Shown one piece after another: positions 1 through 64,000 of a stretch of DNA of 64,000 nt. The translations under genes and the position numbers were made by a program. This stretch comes from Polyangiales bacterium (GTDB taxonomy: Bacteria; Myxococcota_A; Polyangia; Polyangiales; Ga0077539): contig JBGARZ010000022.1 in the NCBI GenBank assembly GCA_044229975.1, positions 64,001-128,000 on the forward strand, given 5' to 3'. Positions within the stretch are counted from its first letter, which is position 1; every line of letters begins with the position of its first letter. Under the pieces are notes generated by a model that was not told the DNA's origin, ran no database searches, and was given only the letters and a program-made list of their open reading frames with translations.

Positions 1-1
1 C

Positions 2-256
2 CCCGGCTGCGGGCTCACCACCAGCTTCACCAACATGGCCCACCTGCATGTGCTCGACGCCTTCCGCGCGCACCTCATGGGGCCGCTGCTCTTCGCGCTC
101 ACGCTCGGCGTCGCGCTCGCGTCGCCCATCGGCGTGCGTCGGGCCTGGTCGGTGACGGGTGCCCTGGCGCTGCCGTGGCTCACGGCCTACCTCGGCGTGA
201 CACTCGCCGCCGGGCTGGTCACCTTCAGCGTCCGCCTCGCGCACAAGTTTCTGTGA
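2..256 (+). CDS. DUF2752-like membrane protein (5' truncated)
   Basis: Frame is open from base 2 (PGCGLTTSF...), resembling the CPGCG motif of DUF2752, followed by hydrophobic helices. Confidence 0.6.
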   Translation, partial: PGCGLTTSFTNMAHLHVLDAFRAHLMGPLLFALTLGVALASPIGVRRAWSVTGALALPWLTAYLGVTLAAGLVTFSVRLAHKFL

Positions 257-297
257 CCATCATCGAGGCGTCGTGAGATCGGAATCAGGAGGCTCCC

Positions 298-555
298 ATG
301 GCCGATGTGCAGGTGTACGTGACGACGTATTGTCCCTATTGCGTGCGCGCGAAGGGGCTGCTCAACCGCAAGAAGGTGGCGTTCACGGAGATCAACGTGG
401 ACGACGACCCGACGAAGCGGGCGTGGCTGGTCGAGGCGACGGGGCAGCGAACGGTTCCGCAGATCTTCATCGACGGGAAGTCGGTGGGCGGCAGCGACGA
501 CCTCCACGACCTCGAACGCCGCGGCGAGCTCGACAAGCTCTTGGGTCGCTCGTAG
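298..555 (+). CDS. grxC: Glutaredoxin 3
   Basis: CPYC active site, TVPQIFI and GGSDDL motifs; AGGAGG RBS upstream. Confidence 0.93.
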   Translation: MADVQVYVTTYCPYCVRAKGLLNRKKVAFTEINVDDDPTKRAWLVEATGQRTVPQIFIDGKSVGGSDDLHDLERRGELDKLLGRS

Positions 556-653
556 CGCTCGGCCTCTCTCTCCTCCCTCTCACCGTCACCGCCCAGACCC
601 GCCCCGCCATCGGCTACTCGCCCGACGCGTGGGCCGCTTCGGGTCTCGGCGCG

Positions 654-1655
654 ATGCGCGGCGCGACGCTCGGCCCCATCGAAAGCTCCCAGCACCCTGG
701 CGTCGGGTACGGCACGCCCGCCAGCGCGGCGGCCCTCGATGAGCTCGTCGCCCTCGGCTGCAACTGGGTCTCCTTCACACCCTTCGGCCGTCAGTGGGAC
801 CTCGACGAGACCGACATCCGCCTCGACTTCGAGGCGCCCTTCGACGTCAACCGCGAGAACGTCAAGCGCGTCATCGCCCAGGCCCACGCGCGCGGCCTTC
901 GCGTGCTGCTCATCCCGCACCTCTGGGTCGACATGGGCGGCTGGCGCGGCGAGATCGCCCACCGCGACGACGTCGCGTGGCGCCGTTGGTTCGCGAGCTA
1001 CACCCGCTTCGTGACGGCGTGGGCGAGGGTGGCCGAGGAGTCGGGCGCCGAGATGCTCTCCATCGGCGTCGAGATGAAGTCCTCGTCGAGCACGCGCGGC
1101 GAGTGGTTCGACGTCATCGCGCAGATCCGCCGCGTCTATCACGGCATGCTCACCTACTCGGCCAACTGGGACGGCGAGGAGGGCGTCACCTTCTGGGATC
1201 GCCTCGACGTCGTGGGCATCCAGGCCTTCTACCCGCTGGCCGAGCACCCCGGCGCGACCCTCGACGAGCTGCGCCGCGCGGCCGTCGCCCGCGCCGATCG
1301 GTTGGAAGAAGCGTCACGCCGCTGGGCGAGGCCGGTGATGTTCGCGGAGTTCGGCTACACCGCGCGGCCCGACCCGACCCTGCGTCCGTGGGAGTGGCCC
1401 GAAGACCTGGGCAACGTGCGCGTCGACGCCCACGCGCAGGCCATGGGCTATCGCGCGCTGATGGAGGCCTTCATCGGCCGGCGCTGGTTCACCGGGGGCT
1501 TCGTGTGGCGCTACTACGCCAATCCGATGGACTCCTCGCAGGAGCCGCCCTTCGGATTCTCCCCGCGCGACCGCGAAGGAGAGCAGGTGCTGCGCGAGCT
1601 GTACGACCCGGCGCTCGCCTGGGGCAGCGACCCCTTTCCCCGCCTCGTCTGGTAG
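654..1655 (+). CDS. Glycoside hydrolase family 113-like TIM barrel (start uncertain, may be further upstream)
   Basis: GLRVLLIPHLW, WRGEI, LSIGVE, LTYSANWD, LDVVGIQAFYPL and FAEFGY motifs. Confidence 0.75.
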   Translation: MRGATLGPIESSQHPGVGYGTPASAAALDELVALGCNWVSFTPFGRQWDLDETDIRLDFEAPFDVNRENVKRVIAQAHARGLRVLLIPHLWVDMGGWRGEIAHRDDVAWRRWFASYTRFVTAWARVAEESGAEMLSIGVEMKSSSSTRGEWFDVIAQIRRVYHGMLTYSANWDGEEGVTFWDRLDVVGIQAFYPLAEHPGATLDELRRAAVARADRLEEASRRWARPVMFAEFGYTARPDPTLRPWEWPEDLGNVRVDAHAQAMGYRALMEAFIGRRWFTGGFVWRYYANPMDSSQEPPFGFSPRDREGEQVLRELYDPALAWGSDPFPRLVW

Positions 1656-1715
1656 CCCCGGCTTTTCCCTGCCACCTTTTTGGAGCTCCTCGCGGCGCCG
1701 CGGTACTGCCGCTCC

Positions 1716-2510
<795 letters not shown>

Positions 2511-2542
2511 CCCCTCCATCCACCTCCCCACGGAAACCGCCC

Positions 2543-3403
2543 ATGTTCGATCGCGCACTCAAGGGACTCCGCCAGCAGTTCGGCACGCAGATGCTGTCCA
2601 TCGCCACCGTGGCGCTGGCGCTCTTCTGCATGGCGGGCGCGCTGCTCGTCCTCGAAAACGCCGGCGCCATGGTGCGTCGCTGGGGCTCGCCGGTGAAGGT
2701 CACCGTCTTCCTCGCCGAGGGCGCCTCCGTCGATCAGGTCGACAGCCTGCGCCGCGCGCTCGCCGCGCTGCCCGAGGTGGAGGACGCCCGCTACGTGTCG
2801 TCCGCCGAGGCCCGCCAGTCGCTCAGCCAGGGTGACAACACCGTCGGCAGCGCGCCCGTCGAGCTCTTCCCCGCGACCATCGAGCTGCGCCTCGTCCCGT
2901 CGGCCGTCACCGCCGAGCGCGTCGCCTCCGTCGCGCTGCGTGTGCGTCGCATCCCGATGGTGGCCGAGGTCGAGACCTACCGCGGCTTCACCGAGCGCCT
3001 GCGCGGCCTGCTCGCGGGCGGTCGCGCCGCGGCGGGCATCGTCGCCCTCGGCGTGCTGCTGTGTGTCTTCGCGGTGGTGAGCAACACCGTCCGCATGTCG
3101 CTCGCCGCACGTCTCCGCGAGATCGAGGTGCTCCGCCTCGTCGGCGCCACGCGCTCGTACATCCGCGGCCCCTTCCTCATCGAGGGCGCGATGCTCGGAA
3201 CCATCGGCGCCGCCGTCGCCGTCGCCGTGCTCGCGGTGGTGTTCATGACGCTGCGCTCGCAGTTCGAGCTGTCCCTCGGAACGGTGCTCGGGCTGCACCC
3301 GGTGTTTCTCCCGTGGTCGGTGCTGGCGATGTTGATCGTGGGCGGCGGCATGCTGGGCGCGCTGGGCAGCGCCGCGGCGCTCCGTCGCGGTCTTCAGTCC
3401 TGA
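2543..3403 (+). CDS. ftsX: Cell division permease FtsX
   Basis: N-terminal TM, periplasmic loop, SNTVRM...REIEVLRLVGATRSYIRGPFLIEG motif, further TMs. Confidence 0.88.
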   Translation: MFDRALKGLRQQFGTQMLSIATVALALFCMAGALLVLENAGAMVRRWGSPVKVTVFLAEGASVDQVDSLRRALAALPEVEDARYVSSAEARQSLSQGDNTVGSAPVELFPATIELRLVPSAVTAERVASVALRVRRIPMVAEVETYRGFTERLRGLLAGGRAAAGIVALGVLLCVFAVVSNTVRMSLAARLREIEVLRLVGATRSYIRGPFLIEGAMLGTIGAAVAVAVLAVVFMTLRSQFELSLGTVLGLHPVFLPWSVLAMLIVGGGMLGALGSAAALRRGLQS

Positions 3404-3417
3404 GCGGAGGTGAGCAC

Positions 3418-4368
3418 GTGAAGCGAGCGTTGATCCTCGGTGCGATGGTGCTCGGCCTCTCGGCCGCTCCGTCGCGTCCCGTCGCGCAGAACCTCGGCGT
3501 CGCGGCCGTCCCTTCGTCGCCGCTCGGCGCGCTGTCGTCGGCGCAGGCGGAGATCGTTCGCCTCTCCAACGAGCTCACGCGCATCGACACCGACGCTTCG
3601 ACGCTCACCCCGGAGCGCGCGGCCCTCCGTGCGCGGGCCCGGCAGCAGGCCCGCTGGCTCTACCACCTCTCACAGGGCGACGCGCTCGCGGTGCGCGGTG
3701 GCCCGGAGATGCTCCTCGACCACGCCGCGCGAGCGGGCCGGGTGCGCCGCGTTCTGCACGCCACGCTCAAGACCATGGAGCGCGCCGACCGTCGCGCCGA
3801 GACGCTCGACCTCGACCGCCAGCGCGTCTCGCGTCTCCTCCAGGTCGCCCAGGAGCAGCGCACTCGCGCCGAGGCCGAGCAGCGCGCCAACCTGGCCCTC
3901 GGCGCCTACGGAACCATCAACCCCAGCGCCCCGCCCCCCTCCGTCACCGTCTACGGCGGCGCCGCGTCGGTGACCCCTGGCGTCGAGCGCTTCGCCGAGA
4001 GCGCGGGCCGTCTGCTCTTCCCGGTCGCCGGCCGCGCCGAGGTGCGTCGTGCGTATCGCGAGGGCGCCGAAGGCCCCGGCATCGAGATCTCGGTCGCGCT
4101 CGGAACCCCCGCCCGCGCGGTGTTCCCCGGTCGCGTGGCCTTCGCCGATCGCTACGGCGCCTACGGCATGATCGTCATCGTCGACCACGGCGATCACTAC
4201 TACTCGGTGAGCGCCAACCTCGCGCGCATCGACGTGCGCGTCGGCCAGGAGCTGTCGACCGGCGACGTGGTCGGCAGCGCGGGCGACGACGGCCGCGGCC
4301 CGATGCTGTACTTCGAGGTGCGCCACGCGGGCGAGACCGTCGACCCGGTTCCGTGGCTGGGGTTGTGA
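3418..4368 (+). CDS. envC: EnvC-like murein hydrolase activator (coiled coil plus degenerate M23 domain)
   Basis: GTG start after GGAGG, signal peptide, coiled coil, YGMIVIVDHG and LYFEVR...VDPVPWL; follows ftsEX. Confidence 0.75.
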   Translation: MKRALILGAMVLGLSAAPSRPVAQNLGVAAVPSSPLGALSSAQAEIVRLSNELTRIDTDASTLTPERAALRARARQQARWLYHLSQGDALAVRGGPEMLLDHAARAGRVRRVLHATLKTMERADRRAETLDLDRQRVSRLLQVAQEQRTRAEAEQRANLALGAYGTINPSAPPPSVTVYGGAASVTPGVERFAESAGRLLFPVAGRAEVRRAYREGAEGPGIEISVALGTPARAVFPGRVAFADRYGAYGMIVIVDHGDHYYSVSANLARIDVRVGQELSTGDVVGSAGDDGRGPMLYFEVRHAGETVDPVPWLGL

Positions 4369-4397
4369 GCGCGACCGTGCGGGCGTAGAGCGCTCGC

Positions 4398-4904
4398 GTG
4401 GGCATCCCCGACATCCTCGTTCTCGGCATCGACCCGGGCAGCCACCGGCTCGGCTACGGCCTCGTCGTCCGCCGCGGCAACAAGTACATCCACATCGCGC
4501 ATGGGGTGGCGAAGGCGCCGGCGACGGCGCTGCTCCCGGAGCGTCTGCGGGTCATCGCCGATGGGTTGGAGCAGGTGCTCGCGCAGCACAAGCCCGCGGT
4601 GGTGGCGTTGGAGCAGGCCTTCGTCAGCCGCGACCCGCACGCGGCGCTGGTGATTGGTCATGCGCGTGGGGTGGCGATGCTGCTCGCGGCGCGCGCGGGG
4701 CTGACGGTGGTGGAGTATCCGCCCGCGGTGGTGAAGCGCTCGGTGACGGGCAACGGCCGCGCGGAGAAGGCCCAGGTCGGGGCGATGGTGAAGTCGATGC
4801 TCGGGCTCGCGGAGGTCCCCAAGGAGGACGCCGCCGACGCGCTCGCGGTGGCGATCACCCACGCCAACGCGACGGGGCTCGCGGCGCTGCTCAAGCGGGC
4901 GTAG
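4398..4904 (+). CDS. ruvC: Holliday junction resolvase RuvC
   Basis: LGIDPG, EYPP..VKRSVTGNGRAEKAQV, DAADALAVAITH. Confidence 0.95.
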   Translation: MGIPDILVLGIDPGSHRLGYGLVVRRGNKYIHIAHGVAKAPATALLPERLRVIADGLEQVLAQHKPAVVALEQAFVSRDPHAALVIGHARGVAMLLAARAGLTVVEYPPAVVKRSVTGNGRAEKAQVGAMVKSMLGLAEVPKEDAADALAVAITHANATGLAALLKRA

Positions 4905-4928
4905 CGAGGCCCGTCGACGCGCGGCCGA

Positions 4929-5342
4929 TCACCCGCGCGGCGGGCTCGTCGGATCAGCCTCCTCGCTACCGCGGAGCGTGGTCCGCCAGGCGATCTGGCC
5001 GGGTTCGTCGATGGCGTCGATGAGGTTGCGGACGCGCCGCTCGCTGAGCCCCGTCGGGTCGATGTCGAAGTAGAGCGTCCAGTGGAGGCGGCCGGGCGCG
5101 GCGTCGTCGCGATCGACGTCGAGCCAGAAGGCGTGGAGGGTCTGCTTCGTGATCTCGATGATCTTGCCGCGCAGGCGCACCCGCGTTGGGCTGTGCTCGG
5201 TCACGCGGTACGACACGAGACCGTCCGAGGCGCCCCACTCCCACACGTCGCGCCTGTAGAGAACGCGCGTGACGATGTCCTCCAGCACGCGGTGCGGGTT
5301 CTCCGTGGAGTCGAGGTCGAAGACCGCTTCAAGGTCACTCAC
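4929..5342 (-). CDS. Hypothetical protein
   Basis: 137-aa ORF with protein-like composition filling the gap; TATGCT 6 nt before the GTG start. Confidence 0.6.
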   Translation of the reverse strand: MSDLEAVFDLDSTENPHRVLEDIVTRVLYRRDVWEWGASDGLVSYRVTEHSPTRVRLRGKIIEITKQTLHAFWLDVDRDDAAPGRLHWTLYFDIDPTGLSERRVRNLIDAIDEPGQIAWRTTLRGSEEADPTSPPRG

Positions 5343-5421
5343 TCCCCGAGCATAGACTCCATGTGCACTGGCGGAGGAGGAGAGCCGCGCGACGGGCTCC
5401 GCTACTGCGTCGGTTCGCCTC

Positions 5422-6996
5422 TCAACCCGTCGGCAGCACCACCTTCGCCGCCGCCTCGATGCGGTACACCAGCGTCAGCGTCAGCGTGCTCCCCGCCGCG
5501 AGCGTCACCGCCCACTTCGCGAACCCATCCCGCGCATCGAGCGTCGCGCCGTCGTGTGACACCACCGCGACCTTCACGTCGTCGACCTCGCTCACCGGGT
5601 AGCGCTCCACCACGCTCAGCTTCCGCGCCTCGTCGGACAGGTTGCTCAGGTACAGCCGCACCGTACGCGCGACCTTCTGCGTGCCGATCACCGGCGTCAC
5701 GTCGCGCTTCTCGTCCACCGAGCGCCGCACGCGCAGCCCGTCGTCGACGCCGAAGCCCAGCTCGAAGGGCTCGCCGCGCCCCACGAAGTCCACGCGCCCG
5801 CGGCCCACCAGCTCGTTGCCGCGCGCGAGCACCACCGGCCCCGCGAGCAACGGAACCGCGCCCGCGTACGTCGCCGTCGCGCGCAGGTGCACCGCGTCGC
5901 CGCGCTCGGGCCACGCCACGCGCTCGACCGTCGCGTCGACCGTCGTGCGGGTGAGCTCCACCCGATGGGGCTCGCCGTCGCTCGGGATGCTCACCGGGTG
6001 CGCGCCCTCCAGCCACTGCGCCTCGCCGCCGTCTTCCACGCCCGGCATTTCGTCGACGTCGCGGCTGCCGCGCGCGAGGCCCGCCGTGGTGATGGTCTGC
6101 TCGCGCGCCTCCACCACCACCCGCGAACGCTCGGGCTCGCTCTTGCGCCGCGTGGTCAGCACATCGTCCGTGAGCAGCGGCGCCGCGGCCGACTTCGCCG
6201 GGCGCGCCGTCGAGAAGCGCGCCGCCACGTTGCTCCACACCTCGCCCGTCACCTGCCAGATCACCGCCGCCGTGGTGATGGTCACCCTCGACGGCTCGCC
6301 ATCACCCGCCGGGGTCCAGCGCGCGAGGTGCTCCGGCCGCCACAGCGCGCACGGCGTCCGGTAGCTGAGCTCGATGGTGACCGACCGCGCCTCGCTCGCC
6401 TCGACCTGCACTTCCACTCGCGACGTCCGCAGGTCACGCGTCGCCTTCGCTGCCTCCAACCGCACGAGCGCCCGCCCCTGCTGGGTGCGCGCGTCGATGC
6501 TCCGGTCCTCCGCGTCGAGCAGCGCATCCTCGGTGGCGCTCGCGCTCTCCTCGACGGCGTCGAAGGCGCTGCGCCACGCCGTCGCTCCGGCGCCCGGGTC
6601 GTCCGTCGTCCCGCGCGGAACGGCCGCCACCGCTCTCACCCAATCGAGCGCGACGGCGTCGAGGCGCTCGACGTCCGTGTGCATCCGATGCTCGTCGCGC
6701 TCGGCCGCTGCCCGGCGGGCCGTCGTCTCCGCGGCGTCACGCTCGGCCGCGTCGCGCTCGTCGTCTCCCGCGACGGAGACCGCTCGCACCGCCCGCACCA
6801 CGCGCGTCGCGATGACCCGCGCGCCGTCGCCCACCACGCCCGCGACGAGGCTCGGGTCGTCGAGGGCCGCCGTCACACCGTCGATCGCCACCCAGGAGAC
6901 GCCCGCTGCGACCTCGGTGGTCGCGCGTCGCACCACCTCGGCGCGGTCCTCGAAGAGGGTCACCCGCACGGCCTCGCTCTTCACCAGGTCAGCCAC
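5422..6996 (-). CDS. DUF4140/DUF4139 (MuiA-like) protein
   Basis: VTLFEDRAEVVR N-terminus, coiled coil, W.P, Q.TGE.W, STARP, LGFGVD and ERYPVSE motifs. Confidence 0.85.
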   Translation of the reverse strand: MADLVKSEAVRVTLFEDRAEVVRRATTEVAAGVSWVAIDGVTAALDDPSLVAGVVGDGARVIATRVVRAVRAVSVAGDDERDAAERDAAETTARRAAAERDEHRMHTDVERLDAVALDWVRAVAAVPRGTTDDPGAGATAWRSAFDAVEESASATEDALLDAEDRSIDARTQQGRALVRLEAAKATRDLRTSRVEVQVEASEARSVTIELSYRTPCALWRPEHLARWTPAGDGEPSRVTITTAAVIWQVTGEVWSNVAARFSTARPAKSAAAPLLTDDVLTTRRKSEPERSRVVVEAREQTITTAGLARGSRDVDEMPGVEDGGEAQWLEGAHPVSIPSDGEPHRVELTRTTVDATVERVAWPERGDAVHLRATATYAGAVPLLAGPVVLARGNELVGRGRVDFVGRGEPFELGFGVDDGLRVRRSVDEKRDVTPVIGTQKVARTVRLYLSNLSDEARKLSVVERYPVSEVDDVKVAVVSHDGATLDARDGFAKWAVTLAAGSTLTLTLVYRIEAAAKVVLPTG

Positions 6997-9115
6997 GGCG
7001 ATTGCCTCCGATGATCTCGTTCTTGGAAGGGATGGTGAGTCGGTAGCTGAACTCCACGGTGCTGCGCCCGCCCGCCGGGACGATCACCTCCCAGCGCAGT
7101 CCCCCGCGCACGGCCGCGCCGCGCTCGGCCTGGGTGAAGCGCTCGGGCTCGGGGCGCGCGCCCTTCGGCGTGACCTCGACGGACTTCTCGTCGGTGACCG
7201 GCAGTCGATCGACGAGCTCCACGAGCGCGGGCGAACCCAGCGCCGACGACAGCTCGATGGAGACCGTGTGGTCGATGACGGTGTCGCCGCCAAGGAGACC
7301 CGCCGTGTCCTCCTTCGCGCGCACGTTGCGGGCGAGGCGCAGGCGTTCGTCGAGGCCCATGCCGACGCGGAGCGTTCCGCCGCGGTCGATGCGGTCGATG
7401 GAGGCGACCACCAGCAAGCTCCCATCGACGTAGACGTCTACCGGTCCAGAGAGCAGCGGCGCGTCGAAGGGGTTGCGCAGCTCGACCTCGCGAAAGACCT
7501 CCGGGCGCTCGCACGCGACGGCCCGCCAGCGCACCGTCGGCGTCGCGTCTCCGCTGCCGAGCGGCACCCGGTGCGTGAGCCCGTCCGACGGAACCTCCAC
7601 CAGCCCTTCCGCGCCATACCGATGATCGAACATCCCGCGCGAGCGCATCGGGTCGACGGTTCCGGGTAGCGCGGCGACTGACTCCATCGAACGCGTGGCT
7701 TCGGTCTGTCGTTGTCGCCAGGTGTCTCCGCGGTCGCGCCCGAGTCGCCCGCGGTGATGAGCGGCGGCGGCGTCTCCGAGCGTCAACCCGTCGTAGTCGA
7801 GCCACGCGTCGGACGGCTCGATCGGATCTTCCGGCGGAGGTGGCGCCGCCCCGCCATCCATCATGGCTCCACCTCCACCGAACATGCCCCCCAGCAGACT
7901 CGCGCTCTTGGGCGCCGCGGCGCTCATGCGCATCGCTTGCGGCGCCATGGCCCTCGACATCGGTGGGGCCACAGGCGCTCCCGGCGCGGCACCTCCCGCG
8001 CCAGGCGACGTCCCCGCGCGGGTCCTGGTCGGCGCCACCTCGGCGCGCAGGTCGGCGAGCGAGTCGTCGAAGGCCATCGACGCCTCGACCTCCTCTCCCT
8101 CTGACTCTTCTTCTTCCTCTTCCTCTTCTTCGACGCCGCCCTGCCATCCATGCGCAGACGGCGACCTCGCGGCGATCGTCATGGGGGCCGCGCCGAAGGC
8201 CCGGTCGTAGCCCGCGAACATCGCGTCGACCCCGGCGGGTGGATCGCGAAACCCACGCTTCGAGGGAGGCTGTGCGCGGCCGAAGCGCAGCGACGGGAGC
8301 GTCGGCATGCGCGCGTCGAAGAGCATGTCGGCGGTGGAGAGTTCGAGCCGCGCGTCGCGCCAGTCCTCGCCCGAGCGTTGCGCGACGAGGGCCTCGGTCA
8401 CCCAAGTCGCAGCGCGCGCGTTGTCGCGGATGCGGAGGGTGTAGATCGGCCACCAGCGCGCCGCGCCCACCGCGTAGGTGAGCTCGATGTGGGGGAGGGG
8501 CCCTTCGCCGCGCACGGTGACGAGCACGCGCCGGGTCGGGTGCGCGTCGCCGACGCGATCGGCGCTGCGGGCTTGCGCGGCTTCGACGCGGGCGCGCTGG
8601 AGGGCGAGGGTGAGCTCGTGGCGTTGGCGCTGGAGGGCGTCGAGGCGCGCGTCGAGGTCGGCGGCGAGGTCGGCGAGCATCGTGTGGGTGGCGAGCGTCT
8701 CGCGGGTTCGCTGCACGACGGCGCGCGGGTCATCGGGGGCGCGTCGCGCGCGGTGGTCGGGGGCGAGGCGAGCGGCGACGACGGCCTCGCGTCGGCGGTG
8801 CAGGAGCGACGCGCGGCGATCGACGCCGCGGAGCGTGCGTTCGATGGAGCGCACTGCGTCCAACGAGGGACCGAGCGCCGAGCCGCTCGCGGGGACGACG
8901 AGCGTCGAGCGAACGAGCACCAGCGTGCGACCGGCGGCTTCCTCGGGGAGACGAACGCGAAACGACCCGGGCGCAGCGAGCGGGGGAAGACCGTCGAGCG
9001 CGAGCGTGACCTCGCCGTCGGCGGGCGTGTGGGCCGGGACCACGCGCCGGGTGACGCGCGCGCCTCGCGCGAAGACGTGGACGTGCGTGATGGTGCTGCT
9101 GCAAGAGATCGCCAC
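6989..9115 (-). CDS. DUF4140/DUF4139 protein with an acidic low-complexity insert
   Basis: VHVFARGARVTR, QRSGEDW, LST, DRLPV motifs; poly-Glu tract; GTG start after GGAGGAG. Confidence 0.82.
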   Translation of the reverse strand: MAISCSSTITHVHVFARGARVTRRVVPAHTPADGEVTLALDGLPPLAAPGSFRVRLPEEAAGRTLVLVRSTLVVPASGSALGPSLDAVRSIERTLRGVDRRASLLHRRREAVVAARLAPDHRARRAPDDPRAVVQRTRETLATHTMLADLAADLDARLDALQRQRHELTLALQRARVEAAQARSADRVGDAHPTRRVLVTVRGEGPLPHIELTYAVGAARWWPIYTLRIRDNARAATWVTEALVAQRSGEDWRDARLELSTADMLFDARMPTLPSLRFGRAQPPSKRGFRDPPAGVDAMFAGYDRAFGAAPMTIAARSPSAHGWQGGVEEEEEEEEESEGEEVEASMAFDDSLADLRAEVAPTRTRAGTSPGAGGAAPGAPVAPPMSRAMAPQAMRMSAAAPKSASLLGGMFGGGGAMMDGGAAPPPPEDPIEPSDAWLDYDGLTLGDAAAAHHRGRLGRDRGDTWRQRQTEATRSMESVAALPGTVDPMRSRGMFDHRYGAEGLVEVPSDGLTHRVPLGSGDATPTVRWRAVACERPEVFREVELRNPFDAPLLSGPVDVYVDGSLLVVASIDRIDRGGTLRVGMGLDERLRLARNVRAKEDTAGLLGGDTVIDHTVSIELSSALGSPALVELVDRLPVTDEKSVEVTPKGARPEPERFTQAERGAAVRGGLRWEVIVPAGGRSTVEFSYRLTIPSKNEIIGGNRRG

Positions 9116-9307
9116 GGGTCGCTCCTCCCGCGCTGCGTGGGCGCTGCGCGGCGTGAAAGGTCGCACGGTGCGATCGGCGCGAGCAACGGACCTTTGGGTG
9201 AGCCGAGAGCCGCGGAGGTTGAAATGGCCGAAGCCCCCGAAGCGTCTCCGCGAGGAGAGCGCCGCGAGGGCTCCGATGGGGTGGTCGCTGGTGGGGCGAC
9301 CGACCGA

Positions 9308-9799
9308 CTACTGCTGGGCGTCCCAGGTGTCCTGGTGCGTGATGCCGCCGTTCTCGTAGGTCCAGGTGACGGTGTGGAACACGAAGGTCACTTCCTCCAA
9401 GGGGGGCTCGGTGGAGGTGGCGGGGACGATCGTGTCGGGCACGATCTGCTTCTGCGAGTTGATGCGGCCGCGCTTGATCTCGACCGTGTAGAACTGCTCG
9501 GTCGTGCCGTCACCGGTGGGGTTCGGACGGAAGAACTTGAACTTGCCCTCGATGACCTCGTTGTTGCAGAGGGCCTTGGCGAGGAGCGGGGTCGACTTGT
9601 CGATGCGCTTGCGGATGAGCAGCGGCTCGTACTGGCGGCGGCCGGTGGCGAGCGACGAGCCCGCCTCGCGGGCGGTCTTCACGGCCTGCTCGTAGTAGAC
9701 GCACTCGATCGAACCCTCGCGACCCAGGCTGGTCTGCGTGCTCTCGCCCTTGATCTCGGTGCCGTTCGCCTTGAGATAGAGATGTACGGTTTCGGCCAT
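9308..9799 (-). CDS. hcp: Type VI secretion tube protein Hcp/TssD (orphan)
   Basis: IKGES, REGSIE, TGRRQYEPLLIRKRIDKSTPLL and EEVTFVFHTVTW motifs; 163 aa. Confidence 0.92.
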   Translation of the reverse strand: MAETVHLYLKANGTEIKGESTQTSLGREGSIECVYYEQAVKTAREAGSSLATGRRQYEPLLIRKRIDKSTPLLAKALCNNEVIEGKFKFFRPNPTGDGTTEQFYTVEIKRGRINSQKQIVPDTIVPATSTEPPLEEVTFVFHTVTWTYENGGITHQDTWDAQQ

Positions 9800-9887
9800 G
9801 ATGGTCTCTCGATGTGGGCAGTGGGGGAGGGTAGTCGCCGCGCGTCGCCAATGCCCACCGTTGGCGACCCCGACGGGCCCGGACTTG

Positions 9888-9903
9888 AGCACCACTCATG
9901 CCA
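9888..9903 (-). promoter_or_regulatory. Sigma54-type -24/-12 promoter for hcp
   Basis: Minus strand reads TGGCATGAGTGGTGCT (GG-N10-GC), about 90 nt upstream of hcp and next to a sigma54 activator gene. Confidence 0.65.
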
Positions 9904-10156
9904 CGTTGGCAAGCCCTCCCTCGACGTTGCCGCGACCGGCGTGAAACCCCGCTGAACCAGCCAACGCAGCACCTCGGGGCCCGGGGCCGCAGTCAGTGGA
10001 CGGCAGTCCAACGGCGGCGCGGTCTCCGTAGGTTGTCGCGACCCGAGGCCGTCGATTCCGTCGGCTTGGCCAGCGTTGGGACACTTGGCCGACGCATTGG
10101 ACGACTGTCGAAGCGATCCATCCGTTGAGACGTTCGGGTACACTCCGGCGCCCATC

Positions 10157-11494
10157 ATGAGCGACGAGAACACCCTGGTGAACCTGAGCGACTTCGGCTT
10201 CTCCCGGAGCCTCGTCCTCCACGAGCCGCAGTTGCGCTGGGTCGACGCCGCGGGCTCGCACAGCTACCTGCTCACGGGTCGCCGCATGATCGGCTCGGCG
10301 GAGGACTGCGACATCAGCGTGCGCGACGACGAGGTGTCGCGCCTCCACGCCTCCTTCGAGGTCACCTCCGACGGCGCGTGGGTGCGCGACCTCGGCAGCC
10401 GCAACGGAACCTTCGTCAACGGCGTGCGGGTGCGCGAGGCGCGGGTGCCCGACGGCGGGAGCGTGCACGTCGGCACGACCGACCTCTGGCTCTACTACAA
10501 CCAGAACACCCTCGAGCTCGACCTCTGGCCCTTCGAGCGCTTCGGCCCGCTGTGGGGGCGCAGCGTGCCGATGCGCGAGATGTTCGCGAAGCTCTACCGG
10601 GTCGCGTCGATGGACTCCACGGTGCTCGTGCTCGGCGAGACGGGCACCGGGAAGGAGCTCGTCGCGCGCGCGCTGCACGAGTCGTCGCCGCGCTCGGAGA
10701 AGCCCTTCGTGGTGGTCGACTGTGGCGCGCTCGCGGAGAGCCTCCTGGAGGTCGAGCTCTTCGGCAACGCGAAGGGCGCGTACACCGGGGCGATGGGCGC
10801 GCGCGCCGGGGCCATCGAGTCTGCGGACGGCGGCACGGTGTTCCTCGACGAGATCGGGGAGATGCCGCTCGCGATGCAGCCGAAGCTGCTGCGCGCGCTC
10901 GAAGGGCGCATGGTGCGGCGGGTCGGCGAGTCGCAGTACCGCAACGTCAACGTGCGCTTCATCGCCGCGACGCACCGCGACCTCGCGACGATGGTCAACG
11001 CGGGGACGTTTCGCGAAGACCTCTACTTCCGCCTCTCGGTCGTGCCCGTCACGGTGCCCCCGCTGCGCGAGCGCCTCGACGACATTCCCCTGCTCGTCGA
11101 CAAGCTGATGCCGACGGGCGCTCGCGCCCGCGACGTCGTGACGCCCGATCTCCTCCAGGAGCTGCGACATCGCTCGTGGGCGGGCAACGTTCGAGAGCTC
11201 CGCAATTTCGTCGAGCGGGCTCTCGCGCTCGGTGCGCGAGGCGCGCTGCATCTCGCCGGCGCGCGCGTCGACGACCACCATCCCTCCGTCGCGCCTCCGT
11301 CCGAGGGCGCGCTCCCGGCGGTGAGCGCCGACGAGCCCTTCAAGATCATCCGCGACCGGTGGCTCGACCACCTCGAGCGCGAATATTTGCGCTCGATGAT
11401 GGGGCGCCATAAGCGCGACACGAGCGCCATCGCACAGGCCTCGGGGCTCGACCGCAGCTACGTCTACCGCCTCATGCGCAAGCACGAACTCTGA
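10157..11494 (+). CDS. FHA-domain sigma54-dependent transcriptional activator (bEBP)
   Basis: FHA (VSRLHA, DLGSRNGT), Walker A GETGTGKE, GAYTGA loop, FLDEIGE, FREDLYFRL, C-terminal HTH. Confidence 0.93.
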   Translation: MSDENTLVNLSDFGFSRSLVLHEPQLRWVDAAGSHSYLLTGRRMIGSAEDCDISVRDDEVSRLHASFEVTSDGAWVRDLGSRNGTFVNGVRVREARVPDGGSVHVGTTDLWLYYNQNTLELDLWPFERFGPLWGRSVPMREMFAKLYRVASMDSTVLVLGETGTGKELVARALHESSPRSEKPFVVVDCGALAESLLEVELFGNAKGAYTGAMGARAGAIESADGGTVFLDEIGEMPLAMQPKLLRALEGRMVRRVGESQYRNVNVRFIAATHRDLATMVNAGTFREDLYFRLSVVPVTVPPLRERLDDIPLLVDKLMPTGARARDVVTPDLLQELRHRSWAGNVRELRNFVERALALGARGALHLAGARVDDHHPSVAPPSEGALPAVSADEPFKIIRDRWLDHLEREYLRSMMGRHKRDTSAIAQASGLDRSYVYRLMRKHEL

Positions 11495-11510
11495 GCATCG
11501 CGAGGGCCCC

Positions 11511-11540
11511 TTGACACCCTTCGATGGTGTCAGTCATAAA
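11511..11540 (+). promoter_or_regulatory. Putative sigma70 promoter of the str operon
   Basis: TTGACA-N18-CATAAA about 80 nt upstream of rpsL. Confidence 0.55.
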
Positions 11541-11620
11541 GCCGCCCCTCGCGACCGGTCCCCCGCGCATTGATGGACGGGACCTTTAGAACTCCAGCAA
11601 ACCGAAGAGTCACCCCACCG

Positions 11621-12019
<399 letters not shown>

Positions 12020-12022
12020 TCG

Positions 12023-12493
12023 ATGCCTCGTCGTGGAGAAGTACCGAAGCGCAAGAACGTCCCGGACCCCAAGTACAAGGACCGTCTGGTCGCCAAGCTC
12101 ACGAACACCGTGATGCTCAGCGGCGAGAAGTCCATCGCGGAGGGGATCGTCTACGGGGCCTTTGATTTGATCCAGGCGCGCCAGAAGGAGGACCCGTTGG
12201 AGGTCTTCCGCAAGGCCCTCGACAACATCAAGCCGAAGGTCGAAGTGAAGTCCCGCCGCGTGGGCGGTGCGACCTATCAGGTGCCCGTGGAAGTTCGGCC
12301 CGACCGTCGGGTCTCGCTTGCCATGCGCTGGATGGTGTCGTATTCGCGCAGCCGCGGCGAGAAGACCATGGCCGAGCGCCTGGCCAACGAGCTGGCCGAG
12401 GCCGCCCAGGGCCGCGGCAACGCGGTCAAGAAGAAGGAAGACACCCACAAGATGGCCGACGCCAACAAGGCGTTCGCCCACTACCGCTGGTGA
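12023..12493 (+). CDS. rpsG: 30S ribosomal protein S7
   Basis: [26 protein letters not shown]. Confidence 0.98.
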
Positions 12494-12543
12494 GCATCGA
12501 CCCGAGCGCATGACGACGACGACATAAGACGACCGACGCCGCG

Positions 12544-12771
12544 CCACCCCACCGGGGTGGGTACAGAGCGGCTCCCCCGACGAGGGTGTGAGCCGCACGC
12601 GTGAGTAGCGCCAGTCGTGACCCTCCCGGGCCGTGAAGTATCCCTCCGAAGGTGAGGGAGAAAGGTCCCCGGGGGGGTTTCGTCTGTCCGGCGTTCGGTG
12701 TACTGGCCGCTCCCGCTCTCAGAGTTTCAAGGCTTCGTTTCCAAGACCTCAGCCGCCCGAAGTTGGGCGGC
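12544..12771 (+). ncRNA. Putative structured cis-regulatory RNA in the rpsG-fusA spacer
   Basis: Several nested complementary helices found by eye (see findings); no family recognised. Confidence 0.4.
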
Positions 12772-12792
12772 GCACCGACGGAGAAGACCACA

Positions 12793-14913
12793 GTGCCTCG
12801 CGACCTCCCGATCGAACGCTATCGCAACATCGGCATCATGGCCCACATCGACGCGGGCAAGACGACCGTGACCGAGCGAGTCCTGTTCTACACGGGCCGC
12901 ATTCACCGCACCGGTGAGGTTCACGAGGGCGGCGCCACGATGGACTGGATGGAGCAGGAGCAGGAGCGTGGCATCACGATCACCTCCGCCGCGACCACGG
13001 CCTTCTGGGTTCCCAGCATCGGCCCGGGCAAGGACATCAAGCACCGCGTCAACATCATCGACACCCCCGGACACGTGGACTTCACCATCGAGGTGGAGCG
13101 CTCGCTCCGCGTGCTCGACGGCGCGGTCGCGGTGTTCGATGGCGGCAACGGTGTCGAGCCGCAGTCGGAGACGGTCTGGCGCCAGGCCGACCGCTACAAG
13201 GTCCCCCGCATCGCGTTCATGAACAAGATGGACAAGATCGGCGCCGACTTCCAGATGTGCGTCGAGTCGATGCGCGAGCGCCTCGGCACCAACCCGGTGC
13301 CGATCCAGCTCCCGCTCGGCGAGGAAGAGAAGCACCGCGGCGTCATCGACCTCATCCGCATGAAGGCCATCGTGTTCGACGAGGCCTCCAAGGGTCAGAA
13401 GTTCTCCGTCGAAGAGATCCCGGCGGACTTCAAGGACGCGGCCGACACCGCCCGTCAGCAGCTCATCGAGTCCATCGCCGACGTCGATGACGCGGTGGGC
13501 GAGAAGTTCCTCGCGGACGACGTCGCGTCCATCACCGAGGCCGAGATCCACGCGGCCCTCCGCGCGGGCACCATCTCCTTCAAGCTCGTCCCGGTGTGCT
13601 GCGGCTCGGCCTTCAAGAACAAGGGCGTGCAGCAGCTCCTCGACGCGGTGGTGACCTACCTCCCGTCGCCCATCGACGTGCCGGCCCGCATCGGCAAGCA
13701 CCCCGACAAGCCCGACGTGGAGGTCATCCGCAAGGCCGAGGACAGCGCTCCCTTCAGCGCGCTCGCCTTCAAGCTCATGAACGACAAGTTCGTGGGCAAC
13801 CTGACCTTCATCCGCGTGTACTCGGGTCAGCTCGACTCGGGCACCAGCGTGCTCAACACCACCCGCGGCAAGAACGAGCGCGTGGGCCGTCTGCTCCTCA
13901 TGCACGCCAACGAGCGTGAGGACATCAAGGACGTGTTCGCGGGCGTCATCGCGGCGGCCGTGGGCTTCCGCGACACCCGCACGGGCGACACGCTCTGCGA
14001 CGAGAAGAACCCGGTCGTGCTGGAGAGCATGAAGTTCCCGGACCCGGTCATCTCGATCGCCATCGAGCCGAAGACCAAGAGCGACCAGGACAAGATGGGC
14101 GTCGGGCTCCAGAAGCTCGCGTTCGAAGACCCGTCGTTCCGCATGAACACCGACGAGGAGAGCGGCCAGACGCTCATCCACGGCATGGGCGAGCTCCACC
14201 TGGAGATCATCGTCGACCGCCTGAAGCGCGAGTTCAAGGTCGAGGCCAACACGGGCAAGCCCGAGGTCGCCTACCGCGAGTCCGTGAAGCGCAAGGCCGA
14301 GGGCGAGTGCAAGTACGCCAAGCAGTCGGGCGGTCGCGGCCAGTACGGCCACGTCGTGCTCGACCTCGAGCCCGGCGAGCGCGGCACCGGCTTCATCTTC
14401 GAGGACGACATCAAGGGCGGCGTCATCCCCCGCGAGTTCATCCCCGCGGTGGAGAAGGGCGCCCGCGAGGCGCTCCAGCGCGGCGTGCTGGCGGGTTACC
14501 CCGTCATCGACACCAAGGTGCGGCTGTTCTTCGGCAGCTACCACGACGTCGACTCCAGCGCGCAGGCCTTCGAGATCGCGGCCTCCATGGCCGTGCAGGA
14601 CGCCTGCAAGAAGGCCGGCATCTCGATCCTGGAGCCGATCATGGCCGTCGAGGTCGTGACGCCCGACCAGTTCATGGGCGAGGTCATCGGCGATCTCAAC
14701 TCCCGCCGCGGCCAGATCAAGGGCATGAACGCGCGCGGCAAGAACGCGCAGGCCGTCGAAGGCACCGTGCCGCTCGCGAACATGTTCGGCTACGTCACCG
14801 ACCTCCGCAGCAAGACCCAGGGCCGCGCGGTCTCGACGATGCAGTTCTCGCACTACGAGCCTGTGCCCAACGTGGTGCAGGAAGAGATCGTGGCGAAGAG
14901 CCGCGGCAAGTAA
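12793..14913 (+). CDS. fusA: Elongation factor G
   Basis: [41 protein letters not shown] start after GGAG. Confidence 0.98.
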
Positions 14914-14966
14914 TCACAAGAGTTTCAAGACAACCCACAACGAAGAACGAAAGAGAGTAGAGAGAA

Positions 14967-16163
<1,197 letters not shown>

Positions 16164-16274
16164 GATGACCGGGGCGCTCGTCGCCCCCGTCCGGGACTCT
16201 TCGTACATCGAAGAGCGCCGGTCGGGGGTGGCGGGATCCCCAGTCGACTGAAGTTACCTTTAAGGAAACCCGAA

Positions 16275-16583
16275 ATGGCGACCACCAAGATCCGAATCCG
16301 CCTCAAGGCGTTCGACCACAAGCTCCTCGACCAGGCGGCGAGCGAGATCGTGGAGACGGCGCGGGGCACCGGCGCCCGCGTGGCGGGGCCCATCCCCCTG
16401 CCCACGAAGATCAACCGTTATACCGTGCTGCGCGGGCCGCACGTCGACAAGAAGTCCCGGGAGCAGTTCGAGATCCGCACGCACAAGCGGCTCCTCGACA
16501 TCCTGGAGCCCACCCAGCAGACCCTGGACGCGCTGATGAAGCTCGACCTGTCGGCCGGCGTGGACGTTGAAATCAAGAGCTGA
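16275..16583 (+). CDS. rpsJ: 30S ribosomal protein S10
   Basis: [28 protein letters not shown]. Confidence 0.98.
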
Positions 16584-16593
16584 GGGCACCGCC

Positions 16594-17223
16594 ATGGCAA
16601 AGCTGACGGTAGTCAATATCAAGGGCGAGCAGACCGGTGAGATCGACCTCTCGGATGAGGTCTTCGGGATCACCGAAATCAACCAGGATCTCTTCTACGA
16701 GATCGTGAAGGCGCAGCTCGCATCGCGGCGCGCCGGCACGCACTCGACCAAGGGCCGCGCCGAGGTCGCGGGCTCCAAGAAGAAGCTCTACAAGCAGAAG
16801 GGCACGGGCAACGCGCGCCACGGCAACATCCGGGCGCCCATCTTCGCGAAGGGCGGCAAGGTCCACACGCCGAAGCCGCGCGACTACTCCTACCGGCCGC
16901 CGGCGAAGATGCGCGCGGGTGCCCTCCGGCACGCGCTCTCGCTCTTCGTGAAGGAGGGGCGCATCGTGGTCCTCGACGGGTTCGCCGTCGACGCCGTGAA
17001 GACCAAGTCCGTGGCCCAGGCGCTCACCTCGGTGAAGGCCCAGGGCGCCTCGGTCGTGGTCGACGCTGCCACCAACGAGAACCTCCGCCTGTCCACGCGC
17101 AACCTCGACCGCGCGACCTTCCTCCCGCCGGAGGGCGTCAACGTGTACGACCTGCTCCGGCACGACACCCTGATCCTGACCCAGGACGCCGCGCGCGCCT
17201 TGGAGAAGCGCCTGAGCGCGTAG
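16594..17223 (+). CDS. rplD: 50S ribosomal protein L4
   Basis: [33 protein letters not shown]. Confidence 0.97.
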
Positions 17224-17236
17224 GACGAGCAGAGCG

Positions 17237-17536
17237 ATGAACACCAACATCCCCCAGATCCTCCGGCGCCCGCTGACCCTCACCGAGAAGGGTGCGACGC
17301 TGAAGGCCGAGCTCAACAAGGTCATGTTCGAGGTCGCCCGCGACGCGAGCAAGACGCAGATCCGCGCCGCCATCGAAGGCGCCTTTTCGGTCAAGGTCAT
17401 CGACGTCCGCACGATGATCGTCCGCGGCAAGATGAAGCGGATGGGTCGCGGTTACGCGAAGACGCAGAACTGGAAGAAGGCGATCGTGACGCTCCGTGAG
17501 GGCGACACCATCGAAGTCTTCGAGAACCAGGCGTAG
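17237..17536 (+). CDS. rplW: 50S ribosomal protein L23
   Basis: [27 protein letters not shown]. Confidence 0.96.
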
Positions 17537-17550
17537 GTCAGGATAGAGCC

Positions 17551-18381
17551 ATGGCGATCAAGTCCTTCAAGCCCAACACCCCGTCGCAGCGCTACATGAC
17601 GGTCTCCACGTTCGAGGGAATCTCGGACAAGAGGCCGGAGAAGTCGCTCACGGAGCACCAGACCTCCACCGGCGGCCGCAACAACGCGGGCCGCATCACG
17701 TCGCGCTTCCGCGGCGGCGGTCACAAGCAGCGCTACCGCATCATCGACTGGAAGCGTAACCGTATCGGCATCCCCGCCACGGTCGCCGCCATCGAGTACG
17801 ACCCCAACCGCACCGCGCGCATCGCGCTCCTCCACTACGTGGACGGCGTGAAGGCGTACATCCTCGCCGCCGACGGCCTCAAGGCCGGCGACAGCGTGGT
17901 GTCCTCGCGCAACGCGGACATCAAGCCGGGCAACGCCCTGCCGCTGCGGTTCATCCCGCTCGGCACGGTGATCCACAACGTGGAGCTCAAGGTCGGCAAG
18001 GGCGCGCAGCTCGTCCGCTCGGCGGGCGTCGCGGCGCAGCTCGTGGCCAAGGAGAACGAGTGGGCCCAGGTGCGGTTGCCTTCGGGCGAGATCCGCAAGG
18101 TCCACCTCGACTGCCGCGCCACCATCGGCCAGGTGAGCAACCCCGACCACGCGAACATCACCATCGGCAAGGCTGGTCGTTCGCGCTGGCTCGGCAAGCG
18201 CCCGCACAACCGCGGCGTGACCATGAACCCCGTCGATCACCCCATGGGCGGTGGCGAGGGTCGTACCTCCGGCGGCCGTCAGCCGTGCTCACCCTGGGGC
18301 CAGCTCTCGAAGGGCCTCAAGACGCGTCACAACAAGCGCACGGATTCCATGATCATCAAGCGCCGCGGCGCGAAGGGTTGA
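17551..18381 (+). CDS. rplB: 50S ribosomal protein L2
   Basis: [38 protein letters not shown]. Confidence 0.98.
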
Positions 18382-18385
18382 GCTC

Positions 18386-18688
18386 ATGCCTCGTTCACTG
18401 AAGAAGGGTCCGTTCATCGATGTGCACCTGCTCGACAAGGTGCTCAAGGCCGCCGAGGAGAAGTCGAAGCGCGTGATCAAGACCTGGTCGCGGCGGAGCA
18501 CCATCCTCCCCGAGGCCGTCGGTCTGACCGTGTCGGTGCACAACGGGCGGAAGTTCGTCCCGGTGTTCGTCACCGAGAACATGGTGGGTCACAAGTTCGG
18601 CGAGTTCGCCCCGACGCGCACGTTTCACGGGCACTCGGGCGACCGCAAGGGCAAGGCCCCCGCTGGCAAGGGCACCGGGAAGAAGTAA
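18386..18688 (+). CDS. rpsS: 30S ribosomal protein S19
   Basis: [29 protein letters not shown]. Confidence 0.98.
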
Positions 18689-18700
18689 GGGGACACCCAG

Positions 18701-18988
18701 ATGACGACCTCCAATCCGATCACCCCGGTGGTCACCGCCACCCCGACCAGCACGGCGATCAACCCCGGCGACGCCGTGGTCTGCAAGCCCCTCGAAGTCA
18801 CCGTCGGCGACAAGGGCATCGAGCGCGCGATCAAGAACCTCAAGCGCAAGATGGCCGCCGAGGGCGTTCTTCGCGAGCTGAAGCGCCGCCGCCACTACAT
18901 GAAGCCCTCCATCAAGAAGCGGAAGAAGGCCTCCGAGGCCGCTCGCCGCCGCCGGAAGCGCACGCGCACCGAAGGCGTCGGTCCCTGA
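18701..18988 (+). CDS. rpsU: 30S ribosomal protein S21 with N-terminal extension
   Basis: IERAIKNLKRK...GVLRELKRRRHYMKPS.KKRKK..A.RR S21 pattern. Confidence 0.9.
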   Translation: MTTSNPITPVVTATPTSTAINPGDAVVCKPLEVTVGDKGIERAIKNLKRKMAAEGVLRELKRRRHYMKPSIKKRKKASEAARRRRKRTRTEGVGP

Positions 18989-19125
18989 CGAAGGTCGTCC
19001 CAGCCCTGCTGCGCACCCGGATGCAGCGGTCGGCCGCGCTCGAAATACGCAAGTATGTCTCGCGCGGCCTCCCTCGCCTCCGGGCGCTCGCGACGGGCTG
19101 AAACGACCTTCTCCCGCCTCTCTCG

Positions 19126-19923
19126 CTACACCCTGATCATCGCCAACACCCCCAGGTGATCGCTGGCCCAGACGTCGCCCTCCGGCGCGTCGAAGGCCAG
19201 CGAGCAGCGCAGGGGCACGCCCTCGAAGCGCTCGTTGGGCCCGCGCACGAACACGTAGTCGATGCGCCGGTCGGGCTCGTGGCCGTCGCTCGCGTAGGGG
19301 TTGCGCCGCACGAAGGTCGCGCCTGATCCGCCATCGCCCGCGGCCGCCCAGCAATCGCAGAAGTACACGCACTCGCCGCCGAAGCCCGTGAGCCCTCGGA
19401 GGTAACGCACCTCGTCGGAGTCGGGCTCGGCGTTGAAGTCGCCCGCGAGCACCGCCGGGAGCTCTCCCTCGTCGACCATCGCGTCCATGAAGGCCACCAG
19501 CTCGCGCACCTGCTGCACCCGCACGTGGCCGTGGTGGAGCTTCCAGTTGAGGTGCGTGCTGAACACCGGCAACGTGCCGAAGGGCGTCGCGATGGCGGCG
19601 AAGGTGACCACGCGGTTCTCGTCGGTTCCGCCGCGAGGGAGCGGGCGAGCGACGGTACGGACGATGGGCCAGCGGGAGAGCACCGCGTTGCCGAAGGGGT
19701 AGTGGTCGTCGCCGTCAGACCCGAACGCGACGTGGTAGCCGGTGCCCTCGGCGATCATCGCGGCCTGATCGAAGTCGGGCAGCGAGAGCACCTCCTGCAA
19801 ACAGATGACGTCGGGCTGCATCGCGGCGATGCCCTCGCGAATCACCCGGAGGCGCTCGTCCCAGGGGCCACCCCGGTTCCAGATGTTGAGGGTGAGGACC
19901 TGGAACGTGCGCGGCGACGTCAT
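19126..19923 (-). CDS. Endonuclease/exonuclease/phosphatase family protein
   Basis: LTLNIW, PDVICLQEV, STHL, AGDFN, RIDYVF and SDH motifs. Confidence 0.9.
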   Translation of the reverse strand: MTSPRTFQVLTLNIWNRGGPWDERLRVIREGIAAMQPDVICLQEVLSLPDFDQAAMIAEGTGYHVAFGSDGDDHYPFGNAVLSRWPIVRTVARPLPRGGTDENRVVTFAAIATPFGTLPVFSTHLNWKLHHGHVRVQQVRELVAFMDAMVDEGELPAVLAGDFNAEPDSDEVRYLRGLTGFGGECVYFCDCWAAAGDGGSGATFVRRNPYASDGHEPDRRIDYVFVRGPNERFEGVPLRCSLAFDAPEGDVWASDHLGVLAMIRV

Positions 19924-20912
19924 CGGCGAAAGGCCACCGCCAGGAAGCCGCCGAACTGCATGTCGGTCGCGCCGGTGAGCTGATAGCGGTCCGTGCGCTC
20001 GGGGTTGAAGCTGTGGAAGTACGAGCGGAACTCCCCGGCCGCGCGGATCTCGACGCCTGCCGCGAGCGCGATGGCGATGCCCCCGACCACGTCCACGCCC
20101 GACGTACTCACGTGAGGAAAGACCTCGCCGAGCTGTCCGGTGTCGAGCACCGCGAGGTAGGCCGCGTCGAGGGAGAGCGCCACGCGATGGGAGAGCGCCC
20201 AGCGCGATGCGATGCCCGCCTGGAGCGACTGGTACGTGAGGTCGGGCGCGCCGCTGACGGGCACATCGCCTTCGCCACGCACGGCGAACTCCTGGCGGCG
20301 ATAGGCGACCACCAACGCGAGCTCGTGACGTTCGGTCTCGAAGGGCGCGCGCACCTTGAGGCCCGCGAGCAGCGACCACGCGGAGGTGTCGTAGTTGCGG
20401 CCGCGCGCGTCGACGGTGCTGAGCCCGACGGCGGTGTCGAAGTGGACGACCGCGCCGATGAGGCGGCCCGCGCGAGCGCTGGTGAGCGCGCCGGGAAAGA
20501 ACTCGCCCGCGACGCGGAGGGACGGCGCCGCGGAGAGGTCGTAGGGGCGAAGCGCCTGCGTGGTGTCGTTGTCCCAGCTCAGCGAGCGAGAGAACACCCG
20601 ACCGCCGACCGCGAGGTCGAGGCCGGGGTAGCGCCACTCGGGCTCAGGCTCCGCCACAGGAGGCGGCGTGGCGATGGCGCGCGTGGCTTCGGGAGGCGGA
20701 GTGTTGGCGGCGGGGAGCGGGACAGCGTGGGCGATGGCGCTCTCGTCATCGACGACCTGGGGCGGAGGCGGAGGCGGAGTGCGTGGGGGACGTCGCGGCG
20801 GGCGTCGCACCGGTCGACGGTTTTGCGCAAGGGTCTGGGCATGAGCGGGGCCCGCAGTGGTCAAGCCGAGGAGCCCGAGGGAGATGGCGAGCGCGAGGAT
20901 GCGGGGACGCAT
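19920..20912 (-). CDS. Exported protein, probable outer-membrane beta-barrel with Pro-rich linker
   Basis: Signal peptide (AHA), Pro-rich linker, alternating beta-strand pattern. Confidence 0.6.
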   Translation of the reverse strand: MRPRILALAISLGLLGLTTAGPAHAQTLAQNRRPVRRPPRRPPRTPPPPPPQVVDDESAIAHAVPLPAANTPPPEATRAIATPPPVAEPEPEWRYPGLDLAVGGRVFSRSLSWDNDTTQALRPYDLSAAPSLRVAGEFFPGALTSARAGRLIGAVVHFDTAVGLSTVDARGRNYDTSAWSLLAGLKVRAPFETERHELALVVAYRRQEFAVRGEGDVPVSGAPDLTYQSLQAGIASRWALSHRVALSLDAAYLAVLDTGQLGEVFPHVSTSGVDVVGGIAIALAAGVEIRAAGEFRSYFHSFNPERTDRYQLTGATDMQFGGFLAVAFRR

Positions 20913-20919
20913 GCGCGGG

Positions 20920-20970
20920 AAGGTACACCAACTCTCCGCGCGCCGACCTCCGTGGGAGTTGGTGTACCTT
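20920..20970. repeat. Perfect 15-bp inverted repeat in a divergent intergenic region
   Basis: AAGGTACACCAACTC (20920-20934) and GAGTTGGTGTACCTT (20956-20970). Confidence 0.9.
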
Positions 20971-20979
20971 GCGGCCGGT

Positions 20980-22266
20980 ATGAAGCGCGGCAGCGCGTGG
21001 GTCGTCGCCTCGTTCGTGGTCGCAGCCGCCATCGCGCCGTCACGCGTCGCGGCGCAGGTCTCCACCGAGGCAACCCCGGCCGACCTCGAGCAGGCCCGTC
21101 AGCGCTTTCGCGAAGGCGTCGCGGCCGCCGAGTCCGGGCGCTGGGATGTCGCGCGCGACCTCTTCCGCGCCGTGCTGGCGGTGCGCTCGGCGCCGCTGGT
21201 GCACTTCAACTACGCGATCGCCTGCCGCAACACGGGCCAGGTCGTTCTCGCCATCGAGCACTTTCGCCGCTTCGTGCTCGACCCCTCGGTCGCCGCAGAC
21301 ACCGCGCGCATCGACGCCGCGCGCACGGAGATCGCCGAGCTCACCGGGCGCCTCGCGCACATCCGGGTCGTGGTGTCCGGCGACGTCGCGCAGGGCTTCC
21401 TCCTCGACACCCGTCGACAAGACGTCGCGCTGCTTGGTGAGGAGATCGCAGTCGATCCTGGGCCACACGTCGTCGCGGTCGAGGGGCGCGCGGGGGACAG
21501 CCAGACCCACGAGACCGATGCCCTCCGCGAGGGCTCGCACACCAGCGTCACCATCGCCCTCGCAGCGACGGCACCCGACCCCGTCACAGCACCCGTTCGC
21601 ACCACCGCGCCGCCGCGAACACAGTCCTTTGGTCACTGGGTGTCTCGCCCTGGCCCGGGTGGTCGCTGGGTCGAGTGGGCCGCGCAGGCCCCGGCGCAGC
21701 CGTCGGTCTGGGAGCGCAAGCCCTTCACGCTGGCGCTCGGCGTGGGCCTCGGATCGCCTGTCGGTGTCGCGTCGCTCTCGATGCGCTACTTCCCGCAGCC
21801 GTGGTTTGGCGTCGAGGTGGCGGGCGGCGGGCCGAGCTCCTACGGCGCGGGCTTCCTGCTGCACGCGCATGTGAGGATGCCCCTCGCGGCGACGTCGTAT
21901 GTGTACGCGCCGGGACTCTTCGTGGGCCCGGGGGTCAACCTCACCAGCCTCCAGCTCACCTGTGCGCCCGGTGAATGCGATGGCGTCCCGGCCGCGCGTG
22001 TCGAGCACGTCACCACCCTCTCGCTCGACCTCGGCACCAGCCACGAGTGGCGCCTCGGGTCGGCGTTTACGCTCCGCTTCACCGCGGGCCTGCGCTGGAT
22101 CGTCAACCGCGCCGACCTGCGCGCGGTGACCCTGGGCGTCCCGACGGCGTGTCAGTCGGGCGACGAGCTGGGGGTGGAGAACTCCCCGTGCGGGCACGTC
22201 AACGGCGACGCCTCGGGCCTCGGAGGATTCGTCGGGCTCGACATCGGCTACGGCATCGGGCCATAG
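20980..22266 (+). CDS. Exported TPR plus PEGA-like protein with C-terminal beta region
   Basis: Signal peptide, ARQRFREG...FNYAIAC TPR-like helices, VDPGPHVV PEGA-like motif. Confidence 0.7.
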   Translation: MKRGSAWVVASFVVAAAIAPSRVAAQVSTEATPADLEQARQRFREGVAAAESGRWDVARDLFRAVLAVRSAPLVHFNYAIACRNTGQVVLAIEHFRRFVLDPSVAADTARIDAARTEIAELTGRLAHIRVVVSGDVAQGFLLDTRRQDVALLGEEIAVDPGPHVVAVEGRAGDSQTHETDALREGSHTSVTIALAATAPDPVTAPVRTTAPPRTQSFGHWVSRPGPGGRWVEWAAQAPAQPSVWERKPFTLALGVGLGSPVGVASLSMRYFPQPWFGVEVAGGGPSSYGAGFLLHAHVRMPLAATSYVYAPGLFVGPGVNLTSLQLTCAPGECDGVPAARVEHVTTLSLDLGTSHEWRLGSAFTLRFTAGLRWIVNRADLRAVTLGVPTACQSGDELGVENSPCGHVNGDASGLGGFVGLDIGYGIGP

Positions 22267-22275
22267 GATTGCGCG

Positions 22276-24099
22276 GTGCGAAACCTGTCGGCGGCGGCGG
22301 CGTGCGTGGGGAGCGTGGTGATGGCGGCGGGGGCCCTGCTGGCGCAGGTTCCGAGGCCGACGCTGCCGGGCATCGAGACGATGGCGGTGGAAGACCTGCG
22401 CCCGGGCATGCGGGGCTACGGGCTCACCGTGTTTCGGGGCACGCGGCCCGAGCGCTTCGACGTCGAGGTGCTCGACACCATCCACAACTTCCGCCCGCAC
22501 ATGGACCTCGTGCTCATCCGCCCGACGCACCCGACGCTGGAGCGCGCGGGCACCGTCGGCGGCATGTCGGGCTCGCCCATCTTCATCGACGGCAAGCTCA
22601 TCGGCGCCTACGCGTACGGCTGGGAGTTCGGTCGTGATCCGGTGGCGGGCGTCACGCCCATCGCCTCCATGCTCGCCGAGCTCCGACGACCGCGGCGCAC
22701 GCCCGCGGGAATGATCCCGGGTAGCGGAACGCCCTTCGAGATCGTTCCGTCGAGCGCTCCGCACGCGCGATGGGACACGCTCTCTCGCGGCGCCCTCGCT
22801 GCCCGCACGCCCGTCGCCACGGCCTACGGATCGCTCATCCCGGCGATGACCCCGATGTCCGTTACGGGCATGGGAACGCGCGCCACCGAGCACCTCGCCG
22901 AAGCGCTCGCACCGTTCGGGGTGGTTCCGTTGCAGGGGGCCGGCGGCGGTGGGACGGCGCAGCCCGCGGCCGATGCGCCGACGCACTACGAAAACGGCGG
23001 CGCCATCGCCGTGCGGATGGTGCAGGGCGACATCTCGGGCAACGTCACGGGCACGGTGACGCTCGTGACGCCGCAGGGCGTGCTGGCCTTCGGGCACCCG
23101 ATGATGGGCCTCGGAGAGACGGCGTTTCCGTCGGCGGTGGCGCGGGTGATGTGGATCCTCGCGAGCGAGCGGCGGTCGTTCAAGATGGCCGAGCCGGTGC
23201 GGTCGCTGGGCGCGCTGGTGACCGATCGCGGGCCGACGGTCGTCGCCGACGAGCGCGCGACAGCGCCCACCGTGCCGATGCGCGTGACCATCCACGGGGC
23301 CGACGGCGCGCCGCACCCCGACTGGAACGTCACCCTCGCCGGGCAGCGTCCGATGACGGCAAGACTCGCGGCGAGCGTGCTGGAGTCGGCGCTCGAAGAC
23401 ACGGTCAACGACCTGGCCGAGTCGGCGTGGACGGTGCGGTCGCGGGTGTTCTTGCGTGGTCGTGCGCCGCTGGAATTTACCGACCATGGTGCCGGGGCGG
23501 AGGGCGTTCGGACGCCGCCGGTGCCGGGTGGTTTCGAGGTACTCACGCGGGTGGTCGACAACGCGTTCGGGATGGCCGTGGTGGAGCGCATCGAGGTCGA
23601 CCTGACGATGCGGTGGCAGCGCGATTTCGCGTACGTGCGCTCGGTGACCGCGGGCGCGACGGAGGTCGACCCGGGCAGCACCGTGGAGCTGCGGGTGCAA
23701 CTCGGTCGCTACGGCACCGGCCCCGAGATGCGAACCATCCGGCTGGAAGTTCCGCGCGAGCTGGCGGGGCGCGAGCTCGACGTGGAGGTGGCGGGCGGCA
23801 ACGAGGTGGTGCCCGACATGCCGGAGCCCGAGACGCTCGACGACCTCCTTCGCAACGTGAACACCAGCTTCCCAGACGATGCGTTGGTGGTGAGCGTTCG
23901 CATGCCGGGGCAGGGCGTGACACTGCACGGGCGGGTGATCCCCAACCTGCCGGGCTCGGCCTTCGACGCGCTGCGGCCGTCGACGGGGACGGAGGGCGGC
24001 GATCCCTTCCAGAACTACCGACGCACGGTGGTTCCGGTGGGGCGGGTGGTGCTGGGGCGTGATCGGTTGAGGCTGCGCGTGCGCGAGGTGAGGCTGTGA
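22276..24099 (+). CDS. SpoIVB-like peptidase S55 domain protein
   Basis: GM.GYGLTVFRG, GGMSGSPIFIDGKLIGA, AFGHPM. Confidence 0.88.
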   Translation: MRNLSAAAACVGSVVMAAGALLAQVPRPTLPGIETMAVEDLRPGMRGYGLTVFRGTRPERFDVEVLDTIHNFRPHMDLVLIRPTHPTLERAGTVGGMSGSPIFIDGKLIGAYAYGWEFGRDPVAGVTPIASMLAELRRPRRTPAGMIPGSGTPFEIVPSSAPHARWDTLSRGALAARTPVATAYGSLIPAMTPMSVTGMGTRATEHLAEALAPFGVVPLQGAGGGGTAQPAADAPTHYENGGAIAVRMVQGDISGNVTGTVTLVTPQGVLAFGHPMMGLGETAFPSAVARVMWILASERRSFKMAEPVRSLGALVTDRGPTVVADERATAPTVPMRVTIHGADGAPHPDWNVTLAGQRPMTARLAASVLESALEDTVNDLAESAWTVRSRVFLRGRAPLEFTDHGAGAEGVRTPPVPGGFEVLTRVVDNAFGMAVVERIEVDLTMRWQRDFAYVRSVTAGATEVDPGSTVELRVQLGRYGTGPEMRTIRLEVPRELAGRELDVEVAGGNEVVPDMPEPETLDDLLRNVNTSFPDDALVVSVRMPGQGVTLHGRVIPNLPGSAFDALRPSTGTEGGDPFQNYRRTVVPVGRVVLGRDRLRLRVREVRL

Positions 24100-26135
24100 C
24101 GAGGAGGGTGTGGCTGGCGTTCGCGGGGCTGGCGGCGGGCGTGGTGGTGGCGTTTGCTGGCGTGGGCGAGGGCGTGACCACGCGCTCGACGACGCTCGAC
24201 ACGACAGCCGAGCTCTCCGCGGGCGTGCTCGACCGCGTCGCGGTGACGAGCGAAGGCACCGTGGTGGTGGGTGAGGAGCTCTCGCGCATCGCACCGCCAG
24301 AGCCCGTCGGGAGCGTGTGGTCGCTGTTGGACATGGGCGACGGATCGGTGCTCGCGGGCACTGGCGTCGAAGGCCGCGTGTATCGCATCGCCAACGGCCG
24401 CGCGACGCGCTGGTCGGAGACCGGTGCGGTGGTGGTGACCTCGCTCGCGCGCGGCGAGGACGGCGCGATCTACGCGGGGACGCTCCCTGATGGCCGCGTG
24501 TATCGACTGGTGGCGCCGCAGGGTGAAACGTTGCAGCCGCCGGTGCTGGTCGCCGAGCTCGCGGGTGTTCAGCACGTGTGGTCGGTCGCGTGGGACGCGC
24601 GGCGCCATGTGCTGCTGTGCGCGACGGGACCCGATGGAAAGCTGTTCTCGGTCGACCCGCGGCGGCCTGCGGCGACGGCCGCGACGGTGCTCTTCGACAG
24701 CGACGAGGCGCACCTCTACGCGATGGCGCTGCGCGACGACGGCGAGGTGGTGCTCGGCGCAGGCGGCGGTCACGCCGTGGTGTACGGGCTGCCGTCGACG
24801 GGGCGGCCGCGGGTCATTGCGCGGCTCGCGGGCGACGAGGTGAAGGGCCTCGCGATCGCGGGCGATGAGGTGGTGGCGATCGCCAACGAGTTCAGCGAGC
24901 CGACGGAGGCGCCTCGTCGAACGGTGGCCCAGTCGCGCACGCCGACGACGGGCGGTCCGACGACGCCGCGGCCGCGGCCGGGGCGTGGGGCGGCGTATCG
25001 TATCGGCGCGTCGGGCCTCGCCGAGCGGGTGTACGCCAACAGCGAGTCGCACCTCACGGCGGTGCAGTGGGACGCGCGTCGGCGCGAGGTGTGGGTGGGC
25101 CTCGGGGTGGGCGGTCGCGTGCTGGCCATCGGCGGCGATCGCACGGTGCGGGTGGCGCACGACGTCGACGAGCAGGGCGTGACGGTGCTGGCGCTCGCGG
25201 GGCGCACGCGGATGTTCGCGACGACGGATTCGGGGGCGTTCTACACGGTGCTTGCGCGCGCGCCGACGGACGCGACATGGAACAGCCGGGTCATCGACGC
25301 CGGCTCGCCCGCGCGTTGGGGAGCGCTGCGCCACCGGGGTACCGGGACGCTCACGTGGGAGAGCCGCAGCGGCAACGTCGAGCTCCCCGACGCGACGTGG
25401 AGCGCGTGGGCGGCGCTCACCGACGGCACCTCCCTGGCCTCGCCGTCGTCGCGGTACCTCCAGGTGCGATCGCGCTTCGGGGCTGGCGCGACGCTGCGGG
25501 CGGTGACGGCGTTCTACCTGCCGGAGAACCAGCGTGCGGTGTTGACGGAGGTGACCGCGACGTCGGCGGAGACGAAGGTGGGCGAGTCGCGCTCGTCGGT
25601 GCTGCGGCTGGCGTGGAAGGTGGAGAACCCCGACAACGACGGGCTGCGCTACCGCTTGTTCTTCCGTGGTGATGGCGACGCGACGTGGCGCGGGCTGTTG
25701 CGCAACCAGGAGTGGCTGACGGGGACGAGCTACGACTGGTCGACGGAGGGTCTCGCCGAGGGCTGGTACCGCGTGGAGGTCGACGCGTCGGACGAGGCGG
25801 CCAACCCCGACGACGCGGTGACGCGCGACGTGCGGGCGAGCGAGCCGGTGCTGGTCGACAACACGGCGCCGACGGTGAGCGCGCGGGTGACGGGCGAGCG
25901 GGTCAGCGGCGAAGCCGAGGACGGCGCGAGCGTGGTGCTGCGCGTCGAGGCGAGCGTCGATGGCGGCGAGTGGCGCGCGCTGCGGGCGGATGACGGTGTG
26001 CTCGACGAGCGGCGTGAGGTGTTCGGGGGCTTGCTCCCGAGCGGCGGTGCGCGGGCGGGTGAGCACGTGCTGTCGGTGCGCGCGACGGACGAAGCGGGCA
26101 ACGTGGGGGTGGCGAGCGTGCGGTACCGGCGGTGA
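24096..26135 (+). CDS. Exported beta-propeller protein with C-terminal Ig/FN3-like domains
   Basis: Repeated AGT..GRVY blades, RSGN...WSAW, RYLQVR, VLVDNTAP; start overlaps the S55 gene stop. Confidence 0.75.
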   Translation: MTRRVWLAFAGLAAGVVVAFAGVGEGVTTRSTTLDTTAELSAGVLDRVAVTSEGTVVVGEELSRIAPPEPVGSVWSLLDMGDGSVLAGTGVEGRVYRIANGRATRWSETGAVVVTSLARGEDGAIYAGTLPDGRVYRLVAPQGETLQPPVLVAELAGVQHVWSVAWDARRHVLLCATGPDGKLFSVDPRRPAATAATVLFDSDEAHLYAMALRDDGEVVLGAGGGHAVVYGLPSTGRPRVIARLAGDEVKGLAIAGDEVVAIANEFSEPTEAPRRTVAQSRTPTTGGPTTPRPRPGRGAAYRIGASGLAERVYANSESHLTAVQWDARRREVWVGLGVGGRVLAIGGDRTVRVAHDVDEQGVTVLALAGRTRMFATTDSGAFYTVLARAPTDATWNSRVIDAGSPARWGALRHRGTGTLTWESRSGNVELPDATWSAWAALTDGTSLASPSSRYLQVRSRFGAGATLRAVTAFYLPENQRAVLTEVTATSAETKVGESRSSVLRLAWKVENPDNDGLRYRLFFRGDGDATWRGLLRNQEWLTGTSYDWSTEGLAEGWYRVEVDASDEAANPDDAVTRDVRASEPVLVDNTAPTVSARVTGERVSGEAEDGASVVLRVEASVDGGEWRALRADDGVLDERREVFGGLLPSGGARAGEHVLSVRATDEAGNVGVASVRYRR

Positions 26136-26168
26136 TGGTTGTGTGCAGTCTGCGCGTGCCCGGCTGCG

Positions 26169-26286
26169 GCGGGTTGAAACCCACGGCAGCCAAGGTGAAG
26201 CCCGCGAGGCGGGCTGCTCACAGGACCTGGACATCGGGCAGCCCGCTTTGCGGGCTTCACCTTGGCTGCCGTGGGTTTCAACCCGC
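26169..26286. repeat. REPIN-like inverted REP doublet
   Basis: 49-nt arms 26169-26217 and 26238-26286 are reverse complements with 2 mismatches; each arm has internal palindromes. Confidence 0.85.
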
Positions 26287-26303
26287 GGCAGCAGGCGGGC
26301 GCA

Positions 26304-27179
26304 GTGGAACGCACTGACTCACAAAGGCTCACCGGGCAGGTGGCGCTGGTAACGGGCGGCGGTCGCGGCATCGGTCGCGCGTCGGCGCTGGCGCTGGCGG
26401 CGGACGGTGCGCGCGTGGTCATCGCCGACACCGGGTGCTCACGCGAGGGCGAAGGGCTCGATGCGAGCGTGGCCGAGGCCGTCGCGCAGGAGGTGCGAGA
26501 CGCGGGCGGCGAGGCCGTGGCGACGAGCGTCGACGTGAGCACCGAGGCGGGTGCGCAGGCGGCGGTGGCGCGGGCCGTCGAGGCGTTTGGTGGGCTCGAC
26601 GTGCTGGTGGCGTGCGCCGGCGTGACGCGCGATCGCACCTTCCTCAAGGCGACGGCCGACGACCTCGACGCGGTGTGGGCCGTGGGTGCGCGCGGGATGT
26701 TCGTGGCCGCGCAGGCGGCGGCGCGGCGGATGATCGCGCAGAAGCGCGGCGGTCGCATCGTGACGGTGACGTCGACGGCGGGGCTCTACGGCGTGCTCGG
26801 TCAGGGCGCGGGCGCAGCGACGGCGGCGGCGGCCTACGGGCTCACGCGGGTGATGGCCATCGAGCTGAAGAAGCACGCGATCAGGGTCAACGCCATCGCC
26901 CCGGTGGCGCGCACACGGATGACCGAAGACCTTCCGATGTTCGCGAGCGGGGGACTGTCCGAGGCGACCTACGGGGCGGGCTTCGTGGCGCCGGCGGTGG
27001 TGTTTCTGGCGAGCACGGCGAGCGGCGAGATGAGCGGCGAGGTGCTGAGCGTCGCGGGCACCAAGGTGTCGCGCTACCGGGTGCAGGAGAGCGTCGGCGC
27101 GGTGGCGGACGACCCGCGAACGCCGTGGAGCGTGGACGAGCTCGCCGCGCGCTGGGCGGCGTTTTCGCGATGGGGGTGA
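26304..27179 (+). CDS. SDR family oxidoreductase
   Basis: VALVTGGGRGIG, GGLDVLV, IRVNAIAP; the catalytic YxxxK appears degenerate. Confidence 0.85.
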   Translation: MERTDSQRLTGQVALVTGGGRGIGRASALALAADGARVVIADTGCSREGEGLDASVAEAVAQEVRDAGGEAVATSVDVSTEAGAQAAVARAVEAFGGLDVLVACAGVTRDRTFLKATADDLDAVWAVGARGMFVAAQAAARRMIAQKRGGRIVTVTSTAGLYGVLGQGAGAATAAAAYGLTRVMAIELKKHAIRVNAIAPVARTRMTEDLPMFASGGLSEATYGAGFVAPAVVFLASTASGEMSGEVLSVAGTKVSRYRVQESVGAVADDPRTPWSVDELAARWAAFSRWG

Positions 27180-27219
27180 TCGGGAGGGTTGGAAGGGCAG
27201 GCGACGAGGCGGGTGGGGA

Positions 27220-27387
27220 CTACAGGTCGATGATGGTCACGCCGCGGTCGTCGTCGTCACGGCGCACGGGTGGGTTGTAGTTTGGGGTCACCACGGGGAT
27301 GGGCAGCTCAAGCTGGGGCTGCTCATAGCGATGCCGCTGGGAGTTCTCCCGGCGCCGGATCTCTTCGATGATGAACGGAGGCAGCAT
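27220..27387 (-). CDS. Small 55-aa protein absent from the ORF track
   Basis: MLPPFIIEEIRRRENSQRHRYEQPQLELPIP...DDDDRGVTIIDL*, with GGAGG 8 nt upstream of the ATG. Confidence 0.75.
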   Translation of the reverse strand: MLPPFIIEEIRRRENSQRHRYEQPQLELPIPVVTPNYNPPVRRDDDDRGVTIIDL

Positions 27388-27517
27388 CGCAGGAACCTCC
27401 CAGACGCGATGGGCAATCGCGTCAACTCGGAGACAGGCTACGGAACCTTCTACACTCTAGAGGTTCTCATCGGCGACTATAGCAATCAAGCTAGGGTGAT
27501 CAAGAGAGCGGTCGAAC

Positions 27518-28777
27518 GTGGGGTGTCCTGAAGTGGCTCATCGAATTCTGGTCGGGTGTCTGACCACTCTCGCCCTCAATCTCGTACCTGTCAGCGCGTC
27601 CGCCATCCCCGACTATGACCCCCAGTCGCGCATCTGGAGCGGCACCTCCGAGCTCGTCCGCATCGCCGCCGAGGCCGAGGTCGAGCTCCGGCCCACCACC
27701 ACCCTCGACTGGTCGCAGCTCCCCCGCGGCGGCGCCCTCCTCGTGCTCCACCCCCGCAACAGCCTCGGGCTCGCCGACGTCTCGGCCTTCCTCGATGACG
27801 GCGGCCGCGTCGCCTGGCTCGACGACTTCGGCGCCTCCGAGGAGTTCTGGCGGTGGTTCCAGTTTCATTCGGAGCCGGTGCACGACGGCATCCCTCGCTC
27901 GCCCGCGCTCCCCGAGCTGCTCATCGCCCGCCCCCGCATCGCCCACGGCCTCACCGAGAACGTCGACGCCCTCATCACCAACCTCCCGGTCGCCCTTTCG
28001 CACCCGCGCCTCCGCCCCGTCTTCGACTTCGCCGGGAGCGAGCAGGGGATGCTCCTGGTCGGGCAGATCCACGCGGGCAAGCTGGTCGTCGGCGGTGACC
28101 CGAGCATCCTCATCAACACGATGATGCGCTTCCCGGGCAACCGGCAGTTCGCGCACAACCTCCTCTCCTTCCTCGGCGGTCGGCCCGGCGGGCGGGTCAC
28201 CATGGTGTGGGGCGACGTTCGCGTCCGCGGTCAGTGGCAGGGCCGCACGCGCGCCCGCACCCGTCGTCGCGAGGCCGTCAACACCCTCAACACCGCCTTC
28301 CGATCGCTGTCCGACTCGCTCTCGCCCGCCGCGGTGCTCCGGCCGCTCGCGGCCCTCATCGCCCTCGCCGTCGCGTGCGTCGTCGGCGCCCTCACCTGGG
28401 GTCGCCGCCCGAGCGAGCGCTACGGCCCGCGCGGTCCGGTCGGCGCCACGGCGGGGGTCACCGAGCGCGTCGCCATCTTCTCCTCGGCGCACGTCAACCT
28501 CCTGCTGCCGGCGCTCGTCGCCCGAACGCTCCTCGAAGGCGCCCTCCTGCGAGCCGTCGGTCTGAAGCCGCCGACGGACGTGCGGGCCGTGCTCGACCGG
28601 CTCTCGACCCGGCTGTCACCGGCGCAGCGCGACGACGTGCGGGCCGTGCTCACCGAACTCGACGTCGTGGCCAGCAGCGCGGAGGACGGCGGGCGGGTCA
28701 AGGTGAGCCCCGCGGCCTTCGTCGCGCTCTGGCGGCGCATCGCGGGGGTGCTGCGGAGCGTCGATGGCGCCCCGTAG
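27518..28777 (+). CDS. DUF4350-like exported/membrane protein (start uncertain)
   Basis: Signal peptide, FLDDGGRV, GDPSILIN.M..PGNRQFA.NLL, TM segment; precedes MoxR. Confidence 0.72.
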   Translation: MGCPEVAHRILVGCLTTLALNLVPVSASAIPDYDPQSRIWSGTSELVRIAAEAEVELRPTTTLDWSQLPRGGALLVLHPRNSLGLADVSAFLDDGGRVAWLDDFGASEEFWRWFQFHSEPVHDGIPRSPALPELLIARPRIAHGLTENVDALITNLPVALSHPRLRPVFDFAGSEQGMLLVGQIHAGKLVVGGDPSILINTMMRFPGNRQFAHNLLSFLGGRPGGRVTMVWGDVRVRGQWQGRTRARTRRREAVNTLNTAFRSLSDSLSPAAVLRPLAALIALAVACVVGALTWGRRPSERYGPRGPVGATAGVTERVAIFSSAHVNLLLPALVARTLLEGALLRAVGLKPPTDVRAVLDRLSTRLSPAQRDDVRAVLTELDVVASSAEDGGRVKVSPAAFVALWRRIAGVLRSVDGAP

Positions 28778-28855
28778 CCGTCGCAAAAGCGTTCGCGGGT
28801 CGACGGCCGATGGTGCCATCCTCCGCCTCCTCCCGAGCAACCCCGAGAACCCTTC

Positions 28856-29875
28856 ATGAACGACGTCGTCCCCACCGGCCTCCGGCCCGAGGTGTTGTCC
28901 CAGGCGCAGGCGCTCACCCGCGCCGTGCTCGACGAGGTGGGCCGCGCCTACGTGGGCCACCCCGACATCCCCGAGCGCATCCTGGCCGCCCTCCTCGCGC
29001 GCGGTCACTGCCTCCTCGAAGGCGTCCCGGGCGTCGCCAAGACCACCCTCATCAAGGCCTTCGCGGCGGCGATGGGCGGGTCGTTCAAGCGTATCCAGTT
29101 CACGCCCGACCTGCTGCCGAGCGACATCACGGGGACGTACGTGCTCTCCCCCCGCGACGGCACCTTTTCGCTGCGCCGCGGGCCCATCTTCGCGCACGTC
29201 GTGCTCGGCGACGAGATCAACCGCGCGCCCGCCAAGACCCAGAGCGCGCTCCTCGAAGCCATGCAGGAGCGCCAGGTCACCATCGACGGAGAGACCCACC
29301 CGCTGGCCGAGCCCTTCTTCGTGCTCGCCACGCAGAACCCTCTCGAACAAGAGGGCACCTACCCCCTGCCCGAGGCCCAGGTCGACCGCTTTCTCCTCCG
29401 CGTCGTGGTGCCGTATCCGTCGACCGAGGACGAGATCCGTGTGCTGCGCGCCTACTCGGCCAAGGCCCCCGTCGTGCGCGGTGTGGTGTCCCTCGACAAC
29501 GTGCTCTGGCTCCAGTCCGTCGCCGACGCCGTACACGTCGACGAGGAGATCTACGCCTACGCCGTCGCCCTCGCGGGCTACACCCGAACGCACCCCAAGG
29601 TCGCCCTCGGCGCCTCGCCCCGCGCCTCGCTCGGCCTGGTCCTCGCCGCGCGCGCCGTCGCGCTGATGGAGGGTCGCGGGTTCGTTCTTCCCGATGACGT
29701 GAAGCGCGTGGCGCAGCCCGTGATGGCGCACCGCATCCTGCTCGGCGCCGAGGCCGAGTCCGAGGGCGCCTCGCCCGCGGCGCTGGTGGAGGAGGCGTTG
29801 GGGAGGGTTCCGTATCGGCGCCTCGATGCGCGCGACGCGGCCGCGACGCACGGCCGCGCAGTGGCCGGACGCTGA
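28856..29875 (+). CDS. MoxR family AAA+ ATPase
   Basis: [52 protein letters not shown]. Confidence 0.95.
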
Positions 29876-29882
29876 CGGGTCG

Positions 29883-31499
29883 ATGCCGTCGCTGAGCTAC
29901 AGCGGACGGGTGATTCTCGCGGGCGCGGGGGCCATGGCCCTCGGCGGTGTGCTCGCCGGAGTCGCGCCGCTCGCGCTCGCGGGCAGCGCCGCAGTGACGG
30001 GGGTCGCGCTCGCGTGGGTCATCGCCTCGCCGATGCCGCGGCGCATGCGCCGGACGCGGTTGGAGTTCTCATGGTGGGTGCTCGCCCACGAAGACGGACC
30101 GCGACGACCCGACGAGCCCGTCTCGGTGCGCGTGGTGCTGCGCAACCCGACGAGCGAGGCGCTCTTGCTCTCGACGCCGCGCCTGGCGTTGTCAGCGGGC
30201 GTTCGGTACACGCGGCACAAGGGCGCGCGCATCGAGGTGGGTCCGCATCAAGCCGTGACCTTCGACCTCCAGGTGCGCCCGAGCTACGCGGGGCGGCACG
30301 TGCTGCATGGCGCGTGGATGACCCTCGGAGGGCCGCTCGGTCTCGCGTGGGTGCCCTTGTACTTCCCCAACCCGTTGGTGCTCGAAGTGGCGCCGCGCGG
30401 GTTCTCCACCCGGCCGATGACGACCACGCTACGCACCACGACGGCGAGCGCGCGGGCGGGTCGGAGCGTGCGGCGCGCGGGCGAGGGCCCCGAGCTGCGG
30501 GAGCTGCGGGAGCATCGGCCGGGTGATCCGTTTCGGCGCATCGCGTGGGGGCCGAGCGCGCGGCGCGGGCGGCTGCTGGTGCGCGAGACCGAGGACGAGT
30601 CGCAGACCACGCGGGTGCTGGTGGTGGACGCGTCGGCGACGATGCGCGGCGACGAGCGGGGCAGGGCGCGCATCGACCACGCCATCGAACTGGTGGCGCA
30701 GGCGGCGCGGGCGAGCGCGAGCACGGGCGATCGGTTGGGGCTGGTGGCCTTCGATCGGCGGGTGGTGCTGCGGGTCGACGCGGGCGACGGGGCGGCGCAC
30801 CTGCGCTCGCTGGTGGCATCGGCGGTGGAGCTGCGCTCGGTGGTGGACGAGGACCTCACCGACGTCGACGACGACGCGCTGGTGGAGACCGTGGCGCGCT
30901 ATTTCCGGGAGCAGGAGGGCGTCGACGCGATGCGCGGCAACACCGGCTACGAGGCGCGGGTGACGCTGCTGCGGTGGATCGAGCGAGCCACCGGCGACGA
31001 CGCCGCCATGCGGCTGCCGGTGAAGGCGAGCGACCCGGTGGGGCGAACGCTGCGGGCGTTCTGTCGGGCGCGGGCGATCGCGCTGCCGATGCGCCACGAC
31101 CCGAGCGGGGCGGCGAAGAGCATCGGGCTGCTGCACGCGCTGGGCGTCGCGGGGCAGGGGGCGCGTGAGGCGCGCACGGTGATGGTGCTGAGCGACCTCG
31201 ACTCGCTCGCGGCGACCGACGAGCTGCGTCGCGCGGTCGGGATGCTGCGCAAGGCGAGGCACCGGGTGAGCGTGGTGGCGCTGGCGGGCGAGCGCTTCGT
31301 GGGGGCGGCTCCGTCGGGGCTGTCGAAGGACGAGCTCGCGGCGCGGCAGGCGGTGGAGGGCGTGTTTCTGGAAGAGGAGCGCGCGCGCCTGGCGAAGCAC
31401 CGGGCGTGGCTGGCGAGCGCGGGGGTTCCGCTGCTGGTGGCGACGGGGGCGGAGCCGATGGTTCACTGGCTCAAGCGCGCGGCGGCGCCGCGGGTGTAG
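29883..31499 (+). CDS. DUF58 domain protein
   Basis: ELRELREHRPGDPFRRIAW..SARRG.LLVRE.E, VVDASATM. Confidence 0.88.
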   Translation: MPSLSYSGRVILAGAGAMALGGVLAGVAPLALAGSAAVTGVALAWVIASPMPRRMRRTRLEFSWWVLAHEDGPRRPDEPVSVRVVLRNPTSEALLLSTPRLALSAGVRYTRHKGARIEVGPHQAVTFDLQVRPSYAGRHVLHGAWMTLGGPLGLAWVPLYFPNPLVLEVAPRGFSTRPMTTTLRTTTASARAGRSVRRAGEGPELRELREHRPGDPFRRIAWGPSARRGRLLVRETEDESQTTRVLVVDASATMRGDERGRARIDHAIELVAQAARASASTGDRLGLVAFDRRVVLRVDAGDGAAHLRSLVASAVELRSVVDEDLTDVDDDALVETVARYFREQEGVDAMRGNTGYEARVTLLRWIERATGDDAAMRLPVKASDPVGRTLRAFCRARAIALPMRHDPSGAAKSIGLLHALGVAGQGAREARTVMVLSDLDSLAATDELRRAVGMLRKARHRVSVVALAGERFVGAAPSGLSKDELAARQAVEGVFLEEERARLAKHRAWLASAGVPLLVATGAEPMVHWLKRAAAPRV

Positions 31500-31511
31500 C
31501 GGGAGGCGACG

Positions 31512-32663
31512 ATGTTGGCTGCGGTGGTGCTGGCGCAGTTGTGTACGGTGGTTCCGGCGGGGGGCGTGGTGGTGACGGAGGGGCGGGGCGGGCACGGGGC
31601 CGTGCTCGCGGCGCATGCGGGCGGGGTGGTGGTGGGGTGGCAGGAGACGGGCGCGCGGCCCAGCGGAACCCAGGGAGGGCCGCCCGACTGGCGACCGACG
31701 GCGGCGTACTCGCGCGAGCTCGACGGCACGACGATGACGCCGCGCGCGGCGGCAAGAGAGGTCACGCGGGAGGAGGAGTCCTACGCGCACCTGGGCATGT
31801 TGGCGGCGTCGCCGTCGCCCGCGGGAGACGGCGCGGGCATCGCGTGGTGCCAGTGCTTTGGTGGCACCGGCAACATCGCGTGCGAGTCGACAGCCTTCGG
31901 GAACTTTCCGGCGGTCACGGCGAGGCACACGGGCGGTGGTTGCAGCAGCGCGACGGCGCTGGGGACGGCGGGCGCGGGGTCGGTGTTTGCGTTCACGGAC
32001 GCGGCGACGGTGGCGCTGGTGGGGAGCCGCACAGGGCGTGAGCACGGCACCCGCGAAGGTGCGACGGCCGACCGGATGGCCATCGCGCGGGCCGACGGCG
32101 ATCGCGCGGTGCTGGTGTGGCGCTCGGGGGACGGATCGAGCGAGGCCGGGACGTTGCACATTGAGGGTGTGGTGCTCGATGGGGACGCGCGGCCGTCGTC
32201 GCAGAGCGTGAGCCTGGGTGGGGCGCCCGATCGGGTGGGTGCTCCCGCGGTGGCGTGGGTGGGCGGTGCGGCACTGGTGACGTTCGCGCGGGCGGCGACG
32301 GCGACGGCCCCGTGGCAGCTCGCGCTGGCGACGTGGACGCCAGGGCGCAGGCACGCGGTGGCGGCGCTGGCGACGGGGCAGGCGCCGGCGGTGGCGCCGT
32401 CGATCGTGGCGTCACGGACGGCGGGCTGCGCGGTGGTGTCGTGGACGGAGGGGCGCGGTCGCGGGACGGTCGTGCGCGCGGGGCGGGTGTGCAACGGGGC
32501 GCTCGATCGGGCGACGGTCGCGCAGGTGTCGCAGGCGGGCGTCGAGGCGGGTGACAGCGAGCTCGCGACGGACGGGCGGCACACGTACGTCGTGTGGCAG
32601 GAGATACCGAGCGGGCGCGGCGTGCGGGAGGAGCTGCGGGTGGGGCGACTGGCCTGCGAGTAG
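31512..32663 (+). CDS. Hypothetical exported protein (propeller-like repeats)
   Basis: GGAGG RBS; repeated VV.W.E motifs. Confidence 0.6.
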   Translation: MLAAVVLAQLCTVVPAGGVVVTEGRGGHGAVLAAHAGGVVVGWQETGARPSGTQGGPPDWRPTAAYSRELDGTTMTPRAAAREVTREEESYAHLGMLAASPSPAGDGAGIAWCQCFGGTGNIACESTAFGNFPAVTARHTGGGCSSATALGTAGAGSVFAFTDAATVALVGSRTGREHGTREGATADRMAIARADGDRAVLVWRSGDGSSEAGTLHIEGVVLDGDARPSSQSVSLGGAPDRVGAPAVAWVGGAALVTFARAATATAPWQLALATWTPGRRHAVAALATGQAPAVAPSIVASRTAGCAVVSWTEGRGRGTVVRAGRVCNGALDRATVAQVSQAGVEAGDSELATDGRHTYVVWQEIPSGRGVREELRVGRLACE

Positions 32664-32670
32664 GACGCGA

Positions 32671-32800
32671 GAGGTCAGCGGGAGAAACCCGGGAGGTCAG
32701 CGGGAGAAACCCGGGAGGTCAGCGGGAGAAACCCGGGAGGTCAGCGGGAGAAACCTGGGAGGTCAGCGGGAGAAACCTGGGAGGCCAGCGGGTGGAACCC
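32671..32800. repeat. 22-bp tandem repeat, about 6 copies
   Basis: Unit GAGGTCAGCGGGAGAAACC(C/T)GG, five copies plus one degenerate copy, between convergent genes. Confidence 0.92.
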
Positions 32801-32852
32801 GTGAACGACGCGGGGGCTGAGCGTTGCCTCTTCGGTGCGGTCGCACTGATCG

Positions 32853-34508
32853 CTACGACGACGGCACCCCGTTGCGTAGCCAGTTGGCGCGCCCGGTCGG
32901 CCACTGCACGCAGTTGGTCGCCGAGCCCGGCACCGTGAACACCAGCGCCTCGTCGCCGTCGTCATCCTTCATGCTCACCACGATCTCCAGCGCCCCGTCG
33001 CCATCGACGTCGCCCACCGTCGGGACCGCCATCGCCCCGCGCCCCGGCAGCGCCACCCGCTGCTGCATCGCGCCGTCCGCGCCCAGCACCAGCAGCGCGT
33101 GTCCGCTCGATTGTGTTCCGTACGTCGCGAGGATCACCTCGGGCCGCCCGTCGCCCGACAGGTCGGCCACCGCCACGCCCGCGGTCAGCACCCGTGCATC
33201 CGTCGTGTACGCGTAGCTCCAGCGCTCGCGTCGATCGCTGCCCACGCAGTGCACCCGCCCGTCGTAGCCCGCAAACACCAGCTCGGGTCCCGCCGCGGCC
33301 GGGTCGAGCTCCGCCGCGCTCACCTGGTTGGTCAGCCCCACGATGTTGTCGCCCAGGTCTTCGAGGCCCGCGAGGTACGTCGGGACGTGCAGCGGCTCCT
33401 GCCAGGCCGCCGGGCGCGTCCCGTCCGCATGAATCGCCCACAGCGCCACGCCGCGCCGCCGGTCGTCCTGCGAGGCGTTCTGCACCGAGGCCACCATCAC
33501 GATCTCGGGGCGCCCGTCGCCGTCCACGTCCGCGAGCGTCGGTGGCGTGTTGGTGAAGTGCGCCTGGTTCGATGTCGACTCGCGCTCCGAGTAGCCCTGC
33601 CGGGCCTCGGCCATGTCGTGCAGAAACCTCACGCCGGGCGAGCGCGTCACCCGTGGAAACGTCGCCACCCGAAACGCCTCGCCCGACCCGCGGTGCCAGG
33701 ACACGTACGCGTTGTCCATCGGCGCGATCACGTCCATCGCGCGGTCGTCGTCGAGGTAGCCCACCGCGAGGGTCTGATCGAAGCCGCCCGTCACGTAGCA
33801 GACCTCGTCGCAGCCCGACGCACCGCTCGTGTTGGGCGGATACCCCGCCATCGTGCTGCCGTCGCCGTGCCACGCCATCAACAGGTCGCGCGCCGATCCG
33901 CTGCGCAGCGTTTCCGTCGACGCCGTCACGATCTCCGGTCGCCCGTCGCCGTCGAGGTCGCCGCCCGCGAGGCTCCGCAGCTCCTCGCGCCACCGCACCG
34001 GAAAGCCACCCGCCGCGCTCCCGCTCGCGCTGAACATCGCCACGCCGTCGCCCGCCGCTGCGACCACCTCCAGCGACGCGTCGCCCGCGAAGTCGCCGAC
34101 GAGTGGTGACGCCCACACCCGCGCGCGGCCGTTGACGGCGGCGGTCCAGCGAGTGGTTCCGTCGGCGGCCCACACGACGACACGGGGACCGCGCGCGGCG
34201 ACGATCTCCATGCGCCCGTCGCGGTCGAGGTCGACGATGGCGGGCGACCCCAGCCACCCTTCGCCGCCCATCGCTCGCAGCGCGCGCACCCGCGTGGGTG
34301 CCATCGCCGTCGCACGCCCCGCGGAGGCGGCTCGGCACGCCGGCATCACGGGCGTCGGCGCCGGACCATCGGGCACATGCGGGACGTCGACGACGGGCCG
34401 CGGGTTATCGAGCGGGATGATCGAGGCGTCGCCTGCTGTGTTGTTGACCGCGGGGTCACAGGCGGCGACGAGGGCGAGAGCGGCGATGAGCGACCGTGGG
34501 GCCATCAT
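32853..34508 (-). CDS. FG-GAP/VCBS repeat lipoprotein
   Basis: Lipobox VAAC; repeated DLDGDGRPEIV-type motifs. Confidence 0.85.
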   Translation of the reverse strand: MMAPRSLIAALALVAACDPAVNNTAGDASIIPLDNPRPVVDVPHVPDGPAPTPVMPACRAASAGRATAMAPTRVRALRAMGGEGWLGSPAIVDLDRDGRMEIVAARGPRVVVWAADGTTRWTAAVNGRARVWASPLVGDFAGDASLEVVAAAGDGVAMFSASGSAAGGFPVRWREELRSLAGGDLDGDGRPEIVTASTETLRSGSARDLLMAWHGDGSTMAGYPPNTSGASGCDEVCYVTGGFDQTLAVGYLDDDRAMDVIAPMDNAYVSWHRGSGEAFRVATFPRVTRSPGVRFLHDMAEARQGYSERESTSNQAHFTNTPPTLADVDGDGRPEIVMVASVQNASQDDRRRGVALWAIHADGTRPAAWQEPLHVPTYLAGLEDLGDNIVGLTNQVSAAELDPAAAGPELVFAGYDGRVHCVGSDRRERWSYAYTTDARVLTAGVAVADLSGDGRPEVILATYGTQSSGHALLVLGADGAMQQRVALPGRGAMAVPTVGDVDGDGALEIVVSMKDDDGDEALVFTVPGSATNCVQWPTGRANWLRNGVPSS

Positions 34509-34518
34509 CGCGAGGGTA

Positions 34519-35574
34519 TCAGGCCGCCTGCCGGACCATGGCCTCGACGGCGTCGAAGAGCGCACGCTGCGAGTGTTCCAGCGAGAAGATGTGGTTGGTC
34601 TCGGGCACCACCGCGAGCTCGACGCCGCGCGCCCGCCAGCGGGCCGGATCGCCCCGTAGCGACGCGTTGCCGAAGTAGCCCATGAAGGTCGGGTGGTACG
34701 ACGAGCTGTTGAGGAAGCTCACCTTCTGCCCGCGCTTGAGCACCTCCTGGAAGACCTCGTCGACGAGGTCGTTCTTCACTTCACCGGCCACCTGCATCTG
34801 CGCCGCGAGCGCCGCGTCGGGCTGCTCGGGCGGCGCCTCGGGCTCGACCGGCGGCAGCACGCCCCTGATCGTCTTCTCGATGGCCCCGCGCGCGAAGCCC
34901 GGAAGGATCGGCAGCACCCGGTCGACCTGCGCCCGCGTCTTGATGCGCGCGGCCTCCTTCAACAGCGAGTAGTCGCTCTCGCCGGAGAGCAGCCGTCGCC
35001 ACGCTTCGACGTCGGTGATCTTCTTCAGGTAGAGCTCGATCACCGTGTCGGTCTCGCCGGGGCGCGAGCGGAGGAGCTCGGCGGCGTTGTTCTCCAGGAA
35101 GCGCTGCCGCGCCGACGAGGAGATGGTGACGGGCAGGTCGACGATGACGTGGCCGAAGACGTTGGGCAGCGCCTTCGCCGCGAAGAGCCCGGTGATGCCG
35201 CCGCCGCACAGCCCGCCGAAGACCAGCGAGCGCACGCCCGTCTCCGCGGTGAGAAACTGCCCCGCCGCGACGGCGTCGCCGCTGAACCCGCCGCTCTGGA
35301 TGAAGCCGTAGAGGTCCATCACCATCTGGCCGTGGCGGGGCTCTCCCTCGGAGTCGCCGATGCCGTGGTAGTCGAAGCGCAGCGTCGGAACACCCGACGC
35401 GGCGAGGCGACGGGCGACAGCGACGTTCATCCGCCACGCGCCCTGACGCACCTTCTGACCCGCGGAAAACCACACCAGCCCGACGCCGCGCATCGACTGC
35501 GGGTCGTCCGGGAGGTGGAGGATTCCGTGCAGCGTGTGGCCCTTCTCGTTGGTGAACCGGACGGCTTTCTCCAT
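34519..35574 (-). CDS. Alpha/beta hydrolase-fold protein (exosortase-system hydrolase 1-like, Cys at nucleophile elbow)
   Basis: LHGILH, LRFDYHGIGDSEG, GLCGGG, NHIFS. Confidence 0.78.
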   Translation of the reverse strand: MEKAVRFTNEKGHTLHGILHLPDDPQSMRGVGLVWFSAGQKVRQGAWRMNVAVARRLAASGVPTLRFDYHGIGDSEGEPRHGQMVMDLYGFIQSGGFSGDAVAAGQFLTAETGVRSLVFGGLCGGGITGLFAAKALPNVFGHVIVDLPVTISSSARQRFLENNAAELLRSRPGETDTVIELYLKKITDVEAWRRLLSGESDYSLLKEAARIKTRAQVDRVLPILPGFARGAIEKTIRGVLPPVEPEAPPEQPDAALAAQMQVAGEVKNDLVDEVFQEVLKRGQKVSFLNSSSYHPTFMGYFGNASLRGDPARWRARGVELAVVPETNHIFSLEHSQRALFDAVEAMVRQAA

Positions 35575-35633
35575 GCGCCTCGACCGATGGTCCACGAACG
35601 ACCGTTACGCCGCAATGTATGAATACGACTACT

Positions 35634-37064
35634 TCACAGCGCGAGCGCGCGCCGGGCGAGGTCGCTCTTGAGCGTCGCGTCGGGGTCGAGCCGCTGCTTC
35701 AATGCCGCAAACTGGTCGAGTTTGTCGCGCCCATAGGCCCGCGCCACGTCGTCGGCGGTGATGACCGCGTCCTTGGCGAAGTAGAACTTCCCGCCCGCCT
35801 CAAGGACCATCGCGGTCATCTCGGCGAAGCACTTCCACAGGGCCTCGCGGTTGTCGCGCGTGACCTTGAAGTCCATCGCCATCGACCACCCGTCGAGCGC
35901 GTGGGTGAGCAGGAAGGCGTCGGGCCGGTGCCGCTTGAAGACGCTCAGGTATGACGGAAACCCGCGGCGGTGTCCGAGGGCGATGAGGGCCTTCATGGTG
36001 GCCCGCGCCGTCTCCTTCGGGATGAACACCTGGTACTGCACGAAGCCCCCGGGGCCGTACGCGAGCCGCCAGTTGGGCACGTAGTCGAGCAGGAAGGCGA
36101 AGGCCACGTGCGACTGCATGTACGAGGCGCCGTCCTGGAGGTACGACGACCAGTACTTGGCGAAGTTGACCATCCCGACGCCGAGGTCGTGCACGAAGTA
36201 GCGCATCACCTCCCAGAGGCGGCTCTTGGGGAAGCCCAGGATGGTGCCGGGCAACCCCTGCTTCTCGACGTGAAACGAGCTCGCCGGGTCGGGGTCTTCG
36301 CCCTCGTGGAGGTAGTACGCCGCGTGGATCTGCCCGCGACCGATGGAGTCGCCGCGCGCGAAGCTGTCGACCCAGCCGACGAGGTAGTCGGCCTTCGGGA
36401 TGAGCTCCTCGAAGCAGTCGAACATCGCGTCGAGGTTGCGCGCGACGTGCGCGTCGACCCGCATGAACCCGCTGTCGACCTTCTTCAGCTTGAGCTTCAC
36501 GCGCGTGATCGCACCGAGCATCCCGAGGCCGCCGATGGCGCCGTGGAAGACGTCGGAGTTGTGCTCGCGGTTGCAGGTGAGCAGGTCACCGCGCGAGGTG
36601 AGCAGGTCGATCTCCTGCACGTGGTCGCCGAAGGGGCCCGCGCGGAAGTTGTTCTTGCCGTGGATGTTCATGGCGAGGCAGCCGCCCAGCGTCGGACGCA
36701 TCGTGCCGGGCACCACCGCGGGCCAGTAGCCGTCCTCGATGGTGCGCCGCCACAGGCCCTCGACGGTGATGCCGGGCTCGCACTCGAAGATGCCGGTCGT
36801 CGGGTCCCACCGGTGAACACGGGTGAGCTTCTGCGTGTCGATGATGAGCCCACCGCCGTTGAGCGACGCGTCGCCGTAGCTGCGCCCCGCCCCGCGAAAC
36901 GCCACCGACATCCCCTCGTCGTGCGCCTTCGCGACCGTCGCCGCGAGCTCGTCGACGCTCTCCGGCGCCGCGTAGTGGCAGGCCGCGTTGACCGCGCGGC
37001 CGAAGCCGTCGAGCACCCGCCACGGGGCGCGCGCTTCGAGGGTGGTGAGCGTCGGCTTCTGCAT
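35634..37064 (-). CDS. FAD-binding oxidoreductase, DprE1-like
   Basis: RGAGRSYGDA, VPGT...TLGG, NIHGKN, GFVQYQ, GGKFYFAKD. Confidence 0.82.
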   Translation of the reverse strand: MQKPTLTTLEARAPWRVLDGFGRAVNAACHYAAPESVDELAATVAKAHDEGMSVAFRGAGRSYGDASLNGGGLIIDTQKLTRVHRWDPTTGIFECEPGITVEGLWRRTIEDGYWPAVVPGTMRPTLGGCLAMNIHGKNNFRAGPFGDHVQEIDLLTSRGDLLTCNREHNSDVFHGAIGGLGMLGAITRVKLKLKKVDSGFMRVDAHVARNLDAMFDCFEELIPKADYLVGWVDSFARGDSIGRGQIHAAYYLHEGEDPDPASSFHVEKQGLPGTILGFPKSRLWEVMRYFVHDLGVGMVNFAKYWSSYLQDGASYMQSHVAFAFLLDYVPNWRLAYGPGGFVQYQVFIPKETARATMKALIALGHRRGFPSYLSVFKRHRPDAFLLTHALDGWSMAMDFKVTRDNREALWKCFAEMTAMVLEAGGKFYFAKDAVITADDVARAYGRDKLDQFAALKQRLDPDATLKSDLARRALAL

Positions 37065-37801
37065 CAGACGTTGGTCCTCCGGAAGAGCCACGAGGGGATG
37101 GAGCGAACCACCCACGCCACAAGCGCCCAGCGCCCCGGGACGAATCCGCTCGCGCCGCTCCCCTTCTTCGCAAGCGCAAGGCAGCGGCGAGCGGCCTCTT
37201 CGGCGCTGATGATCCACAGGAGCTTGCCCATGCCCTTCGTCATCGCCGTCGCGACGAAGCCGGGCTTGGCCGTGACCACGTTGACCCCGTAGCGCGAGCA
37301 GCGGTTGCGCAGCGCTTCGAGGTACGCCGAGAGGGCCGCCTTCGACGTGGTGTAGCCGGGGTTGCCGCGACGACCGCGCTCGCCCGCGATGCTCGACACG
37401 CCGAGGATGGTTCCGCTGCGCGCGGCCTCGAAGCGGGCGGCGACGGGGTTCATCCACGCCATCGCGCCGACCACGTTGACGGCCATCATCTGGCGGTCTT
37501 TGTCGAAGCTGTACTCACCCTCGGCGACGGTGGGCATCACGCCCGCGGCGTACACGAGCAGGTCGAGGCCGCCGAGGTCGCCGACGATCTTCTCGTAGAG
37601 CGCGGGCACCTCGTCGAAGTTCTCCACGTCGTGCGCGTACGCCTTGAGCTTGTCGTTGCCCCCGCACACGCGCTCCAGCTCCGCGGCGCGTCGCGCCACC
37701 ACCGCCACCGTCGCCCCGTCGGCGGCGAGCTGCTTCGCCATCGCCTCGCCGATGCCCGACGACCCGCCGACGACGATCGCCTTCTTGAACACCACGCTCA
37801 C
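37064..37801 (-). CDS. SDR oxidoreductase, DprE2-like
   Basis: GGSSGIG, SSIAGERGR..N..YTTSKA, KPGFVATAMT; overlaps the DprE1-like start. Confidence 0.8.
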   Translation of the reverse strand: MSVVFKKAIVVGGSSGIGEAMAKQLAADGATVAVVARRAAELERVCGGNDKLKAYAHDVENFDEVPALYEKIVGDLGGLDLLVYAAGVMPTVAEGEYSFDKDRQMMAVNVVGAMAWMNPVAARFEAARSGTILGVSSIAGERGRRGNPGYTTSKAALSAYLEALRNRCSRYGVNVVTAKPGFVATAMTKGMGKLLWIISAEEAARRCLALAKKGSGASGFVPGRWALVAWVVRSIPSWLFRRTNV

Positions 37802-37913
37802 TGCCGGTCACTGCTCCAACCGCGGGACGCGACCGCTCGCGTCGTCGGCGGGGAGGGTGCCTACCACGACTCCGCGCGCGGCAACATCGGCCGCCGCGGT
37901 GAACGGTCGCGAA

Positions 37914-38756
37914 CTACGCCTGATCGAGCGCTTCGAGCCACCCGAGCAGCGCGAGCTCGACCTGCTCGGCGCGCGTGAGGTGCACCTTGCCCTCGACGTG
38001 CAACGGCTGCGGCTCGACCGCCCGGGCCAGGGTGGCGCCCGCGCCGAGCGTGGTGATGAGCGCGGCCAGCTCGTTGCTCGCGCGGGCCGTCGGCGTCTTC
38101 ACCACGTCGATGACCAGCGAGCGCGCGGGGTAGTGGGCGAGCACCGTCGACAGGTCGATGGCGCGGATGTCGTCGAACTGCGCGGCCGTGAGGTGGTAGC
38201 CGAAGACGTTGACGGTCTCGCCCGCGCGCAGCCGCTCGATGAGCACCTCGCGGGTCACGCCGGCCTTCTTGGTGAGCACCATCTCGCCCGCGAGGTAGGC
38301 GCGCAGGACGTCCATCGCGTAGGTGGATCCCTTCACCACGGGCTGGAGCAGCGCGAGCGGCGCCGGGCCCTCGGTCGCGCCCACCATCGCGGCGAGCGTC
38401 GCGCCGAAGCGCAGCCCGCACAGGACCACCCGCTCGACGCCCGACTGCGCCCGCGCGAAGGCGCAGGCCGCACGCACATCGCCCAGCCACGAGGCGACGG
38501 TGGCGTCTTCCCACTCGCCCTCGCTGTCGCCGCAGCCGTGAAGGTCGAAGCGCATCGCCCACAACCCGCGCCCCGCCACCCGCGTGGCGAGCGAGCGGAG
38601 GAAGGGGTGCGCGTCCTGGCGCTCTTCCATGAAGGGGTGGACGAAGACCACCGCCGCGGGGGCGATGGCGAGCGGCGCATCGGTGGCGCGCGGCTCGTGC
38701 AGAAAACCGTAGAGGCGGTGTGACCCCGAGGAGAAGAACTCGCCGCGGTCGCCCAC
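37914..38756 (-). CDS. Alpha/beta hydrolase-fold protein (exosortase-system hydrolase 2-like, no catalytic Ser)
   Basis: HPFMEE, RFDLHGCGDSEG, GLRFGA, LLQPV..G. Confidence 0.8.
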   Translation of the reverse strand: MGDRGEFFSSGSHRLYGFLHEPRATDAPLAIAPAAVVFVHPFMEERQDAHPFLRSLATRVAGRGLWAMRFDLHGCGDSEGEWEDATVASWLGDVRAACAFARAQSGVERVVLCGLRFGATLAAMVGATEGPAPLALLQPVVKGSTYAMDVLRAYLAGEMVLTKKAGVTREVLIERLRAGETVNVFGYHLTAAQFDDIRAIDLSTVLAHYPARSLVIDVVKTPTARASNELAALITTLGAGATLARAVEPQPLHVEGKVHLTRAEQVELALLGWLEALDQA

Positions 38757-38760
38757 CCGA

Positions 38761-39018
38761 TCAGCCCGCGGACTGCTTGCGCCCGATGTAGTCCGCGATG
38801 CGGCTCACGGCGTCGAAGTTTTCGGGGAGCATCTCCGAGTCGAGCACCTCGATGCTGAACTCGTCGCGCAGCCACTCGAAGACTTCGAGCAGGCCGGTGG
38901 AGTCGACGATGCCGAGCTCCATCAACGACGCGTCGTTGGTCACCGCGCCGGGGTCGGCCACGGGGAAGTTCGACAACACGTAAGCCCGCACCTTACCGAC
39001 CAATTCCTCTGACGCCAT
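38761..39018 (-). CDS. Acyl carrier protein
   Basis: SL.ELGIVDSTG phosphopantetheine site, PENFD; acidic, 85 aa. Confidence 0.9.
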   Translation of the reverse strand: MASEELVGKVRAYVLSNFPVADPGAVTNDASLMELGIVDSTGLLEVFEWLRDEFSIEVLDSEMLPENFDAVSRIADYIGRKQSAG

Positions 39019-39145
39019 CGACCGTATCCCTCTCGCTGACGAGCCGAGATGGGTTGATATCAGAAGCACCGGGCGGAGGTCACGAAGGTTTCGAGACAAC
39101 GTCGCGGTTGCGCGCCGCGCTGACGCCGCGGCGTGGGCCGGGCTG

Positions 39146-40720
39146 TCAAGCGAGGCCCTTCTTCACGATCTTGCCCATGGCGGTCTTCGGGAGCGCGTCC
39201 CTGAACTCCACGTGCTTGGGCACCATGTACGCCTCCAGCACCTGACCCAGCTTCAGGGCGATGTCGCGCTCGGTGTACTTCCCCTTGTGCTCGTCCGAGA
39301 GCACCACGAAGGCCTTCACTGCCGATCCGAGGATGTCATCGGACACGCCGATGACGGCGCACTCGCGCACGCCTTCGATGCGCTCCAGGGCCGCTTCGAC
39401 CTCGCGCGGCGCGACCTTCTCTCCGCGCGTCTTGATGACCTCGTCCATCCTCGCGATGAAGTGCAGGTAGCCCTCCTCGTCGAGCCGACAGTGGTCGCCG
39501 GTGTGGAAGAGCACCTCGGTCGGAAACGGCCCCGGCCGCAGGTACTTCGCCGTCGCCTCGGGCTTGCGCCAGTAGCCCGCCATGATGTGCGAGCCGCGCA
39601 CCACGAGCTCCCCTTCGGCCGAGCGGTCGTGTCGCACGCCGTCGCCGTCGATGACCCAGAACTCCGTCCCCGGGATGGGGATGCCCACCGAGCCGGGCTT
39701 GCGGTGCAGGTCGGCGGGCGGCAGCCACGAGACGCGCTTGCACTCGGTGAGGCCGTACATCGAGTAGACCTTCGCCTTCGGAAACCACCGCGCGATGGCG
39801 TCGAGGTGCTTGGGGAGCAGCGCCGCCGCCGTGCTCGACACGTAGCGAACGTGCTCCATCGGCTGCACCGGGACGTCCTTGAGCTCACCCAACAACGCGA
39901 ACATCGTGGGGACGCCCGCGAAGCCGGTGACCTTCGTCTCGGCGCAGCGCTGGAGGATGGCGACGGGGAAGGTAAACGAGCGCTCCAGCACCAGGGTGGC
40001 GCCGAGCCGCACCGTCATCAGCCACTGGTAGAGCCCGTAGTTGAAGGCCATCGGGACGACGCCGAGGATGACGTCGTCGGCGGTGTTCTCCAGCAGGGTC
40101 GTCACGCTCCACGAGGCGAAGGCGACGTTACGGTGGGTGAGCATCGCGCCCTTGGGCTCGCCGGTGCTCCCCGAGGTGTAGATGATGGCCGCGAGGTCGA
40201 CGTCGAGGGAGCGACGCGGCGGCGCCTCTTCGGGCTGCGTGGCCACGAGGTCGGCGAGGGACTCCACGCCCGCGACGCTGGCCTTGGCGGCGAGGTCGAG
40301 GGCGCGCGGGGTCTGCGGGCCGTGCACGAGCACCGGAGGCTTCGTCGTCGAGCGCTGACACGCATCGGACCACGCGGTGACGAGCGCGGCGTCGGCGATG
40401 ACGGCGGCCACGGCGGCGTCGTCGATCATGTAGGCGAGCTTCTCGGCCTTCACCTGCGCGTTGACGACGAAGAACGCCGCGTCGGCCTTGAGGACGCCGA
40501 AGATGGAGGCCGCGACCTCGGGGCTGTTGTCACCGAAGATGAGCACCCGGTCGCCGCGCTTCACACCGCGTGAGCGGAGAGCGTGGGCGATGCGGTTGGC
40601 CCAGGTGTCGAGGGTCGCGTAGTTGAGCGCGACCTTGCCGGTGAGGAGGGCGGTCTTGGCGGGCGTTCGGGCCGCCGAGGCTTCGAGAAATTCTGCGACT
40701 CCGCGGGCACCCAACACCAT
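39146..40720 (-). CDS. AMP-dependent acyl/aminoacyl ligase
   Basis: YTSGSTGEPKG, MYGLTE, TGD, LPKT..GK. Confidence 0.92.
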   Translation of the reverse strand: MVLGARGVAEFLEASAARTPAKTALLTGKVALNYATLDTWANRIAHALRSRGVKRGDRVLIFGDNSPEVAASIFGVLKADAAFFVVNAQVKAEKLAYMIDDAAVAAVIADAALVTAWSDACQRSTTKPPVLVHGPQTPRALDLAAKASVAGVESLADLVATQPEEAPPRRSLDVDLAAIIYTSGSTGEPKGAMLTHRNVAFASWSVTTLLENTADDVILGVVPMAFNYGLYQWLMTVRLGATLVLERSFTFPVAILQRCAETKVTGFAGVPTMFALLGELKDVPVQPMEHVRYVSSTAAALLPKHLDAIARWFPKAKVYSMYGLTECKRVSWLPPADLHRKPGSVGIPIPGTEFWVIDGDGVRHDRSAEGELVVRGSHIMAGYWRKPEATAKYLRPGPFPTEVLFHTGDHCRLDEEGYLHFIARMDEVIKTRGEKVAPREVEAALERIEGVRECAVIGVSDDILGSAVKAFVVLSDEHKGKYTERDIALKLGQVLEAYMVPKHVEFRDALPKTAMGKIVKKGLA

Positions 40721-40743
40721 TGGTCGATGGTCCTCTCTGGGGA

Positions 40744-41730
40744 CTACTTCACGATCTCGGGGATCGGGTCGATGAGCAGCCCCGTCAAGTGGAGCGGGAG
40801 CGTGGCGCGGCGCTTGGCGTCGATGTCCTTGTAGACGCGCTCGGCCTGCTCGACGGAGATGTTGAGCACCGGGGCGACCTCGGAGGTGGGCACGCCGTGG
40901 TTCTTCGCCCACAGGCAGAGGTCCATCTCCTGGTAGGGGAGCGCGTAGTAGAACTCGTCCTGACCCTGCGGCAGCGAGAAGGTGTCGGTGGTGGGCGAGC
41001 GGCTGCAGATCTCCTGCGGCACGCCGAGGGCCTCGGCCATCGCGTACACCTGGGTCTTGTAGAGGTGCGCGATGGGCTTCACGTCGGCGAGCCCGTCGCC
41101 GCCCTTCACGAAGAACCCCTGGTCGTACTCCAGCCGGTTGGGCGTACCGACGACCGCGTAGTTGAGCCGGTCGGCGTGGAAGTACTCCAGCGTGGTGCGG
41201 AGGCGCTGCTTGAAGTTGGTGGCCGCGACGAGCAGCAGGTAGGCCGAGAGCGGCAGGGGCTTGGACTCCTGGGTGCCGTCGGGGCGCTCGACGGTGACGC
41301 GCGAGATGTTGAGCCGCTCGCCTTCGAGGATGGAGGGGATGACGATCTTGGACTTCCAGCCTTCGCCGTACTCGGGGAACACGGTGCGGATGGCGTCGTC
41401 CTGGCGCTTGTAGCAGCCGAGGGCTTCAAGGGCGGGGGCGAGGTCTTCGGTGGTGGTCTGGATGCCGAACTTCGCGGCGAGCAGCTTGCCGAAGCTGAGC
41501 GACTCGCTGGAGGAGACGCGCTCGGGGAGGAAGATGCCGTGCACCTTGTCGGGCCCGAAGGCGCGCACCGCGAGGGCGGTGCAGAGCGCCGAGTCGATGC
41601 CGCCGGAGATGCCTACGACGAGGCCCTTGCGGCGGTGGTTGACGGTGACCAGCTCGCGCATCTTCTTGGCGATGCGGTCGGCCTCGGCGGTCATGTCGGC
41701 GATGTGGAGAACGTCCCTGGAGAAGCTCAT
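40744..41730 (-). CDS. nadE: NAD+ synthase-like ATP pyrophosphatase (NH3-dependent type)
   Basis: GISGGIDS, NFKQRLR, GTPNRLE, FFVKGGDG.ADVKPIAHLYKTQVY. Confidence 0.82.
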   Translation of the reverse strand: MSFSRDVLHIADMTAEADRIAKKMRELVTVNHRRKGLVVGISGGIDSALCTALAVRAFGPDKVHGIFLPERVSSSESLSFGKLLAAKFGIQTTTEDLAPALEALGCYKRQDDAIRTVFPEYGEGWKSKIVIPSILEGERLNISRVTVERPDGTQESKPLPLSAYLLLVAATNFKQRLRTTLEYFHADRLNYAVVGTPNRLEYDQGFFVKGGDGLADVKPIAHLYKTQVYAMAEALGVPQEICSRSPTTDTFSLPQGQDEFYYALPYQEMDLCLWAKNHGVPTSEVAPVLNISVEQAERVYKDIDAKRRATLPLHLTGLLIDPIPEIVK

Positions 41731-41832
41731 GGCGGACGTTGTCTCATAGATCCGCAGCGCATTGAACAGTCCCGAGGGCGGCTCGTACGGAGGTCGACGG
41801 GTTGGGGCATCCGTCGTAGGAATCGGTCGCGT

Positions 41833-42768
41833 ATGGGCATCGACTGGAAGCGTGCGGACACCGAAGGATGGGACATCGAGGACGTCGACCGGGCCCGGAC
41901 GGTGGCGGACACCTGCCCCCGGTGCGGCCAGGCGTCGCGGCTGGTGGAGCGCGAGCGGGTGAAGAACCTCTCGGTCTTCGGTCTGGCCCTGGTGGCGACC
42001 GAGCGTGGGGGGAGGGTGTTCGAGTGCACCCTGTGCAACGCGCGCTACGAGGCGCCGGAGGGAGGCGTCGAGCGGGAGGAAGACCTCGACGCGTCGGTGA
42101 TCGACCAGCTCACCGGCCTGCACGATCAGCTCGACTCCGTGGAGGAAGACCTCGAAGTGTGGCGGTCGCGGGTGACCCTCGCGGCGCGCAGCAGCGACCC
42201 GGTGCTGGCGAAGGACGCGCAGGAGATGTTCGAGCGGCGCACCCGCGCGGCGGCCTCGCTGCGGGCGGAGATCGACGGGCTCGCGAAGCAGCTCCGCAAG
42301 GGATCGGCGGCGGACGAGACGGCGCAGGCGCCCGCGCGCCGGGGACTGCTGGCGGCGGCCAAGGCTGCCGTCGGCGTGGTCGAAGAGAAGGCGGTGGCGC
42401 AGGCGGCGGCGGTGAGCGTGGCGGTGGAGGACGAGCTCGCGGCGCTGCGGCAGAAGGTGGCGGCGAAGGCGGTCGCGACGGCGGTGGTGGCGCCGACGAA
42501 GGAAGACGAGCTCACGGCGCTCAAGCGGCGGCTGGGGATGCTTCCCTCGGAGGGCGCGGCGAAGCCCAGGGCAGCGACGGAAGAGGCGCCGACGGAGAGC
42601 GCGGCGGGCAGCGCGGAGCAGGACGCGGCGGACGACGAGGTGGCGGCGCTCAAGCGCAAGCTGCGCGGGACACCGGCGCCCGTCGCGAGCGTGCCCGAGG
42701 CGCCGCCGCCCAGGAGCGACGACGACGAGATGGCCGACCTGAAGAACAAGCTCCGTCCCAAGCGGTAG
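41833..42768 (+). CDS. Zinc-ribbon plus PspA-like coiled-coil protein
   Basis: CPRC...CTLC, coiled coil, four repeats of a DDELAALKRKL-like motif. Confidence 0.65.
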   Translation: MGIDWKRADTEGWDIEDVDRARTVADTCPRCGQASRLVERERVKNLSVFGLALVATERGGRVFECTLCNARYEAPEGGVEREEDLDASVIDQLTGLHDQLDSVEEDLEVWRSRVTLAARSSDPVLAKDAQEMFERRTRAAASLRAEIDGLAKQLRKGSAADETAQAPARRGLLAAAKAAVGVVEEKAVAQAAAVSVAVEDELAALRQKVAAKAVATAVVAPTKEDELTALKRRLGMLPSEGAAKPRAATEEAPTESAAGSAEQDAADDEVAALKRKLRGTPAPVASVPEAPPPRSDDDEMADLKNKLRPKR

Positions 42769-42821
42769 TTCTCGCGACGACGGTGTCCTCGCGGTCGCCG
42801 GTCCGTGATACTCAGGTCGCG

Positions 42822-43364
42822 ATGAAGGGCGCATCGCTGTTGGGACTGCTCGGGCTACTGGCCGTGGGTTGCGCGTCGGGTGGGCGCTACGGCTACGCGC
42901 GCACCTACGTGGCGCTCGACGACGAGTCGACGTGGGTGGCCCGCGCGGAAGAGCCCGTCTACGACGAGCTGCGCCGGTCGCCGGAGCCGTATCGGGGGAG
43001 GGTGGTGTCGTTCTTCGGGACGGTGCAGTCGGTGGGGCGAGGGGAGGGCGGCGCGTCGCGCATCGCGCTCCAGGTGCGTACCCACCAGGAGCGGCACCTC
43101 TGCGAAGAAGAGTCGGAGAGCACCTGCCGCGTGACCGTGAGCGCGCGCGACGGCGGTGCCTTCACCGCGGTGGTCCACCTCCGCCCCGACGACGTCGACG
43201 GCGAGAACCGCCTGCAGACCAACTCGCTGGTGCGGGTGTTCGGCACCGTGGTGCCGGGCGAGTACGACCCCGATGGGGGGCCGGTGATTCAGGTCCAGTA
43301 CTATCGCCACTGGCCGCGAGGTCAGTACGTGACGACCGCCAGCGCCGAATCGATGCGGCGATGA
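42822..43364 (+). CDS. Hypothetical lipoprotein (possible OB-fold)
   Basis: Lipobox AVGC; YRGRVVSFFG and VRVFG motifs. Confidence 0.7.
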   Translation: MKGASLLGLLGLLAVGCASGGRYGYARTYVALDDESTWVARAEEPVYDELRRSPEPYRGRVVSFFGTVQSVGRGEGGASRIALQVRTHQERHLCEEESESTCRVTVSARDGGAFTAVVHLRPDDVDGENRLQTNSLVRVFGTVVPGEYDPDGGPVIQVQYYRHWPRGQYVTTASAESMRR

Positions 43365-43487
43365 AGCGATGAGGGGGGACTGGACGTACCAGCCCCCGAG
43401 CCATAGTCCCGTACGCGTCGGGGCGATGGTACAAACCCACCCGTAAGTCCCTCAAATCCACTGACAGCTTTCCGAAGGAGTCGTTCC

Positions 43488-44183
43488 ATGAAGATCCGAC
43501 AGCTCATTCTTTCTGCGGCCGCGATGATGGTTCTCGGCACCGGCTGTATCGTCGAGGTGTCCGACCGCAACGCCTACGAGACCTGTACCTCCGGCCAGAT
43601 CTGTGGCAGCGGCACGATCTGCCAGGCGGCGACGTTCACCACCCAGGGCGGCCCGGCCAACCAGTGCACCGTGTCCTGCGGCGCCGGCTCGATCTGCCCC
43701 GGCATCAACGGGCAGTGCGTGGTCAACACGTCCGGCATCGGCCAGTGCTTCCGTACCTGCACGAGCACCTTCGAGTGCGGCTCCGGCTCCGAGTGCCGCG
43801 TGCCTGTCGGCACCGCCATCCAGGTGTGCCTCCCAATCGCGGGCACGGCCGTTACCCCGACGCCGCCGGCCGTCTACACCGGCTGCTCGCCCGCGGGCGC
43901 GGTCTGCGCAAGCAACACCACCTGCCTGCCCACGTCGTACGTCCGCGCGGGCGGCGTGCAGGGCAACACCTGCACCATCGCCTGCCCGAGCGGCGACGCC
44001 CGCATGTGCCCCGGCTACTCGCAAGACCCGACGCGCACCGAGTGCGTGGCGCCCAACGGCAACCTCGCCCAGGCCCAGTGCATGCGCCTCTGCCCCAACG
44101 GCGAGTCCGACTGCGCCCCGTACCTGACCCACTGCGCGGCAGTGCCGATGGCCGCGGGCACCCTCGCCGCCTGCGTTCCGTGA
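43488..44183 (+). CDS. Cys-rich lipoprotein with two 12-Cys modules
   Basis: Lipobox GTGC; AAGGAG RBS; duplicated Cys pattern. Confidence 0.8.
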   Translation: MKIRQLILSAAAMMVLGTGCIVEVSDRNAYETCTSGQICGSGTICQAATFTTQGGPANQCTVSCGAGSICPGINGQCVVNTSGIGQCFRTCTSTFECGSGSECRVPVGTAIQVCLPIAGTAVTPTPPAVYTGCSPAGAVCASNTTCLPTSYVRAGGVQGNTCTIACPSGDARMCPGYSQDPTRTECVAPNGNLAQAQCMRLCPNGESDCAPYLTHCAAVPMAAGTLAACVP

Positions 44184-44221
44184 GCTGACGCCTCGGCGTC
44201 GTCTCTCCCTCCGCTCGACTC

Positions 44222-46681
44222 CTACCGCACCGCTTCCAGCCACACCGGGTTCGTAAACGCGAAGGGCACTCCGTTGGAGTGCGGCAGCACCTGCTCCAGG
44301 TTGCCCTGCGGCCCGCGCGCCGTCGCCAGCACGAAGTCTCCCGGCGACACCCTCATCGGAACCGTCGCGTCGAAGCGCACGCGCCCGCTCCCGAGCGGCA
44401 CCGCGAGGCGCTCGGCCACCTCGCCGTTGCGCAGCAGCTCCACCGCGTCGACGCGCATCCACGGCGGCGCCATCACCACCACGCGCACCTGGACGGTCGT
44501 CGGCGCGGCGAGGGGCAGCGGGTCACCCGGCTCGTGCCCGTCGACGGTGAGCAACACCATCGGACCCGACGTCCCGAAGGCCCTCCCGCGACGCAGCGCG
44601 CGCAGGATGGCGGCCTGGTCGTCGGGCGCCTCTCCGGGGAAGAGGTGCACCATGGTGCGGGGGTAGCCGGCCCACTGATACGCGATCGTGTGCGAGTCGC
44701 TCGACGCGGTGCCGAGGTAGCGCCGACCGCGCTGGAGCAGCGAGGTCCAGTCGTGGAGCACGCGCTCCACCTCGCCGATCTGGCCGATGTAGAAGCCGTT
44801 GAAGACCTCGATGGCGTCGTAGTTGGGGTCGTACGCGGGCGACACCGCGCGGCCCGTGCGCACGTCGAGGCCGGTGACGTTGAAGTACCCGATGTTGGGC
44901 TGCATCCGGGGGTGGTTGACCTGGATGATCCCGTCGGGCGAGCGCTGCCGCGCGGCGGCGAAGATCTCCCGCGGGAGGATGTTGACGTACGGCGGCGGAC
45001 CACCCTCGGGCGATCCCTCGCGCGCGGGATACGGGTACACGTTGAAGTGCCCCCAGGGCTGCGCGCTGCGGTCGGTGGTGACCTCCACCGCGGGCACCCA
45101 GTGGAGCGGCGCCGCGACGTTGGGGGGCAGCAGCGCGACGCCTTCGCGGTAGTCGCCGACGACGTTGTGTTCGGTGGGGGTCGCGAAGCCGACGCCCTCG
45201 GCCACGAGCGAGGCGACGCGGTCGGCGATGGAGACGTGCGAGTCGAAGCTCGGGTTGGCGTGCACGTGCAGGTCACACGCGACCCAGCCGTCCATGGGGA
45301 CGGCGTGCGAGAGGCCCACGTCGAGCTCGCCGCGCAGGGTCTCGGTGACGGTGACGTCGCGGGTCGCGAGGGTCCACTCGGGGCCGTGCGAGACGGTCAC
45401 GCGGTACGAGCCCGGGGCCAGCGGAAACACCGCCTGCCCGCTCGCGGCGACGACGACCACACCGGCGCCGAGGGCGTGGTGCGTGGGGCCGAGCATCGGG
45501 TCGGGCGTCGGCGCGATGCCGCGCACGGTGATGCGAACGGGCAGCGCGCTCTCGGGGTGGTCGTCGTCGTGGGCGGTCACGCGCAGCGACGCGCCAGGCG
45601 GCAGCGACACCTCGATGGGCACGGCGCCGGTGGTCTCGGGGCGCACCTCGAAGGCCACCGGGTCGCCGACGGCGGAGCCCGGCGCGGTGACCCACGCGAC
45701 GTAACGACCCGGCGTGAGCGGGAGCGTCGCGCGCTCGTTGGTGGGCGCCGACACGAGCACGGCCTGACCCTCCGGGGTGGTGATGGTGACCGTCGCCGGG
45801 TTGCGCTGCGCGCCGCGCACGACGACCGAGACGTCCGTGACGGGGCGACCGCGGGCGAGCATCACGGCGCGCTGGAGATCACCGAGCTGACCGGGGAGCT
45901 CGATGAGCATCTCGTGGTCGGTGACGGCCCCGGCGGGGCGGAGGTCGGTCGCGGGGTGCAGCACCTCGGTCGCGCCGCGCGAGGCGGTGTGCTCGTGCAT
46001 CTCGCTGGTGAAGCGCAGGTCGAGGTCGGCGTCGCCCGCGCGCGTCCACGCGACGGCGAGGTTGTGCTCGGAGGCGCCGACCCAGGGGGAGGTTCCTTCG
46101 TGGGACTTGGTGTGGACGCCGAGGGCCGGGGCGAAGGGTGCTTCATCGCCCCACGCGAGGCGCGCCCCGAAGCGGACGCCGCGTACGAGGTGGTCGCCAG
46201 CGTTGACGATGCGCGTGCGGACGTGGAGCGCGCGGCGGCCGGGCTCCATGGCGTAGTCGCGGGTGAGCGTGAGGGTGTCGTCGTGGTAGCGGTAGCGCGC
46301 GGTGAGGCGGAGCGTGGGCGTGGCGTCGAGGAGGACGGCTTCGAGGCGGGTGCTCGACGCGTCGAGCTCGTGGTCGCCGATGGCGACGAAGAAGTCGACG
46401 GCGCGCAGCGGGTCGAGCGCGGGCGCGGCGCGGTCGGTGACGCGCAGGATGCTGCCGGGGCGCCCCGATCGCACCTGGCGCGAGTCGCCGACGAGCAGCA
46501 CCTGGAGCTCGGGCGTGCGGAGAAACCAGTCGCCCGCGATGAGGTCGCGCACGGGGGCAGGGTGGTCGCGGTCGACGCGGCGCAGCTCGACGGAGCCCAC
46601 GACGAGGCTGGTGCGGAGCGACGGGCGGCAGGTGCTGAGGACGAGCGCGAGGGGGAGGAGCGGAAGGAGGCGGCGGGTCAT
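44222..46681 (-). CDS. Exported PHP-like (CehA/McbA-type) metallohydrolase
   Basis: DLHVH, TEHN, GHFN, QVNHPR, IEVFNG and SSDSH motifs; signal peptide. Confidence 0.82.
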   Translation of the reverse strand: MTRRLLPLLPLALVLSTCRPSLRTSLVVGSVELRRVDRDHPAPVRDLIAGDWFLRTPELQVLLVGDSRQVRSGRPGSILRVTDRAAPALDPLRAVDFFVAIGDHELDASSTRLEAVLLDATPTLRLTARYRYHDDTLTLTRDYAMEPGRRALHVRTRIVNAGDHLVRGVRFGARLAWGDEAPFAPALGVHTKSHEGTSPWVGASEHNLAVAWTRAGDADLDLRFTSEMHEHTASRGATEVLHPATDLRPAGAVTDHEMLIELPGQLGDLQRAVMLARGRPVTDVSVVVRGAQRNPATVTITTPEGQAVLVSAPTNERATLPLTPGRYVAWVTAPGSAVGDPVAFEVRPETTGAVPIEVSLPPGASLRVTAHDDDHPESALPVRITVRGIAPTPDPMLGPTHHALGAGVVVVAASGQAVFPLAPGSYRVTVSHGPEWTLATRDVTVTETLRGELDVGLSHAVPMDGWVACDLHVHANPSFDSHVSIADRVASLVAEGVGFATPTEHNVVGDYREGVALLPPNVAAPLHWVPAVEVTTDRSAQPWGHFNVYPYPAREGSPEGGPPPYVNILPREIFAAARQRSPDGIIQVNHPRMQPNIGYFNVTGLDVRTGRAVSPAYDPNYDAIEVFNGFYIGQIGEVERVLHDWTSLLQRGRRYLGTASSDSHTIAYQWAGYPRTMVHLFPGEAPDDQAAILRALRRGRAFGTSGPMVLLTVDGHEPGDPLPLAAPTTVQVRVVVMAPPWMRVDAVELLRNGEVAERLAVPLGSGRVRFDATVPMRVSPGDFVLATARGPQGNLEQVLPHSNGVPFAFTNPVWLEAVR

Positions 46682-48549
46682 TCGGGCAGGCGTGTCCAGT
46701 GGAGGGAGTCGGCGTTGAGGCGCGAGCCGTCGACGCGGCGGGCGCCGAAGTAGAGGCCATGGGCGCGCACCTCGGCGGGCGTGGCGGGGAGGTCGACCTC
46801 GGTGCGGGTGACCTCGCCAGGGCGCACGAAGGCGGCCATGAGAACGCCATCGTAGGGGAGGAAGGCGTAGGTGCTGGCGGGGTCCTGCCGGTCGCCGTTG
46901 GGATGGAGCGGGCCCCATCCGAGCTCGAAGCCGAGGTCGTAGGGCCACGGCTCGTTGGCCACGAGGAGCAGCGTCACGTGGCTGCCGCGCGGGGCGGCGG
47001 TGACGCCGTAGCCCGCGATGGTGAGCGAGTGGCCGACGTCGACGTGGGCGGCGTGCACGCGCGGGTCGGTGTCGAACTCCACGTAGCGGCCGCGGGCGTA
47101 GGTGCGGACGGGCCAGTGCTCGCGGAGGACGATGTAGTCGCCGACGACGTTCCAGACGCCGTAGCGGCGCCAGAAGAGCGCGTTGCGGACCGTGACCTCC
47201 TCGGAGTTGCGGAAGAGTTCCTGCGTGCCGGTGTGGAGGTTGCGGTGCTCGGTGGAGATGACGACGTACTCGGCGGCGCGCTCGGGCGGCTGCTTGAAGC
47301 GGAAGATGCGCGTGCGCTCGGCGAAGTGGGACAGCGTGAAGTCGGGCCCGCTGTACGACGCATCGGCGGGGATGAGCGATGCGATGGTGTCGAGCGCCGG
47401 CTGCCGGCTGTCGGCGCGGTGGTCGCGCAGGTGGAAGCGGCGACCGATGACGGGGAAGACGCCCGCGCGGTGTTGCATGTGGAGCGTTCCGGCGGAGACG
47501 GCGGCGAGGACGAGGAGGCCGTAGCGCTCGGGCTGGAGGGCGCCGACGGCCATGATCCAGGCGGCGCCGTGGATGGCGGCGACGATGACGAAGGGCACCG
47601 CGAGGGTGCTGTAGTGCGAGTGGATCTGCACCGCAGTGGGAAACTGCGACAGCAGGTTGATGCCGATGGGCGCGAGCGCGGGGATGAACCATCGCGGGCG
47701 CAGCAGCGGCAGCAGCGCGACGGGCGCGAGCAGGCGCGGGACGTAGAGCAGGCGCACGGGCGTAGCGAGCTCACGGAGGGTGGCGATGGGGTGCGTGAGG
47801 AGCTGCGCGAGGATGGAGGCGGGGGACGATCCGAGGTGGCCGAAGTGGAGCTGGAGCGAGCCGGTGCGCGGGAGGTAGCGGGGCGCGACGACGAAGAGGT
47901 AGACGCAGAACCACGCGGTGAACGCGACGAAGGCCGCGAGCCCGATGGGGCGGTGCTTGCGGTGGGTGGCGAGGGCGAGGCCGGTGAGGGCGGCGCAGAG
48001 GGCGACGTCCTCGCGGCAGAGGGTGGCGACGAAGAGGGCGACGACCCCGGCGACGGCGCGGCGCTGATCGAAGAAGTCGAGCGCGATGCACAGCGGGAGC
48101 AGCGCGAGCGAGCTGGGGTGGAACTCGTAGCTGGCGATGGAGCCGACGGTGGGGAAGAGGAGATAGACGAGGAGCGCGACGTAGGGGGCCGCGGGGTGGC
48201 CGATGCGGCGCGAGGCGATGCGGGCGAGGGGGATGCCCGCGGCGGCGACGGCGGCGGCCTGCACGACGAGGAGCAGCGGGACGACGGAGGCGAGGCGCCC
48301 GAGGAGACCGAGCGGGATGAGGATGATGGAGAGGTGCAGGCCCCACAGGGGCGCGCCGACGAGGGGGTTGTAGAGGTCGCCGTGCCCCGCGCCCCAGACG
48401 ATCCGCGTATAGAACGCGAGGTCGAAGGTGTCGTTGTGCCAGGTGCGGAAGCGCGTGAGGGCCATCGCGCCGAACAGCACGGCGGCTGCGAGGCTGAGGT
48501 TGGAGATGGCGCGCCAGGGGAAGCGCTCGTCGGCCCGGGGGTCGTTCAA
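46678..48549 (-). CDS. DUF2079 multi-pass membrane protein (putative GT-C glycosyltransferase)
   Basis: TFDLAFY, H.S, YEFHP, CRED and HYS motifs with many TMs. Confidence 0.8.
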   Translation of the reverse strand: MNDPRADERFPWRAISNLSLAAAVLFGAMALTRFRTWHNDTFDLAFYTRIVWGAGHGDLYNPLVGAPLWGLHLSIILIPLGLLGRLASVVPLLLVVQAAAVAAAGIPLARIASRRIGHPAAPYVALLVYLLFPTVGSIASYEFHPSSLALLPLCIALDFFDQRRAVAGVVALFVATLCREDVALCAALTGLALATHRKHRPIGLAAFVAFTAWFCVYLFVVAPRYLPRTGSLQLHFGHLGSSPASILAQLLTHPIATLRELATPVRLLYVPRLLAPVALLPLLRPRWFIPALAPIGINLLSQFPTAVQIHSHYSTLAVPFVIVAAIHGAAWIMAVGALQPERYGLLVLAAVSAGTLHMQHRAGVFPVIGRRFHLRDHRADSRQPALDTIASLIPADASYSGPDFTLSHFAERTRIFRFKQPPERAAEYVVISTEHRNLHTGTQELFRNSEEVTVRNALFWRRYGVWNVVGDYIVLREHWPVRTYARGRYVEFDTDPRVHAAHVDVGHSLTIAGYGVTAAPRGSHVTLLLVANEPWPYDLGFELGWGPLHPNGDRQDPASTYAFLPYDGVLMAAFVRPGEVTRTEVDLPATPAEVRAHGLYFGARRVDGSRLNADSLHWTRLPE

Positions 48550-48624
48550 GGCGCGGCGGAGGTTACAGCGAGATGTGCCTCCTTGACACCAGCGTCCGCG
48601 GAGGGCGATGCGCTCCCCATCGCC

Positions 48625-49260
48625 ATGATGACCGCCGGGCTCTACGCCATCGTCGACGTCGACTCGCTCCGCCGCGCAAACAGAGACCCGGTGGACTTCG
48701 CGTGCCGCGTGCTCGCCGCCGGCTCTCTCGCTGCCATCCAGCTACGCGCGAAGTCTGTCGGTGCGCGTGAACTCCTCGCGCTCGCGGCGGCGCTGCGGCC
48801 GTGGTGCACCGCGGCGGGCGTTCCGTTCTTCGTCAACGACCGGCCCGACGTGGCGTGGCTCGCGTACGCCGACGGCGTTCACCTCGGTCAGGACGACCTG
48901 ACCATCGAGCTCGCGCATCGGGTCGCGCCCAACCTCCAGGTGGGCCTGTCCAGTCACACGCCCGTGGAGTTCGAGGCCGCGCTCGCGACCGACGCCGACT
49001 ACGTCGCGGTGGGGCCGGTGTTCGCGACGTCCACCAAGACCGACGCCGCGCCGGCGGTGGGCACCGCGACGTTGCGCTCGCTCACAGCCCTCGCCGCTGG
49101 CAGGCCGGTGGTGGCCATCGGCGGCATCACGCTCGCCAATGCGCCGGAAATCCGCGCCGCGGGCGCTCGCGCGGGTGCCGTCATCGGCGCGTTGCTGGTA
49201 GACGATGTCGACGTGACCGCAAACGCGCGCGCCCTCCACCGGGCACTGGGTGGCAACTGA
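48625..49260 (+). CDS. thiE: Thiamine-phosphate synthase
   Basis: QLRAK, VNDRPD, DGVHLGQDD, GPVFATSTK, VAIGGI. Confidence 0.93.
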   Translation: MMTAGLYAIVDVDSLRRANRDPVDFACRVLAAGSLAAIQLRAKSVGARELLALAAALRPWCTAAGVPFFVNDRPDVAWLAYADGVHLGQDDLTIELAHRVAPNLQVGLSSHTPVEFEAALATDADYVAVGPVFATSTKTDAAPAVGTATLRSLTALAAGRPVVAIGGITLANAPEIRAAGARAGAVIGALLVDDVDVTANARALHRALGGN

Positions 49261-49261
49261 C

Positions 49262-49888
49262 ATGGTCGATCCGATCTCCCTGGGACTCCTGATGGCCATC
49301 GGCGCGGGCGGCGCGGCAGCGGTTACCCGCTGGCGGCGACGGCGCGAGGGCGCGTCGATGCAGGCGAAGCTGACCAGGGAGGCGAAGCCCGCGAAGGCCG
49401 TGGCGAAGCCCGCGCCGGTCGACGAGGGGCCGCGGGTGTCGCGCGAGGCCGGGGCGTACCGCGTGGGCGAGGTGCTGCTGTTTCTCGGCGAGGAGTACTG
49501 GCTGTCGGGCGAGCTCGCGCTGGTGCGAGAGGGCACGCCCGCGCTCACGCTTTTCGTCGCCCCGGAGAAGGGGAAGGACCGCTGGCTCGCCTCGCCGCGG
49601 CAGGGCGAGGTGCTCTACGCGCTGGAGGTCGACGAGGCGCTGGGGCGCATGGGGTGGCCGGGGACGGAGGTTCCGCACGCGGGCGGGACGATGCGGCGGG
49701 TGGAGCAGGGCGACTGCACCATCGTCGCGAGCGGCGAGACACCGGATGGTTGGTCGGGCAGCGGGCGGTACGCGGTGTTTCGCGCGATGGAGACCGTGGC
49801 CGTCGTCGTCGAGCAGGGGAGCAACCGGCTGTCGCTGAAGGGCAAGACCGTCCCGCGGCGACTGGTCGAGCGGCTCAACGCAGGCTGA
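49262..49888 (+). CDS. Membrane-anchored hypothetical protein (DUF4178-like)
   Basis: N-terminal TM followed by a beta-rich domain; immediately follows thiE. Confidence 0.6.
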   Translation: MVDPISLGLLMAIGAGGAAAVTRWRRRREGASMQAKLTREAKPAKAVAKPAPVDEGPRVSREAGAYRVGEVLLFLGEEYWLSGELALVREGTPALTLFVAPEKGKDRWLASPRQGEVLYALEVDEALGRMGWPGTEVPHAGGTMRRVEQGDCTIVASGETPDGWSGSGRYAVFRAMETVAVVVEQGSNRLSLKGKTVPRRLVERLNAG

Positions 49889-50762
49889 AGCCGTCGGGCA
49901 GCGGGGCCGTCGCGGCGCCGACCTGCAACGCATCGAACCACCGCGCGAAGCGATCGTCGTCCACCGAGAGGCGCTGGAGCCACTGGCGGAAGTAGCGGTG
50001 CAGCGCGTCGGCGCGCGGGTGCGTGTCGCGGTGATGCAGCAGGAAGTCCTTGTAGTTCTGCACCTTGTCGGCGCGGAGCATGTCGCCCACCTCGGCGAGC
50101 GGTGACATCGCGATGTCGTCGATGGAGTCCACCACGCGGCGCGAGAGGTGGGCGTTGGCGATGTGGCGGTACTCCATCGCGAGCACCAGCACGGCGGGGT
50201 CGTCGGAGAGCGCGGCGAGGTCGGCGTAGCTGCCGGGCAGGTCGTCGTCGAGTTGCAACAGCGGGTGCAGACACCACGCGCGCTTCGCCCGGTCGGTGGC
50301 GCCGAGGTCGCGCAGCACGGCGAGGCCCTCGTCGATGTGGTTCATGTAGAGGACGCCGCTGCGGGCGGCGCGGCGGCCACCGAAGTGGCGCTCGATGGCG
50401 CGGTACTCCCGTGTCTGCGTGAACTCTCCCGCGAGCACATAGGTGACGCCGCGGCGTTGGAAGAAGCGTTCGAGGTCGCAGTCGGGCCCGGTCACGAAGG
50501 GGAGCCCGGCGGCAGCAACGTGGCGCGAGAGGTGACCGCTCCCGCGGTGCGACGCCAGCACATACACCGATTGGTGACGGACCCCATCGGGGCTCACGCA
50601 GACGGTGCGCGCGCCCCAGGTCGCGCCGTCGGCGACGAGGGCTTCGGTGAGGCCCTCCCAGCGCCAGGCGTCCATGAGGCCCTGCACGGCGCGGTGCTCG
50701 AAGTAGGTCGCCGCGTCCGCGAGGGTGTCAGCGTCGGGGTCGAAGCGCGGTGGGTCGCTCAT
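49875..50762 (-). CDS. Hypothetical protein: GNAT-like N-terminus plus HD-like C-terminal domain
   Basis: SVYVLASHRGSG; RSGVLYMNH, LHP and ADKVQN motifs. Confidence 0.6.
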   Translation of the reverse strand: MSDPPRFDPDADTLADAATYFEHRAVQGLMDAWRWEGLTEALVADGATWGARTVCVSPDGVRHQSVYVLASHRGSGHLSRHVAAAGLPFVTGPDCDLERFFQRRGVTYVLAGEFTQTREYRAIERHFGGRRAARSGVLYMNHIDEGLAVLRDLGATDRAKRAWCLHPLLQLDDDLPGSYADLAALSDDPAVLVLAMEYRHIANAHLSRRVVDSIDDIAMSPLAEVGDMLRADKVQNYKDFLLHHRDTHPRADALHRYFRQWLQRLSVDDDRFARWFDALQVGAATAPLPDGFSLR

Positions 50763-50833
50763 CGCGTCGGAGTCTACCAGCGGCCCTCACACGCCGGTCG
50801 CGTCGCTCTGCCCCGTGGTGCTACACCGGCCCG

Positions 50834-53590
50834 GTGACCGATCGCGCCCGCGTCGCGCTCCGACTCGTCCTTTCGCTCGTCGCTGCCGCTGCGCTCGCGC
50901 TGCTCCTCCGCCCGCTGCTCTCGCACGGGCCCGTCACCCTCCACCTCACGGGCCTCCCCTTCGCGCACCGCCTGCCCGATGAGCTCCGTCAGCCCATCGA
51001 TCTGCTGCGTCCGCAGTTTCTCTACGGTCTCGCGCTGCTCCCGTGGTTCGTCCTCTTCGCGCTCTCGTCGCTCGCTGACCTCTCGGCCCTCCAGCGCTTC
51101 ATCTCGACCGTCGCGCGCACCGGTCTCCTCGCGCTCATCCTGCTCGCGCTCGCGCACCCGACCTCCACCCGGCGCTCGGCCCGCGTGTGCACCGTCTTCC
51201 TCGTCGACGTGTCCGAGAGCGTCCCCGACGCGGCCATCACGGGCTTCCACCACACCGTCGAGGAGGCGCTGCGTCAGCCCGGCGATCACCTCTCGCGGGT
51301 CGTTCTCTTCGCGCGTCGACCCGTGGTGCTCGACCTCCCAGCGCACGTCGATGCCGCTCACCCGCTGCCGCCCTTCGACCCGTCGCGCGTCGGCTCTCGC
51401 ACCGGAACCGACCTCGCCTCAGCCCTCTCCCTCGCCTACGGGCTCTTCCCCGCCGACGCGCTGCGCCGCGTGGTTGTTCTCTCTGATGGCGTGCAGACCG
51501 ACGGCGATGCGCTCGCCGAAGCCCACCGCGCGACGCGCTTCGGGGTGCGTGTGTCGGTCGTTCCGTCGAGGGCCCCAGCGCCCGCCGAGGTCGCCGTTCG
51601 CGAGGTGCGGCTGCCCGATCGCATCCGCGTCGACGAGCCCTTCGAGGCGCGGGTGTCGGTGTTCTCCACGACCGCGGGTAGAGCGACCATCACGCTCTAC
51701 CAGGGCGAGACCATCAACGGCCTCGATGGCGCGCGCACCGTCGACCTCGTCCCCGGCGTGCAGGAGCTGCGCTTTCGCTCGGTGGTGCGCGTTCCCGGTG
51801 ACGTGACCTACGTCGCGCGCATCGCCGCGCAGGGGGGTGATCGCTTCGCCGAGAACAACCGCTTCGCGACGGCGGCGACCGTGCCGGGCCGACCGGCGGT
51901 GCTCTACGTTGAGGGCGACACGGCGAGGGCGCAGTGGTTCCGCGGTGCGCTCGCCAACGGGGAGTTCGAGGTCGAGCTGCGCGGGGCCAACGGGGTTCCG
52001 CAGTCGACGCGCGAGCTGGAGCGATTCGACTTCGTGGTGGTGAGCGACGTGGCGGCGGAGTCGGTCCCCGCGTCGGCGCAGGACGCGCTCACGCGGTACG
52101 TGCGCGAGATGGGCGGCGGCTTCCTGATGGCGGGCGGCGACCGCGGCTTCGGGCTCGGCGGCTGGCAAGGCACCGCCCTCGAACGCCTGCTCCCCGTGCG
52201 CGCGGAGTCCGACCGTCGCCGCGATCAGCCGTCGCTCGCGCTCGCGCTGGTCATCGATCGCTCCGGCTCGATGCAGGGCAACCCGTTGGTGCTGGCGCAG
52301 TCGGCGGCCGTGGCGACGGCGCGCGCGATGGCAGCCGATGATCTGCTGGAGGTCATCGCCTTCGACTCCGAGCCCGACCGGGTGGTTCGCATGCAGGCCG
52401 CTCGCAACCGCGCGCGCATCGAGAACGAGCTCCGTCGCCTGCGCCCCGGCGGCGGCACGGCCATCTTCCCGGCCATGGACGCCGCGCAGCAGGACCTCGC
52501 GCTGACCCGCGCCATCACCCGCCACGTCATCCTGCTCACCGACGGGCAGGGGCAACCCGACGAACCGTCGCGCTTGCGGGTGCTGGTGGACTCCATGGCC
52601 GCCGATGGGCTCACGGTGAGCACCGTGGGGCTCGGGCCCACCGTCGATCGCGAGCTGCTGGAGTCGCTCGCGCACCACGGTCGCGGGCGCAGCTACTTCA
52701 CGGCCGACGCCAACAACCTGCCGCAGATCTTCCTGCGCGAGACCAACGAGGTGTCGCGCAACGCCGCGGTGGAAGACCCGGTGCAGCCGCGCGTGGTGGG
52801 GAGCGCGGGCTTCCTGCGCGAGCTCCAGGGAGCGCCGCCGTTTCTGTATGGGTACGTGAGCACGCGCGCGAAGCCGGCGCCCGCGCAGGTGTTGATGGAG
52901 ACCGACTCGGGCGAGCCGCTGCTGGCGCGCTGGCGCGTGGGCCTCGGCTGGAGCCTCGCGTGGACCAGTGACCTGAAGAACCGCTGGGCCGTCGAGTGGA
53001 TCCGCTGGCCGCGGTGGCAGGCGTTCTGGACGCAGCTCGTGCGAGAGCACATGCGAACGCGCCGGCGTGAAGAGCTGGGGATGCGCGCCGAGGTGGTCGA
53101 CGGCGAGGTGCGGGCGAGCGTGGACGCCATCCGCGACGACGACCGCTTCGAGAACGGGCTCACCTCCGAGATGGTGCTGCGCGGCCCGTGGCCCGACACG
53201 ACGGAGCAGCGGGTCGCGATGCGACAGGTGGGGCCGGGGCGCTACGAGGCCGCGCTGCCGCTGGAGCGGTACGGGGCGTTTTCGCTACGCGCGGTGCACC
53301 GGCGCGACGGTCAGGTGGTGGCCGAGAGCCGGGGGAGGGTGGATCACCCGTACCCGCGCGAGTACGCGACGCTGGAGCCGGACGTGGGGTTGCTGAACGC
53401 GCTCGCGGCGGCAACGGGCGGGGCGGTGGATCCGTCGGCGCGGGCGATGTTCGACGCGCGGGGTGAGTCGCTGCGGCATCGGGCACCGGTGTGGAAGTAC
53501 CCGGTGATGCTCGCGGTGGTGATGATGCTCATCGACCTCCTGCTGCGGCGTGTGCGGGTGTTCGATCGGGGGTTTCGCGCGCGGCGGTAG
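50834..53590 (+). CDS. Membrane protein with two VWA domains and a glutamine-amidotransferase-like domain
   Basis: LVDVSES and VIDRSGSM MIDAS motifs, LLTDG, GGGFLMAGG, PLLARWRVGLG. Confidence 0.88.
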   Translation: MTDRARVALRLVLSLVAAAALALLLRPLLSHGPVTLHLTGLPFAHRLPDELRQPIDLLRPQFLYGLALLPWFVLFALSSLADLSALQRFISTVARTGLLALILLALAHPTSTRRSARVCTVFLVDVSESVPDAAITGFHHTVEEALRQPGDHLSRVVLFARRPVVLDLPAHVDAAHPLPPFDPSRVGSRTGTDLASALSLAYGLFPADALRRVVVLSDGVQTDGDALAEAHRATRFGVRVSVVPSRAPAPAEVAVREVRLPDRIRVDEPFEARVSVFSTTAGRATITLYQGETINGLDGARTVDLVPGVQELRFRSVVRVPGDVTYVARIAAQGGDRFAENNRFATAATVPGRPAVLYVEGDTARAQWFRGALANGEFEVELRGANGVPQSTRELERFDFVVVSDVAAESVPASAQDALTRYVREMGGGFLMAGGDRGFGLGGWQGTALERLLPVRAESDRRRDQPSLALALVIDRSGSMQGNPLVLAQSAAVATARAMAADDLLEVIAFDSEPDRVVRMQAARNRARIENELRRLRPGGGTAIFPAMDAAQQDLALTRAITRHVILLTDGQGQPDEPSRLRVLVDSMAADGLTVSTVGLGPTVDRELLESLAHHGRGRSYFTADANNLPQIFLRETNEVSRNAAVEDPVQPRVVGSAGFLRELQGAPPFLYGYVSTRAKPAPAQVLMETDSGEPLLARWRVGLGWSLAWTSDLKNRWAVEWIRWPRWQAFWTQLVREHMRTRRREELGMRAEVVDGEVRASVDAIRDDDRFENGLTSEMVLRGPWPDTTEQRVAMRQVGPGRYEAALPLERYGAFSLRAVHRRDGQVVAESRGRVDHPYPREYATLEPDVGLLNALAAATGGAVDPSARAMFDARGESLRHRAPVWKYPVMLAVVMMLIDLLLRRVRVFDRGFRARR

Positions 53591-53613
53591 AGAGCGCACG
53601 GCGGAAGGGGCCG

Positions 53614-53767
53614 CCAGGGCGCAGGGGTCGCAAGGAGAAGAGGTCTGGGGGTGGCGTTGGTGGTCGGGGCGTTCAGCGTGCGCCACGCGACGTCAGAACT
53701 CCCTCGCGCGACATCACGCCGTCATGTGATGTGAGAGGTCTTCTTCCCTGCGACCCCTGCGCCCTGG
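53614..53767. repeat. MITE/REP-like element with 19-bp perfect terminal inverted repeats
   Basis: CCAGGGCGCAGGGGTCGCA (53614-53632) and TGCGACCCCTGCGCCCTGG (53749-53767). Confidence 0.75.
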
Positions 53768-53807
53768 AGAGCCCTTGGCTGTCGTAGACCACGAAGCGTG
53801 AACTCGC

Positions 53808-54920
53808 TCAGTCGAGGCAGCACAGCACGCCACCCGCGGCCGAGCCCGGCTTCACGACGAGGTCGCTCTCACGCAGCCCGGCGGGGTCGCCGTCGCAGCG
53901 CCACGGTGGCCGAAGCGCGGAGCAGAGGTTCTGGCTGAAGCGGTCGAGCGGGCCGCACGACGAGGCTTGCGGGACATCGCCGAGCGTTCCGCAGCCGAAG
54001 ATGTCGTTGCTGGTGCGGTCGGTCTGCGCGCAGCCGGGGCGGCAGTCGTTGCTGCCACAGGTGGTGTCGCTCCCACTGGCGCAGTGGCCGCAACCGGGGC
54101 CCGTCTGGCGCGTCGCGTAGAACGTGTTGGCCTCCGCGTCGCGCGCGCCACCACACCCGTCGGGCGAGTGAACAGAGACGTCCAGCGTTCCGCGGCACAC
54201 GTGCCAGCCGGGCGCGCAGAGGTCGGTGGCGCTGCACCCGCGGCCGGTTGGGTTGGGGCCGTCGTCTCCCGCGCCGCGCGCGCAGGTGGGCGACGATTCG
54301 CGGGAGAGCCCGGCGTTGGTGAAGCCGCCCGCGCAGCCCGCGATGACGGGGTGGCTCACGCGGTCGAGGAAGGCGTCGCGCTGGCCGTCGGCGCACCCGC
54401 CGCAGTCGGTCGCGGGGAAGACGCAGCCGCGCGCGGGCTCGCAGCGGTTGGCGGTGCAGGGGTCGCGGTCGTCGCAGACGATGGCGTCGTGGAGGCAGCC
54501 GCGCGCGGGCTCGCAGCGGTCGGTGGTGCAGAGGCTGCGATCGTCGCAGTCGGTGACGGTGGTGAAGCAGCCGCGGTCGGGCGAGCAGCGGTCGTCGGTG
54601 CAGGCGTTGCCGTCGTTGCAGGTGACGGTGCCGTGGGCGCAGCGGCCGTCGGGCAGACACTGGTCGGTGGTGCAGAGGTCGCGGTCGTCGCAACGCGACG
54701 GGTCGACGAGGCAGCCGGGGTCGAACGAGTCGGGTGGGGAGAGGTCGATGGGAGGCATGGGGACGTCGAGGACGGTCGGGACGTCGAGGACGGTCGGGAC
54801 GTCAAGGATGGTCGGGACGTCGGGGATGGTCGGGACGTCGGGGTCGACGCGCAGGGCCGTGCGGGCGCCGCAGGCCGACAGGGTGAGCGCCAGCGCGAAG
54901 TAGTGGAGAGGACGGTTCAC
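53808..54920 (-). CDS. Cys-rich lipoprotein with CDD...CT.D.C (Dictyostelium-type) repeats
   Basis: Lipobox LSAC; four CDD.d.CT.D.C...GC repeats; C-terminal GGVLCC. Confidence 0.82.
   Translation of the reverse strand: MNRPLHYFALALTLSACGARTALRVDPDVPTIPDVPTILDVPTVLDVPTVLDVPMPPIDLSPPDSFDPGCLVDPSRCDDRDLCTTDQCLPDGRCAHGTVTCNDGNACTDDRCSPDRGCFTTVTDCDDRSLCTTDRCEPARGCLHDAIVCDDRDPCTANRCEPARGCVFPATDCGGCADGQRDAFLDRVSHPVIAGCAGGFTNAGLSRESSPTCARGAGDDGPNPTGRGCSATDLCAPGWHVCRGTLDVSVHSPDGCGGARDAEANTFYATRQTGPGCGHCASGSDTTCGSNDCRPGCAQTDRTSNDIFGCGTLGDVPQASSCGPLDRFSQNLCSALRPPWRCDGDPAGLRESDLVVKPGSAAGGVLCCLD
54760..54843 (-). repeat. Coding 18-bp tandem repeat (DVPT[IV][PL])
   Basis: GGGACGTCGAGGACGGTC-like unit, 4 copies plus a partial copy. 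Confidence 0.85.
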
Positions 54921-56566
54921 GGCGCGGCGCTGACGCGCTGCTCGGCGAGCTCGTTGAGGTAGCACTCGAGGTCGGTGTAGCCCGCGACGCAGCCTGCGAC
55001 GCCGTTGTCGGGGCGCGCCGCGAGGATGCCCAAGCCCGCGCCGGGGCACGCGGGGTCGAGGCCGTGGGCGGTCTCCCACTCGTCGGGCATGCCGTCGTTG
55101 TCGCGGTCGACCGGAGGCGTCGGAGCGGTGGTGAACGAGAGACGCAATCCGTCGCCGCGGTCGACGCCGCTGCCGCCCGACCACGAGGCGGGGCGCGCCT
55201 CGACGGAGCCCGAGAGGTAGCCAGCGAGGCGGGTGTCCATCGGGTCGCGCGGGAAGGCGCCCGTGGTGCGCTGGAGCAGCGCCTGGAGCTCGCCCACCGG
55301 GGTCACGGTGATGGGCGGCTGACCGAGGCGCGCAGGGCGCGAGGCGAGCGAGAGCGTCGCGTTGGTGCTGCGGGTGCCGACGAACATGCGGTTGTCCGTC
55401 CAGTACGCCGCGTTGGAGCTGTTGCGGTTGAGCTCGTTGGCGAACATCGGCAGGTCGCCGATGGACGCGCGGCGGTGGAGGATGTTGCCGACGAAGTTGA
55501 GGTCGAGGAGGAAGTTGCGCGCCGAGGCCGAGCAGTCGTTGCCCTCGTTGGTCCCGGTGCAGCGGTTGTAATAGACCGGGTCGCTCGCATCGAAGAAGAC
55601 GTTGTTGCTCACCTCGATGGAGAGCCGCCGGCCCGAGCAGTTGGAGGTGCCGGGGCCGTCGCCGTTCTCCTCGCAGGTGATCTCCGGGAGGCGGCCGGCG
55701 ACGCCGTTCCAGACGTTGTGGTGGATGGAGAGGTTGGCGAGGGGGAAGCGGTCCTTGGAGTAGTTGATGAGCAGTCCGCCGTAGCGGTAGTGGTCGCCGA
55801 TGGGCTCGGCGATCACCGAGCGCTGCACGGTGATGTTCTGCGAGCGCGAGACCTCCAGGTTCTCGTCGCGGGCGCCCGCGAAGGAGACGTGGTCGATGAT
55901 CACGCGGTTGGCGCCCGACAGGCGCACGTTGTCGTCGCCGCTGTTGCGGAAGCGCATGTGCCGGATGACGACGTTGTTGCAGTCGTTGGGGTCGTAGACG
56001 TTCTCGCAGTACATCCCGCCGCGCACGAGGATGCCACCCGGCGAGGTCTGCCCCGCGATGGTGAGGTTGCCGCGGGTGATGGTGAGCGGGCCGGTGATGA
56101 TCCCGCTCACGCGAAACACCACGGTGCGCGTCCCGGTCGCCTGGAGGCACGCTTGCAGCGTCCCGTTGCCCGCGCCGTTGAGGGAGGTCACCAGGCAGAC
56201 GCGACCGCCGCGGCCGCCCGTCGCCGCCGCGCCGTAGCCCTCGGCGCCCGGAAACGCCGGCACCTCCTGCGCCGCCGCCGCCGGACCCGTCGCGCACCCG
56301 GTCGGCACCACGACGTCCTCGGTCGGCACCTCCGGAACGTCCTCCTCCGGCTCGACCCCGACATCGGGGAGGGGTTGGTTGCCGAGGTCCGCGGGTGGTC
56401 GTCCGTTGTCGATCGGCGGTCGCCCGTTGTCGGTGGGCGTTCGTCCGAGGTCGGTGGGCACCCGCCCGCCGTCGAGCGCGTCGACGCCGCCGAGGACCCC
56501 TTCGCATCCAAGCGTGACGAGGGCGAGGAGGGGAATGACGCGGTGAGTCGCTGCGAGACGTTGCAC
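54917..56566 (-). CDS. Pectate lyase-like lipoprotein
   Basis: AFPGAEGYG..ATGGRGG, TIAGQTSPG, IIDHVS, DRDNDGMPDEWE; lipobox TLGC. Confidence 0.88.
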   Translation of the reverse strand: MQRLAATHRVIPLLALVTLGCEGVLGGVDALDGGRVPTDLGRTPTDNGRPPIDNGRPPADLGNQPLPDVGVEPEEDVPEVPTEDVVVPTGCATGPAAAAQEVPAFPGAEGYGAAATGGRGGRVCLVTSLNGAGNGTLQACLQATGTRTVVFRVSGIITGPLTITRGNLTIAGQTSPGGILVRGGMYCENVYDPNDCNNVVIRHMRFRNSGDDNVRLSGANRVIIDHVSFAGARDENLEVSRSQNITVQRSVIAEPIGDHYRYGGLLINYSKDRFPLANLSIHHNVWNGVAGRLPEITCEENGDGPGTSNCSGRRLSIEVSNNVFFDASDPVYYNRCTGTNEGNDCSASARNFLLDLNFVGNILHRRASIGDLPMFANELNRNSSNAAYWTDNRMFVGTRSTNATLSLASRPARLGQPPITVTPVGELQALLQRTTGAFPRDPMDTRLAGYLSGSVEARPASWSGGSGVDRGDGLRLSFTTAPTPPVDRDNDGMPDEWETAHGLDPACPGAGLGILAARPDNGVAGCVAGYTDLECYLNELAEQRVSAAP

Positions 56567-56595
56567 GGCGGCGGAGCCTACCACCCGTCGCGGGA

Positions 56596-58062
56596 TCAAG
56601 GCTCGACGGCGTCTTCCCAACGATGATGGACGATGCGTCGGGTGGCCGCGGCGTCGGCCAGGTGGTGGTCGACGGCGACGGAGTGGTCCGGGTCGGGGCA
56701 GCGCTCGCGCAGGGTGACGAGCTCCTCGGCGGCCGTCGGGTGGATGCCGATGGTGGCGTCGAGCTGTGCCTTGGTGGCGCCGAGGCGCAGGGCGACGGCG
56801 AAGCCCTGGACGATCTCGCCCGCGTCGGCGCCGAGCACGTGGACGCCGAGGACGCGGTCGGAGTCGCGCTCGACCACGAGCTTCATCATGGTCTTCTCGG
56901 CGCGGCCGGTGAGGGTGTGCTTGAGCGGGGTGAAGGTCGATCGGTAGATGTCGATGGCGCAGCCCCGGGCGCGGGCTTCGTCCTCGGAGAGGCCGACGGT
57001 TCCGATGGGCGGCGACGAGAACACCGCCGACGGGATGAGGTCGTAGTCGGGTCGTCGCGCGGCGCCGCCGAAGAGGTTCTGCGCGACGATCATCCCTTCG
57101 GAGAGCGCGACGGGCGTGAGCTGCACCCGATCGATGACGTCACCCACCGCGTAGACCGACGGCGCCGACGTCCGGAAGCGCTCGTCGACGCGCACCGCAC
57201 CGCGCTCGTCGACCTGCACTCCCGCGGCGTCGAGCCCGAGGCCCGCGGTGTACGGCTGGCGTCCGACGGCGACGAGCACCGCGTCGACGACGAGGGTATC
57301 GCCGGTGGTGAGCGTCGCATCGAGCGCGCCGTCCGATCGCTTCACGAGCGAGACCACCTCGGCGCGGTGCCGGAGGTCGATGCCCTGGGCCTTCATCTCG
57401 CTCGCGAGGTGGGTGCGAACGTCGCGGTCGAAGCCGCGCAGGAAGAGCGCGCCGCGGGTCGCGAGGGTGACGTGCGCGCCGTAGCCGTGGAAGATGCCGG
57501 CCATCTCGACGGCGATGTATCCGCCGCCGACGATGAGCAGCCGATCGGGCCGCGCGGGGAGGCGGAAGACGTCGTCGGAGATCATCGCGAGCTCGGCGCC
57601 CGCGAAGGTCGGACGCACCGGCAGACCCCCGGTGGCCACCAGAACGTACCGTGCCGTATGGCGGGTGACGGTCCCGTCGGCGGCGGTGAGGGCGACGGTG
57701 TGGGGGCCTTCGAGGACGGCGCGGCCGAGCATCACGTGGACGCCGCGCGAGGTGAGCAGGCGCTGGTAGACGCCGTTGAGGCGGACGATCTCCTTGTCCT
57801 TGTTGGCGATGAAGCGGGCCCAGTCGAGGGTGGGCTCGCCGACGTCCCAGCCGTAGGCGCGCGCGTCGTCGATGTCGGCGCGGAGGTGGGCGCCGTACGA
57901 GAGGAGCTTCTTGGGGATGCAGCCGACGTTGACGCAGGTTCCGCCGAGGTGGCGCTCTTCGGCGACGGCGACGCGGGCTCCGAGAGCGGCCGCGATGCGC
58001 GACGCGCGAACGCCGCCCGAACCGGCGCCGATGACGAAGAGGTCGAAGTCGTAGGTGCTCAT
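56596..58062 (-). CDS. gor: Glutathione-disulfide reductase
   Basis: IGAGSGG, GGTCVNVGCIPKK, GGGYIAVE, LTPVA, GIHPTAAEE. Confidence 0.93.
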   Translation of the reverse strand: MSTYDFDLFVIGAGSGGVRASRIAAALGARVAVAEERHLGGTCVNVGCIPKKLLSYGAHLRADIDDARAYGWDVGEPTLDWARFIANKDKEIVRLNGVYQRLLTSRGVHVMLGRAVLEGPHTVALTAADGTVTRHTARYVLVATGGLPVRPTFAGAELAMISDDVFRLPARPDRLLIVGGGYIAVEMAGIFHGYGAHVTLATRGALFLRGFDRDVRTHLASEMKAQGIDLRHRAEVVSLVKRSDGALDATLTTGDTLVVDAVLVAVGRQPYTAGLGLDAAGVQVDERGAVRVDERFRTSAPSVYAVGDVIDRVQLTPVALSEGMIVAQNLFGGAARRPDYDLIPSAVFSSPPIGTVGLSEDEARARGCAIDIYRSTFTPLKHTLTGRAEKTMMKLVVERDSDRVLGVHVLGADAGEIVQGFAVALRLGATKAQLDATIGIHPTAAEELVTLRERCPDPDHSVAVDHHLADAAATRRIVHHRWEDAVEP

Positions 58063-58145
58063 GGCTGTTGGGGAGAGGCGTACCACGGCCCTTCCCGGTG
58101 ACGGCAGCGGGCCCTACCGTCGGGCGGTTCGAGCGGGAGACAGTC

Positions 58146-59174
58146 ATGAAGATCATCGTCGTTGGAGGGAGCGGGCACCTCGGGGCGCTCGCGGTGAAGG
58201 CGCTGCGGCGCGATGCGTCGATCACGGTGCTGACGGCCGGGCGTCGTGCGAGCGGTGAGGGCGCGGTGCGCATCGACCTCGCCGACCCTGCGACCTTCCC
58301 GGTGGTGGACGGCGCCGACGTGGTGGTCGACGTGGCGGACACCACGACCACGCGCCCCGACGCGCTGGCTGCCTATTGCCAGAAGCGGGGCGTGACCTTC
58401 CTCGAAGCGAGCTCCGACCGCGACGCGATGGCGCGCTTGCTGAAGCTCGACGCGGGCGGCGGTGACGGCGCGGTGGTGCTCGGCGCGGGCATCTTCACAG
58501 GGCTGTCGAACCTGCTCGCGGCCGCTGCCGCGGCGAAGGTGAAGGGCGCGCGGTCGGTGACGTGGGCGGTGCGAACGACGCCGTTCTCGGGTGCTGGTCG
58601 CGGCACCGTGGCGCTGATGGCGTCGGTGCTCGCGCTGCCGACGGTGCGCTACGAGGGCGGTCGTCGGGTGGAGGGTCCGCCGGTGCTGCCGGGGCCACGG
58701 ATGGCGTTTCCATCGGGGGAGGAGCCGACGATCGAGGTTCCGTTTGCGGAGTCGGAGATGTTGCACCGGAGCCTCGGGGTGGACGTGCGGGTGGCGATGT
58801 CGCCGTACCCCAACCTGTTGCAGCGGGTCTTTTTGTGGACGCCCGTGAGCGTGCTGCGGAGCCGCTGGTACGGGTGGCTGATGGGCAGGTACTTCAGCGT
58901 GCTGCGGCGGGTGTTGCTGGCGGGGAGGGCGACGCCGACGGAGATGGTGGTGCGCGTCGAGGGTGGGGGCGGCGAAGCAGCGACGATGACGCTGCGCGCG
59001 GACGACGGGATGCGCGCGGGCGGTGTGGCCATCGCGGCGATCGCGCGGGCGCTGGCGGCGAAGAGGCCGAGCGCCAGCGGGGCCGTCACCGTGGACCAGG
59101 TGATGACGCTGGAGGAGGCATTGTCGGGGATGGAGGCGCTGTCGGAGGGGCGTCGCGAGGTGGTGGTGGCGTGA
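58146..59174 (+). CDS. Saccharopine dehydrogenase-like NAD(P)-binding protein
   Basis: [11 protein letters not shown]ossmann motif, [13 protein letters not shown]. Confidence 0.7.
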
Positions 59175-59229
59175 GCGGGTCGCTGCCTATCACCGCGAGC
59201 CGGCGTTGCAGTCGTCGGCCCCATCGACG

Positions 59230-60249
59230 ATGAATGCGCCCGCCATGACCACCCCACAGCAAGACCAGCGCGTCCCGGTGACCGTGCTCACCGGCTTCCT
59301 CGGCGCGGGCAAGACCACGCTCCTCAACCGCATCCTCACCGAGCACCACGGCAAGCGCGTGGCCGTGATCGAGAACGAGTTTGGCGAGGTGGGCATCGAC
59401 CAGGCGCTCGTCATCCGCGCCGACGAAGAAGTCTTCGAGATGAACAACGGCTGCCTCTGCTGCACCGTGCGCGGCGACCTCATCCGCATCCTCGGCTCGC
59501 TCGCGAAGCGCCGCGATCGCTTCGATCACGTGCTGGTCGAGACCACCGGGCTCGCCGACCCCGGACCCGTGGCGCAGACCTTCTTCGCCGACGACGAGGT
59601 GGTGGCCCGCTATCGGCTCGACGGCATCGTGACGGTGGTCGACGCGAAGCACCTCGGGCTGCACTTCGACGACAGCCGGGAGTGCCGCGAGCAGATCGCC
59701 TTCGCCGACGTGGTGATCGTCAACAAGGTCGACCTCGTGGGCGACGACGAGGCCGCGCGGGTCGAGCGCCGGGTGCGCGGGGTCAACGCCGTCGCGAAGG
59801 TCTACCGCGGGGTTCGTGAGGTGGAGGTCGCGCGCCTCATCGACGTCGGCGGCTTCGACCTCGACCGCGCCCTGGAGGTGGAGCCGCACTTCCTCGACGC
59901 CGAAGAGCACGGGCACGACGACCATGACCACCACGAGCACGATCACCAGCACGACGAGACGGTGACCTCGGTGGGCATCCGCTGCGACGGCGAGGTCGAA
60001 GAGGCCCGCTTCAACGACTGGATCACCGAGCTCGTGCAGGAGCGCGGCGCCGACATGTTTCGCACCAAGGGGGTGCTCAACCTGAAGGGCGCGGAGAAGC
60101 GCTTCGTGTTCCAGGGGGTGCACATGGTCATCGACGCGACGGAGGGTCAGGCCTGGGGCGATGCGCCGCGGCGCAACGAGCTGGTGTTCATCGGTCGGGG
60201 TCTCGACCGCGCGGCGCTCAACGAGGGGTTTCGCTCGTGCCTGGTCTGA
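59230..60249 (+). CDS. COG0523/CobW family GTPase metallochaperone
   Basis: [29 protein letters not shown], His-rich linker, FQGVH. Confidence 0.93.
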
Positions 60250-61286
60250 TCAAGCTGCGAGGCGGCAAGCGCGAGCTCAAGGCGCGCTGGCGGGCGCGTC
60301 TGTCGGAGTACGCGCTCGGCGTGGCGTGGTCGGCGGACGGGCGCTCGCTCGCCGCGGCGACGACGGCGGGCGAGGTGACGATGTTCGACGGTGACACGGG
60401 GGCCGTTCGATGGACGCGACTCGTGTGCGCAGAGGGGTTGAGCGCGCTCGCGTCTGGTCCGGGCGACGTGCTGGCGGTCGGCGCGATGGACGGCACGGCG
60501 CGGCTGCTCGCGGCAGCCGATGGTCGGGAGCTCGCGGCGCTGCCCAACGGCAAGGCGTGGGTCGAGCACGTCGCGTGGAGCCCCGACGGAAAGTGGCTGG
60601 CGACGGCCGCGGGCAAGGTGTTGCGCTTGTGGACGTCGGCGGGTGAGCCGTGGATGGAGACGCCCGCGCAGGCGAGCACCGTCACGGGCGTGGCGTGGCG
60701 CGGCGACGGCGGTGAGGTCGCCACCATCGGCTACGGCGGCGCTCAGTTGTGGGGCATGGCCGAGCGCGGCAGCAGCCGTCAGTTGGAGTGGAAGGGCTCG
60801 CTGGTGAGCGTGGCGTGGAGCCCCGACGGCGCGGTGCTCGCGTGCGGGAGCCAGGACTGCTCGGTGCACTTCTGGCGCGTGGCGACGGACGTCGACTCGG
60901 AGATGAGCGGGTACCCGTTGAAGGTGAAGTCGCTGGCCTGGGACGGGGCGAGCAGGCTGCTCGCGACGAGCGGGGACGTCGACGTGACGGTGTGGAAGTT
61001 CGAGGGCGCCGGCCCCGAGGGGAGCGAGCCCGTGACGCTCAAGGGGCACGACGGCCCCGTGACGACGCTGGCGTTTGCGCGCAAGGGAGAGGCGCTGGCC
61101 TCGGGCGGCGCTGATGGCGTCGTTGCGCTGTGGGAGCCGCGACGCGGGCCGACGCCGCGAGGCGCGGGCTTCGGCGAAGCGGGGACGGAAGTGGCCGAGG
61201 TGTCGGGCCTCGCGTGGCGCGCGGACGGCAAGGCGCTGGCGAGCGCCGACGGCGCGGGCGCGGTGACCGTGTGGTCGGTGGGGTAG
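60237..61286 (+). CDS. WD40 repeat protein
   Basis: Repeated VAWSPDG..LA motifs; overlaps the COG0523 gene end. Confidence 0.88.
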
Positions 61287-61289
61287 CGG

Positions 61290-62588
61290 CTACAAGCCGA
61301 CGACGGGGGTGGGGACGACGCGGCGCTCGGTGGTTCCGTCGCCGAGCTGTCCCTGGTCGTTGAAGCCCCAGCAGAGCACTTCGCCGTTGGTGCGTCGGGC
61401 GCAGGTGTGGTTGAGCCCGGCGACCACCTCTCTCGCGTCGGGGAGGTTCGTCGTCCGCGTCGGGATGAGCTCGTCGGTGCGCGACCCGTCGCCGAGCTGC
61501 CCGAGGCCGTTGCTGCCCCAGCACACGACCTGGCCGCCCACGAGCCGCGCGCAGGTGTGGTTGCTCCCGGCCGTAAGGCCCGCCGCGTCGACGATGCTGC
61601 GCACGTTGACGGCCGAGGGCCGTGGGATGCGCGAGCCGTCGCCGACCTGGCCGTTGGTGTTGGAGCCCCAGCAGAGCACCGTCCCGTCGCCTCGACGGGC
61701 GCAGACGTGAAACTGGCCCGTGGTGATCTCCGTCGTGTCTTCCAGGCCCATGACCGGCGTCGGCCGGAAGCGCATGAAGCCTCCGGAGGTGCCGTCCCCG
61801 AGCTGGCCCTCGAAGTTGCGACCCCAGCACAGGACGCGCCCCGAGGTCAGCCGCGCGCACGAGTGCGAGAAGCCGGCGACGACCTGCACGGCGTCGGTGA
61901 TGCCGACCACCGTGACCGGCAGGAAGCGGGTGCTGCCCGGGGTGTCGTCGCCGAGCTCGCCGGAGGTGTTGCCGCCCCAGCACGCGACCTGACCCGACCT
62001 GCGTCGTACGCACGTATGGTTGTGCCCGCCCGCGACCTGGACGGCGTCGTTGAGCCCGCTCACCAGGACCGGCGTCGCGCGGTCGCGGCGTTGACCGTTG
62101 CCGAGCTCGCCGTGCTCGCCGAGGCCCCAGCAGAACACCAGCCCGTCGCGGCGCACCGCGCAGGTGTGCTCCTCGCCGGCGGCGATGGAGACGGCATCGG
62201 TGACGCCCTCCACGGCGCGAGGCTCGGTGCGGCGAGGGCCCATGGTGCCGTCGCCGAGCTGCCCGACGCGGTTGGAACCCCAGCACAGGACGACGCCCGA
62301 CGAGCGCAGCGCGCAGCTGTGCGAGCCGCCCGCCGCGAGCTGAACGACGTCTCGCGGGATGGGAACATCCGGCACCAGGGGGACGTCGGGCACCGACGAC
62401 GCGTCGACGACGGTCGGGACGTCGGGCGCGGTGAAGACGTCCTGGGTGTTCGCGTCGTCGGTCGCGGCGTCGGGGCGGTCGGCGTCGAGCTCGCCATGGA
62501 GGGGCGTGCGCGACCCGCAGGCGGACAGCACAAGGGCGACGCCGACCGTCGCGAAACGGGCCGGAAGGGAGGGGCGTCGGGCTTCCAT
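61290..62588 (-). CDS. RCC1-repeat lipoprotein
   Basis: Lipobox LSAC; seven H.CA...G.V.CWG.N..G[QE].G repeats. Confidence 0.92.
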   Translation of the reverse strand: MEARRPSLPARFATVGVALVLSACGSRTPLHGELDADRPDAATDDANTQDVFTAPDVPTVVDASSVPDVPLVPDVPIPRDVVQLAAGGSHSCALRSSGVVLCWGSNRVGQLGDGTMGPRRTEPRAVEGVTDAVSIAAGEEHTCAVRRDGLVFCWGLGEHGELGNGQRRDRATPVLVSGLNDAVQVAGGHNHTCVRRRSGQVACWGGNTSGELGDDTPGSTRFLPVTVVGITDAVQVVAGFSHSCARLTSGRVLCWGRNFEGQLGDGTSGGFMRFRPTPVMGLEDTTEITTGQFHVCARRGDGTVLCWGSNTNGQVGDGSRIPRPSAVNVRSIVDAAGLTAGSNHTCARLVGGQVVCWGSNGLGQLGDGSRTDELIPTRTTNLPDAREVVAGLNHTCARRTNGEVLCWGFNDQGQLGDGTTERRVVPTPVVGL

Positions 62589-62641
62589 GGAGGGTGCGCG
62601 CGATCTAACAGAATGGTGCGAGGGCGGACAGTTCGACGGTC

Positions 62642-64000
62642 TCAAGGGTGGTAGCGGGCGCCCGTGCTGGCGACGCTGGTGCCCTCGTACCCGCCCCACA
62701 CGATCATCTCGCTGCCCGTCCAGACCGCACTCGGGGAGGTGCGACGGGTGGGGGCACCGAGGGTCGGTAGGAGCGTCAGGCGCGACGTCGCCGGTGCGAA
62801 GGCCGCTCCTTCGTTGAGGTAGACCTCGGGACCCGAACCCGTCGATCCGCCCCACACCATCATCGCGGTGCCCGTCCACACCGCGGAGTTCGACTTCACG
62901 CTGCGGCTCGTCGGCGTGTCGAAGAGCGTCCACGCGTCGCGGGCCGGGTCGTACACGCCGCCGTCGTGGCGCTCGGCGCCGCCGAGGTCGGCACCCCCGC
63001 CGCCGCCCCAGACGATCATCGTGGTGCCGGTCCAGACGGCGCTTGCGCCCAGGCGGGCGGCCGGAGCGCCCGTCGCCGTCACGGCGCGCCACGCGTCGCG
63101 TGCCGGGTCGTACGCGGCGCCGTCGGCCAGCGTGGAGGTCGAGCCGCCGCCCCAGACGATCATCTCGGTACCCGTCCACACCGCCACATGGGCGTTGCGG
63201 GGGCCGGGCGCGCCGGTCGTCGACAGGGCGGTCCAGCGGTTGAGCGCCGGGTCGTAGCGGCCGCCCGTGTTGTAGCGGGTGCCGCCCGAGGAGATGCCGC
63301 CCCAGACGATCATCTCGGTGCCGGTCCACACGGCGGAGTGACCCGACGAGCGGGCGGGCGGCGCGTTGACCGATGAGATCGACGACCAGGTGTCGGTCTC
63401 CGGGTCGTACGCCTCACCGGCGGAGTCCGAGTCGTTCGGGCGTCCGCCCCAGACGATCATCCGGGTGCCGGTCCACACGGCCGAGTGTCGGGCGCGGGCG
63501 CGGGCGCCGACGGTCGACGCCAGGCTCCACGAGTCGGTCGCCGGGCGATAGCTGGCCGCGGTGGACATCCGTGCCTCCCCGGCGAACGCGTTCTCCCCGC
63601 CGAACACGATCATGTGCGTTCCGGTCCAGACCGCGGTGTGTGCACGACGACCGAGGAAGCCCGCGGGCGCGGCCATGGGGCTCCACGCTCCGACTCCCGC
63701 GTCGGCCGCGTCGGCCGCGTCCGTCATATCCGTTCCGATGTCTGGAGTGAACACGTCCACGCCAGTGTCGATCGACACGGGAGCGTCGAAGGCGGGCGCG
63801 TCCACGCCAGCGTCCACGATGGCGACTCCCACGTCGTGCGCCGCATCCAACCGTACGTCGGTCGCGGCGCCTGCATCGAGGGGCCGACCGGCGTCGATGG
63901 GCGCGTCGACGGGTACATCCGCGAGAGAGCCCGTGTCGGCTCCTGCATCGACGGCCAGGTCACCGGCGGGCGGCGTCTCGCTGCAACCGAGCAGCCCCGA
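62642..64000 (-). CDS. Kelch-like (WTG..MIVWGG) repeat lipoprotein, start beyond the window
   Basis: Frame is open to base 64000 (SGLLGCSETPP..., lipobox); repeated AVWTGTEMIVWGG blades. Confidence 0.88.
   Translation of the reverse strand, partial: SGLLGCSETPPAGDLAVDAGADTGSLADVPVDAPIDAGRPLDAGAATDVRLDAAHDVGVAIVDAGVDAPAFDAPVSIDTGVDVFTPDIGTDMTDAADAADAGVGAWSPMAAPAGFLGRRAHTAVWTGTHMIVFGGENAFAGEARMSTAASYRPATDSWSLASTVGARARARHSAVWTGTRMIVWGGRPNDSDSAGEAYDPETDTWSSISSVNAPPARSSGHSAVWTGTEMIVWGGISSGGTRYNTGGRYDPALNRWTALSTTGAPGPRNAHVAVWTGTEMIVWGGGSTSTLADGAAYDPARDAWRAVTATGAPAARLGASAVWTGTTMIVWGGGGGADLGGAERHDGGVYDPARDAWTLFDTPTSRSVKSNSAVWTGTAMMVWGGSTGSGPEVYLNEGAAFAPATSRLTLLPTLGAPTRRTSPSAVWTGSEMIVWGGYEGTSVASTGARYHP

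Follow-up and report, generated by a model that had tools for sequence, protein, structure and literature searches.

We find that five genes of an eight-gene operon, coding for a NadE-like protein, a ligase, an ACP and two alpha/beta-hydrolase folds (hyd1 and hyd2), form a core that is conserved across relatives and uncharacterised. We hold with moderate confidence that this core loads a C4 dicarboxylate onto the ACP, amidates it and transfers it to exopolysaccharide, and that the dprE cassette and the FG-GAP gene are independent of it. The initial annotation of the window, the 64-kb stretch of DNA analysed, took all eight genes as one pathway. Their number, coordinates and order were recovered as eight minus-strand ORFs (Table 1), the families it named agree with our family scans, most of them at scores below cut-off, and the co-location of the genes is real. 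The single-pathway reading fails, as the dprE pair and the FG-GAP gene are not conserved with the ACP module.

Table 1. Genes of the operon, with positions in the window.
Gene product	Position	Strand	Place in the locus
NadE-like ATP pyrophosphatase, subfamily PRK00876 (S. meliloti NadE1 type)	40744..41730	-	core member
Ligase, stand-alone adenylation enzyme, VinN-like	39146..40720	-	core member
ACP, motif GIVDST	38761..39018	-	core member
hyd2, alpha/beta-hydrolase fold, GLRFG, Arg at nucleophile elbow, TIGR03101-like	37914..38756	-	core
DprE2-like SDR, gene 1 of the two-gene cassette that interrupts the module	37064..37801	-	
DprE1-like FAD oxidase, gene 2 of the inserted cassette	35634..37064	-	
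hyd1, alpha/beta-hydrolase fold, GLCGG, Cys nucleophile, TIGR03100-like	34519..35574	-	core
FG-GAP repeat lipoprotein, lipobox-like LVAAC	32853..34508	-	local passenger

The intergenic gaps from the NadE-like gene to the FG-GAP gene are 23, 127, 4, 112, -1, 59 and 10 nt. A promoter and terminator scan gave nothing above chance. In two public expression runs 5-6% of the words were present; the contigs from these runs belong to relatives at about 90% identity, one of them covering the ACP, the ligase and the end of nadE, and they show no transcript and leave the dprE junctions uninformed.

The ligase and hyd1 share one distribution, both being present together in 23 of the 30 family genomes and both missing from the other seven. 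An unlinked AsnB ortholog is found in 22 of the 23 module-bearing genomes and in none of the seven module-less ones (22/30 overall), counts of co-distribution that overstate the association because the genomes are kin and not independent. This AsnB adjoins the same GT4 glycosyltransferase in 22/23 loci; in the present genome the two lie side by side on contig C34, and the C34 AsnB reaches 47-55%, where the other AsnB paralogs give 31-39%. We ruled out that either the synthetase or the glutaminase domain of this AsnB is dead, the N-terminal Cys and SGGxDS being intact, and a match of the GT4 protein to BshA (112/274 bits) was generic and not counted as evidence for malate. The AsnB-GT4 pair, which lies outside the window, is a better partner of the core than the dprE pair. 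For gene neighbourhoods, 20 of the 23 hyd1 loci were compared first and the other three, on short contigs, were added separately; the ACP, which passes the PF00550 cut-off, adjoins hyd2 in 20/20 of them. In five genomes of genus g2 a glutamine-dependent nadE stands upstream of ACP-hyd2-hyd1. As these genomes keep the NadE-like gene and the ligase elsewhere, replacement of the NadE-like gene was ruled out and the arrangement is a rearrangement.

The same four gene families make up the pSymB operon of S. meliloti, asnB - ACP (SMb20651) - ligase (SMb20650) - nadE1, with identities of 47% for AsnB, 37% for the ACP, 50% for the ligase and 56% for the NadE-like protein. Orthologs of all four cassette genes are thus in the genome, three of them in the window, and differ from S. 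meliloti in that asnB is on another contig and the hydrolase pair sits inside the operon. Adjacency of all four fails here, asnB being unlinked, and asnB is adjacent in one family genome, G129. The accessible text of PMC7232532 reports that the S. meliloti ligase and ACP are co-transcribed, that the ligase gives acylated ACP in E. coli, no dicarboxylate being named there, and that it does not substitute for FadD. Our literature search, with most subscription papers outside its reach, found no paper on the cassette or its chemistry beyond one table row. Among 28 more distant nadE-like loci, asnB occurs in 21, the ACP in 21 and the ligase in 20, and hyd genes in 0/28. Other acyltransferases are carried there, hexapeptide-repeat proteins in at least 12/28 and AT3 in at least 5/28, and several of these loci have Wzx, Wzy, sugar transferase or exosortase genes; the survey covered 109 of 295 neighbouring genes, those closest to the cassette.

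The NadE-like protein passes the curated cut-off of NF002048/PRK00876 (483 bits against 313), as does S. meliloti NadE1. The initial annotation had made it a paralog with a role other than NAD synthesis, and this is borne out in so far as it is one of five PF02540 loci in the genome and its subfamily travels with the ligase, ACP and AsnB. Three of the five loci have a glutaminase-length N-terminus; the three other NadE-family proteins of 526-670 aa match PRK13981 best, at 326-458 bits and below its cut-off of 479. With four other loci present, the genome does not rely on the NadE-like protein as its only or principal NAD synthetase. SGGxDS is invariant in 54/54 homologs. Of the residues that we take to be the NaAD contacts of E. 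coli NadE, N136, R140, K173, D180 and K261 are kept and T172, H260 and Y33 replaced; throughout the subfamily T172 is Val (54/54), and H260 is Ala in 39/54, with His outside the four commonest residues.

As most of these presumed contacts are kept in the family, NaAD may yet be the substrate, and the protein might be a spare ammonia-dependent NAD synthetase riding along while the rest of the cassette handles the loading and transfer of an acid that stays unmodified. We judge this quite improbable. The invariant ATP site, the largely invariant presumed NaAD site and the NCBIfam family name, NAD(+) synthase, speak for it. Against it stand the four other NadE-family genes, an insertion of 45-65 residues in the subfamily together with the changes at T172 and H260, the adjacency of ACP, ligase or asnB at most subfamily loci, and the split match pattern of the protein, which in a PF02540-type search is unlisted for the seven module-less family genomes. 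PRK00876 proteins, labelled NAD synthases across several phyla, are probably not such; no mention of the subfamily was found in the accessible part of PMC3376133.

The specificity region of the ligase has VinN (3WV4) as its best PDB match (E 4.6e-34). The residue roles of the VinN pocket, including the binding of the amino group by Asp230, have been described (PMC7756342, PMC9484153). VinN M323, K330, R331 and S299 correspond to M321, K328, R329 and T297 here, hence the basic pair for a second carboxylate is present, and Asp230 is replaced by Asn227. The pocket thus resembles those of the beta-aspartyl-ACP ligases VinN/VinL (vicenistatin) and BolO/BolC (bolagladin), with M/K/R kept and Thr for S299; unlike in those systems there is no PKS/NRPS nearby, and the downstream enzymes are predicted to be amidating rather than decarboxylating. 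The rhizobial ligase differs in having Asp at this position. A VinN-like ligase with a second-carboxylate pocket and Asn for the amine-binding Asp is new here, and from the pocket residues a malate-type substrate is predicted. Asn227 is found in 23/24 family genomes and in 4/79 more distant ligases, and in a metagenome search 14 Asn-type ligases were seen among 80 of at least 120 matches, many on short contigs. Only 1/14 of these loci, many on such contigs, has hyd genes near, and a tie between Asn-type ligase and hydrolase pair outside the family was not found. As Asn227 occurs in ligases unlinked to the hydrolase pair, it is not a unique marker of the present variant.

The ligase, the ACP and the Cys- and Arg-elbow hydrolase folds have counterparts in the exosortase-A-associated set (TIGR03098, TIGR03100/TIGR03101) and around B. 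cenocepacia Bcam1334. Compared with that set, all three scored enzymes fall below cut-off: the ligase against TIGR03098 (408 bits, cut-off 592), hyd1 against TIGR03100 (82, cut-off 168) and hyd2 against TIGR03101 (116, cut-off 203). The tailoring also differs, being NadE-like plus AsnB here instead of the PLP decarboxylase (TIGR03099) that goes with the exosortase-A-associated ligase/hydrolase set. No chemistry assigned to TIGR03100/03101-type hydrolases was met in the literature reached.

The initial annotation noted a Cys at the hydrolase elbow, and in hyd1 Cys123 is invariant along with D146 and H328 (12/12 aligned), as is the elbow G114-x-R116-x-G118 of hyd2 (12/12 aligned). The fold of hyd1 is confirmed by its predicted structure (pTM 0.68; Foldseek E about 1e-10). 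Complex prediction for hyd1 and hyd2, built on in-house 12-row alignments, gave a score of 0.89 (best control 0.00), where the mark for the score is reached by 116/157 solved and 2/215 mismatched pairs; as hyd1 and hyd2 correspond to the two parts of a gene that is fused elsewhere, a pass by likeness is likely. Between runs at least 79% of contacts agree, with partner pLDDT at least 88. Hence hyd1, with its Cys, and the catalytically dead hyd2 are predicted to form a heterodimer, which is new here, hyd1 as the putative acyltransferase and hyd2 as the predicted non-catalytic partner.

The polysaccharide context suggested by the initial annotation holds for the wider module, although no polysaccharide genes lie within the eight-gene operon and no exosortase was seen at the locus. 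In family members parts of the module adjoin Wza, Wzx and GT4 genes, and in Shinella a fused hyd2-hyd1 adjoins the cassette amid glycosyltransferases and a flippase. This bears on whether the product of the core is instead a lipid or a small metabolite with an acyl group, such as an amino-acid lipid or a signal, with hyd1 a thioesterase or lipid acyltransferase. Thioesterases and RhlA are among the generic Foldseek matches of hyd1, the best NCBIfam match of the ACP is the ornithine-lipid model NF052616, far below its cut-off (41 against 130), and S. meliloti and Nitratireductor have no polysaccharide genes within 10-12 kb of the cassette. We nevertheless find a lipid or metabolite unlikely, given that polysaccharide genes recur near the cassette across unrelated lineages and that the AsnB ortholog is tied to GT4. 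The related Bcam1334 also lies in an EPS cluster according to the accessible part of PMC3584217, a context it shares with the core.

In the inserted pair a DprE1-like oxidase stands next to a DprE2-like SDR, with the catalytic motifs HGKN, QYQ, VFK and FAKD; the SDR also has GGSSGIG and YTTSK. The oxidase (298 bits against 500 for NF053785) and the SDR (107 against 250 for NF053786; PRK07102 also below cut-off) fall short of DprE models that are actinobacterial equivalogs, as does the other dprE1 clade of the family (341/500). The best PDB match of the oxidase is mycobacterial DprE1 (E 2e-61), and among the 80 closest dprE1 loci the SDR goes with the oxidase of this clade in 75. An orphan SDR on C20 was rejected as partner of the family's other clade, being 30% to that clade's partner. 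The pairing resembles the mycobacterial one and that which serves pilin arabinosylation in P. aeruginosa Pa5196, and Gram-negative use of DprE1/DprE2 is known from the accessible part of a preprint (bioRxiv 10.1101/2020.04.19.049825). The present pair differs from known systems in its order, dprE2-dprE1, and in having no adjacent UbiA, GtrA or arabinosyltransferase.

The eight genes would form a single pathway if an ACP-derived group were placed on a glycan or lipoprotein carrying arabinose from DprE1/E2. Such a pathway could draw on a DPPR-synthase-like UbiA, which was sought and found elsewhere in the genome (C27:24805-25698; NF008978, 201 bits against 207). Genomes with a dprE1 match have one each, and the window copy is the only dprE1 found in its genome. 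Three members of the genus, the earliest-branching one included, have the pair co-oriented within the operon and as the only dprE1 found in each; it was kept in the module in these lineages as their DprE1 proteins diverged to identities of 74-77%. In another genus hyd1 is followed by a PMT_2 (GT-C) gene in six genomes, thus polyprenyl-sugar genes came beside hyd1 twice. Distribution goes the other way. The initial annotation had named absence of co-occurrence as what would refute the arabinose link, and the pair is mostly apart from the module, being inside it in 2/20 relatives' loci and 2/80 closest dprE1 loci, with dprE1 at 0/28 distant nadE-like loci and 0/14 Asn-type ligase loci. Nine module-bearing genomes (six of them at least 90% complete) have no dprE1 match at E 1e-30, and 5/7 module-less genomes have one. 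In spacers, parsed for 17 of the 20 loci (G102 left out), a decayed dprE1 end is still at the insertion site in three relatives, a deletion scar and thus loss of the pair from the site. The FG-GAP gene, proposed as a pathway member, adjoins the module in 0/20 relatives' loci, has a 68% paralog on another contig and occurs in 25/30 family genomes, four of these without the module. The dprE pair and the FG-GAP gene are hence likely unrelated passengers, absent from the site in most relatives, and a single eight-gene pathway seems very improbable.

For the five-gene core and its route to exopolysaccharide we suggest three steps. The VinN-like ligase, whose pocket residues are described above, would adenylate the beta-carboxyl of an acid, predicted to be malate or else an aspartate derivative, and load the ACP. 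The NadE-like protein and the unlinked AsnB, both with intact active-site sets, would each ATP-activate a carboxylate and form an amide; on the simplest division of labour the ACP-bound acid would be the substrate of one and a glycan uronic acid that of the other. The predicted hyd1-hyd2 heterodimer, with its conserved triad, would then pass the acyl group from the ACP via Cys123 to a sugar, probably that of a cytoplasmic lipid-linked repeat unit. The dprE pair probably entered the site early in the genus, displaced the family's usual dprE pair and was later deleted in most members; with the UbiA on contig C27 it would likely supply polyprenyl-phospho-arabinose.

Further, we speculate, as a tentative and still doubtful possibility, that an NAD synthetase turned to a new role amidates beta-loaded malate, giving malamoyl-ACP as the intermediate, and that the group reaches a surface glycan by way of a heterodimer of Cys-active and Arg-dead hydrolases. 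As the operon codes for soluble proteins that include the loader, the carrier, the amidating enzyme and a candidate for the transferase, the chemistry is testable in vitro. That the eight genes stand together is a local accident, and they are a poor target as an arabinose pathway; the dprE site is a clean, small-scale example of gene displacement whose deletion scar can still be read. The five-gene core merits study; if the malamoyl reading is true, it would introduce a new class of ACP-dependent glycan acyltransferases, give a widespread NadE subfamily its first non-NAD function and show that exchange of one residue, Asp or Asn, switches the decoration between aspartate and malate.

All eight co-oriented minus-strand genes are present as described, running from the nadE-like gene at 41730 to the FG-GAP lipoprotein gene at 32853, adjacent ORFs being separated by -1 to 127 nt, and their initial labels agree with Pfam and NCBIfam scans. 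The NadE-like protein scores above the PRK00876 subfamily cut-off (483 vs 313 bits). The nearest models for the ligase, hyd1 (Cys-nucleophile fold, GLCGG) and hyd2 (Arg-elbow fold, GLRFG) are the exosortase-associated TIGR03098, TIGR03100 and TIGR03101, respectively, and those for the FAD oxidase and SDR are of DprE1 and DprE2 type, all below cut-off. The initial annotation had joined the eight genes in one arabinose-linked envelope-modification pathway, which we now regard as unlikely.

The dprE2-dprE1 pair is likely a passenger. Two of 20 relatives' loci carry it in the space from hyd2 to hyd1, both from the genus of the window genome (G000), where three of nine genomes carry it counting G000 itself. 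The 20 genomes with a dprE1 match have exactly one each, which belongs to the window's clade in three and, in the other 17, to a distant clade (30-32%) located elsewhere and adjoining its own SDR in 16. No dprE1 match (E 1e-30) was found in nine module-bearing genomes, of which six have a completeness of 90% or more, and five of the seven module-less genomes have one. Among the 80 closest dprE1 loci of the genome collection, many of them short of full flank, 75 have an SDR, four UbiA and two the ACP module. With these counts, and no dprE1 in any of 28 distant nadE-like loci, a joint pathway of dprE genes and ACP module is unlikely. DprE pairs are known in Gram-negative bacteria, as excerpts of bioRxiv 10.1101/2020.04.19.049825 report. 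An orphan PRK07102-type SDR gene, with no FAD oxidase neighbour, lies at 7650-8390 of locus L003 (G000:C20).

In the 9 loci parsed from other genera, 2-18 nt separate hyd2 from hyd1, and in genus members lacking the pair the spacers measure 84-157 nt. These longer spacers can be aligned to the end of dprE1 in the window and the spacer after it, each scoring above 300 shuffles; SELARR is still legible in three of six, two having a stop codon that matches the register of SDLARRALAL-stop in the window. In the tree two carriers of the pair fall at the genus base and one is nested with weak support. The remnants combined with the tree show that the pair was inserted in the genus ancestor and deleted later. 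As it persisted in three lineages, and as hyd1 is followed by a PMT_2 (GT-C) gene in six genomes from a different genus, g2 (L048, L049, L052, L054, L055, L056), the dprE product and the module may nevertheless share a target glycan. A non-coding motif around TACATTGCGG is conserved ahead of hyd1 in seven genus genomes, with or without the dprE pair; it may serve as a promoter within the operon or as a regulator site, and it was not among the hits of a sigma-70 scan.

The check for a UbiA-type phosphoribosyltransferase, suggested in the initial annotation, gave a DPPR-synthase-like UbiA on G000 contig C27 (NF008978, 201 bits vs cut-off 207), and it occurs in 29 of 30 family genomes with or without the module. 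Seven of eight g2 genomes have no dprE1 match, yet keep this UbiA, and a polyprenyl-phosphoribose donor is possible there. The DUF2079 protein might be a GT-C-type user of a polyprenyl-phosphosugar, e.g. the DprE product. The FG-GAP lipoprotein, formerly counted as a pathway member, adjoins the module in none of 20 loci, occurs in four module-less genomes and has a 68% paralog on contig C35; a short tandem repeat of ~21 nt was seen by eye downstream of its gene (window 32700-32790).

Separate nadE genes exist: a profile search of G000 (10 Mb, 93% complete) gave five PF02540 loci, four besides the window's. NAD supply is independent of the window gene. Three glutamine-type NadE are an unusual number for one genome. 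By sequence reading, the gene after the NadE-oxygenase-like fusion in L001 encodes a NadD-like protein that contains HxGH. Across 54 sequences the NadE-like subfamily retains SGGxDS, T160, E165 and K189 along with most residues that we take to be NaAD contacts; T172 and H260 are replaced and a 45-65 residue insertion is added. We read it as an ATP pyrophosphatase that is intact and whose distal pocket has changed, and NaAD may be its substrate.

Locations of features in genome G000 and, for the motif, in its genus relatives (C, contig; L, fetched locus)
Feature	Location	Strand	Remarks
GT4-asnB pair	G000:C34:139253-142418 (L327)		GT4 TIGR03088-like, 218/409 bits; co-distributes with module in family
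DUF2079 membrane protein	window 46678-48549	-	syntenic in several genus members
Conserved motif sites	window 35575-35633; hyd2-hyd1 spacers of L038, L039, L040, L041, L042, L046		
Three glutamine-type NadE genes	G000 C19:264744, C20:422922, C29:52999		526-670 aa, glutaminase-length N-terminus
Ammonia-type NadE fused to 2-oxoglutarate/Fe oxygenase-like C-terminal domain	L001 5034-8311 (G000:C20)		sequence reading

The specificity region of the ligase best matches VinN, and residues were mapped with a constant 16-residue offset. VinN M323, K330 and R331 are kept as M321, K328 and R329, and S299 and Asp230 are changed to Thr297 and Asn227. An Asn at the Asp230 position suits a hydroxyl, as in aryl-acid adenylation domains. 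Of 24 family genomes 23 have it there, as do all 41 closest homologs, and the next 79 homologs have Asp (71) or Asn (4; 4 not parsed). According to PMC7756342 and PMC9484153, the mapped VinN residues bind the alpha-carboxyl and amino group of methylaspartate. Hence the predicted ligase substrate is a C4 diacid lacking a free amino group, with malate as the simplest candidate. PMC7232532 reports that the S. meliloti ortholog gives rise to acylated ACP and does not substitute for FadD.

In hyd1, an alpha/beta-hydrolase fold, C123, D146 and H328 are invariant among 12 aligned orthologs; in hyd2 an Arg occupies the elbow, and a corresponding invariant His is absent. Their predicted complex scores 0.89 vs 0.00 for the best control, a mark attained by 116 of 157 solved pairs and 2 of 215 mismatched pairs. 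The runs agree in at least 79% of contacts with partner pLDDT of at least 88, and the predicted interface takes in hyd1 residues 40-48 and 325-333, adjoining His328. As the prediction used our own 12-row alignments, and as some other bacteria have the two as one fused protein, the score is taken as support for binding. The related Bcam1334 sits in an exopolysaccharide cluster, as stated in an excerpt of PMC3584217.

Kin not being independent, the co-distribution counts are descriptive: hyd1 and the ligase occur in the identical 23 of 30 family genomes and are absent from the identical seven. ACP, hyd2 and hyd1 stand together in 20 of 20 fetched loci, with the ligase in 15 and the nadE-like gene in 12; in the others the contig ends, or nadE-ligase and ACP-hyd2-hyd1 lie apart. 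S. meliloti has the same cassette as its pSymB operon asnB-ACP-ligase-nadE1 (56% identity for the nadE-like protein, 50% for the ligase). The ortholog of its AsnB, with both domains intact, is unlinked in G000, on contig C34 next to a GT4 glycosyltransferase. Within the family this ortholog is present in 22 of 23 module-bearing and 0 of 7 module-less genomes, and in 22 of 23 loci its neighbour is the same GT4.

The distant nadE-like loci (27 from the phylum and one from Azospirillum) have asnB in 21, ACP in 21 and the ligase in 20; none has dprE1 or either hydrolase. Among the 109 of 295 neighbours scanned there were hexapeptide-repeat acyltransferases (12 loci), AT3 acyltransferases (5) and GNAT-like proteins, along with Wzx, Wzy, sugar-transferase or exosortase genes. 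Seven loci (L187, L193, L196, L197, L198, L200, L202) have, beside the cassette, members of an unannotated protein family of 250-330 aa that lacks a Pfam match. On Shinella and Roseateles plasmids a fused hyd2-hyd1 adjoins the cassette amid glycosyltransferases. As the neighbours vary between other acyltransferase types and fused hyd2-hyd1, the transfer step looks interchangeable, the hydrolase pair taking that role in the window; we infer the acyl transfer, its acceptor and the assignment of amidating enzymes to targets. Our literature search found no paper on the chemistry of the cassette within the collection searched. The five-gene core of nadE-like, ligase, ACP, hyd2 and hyd1 is a new variant of this known, uncharacterised cassette.
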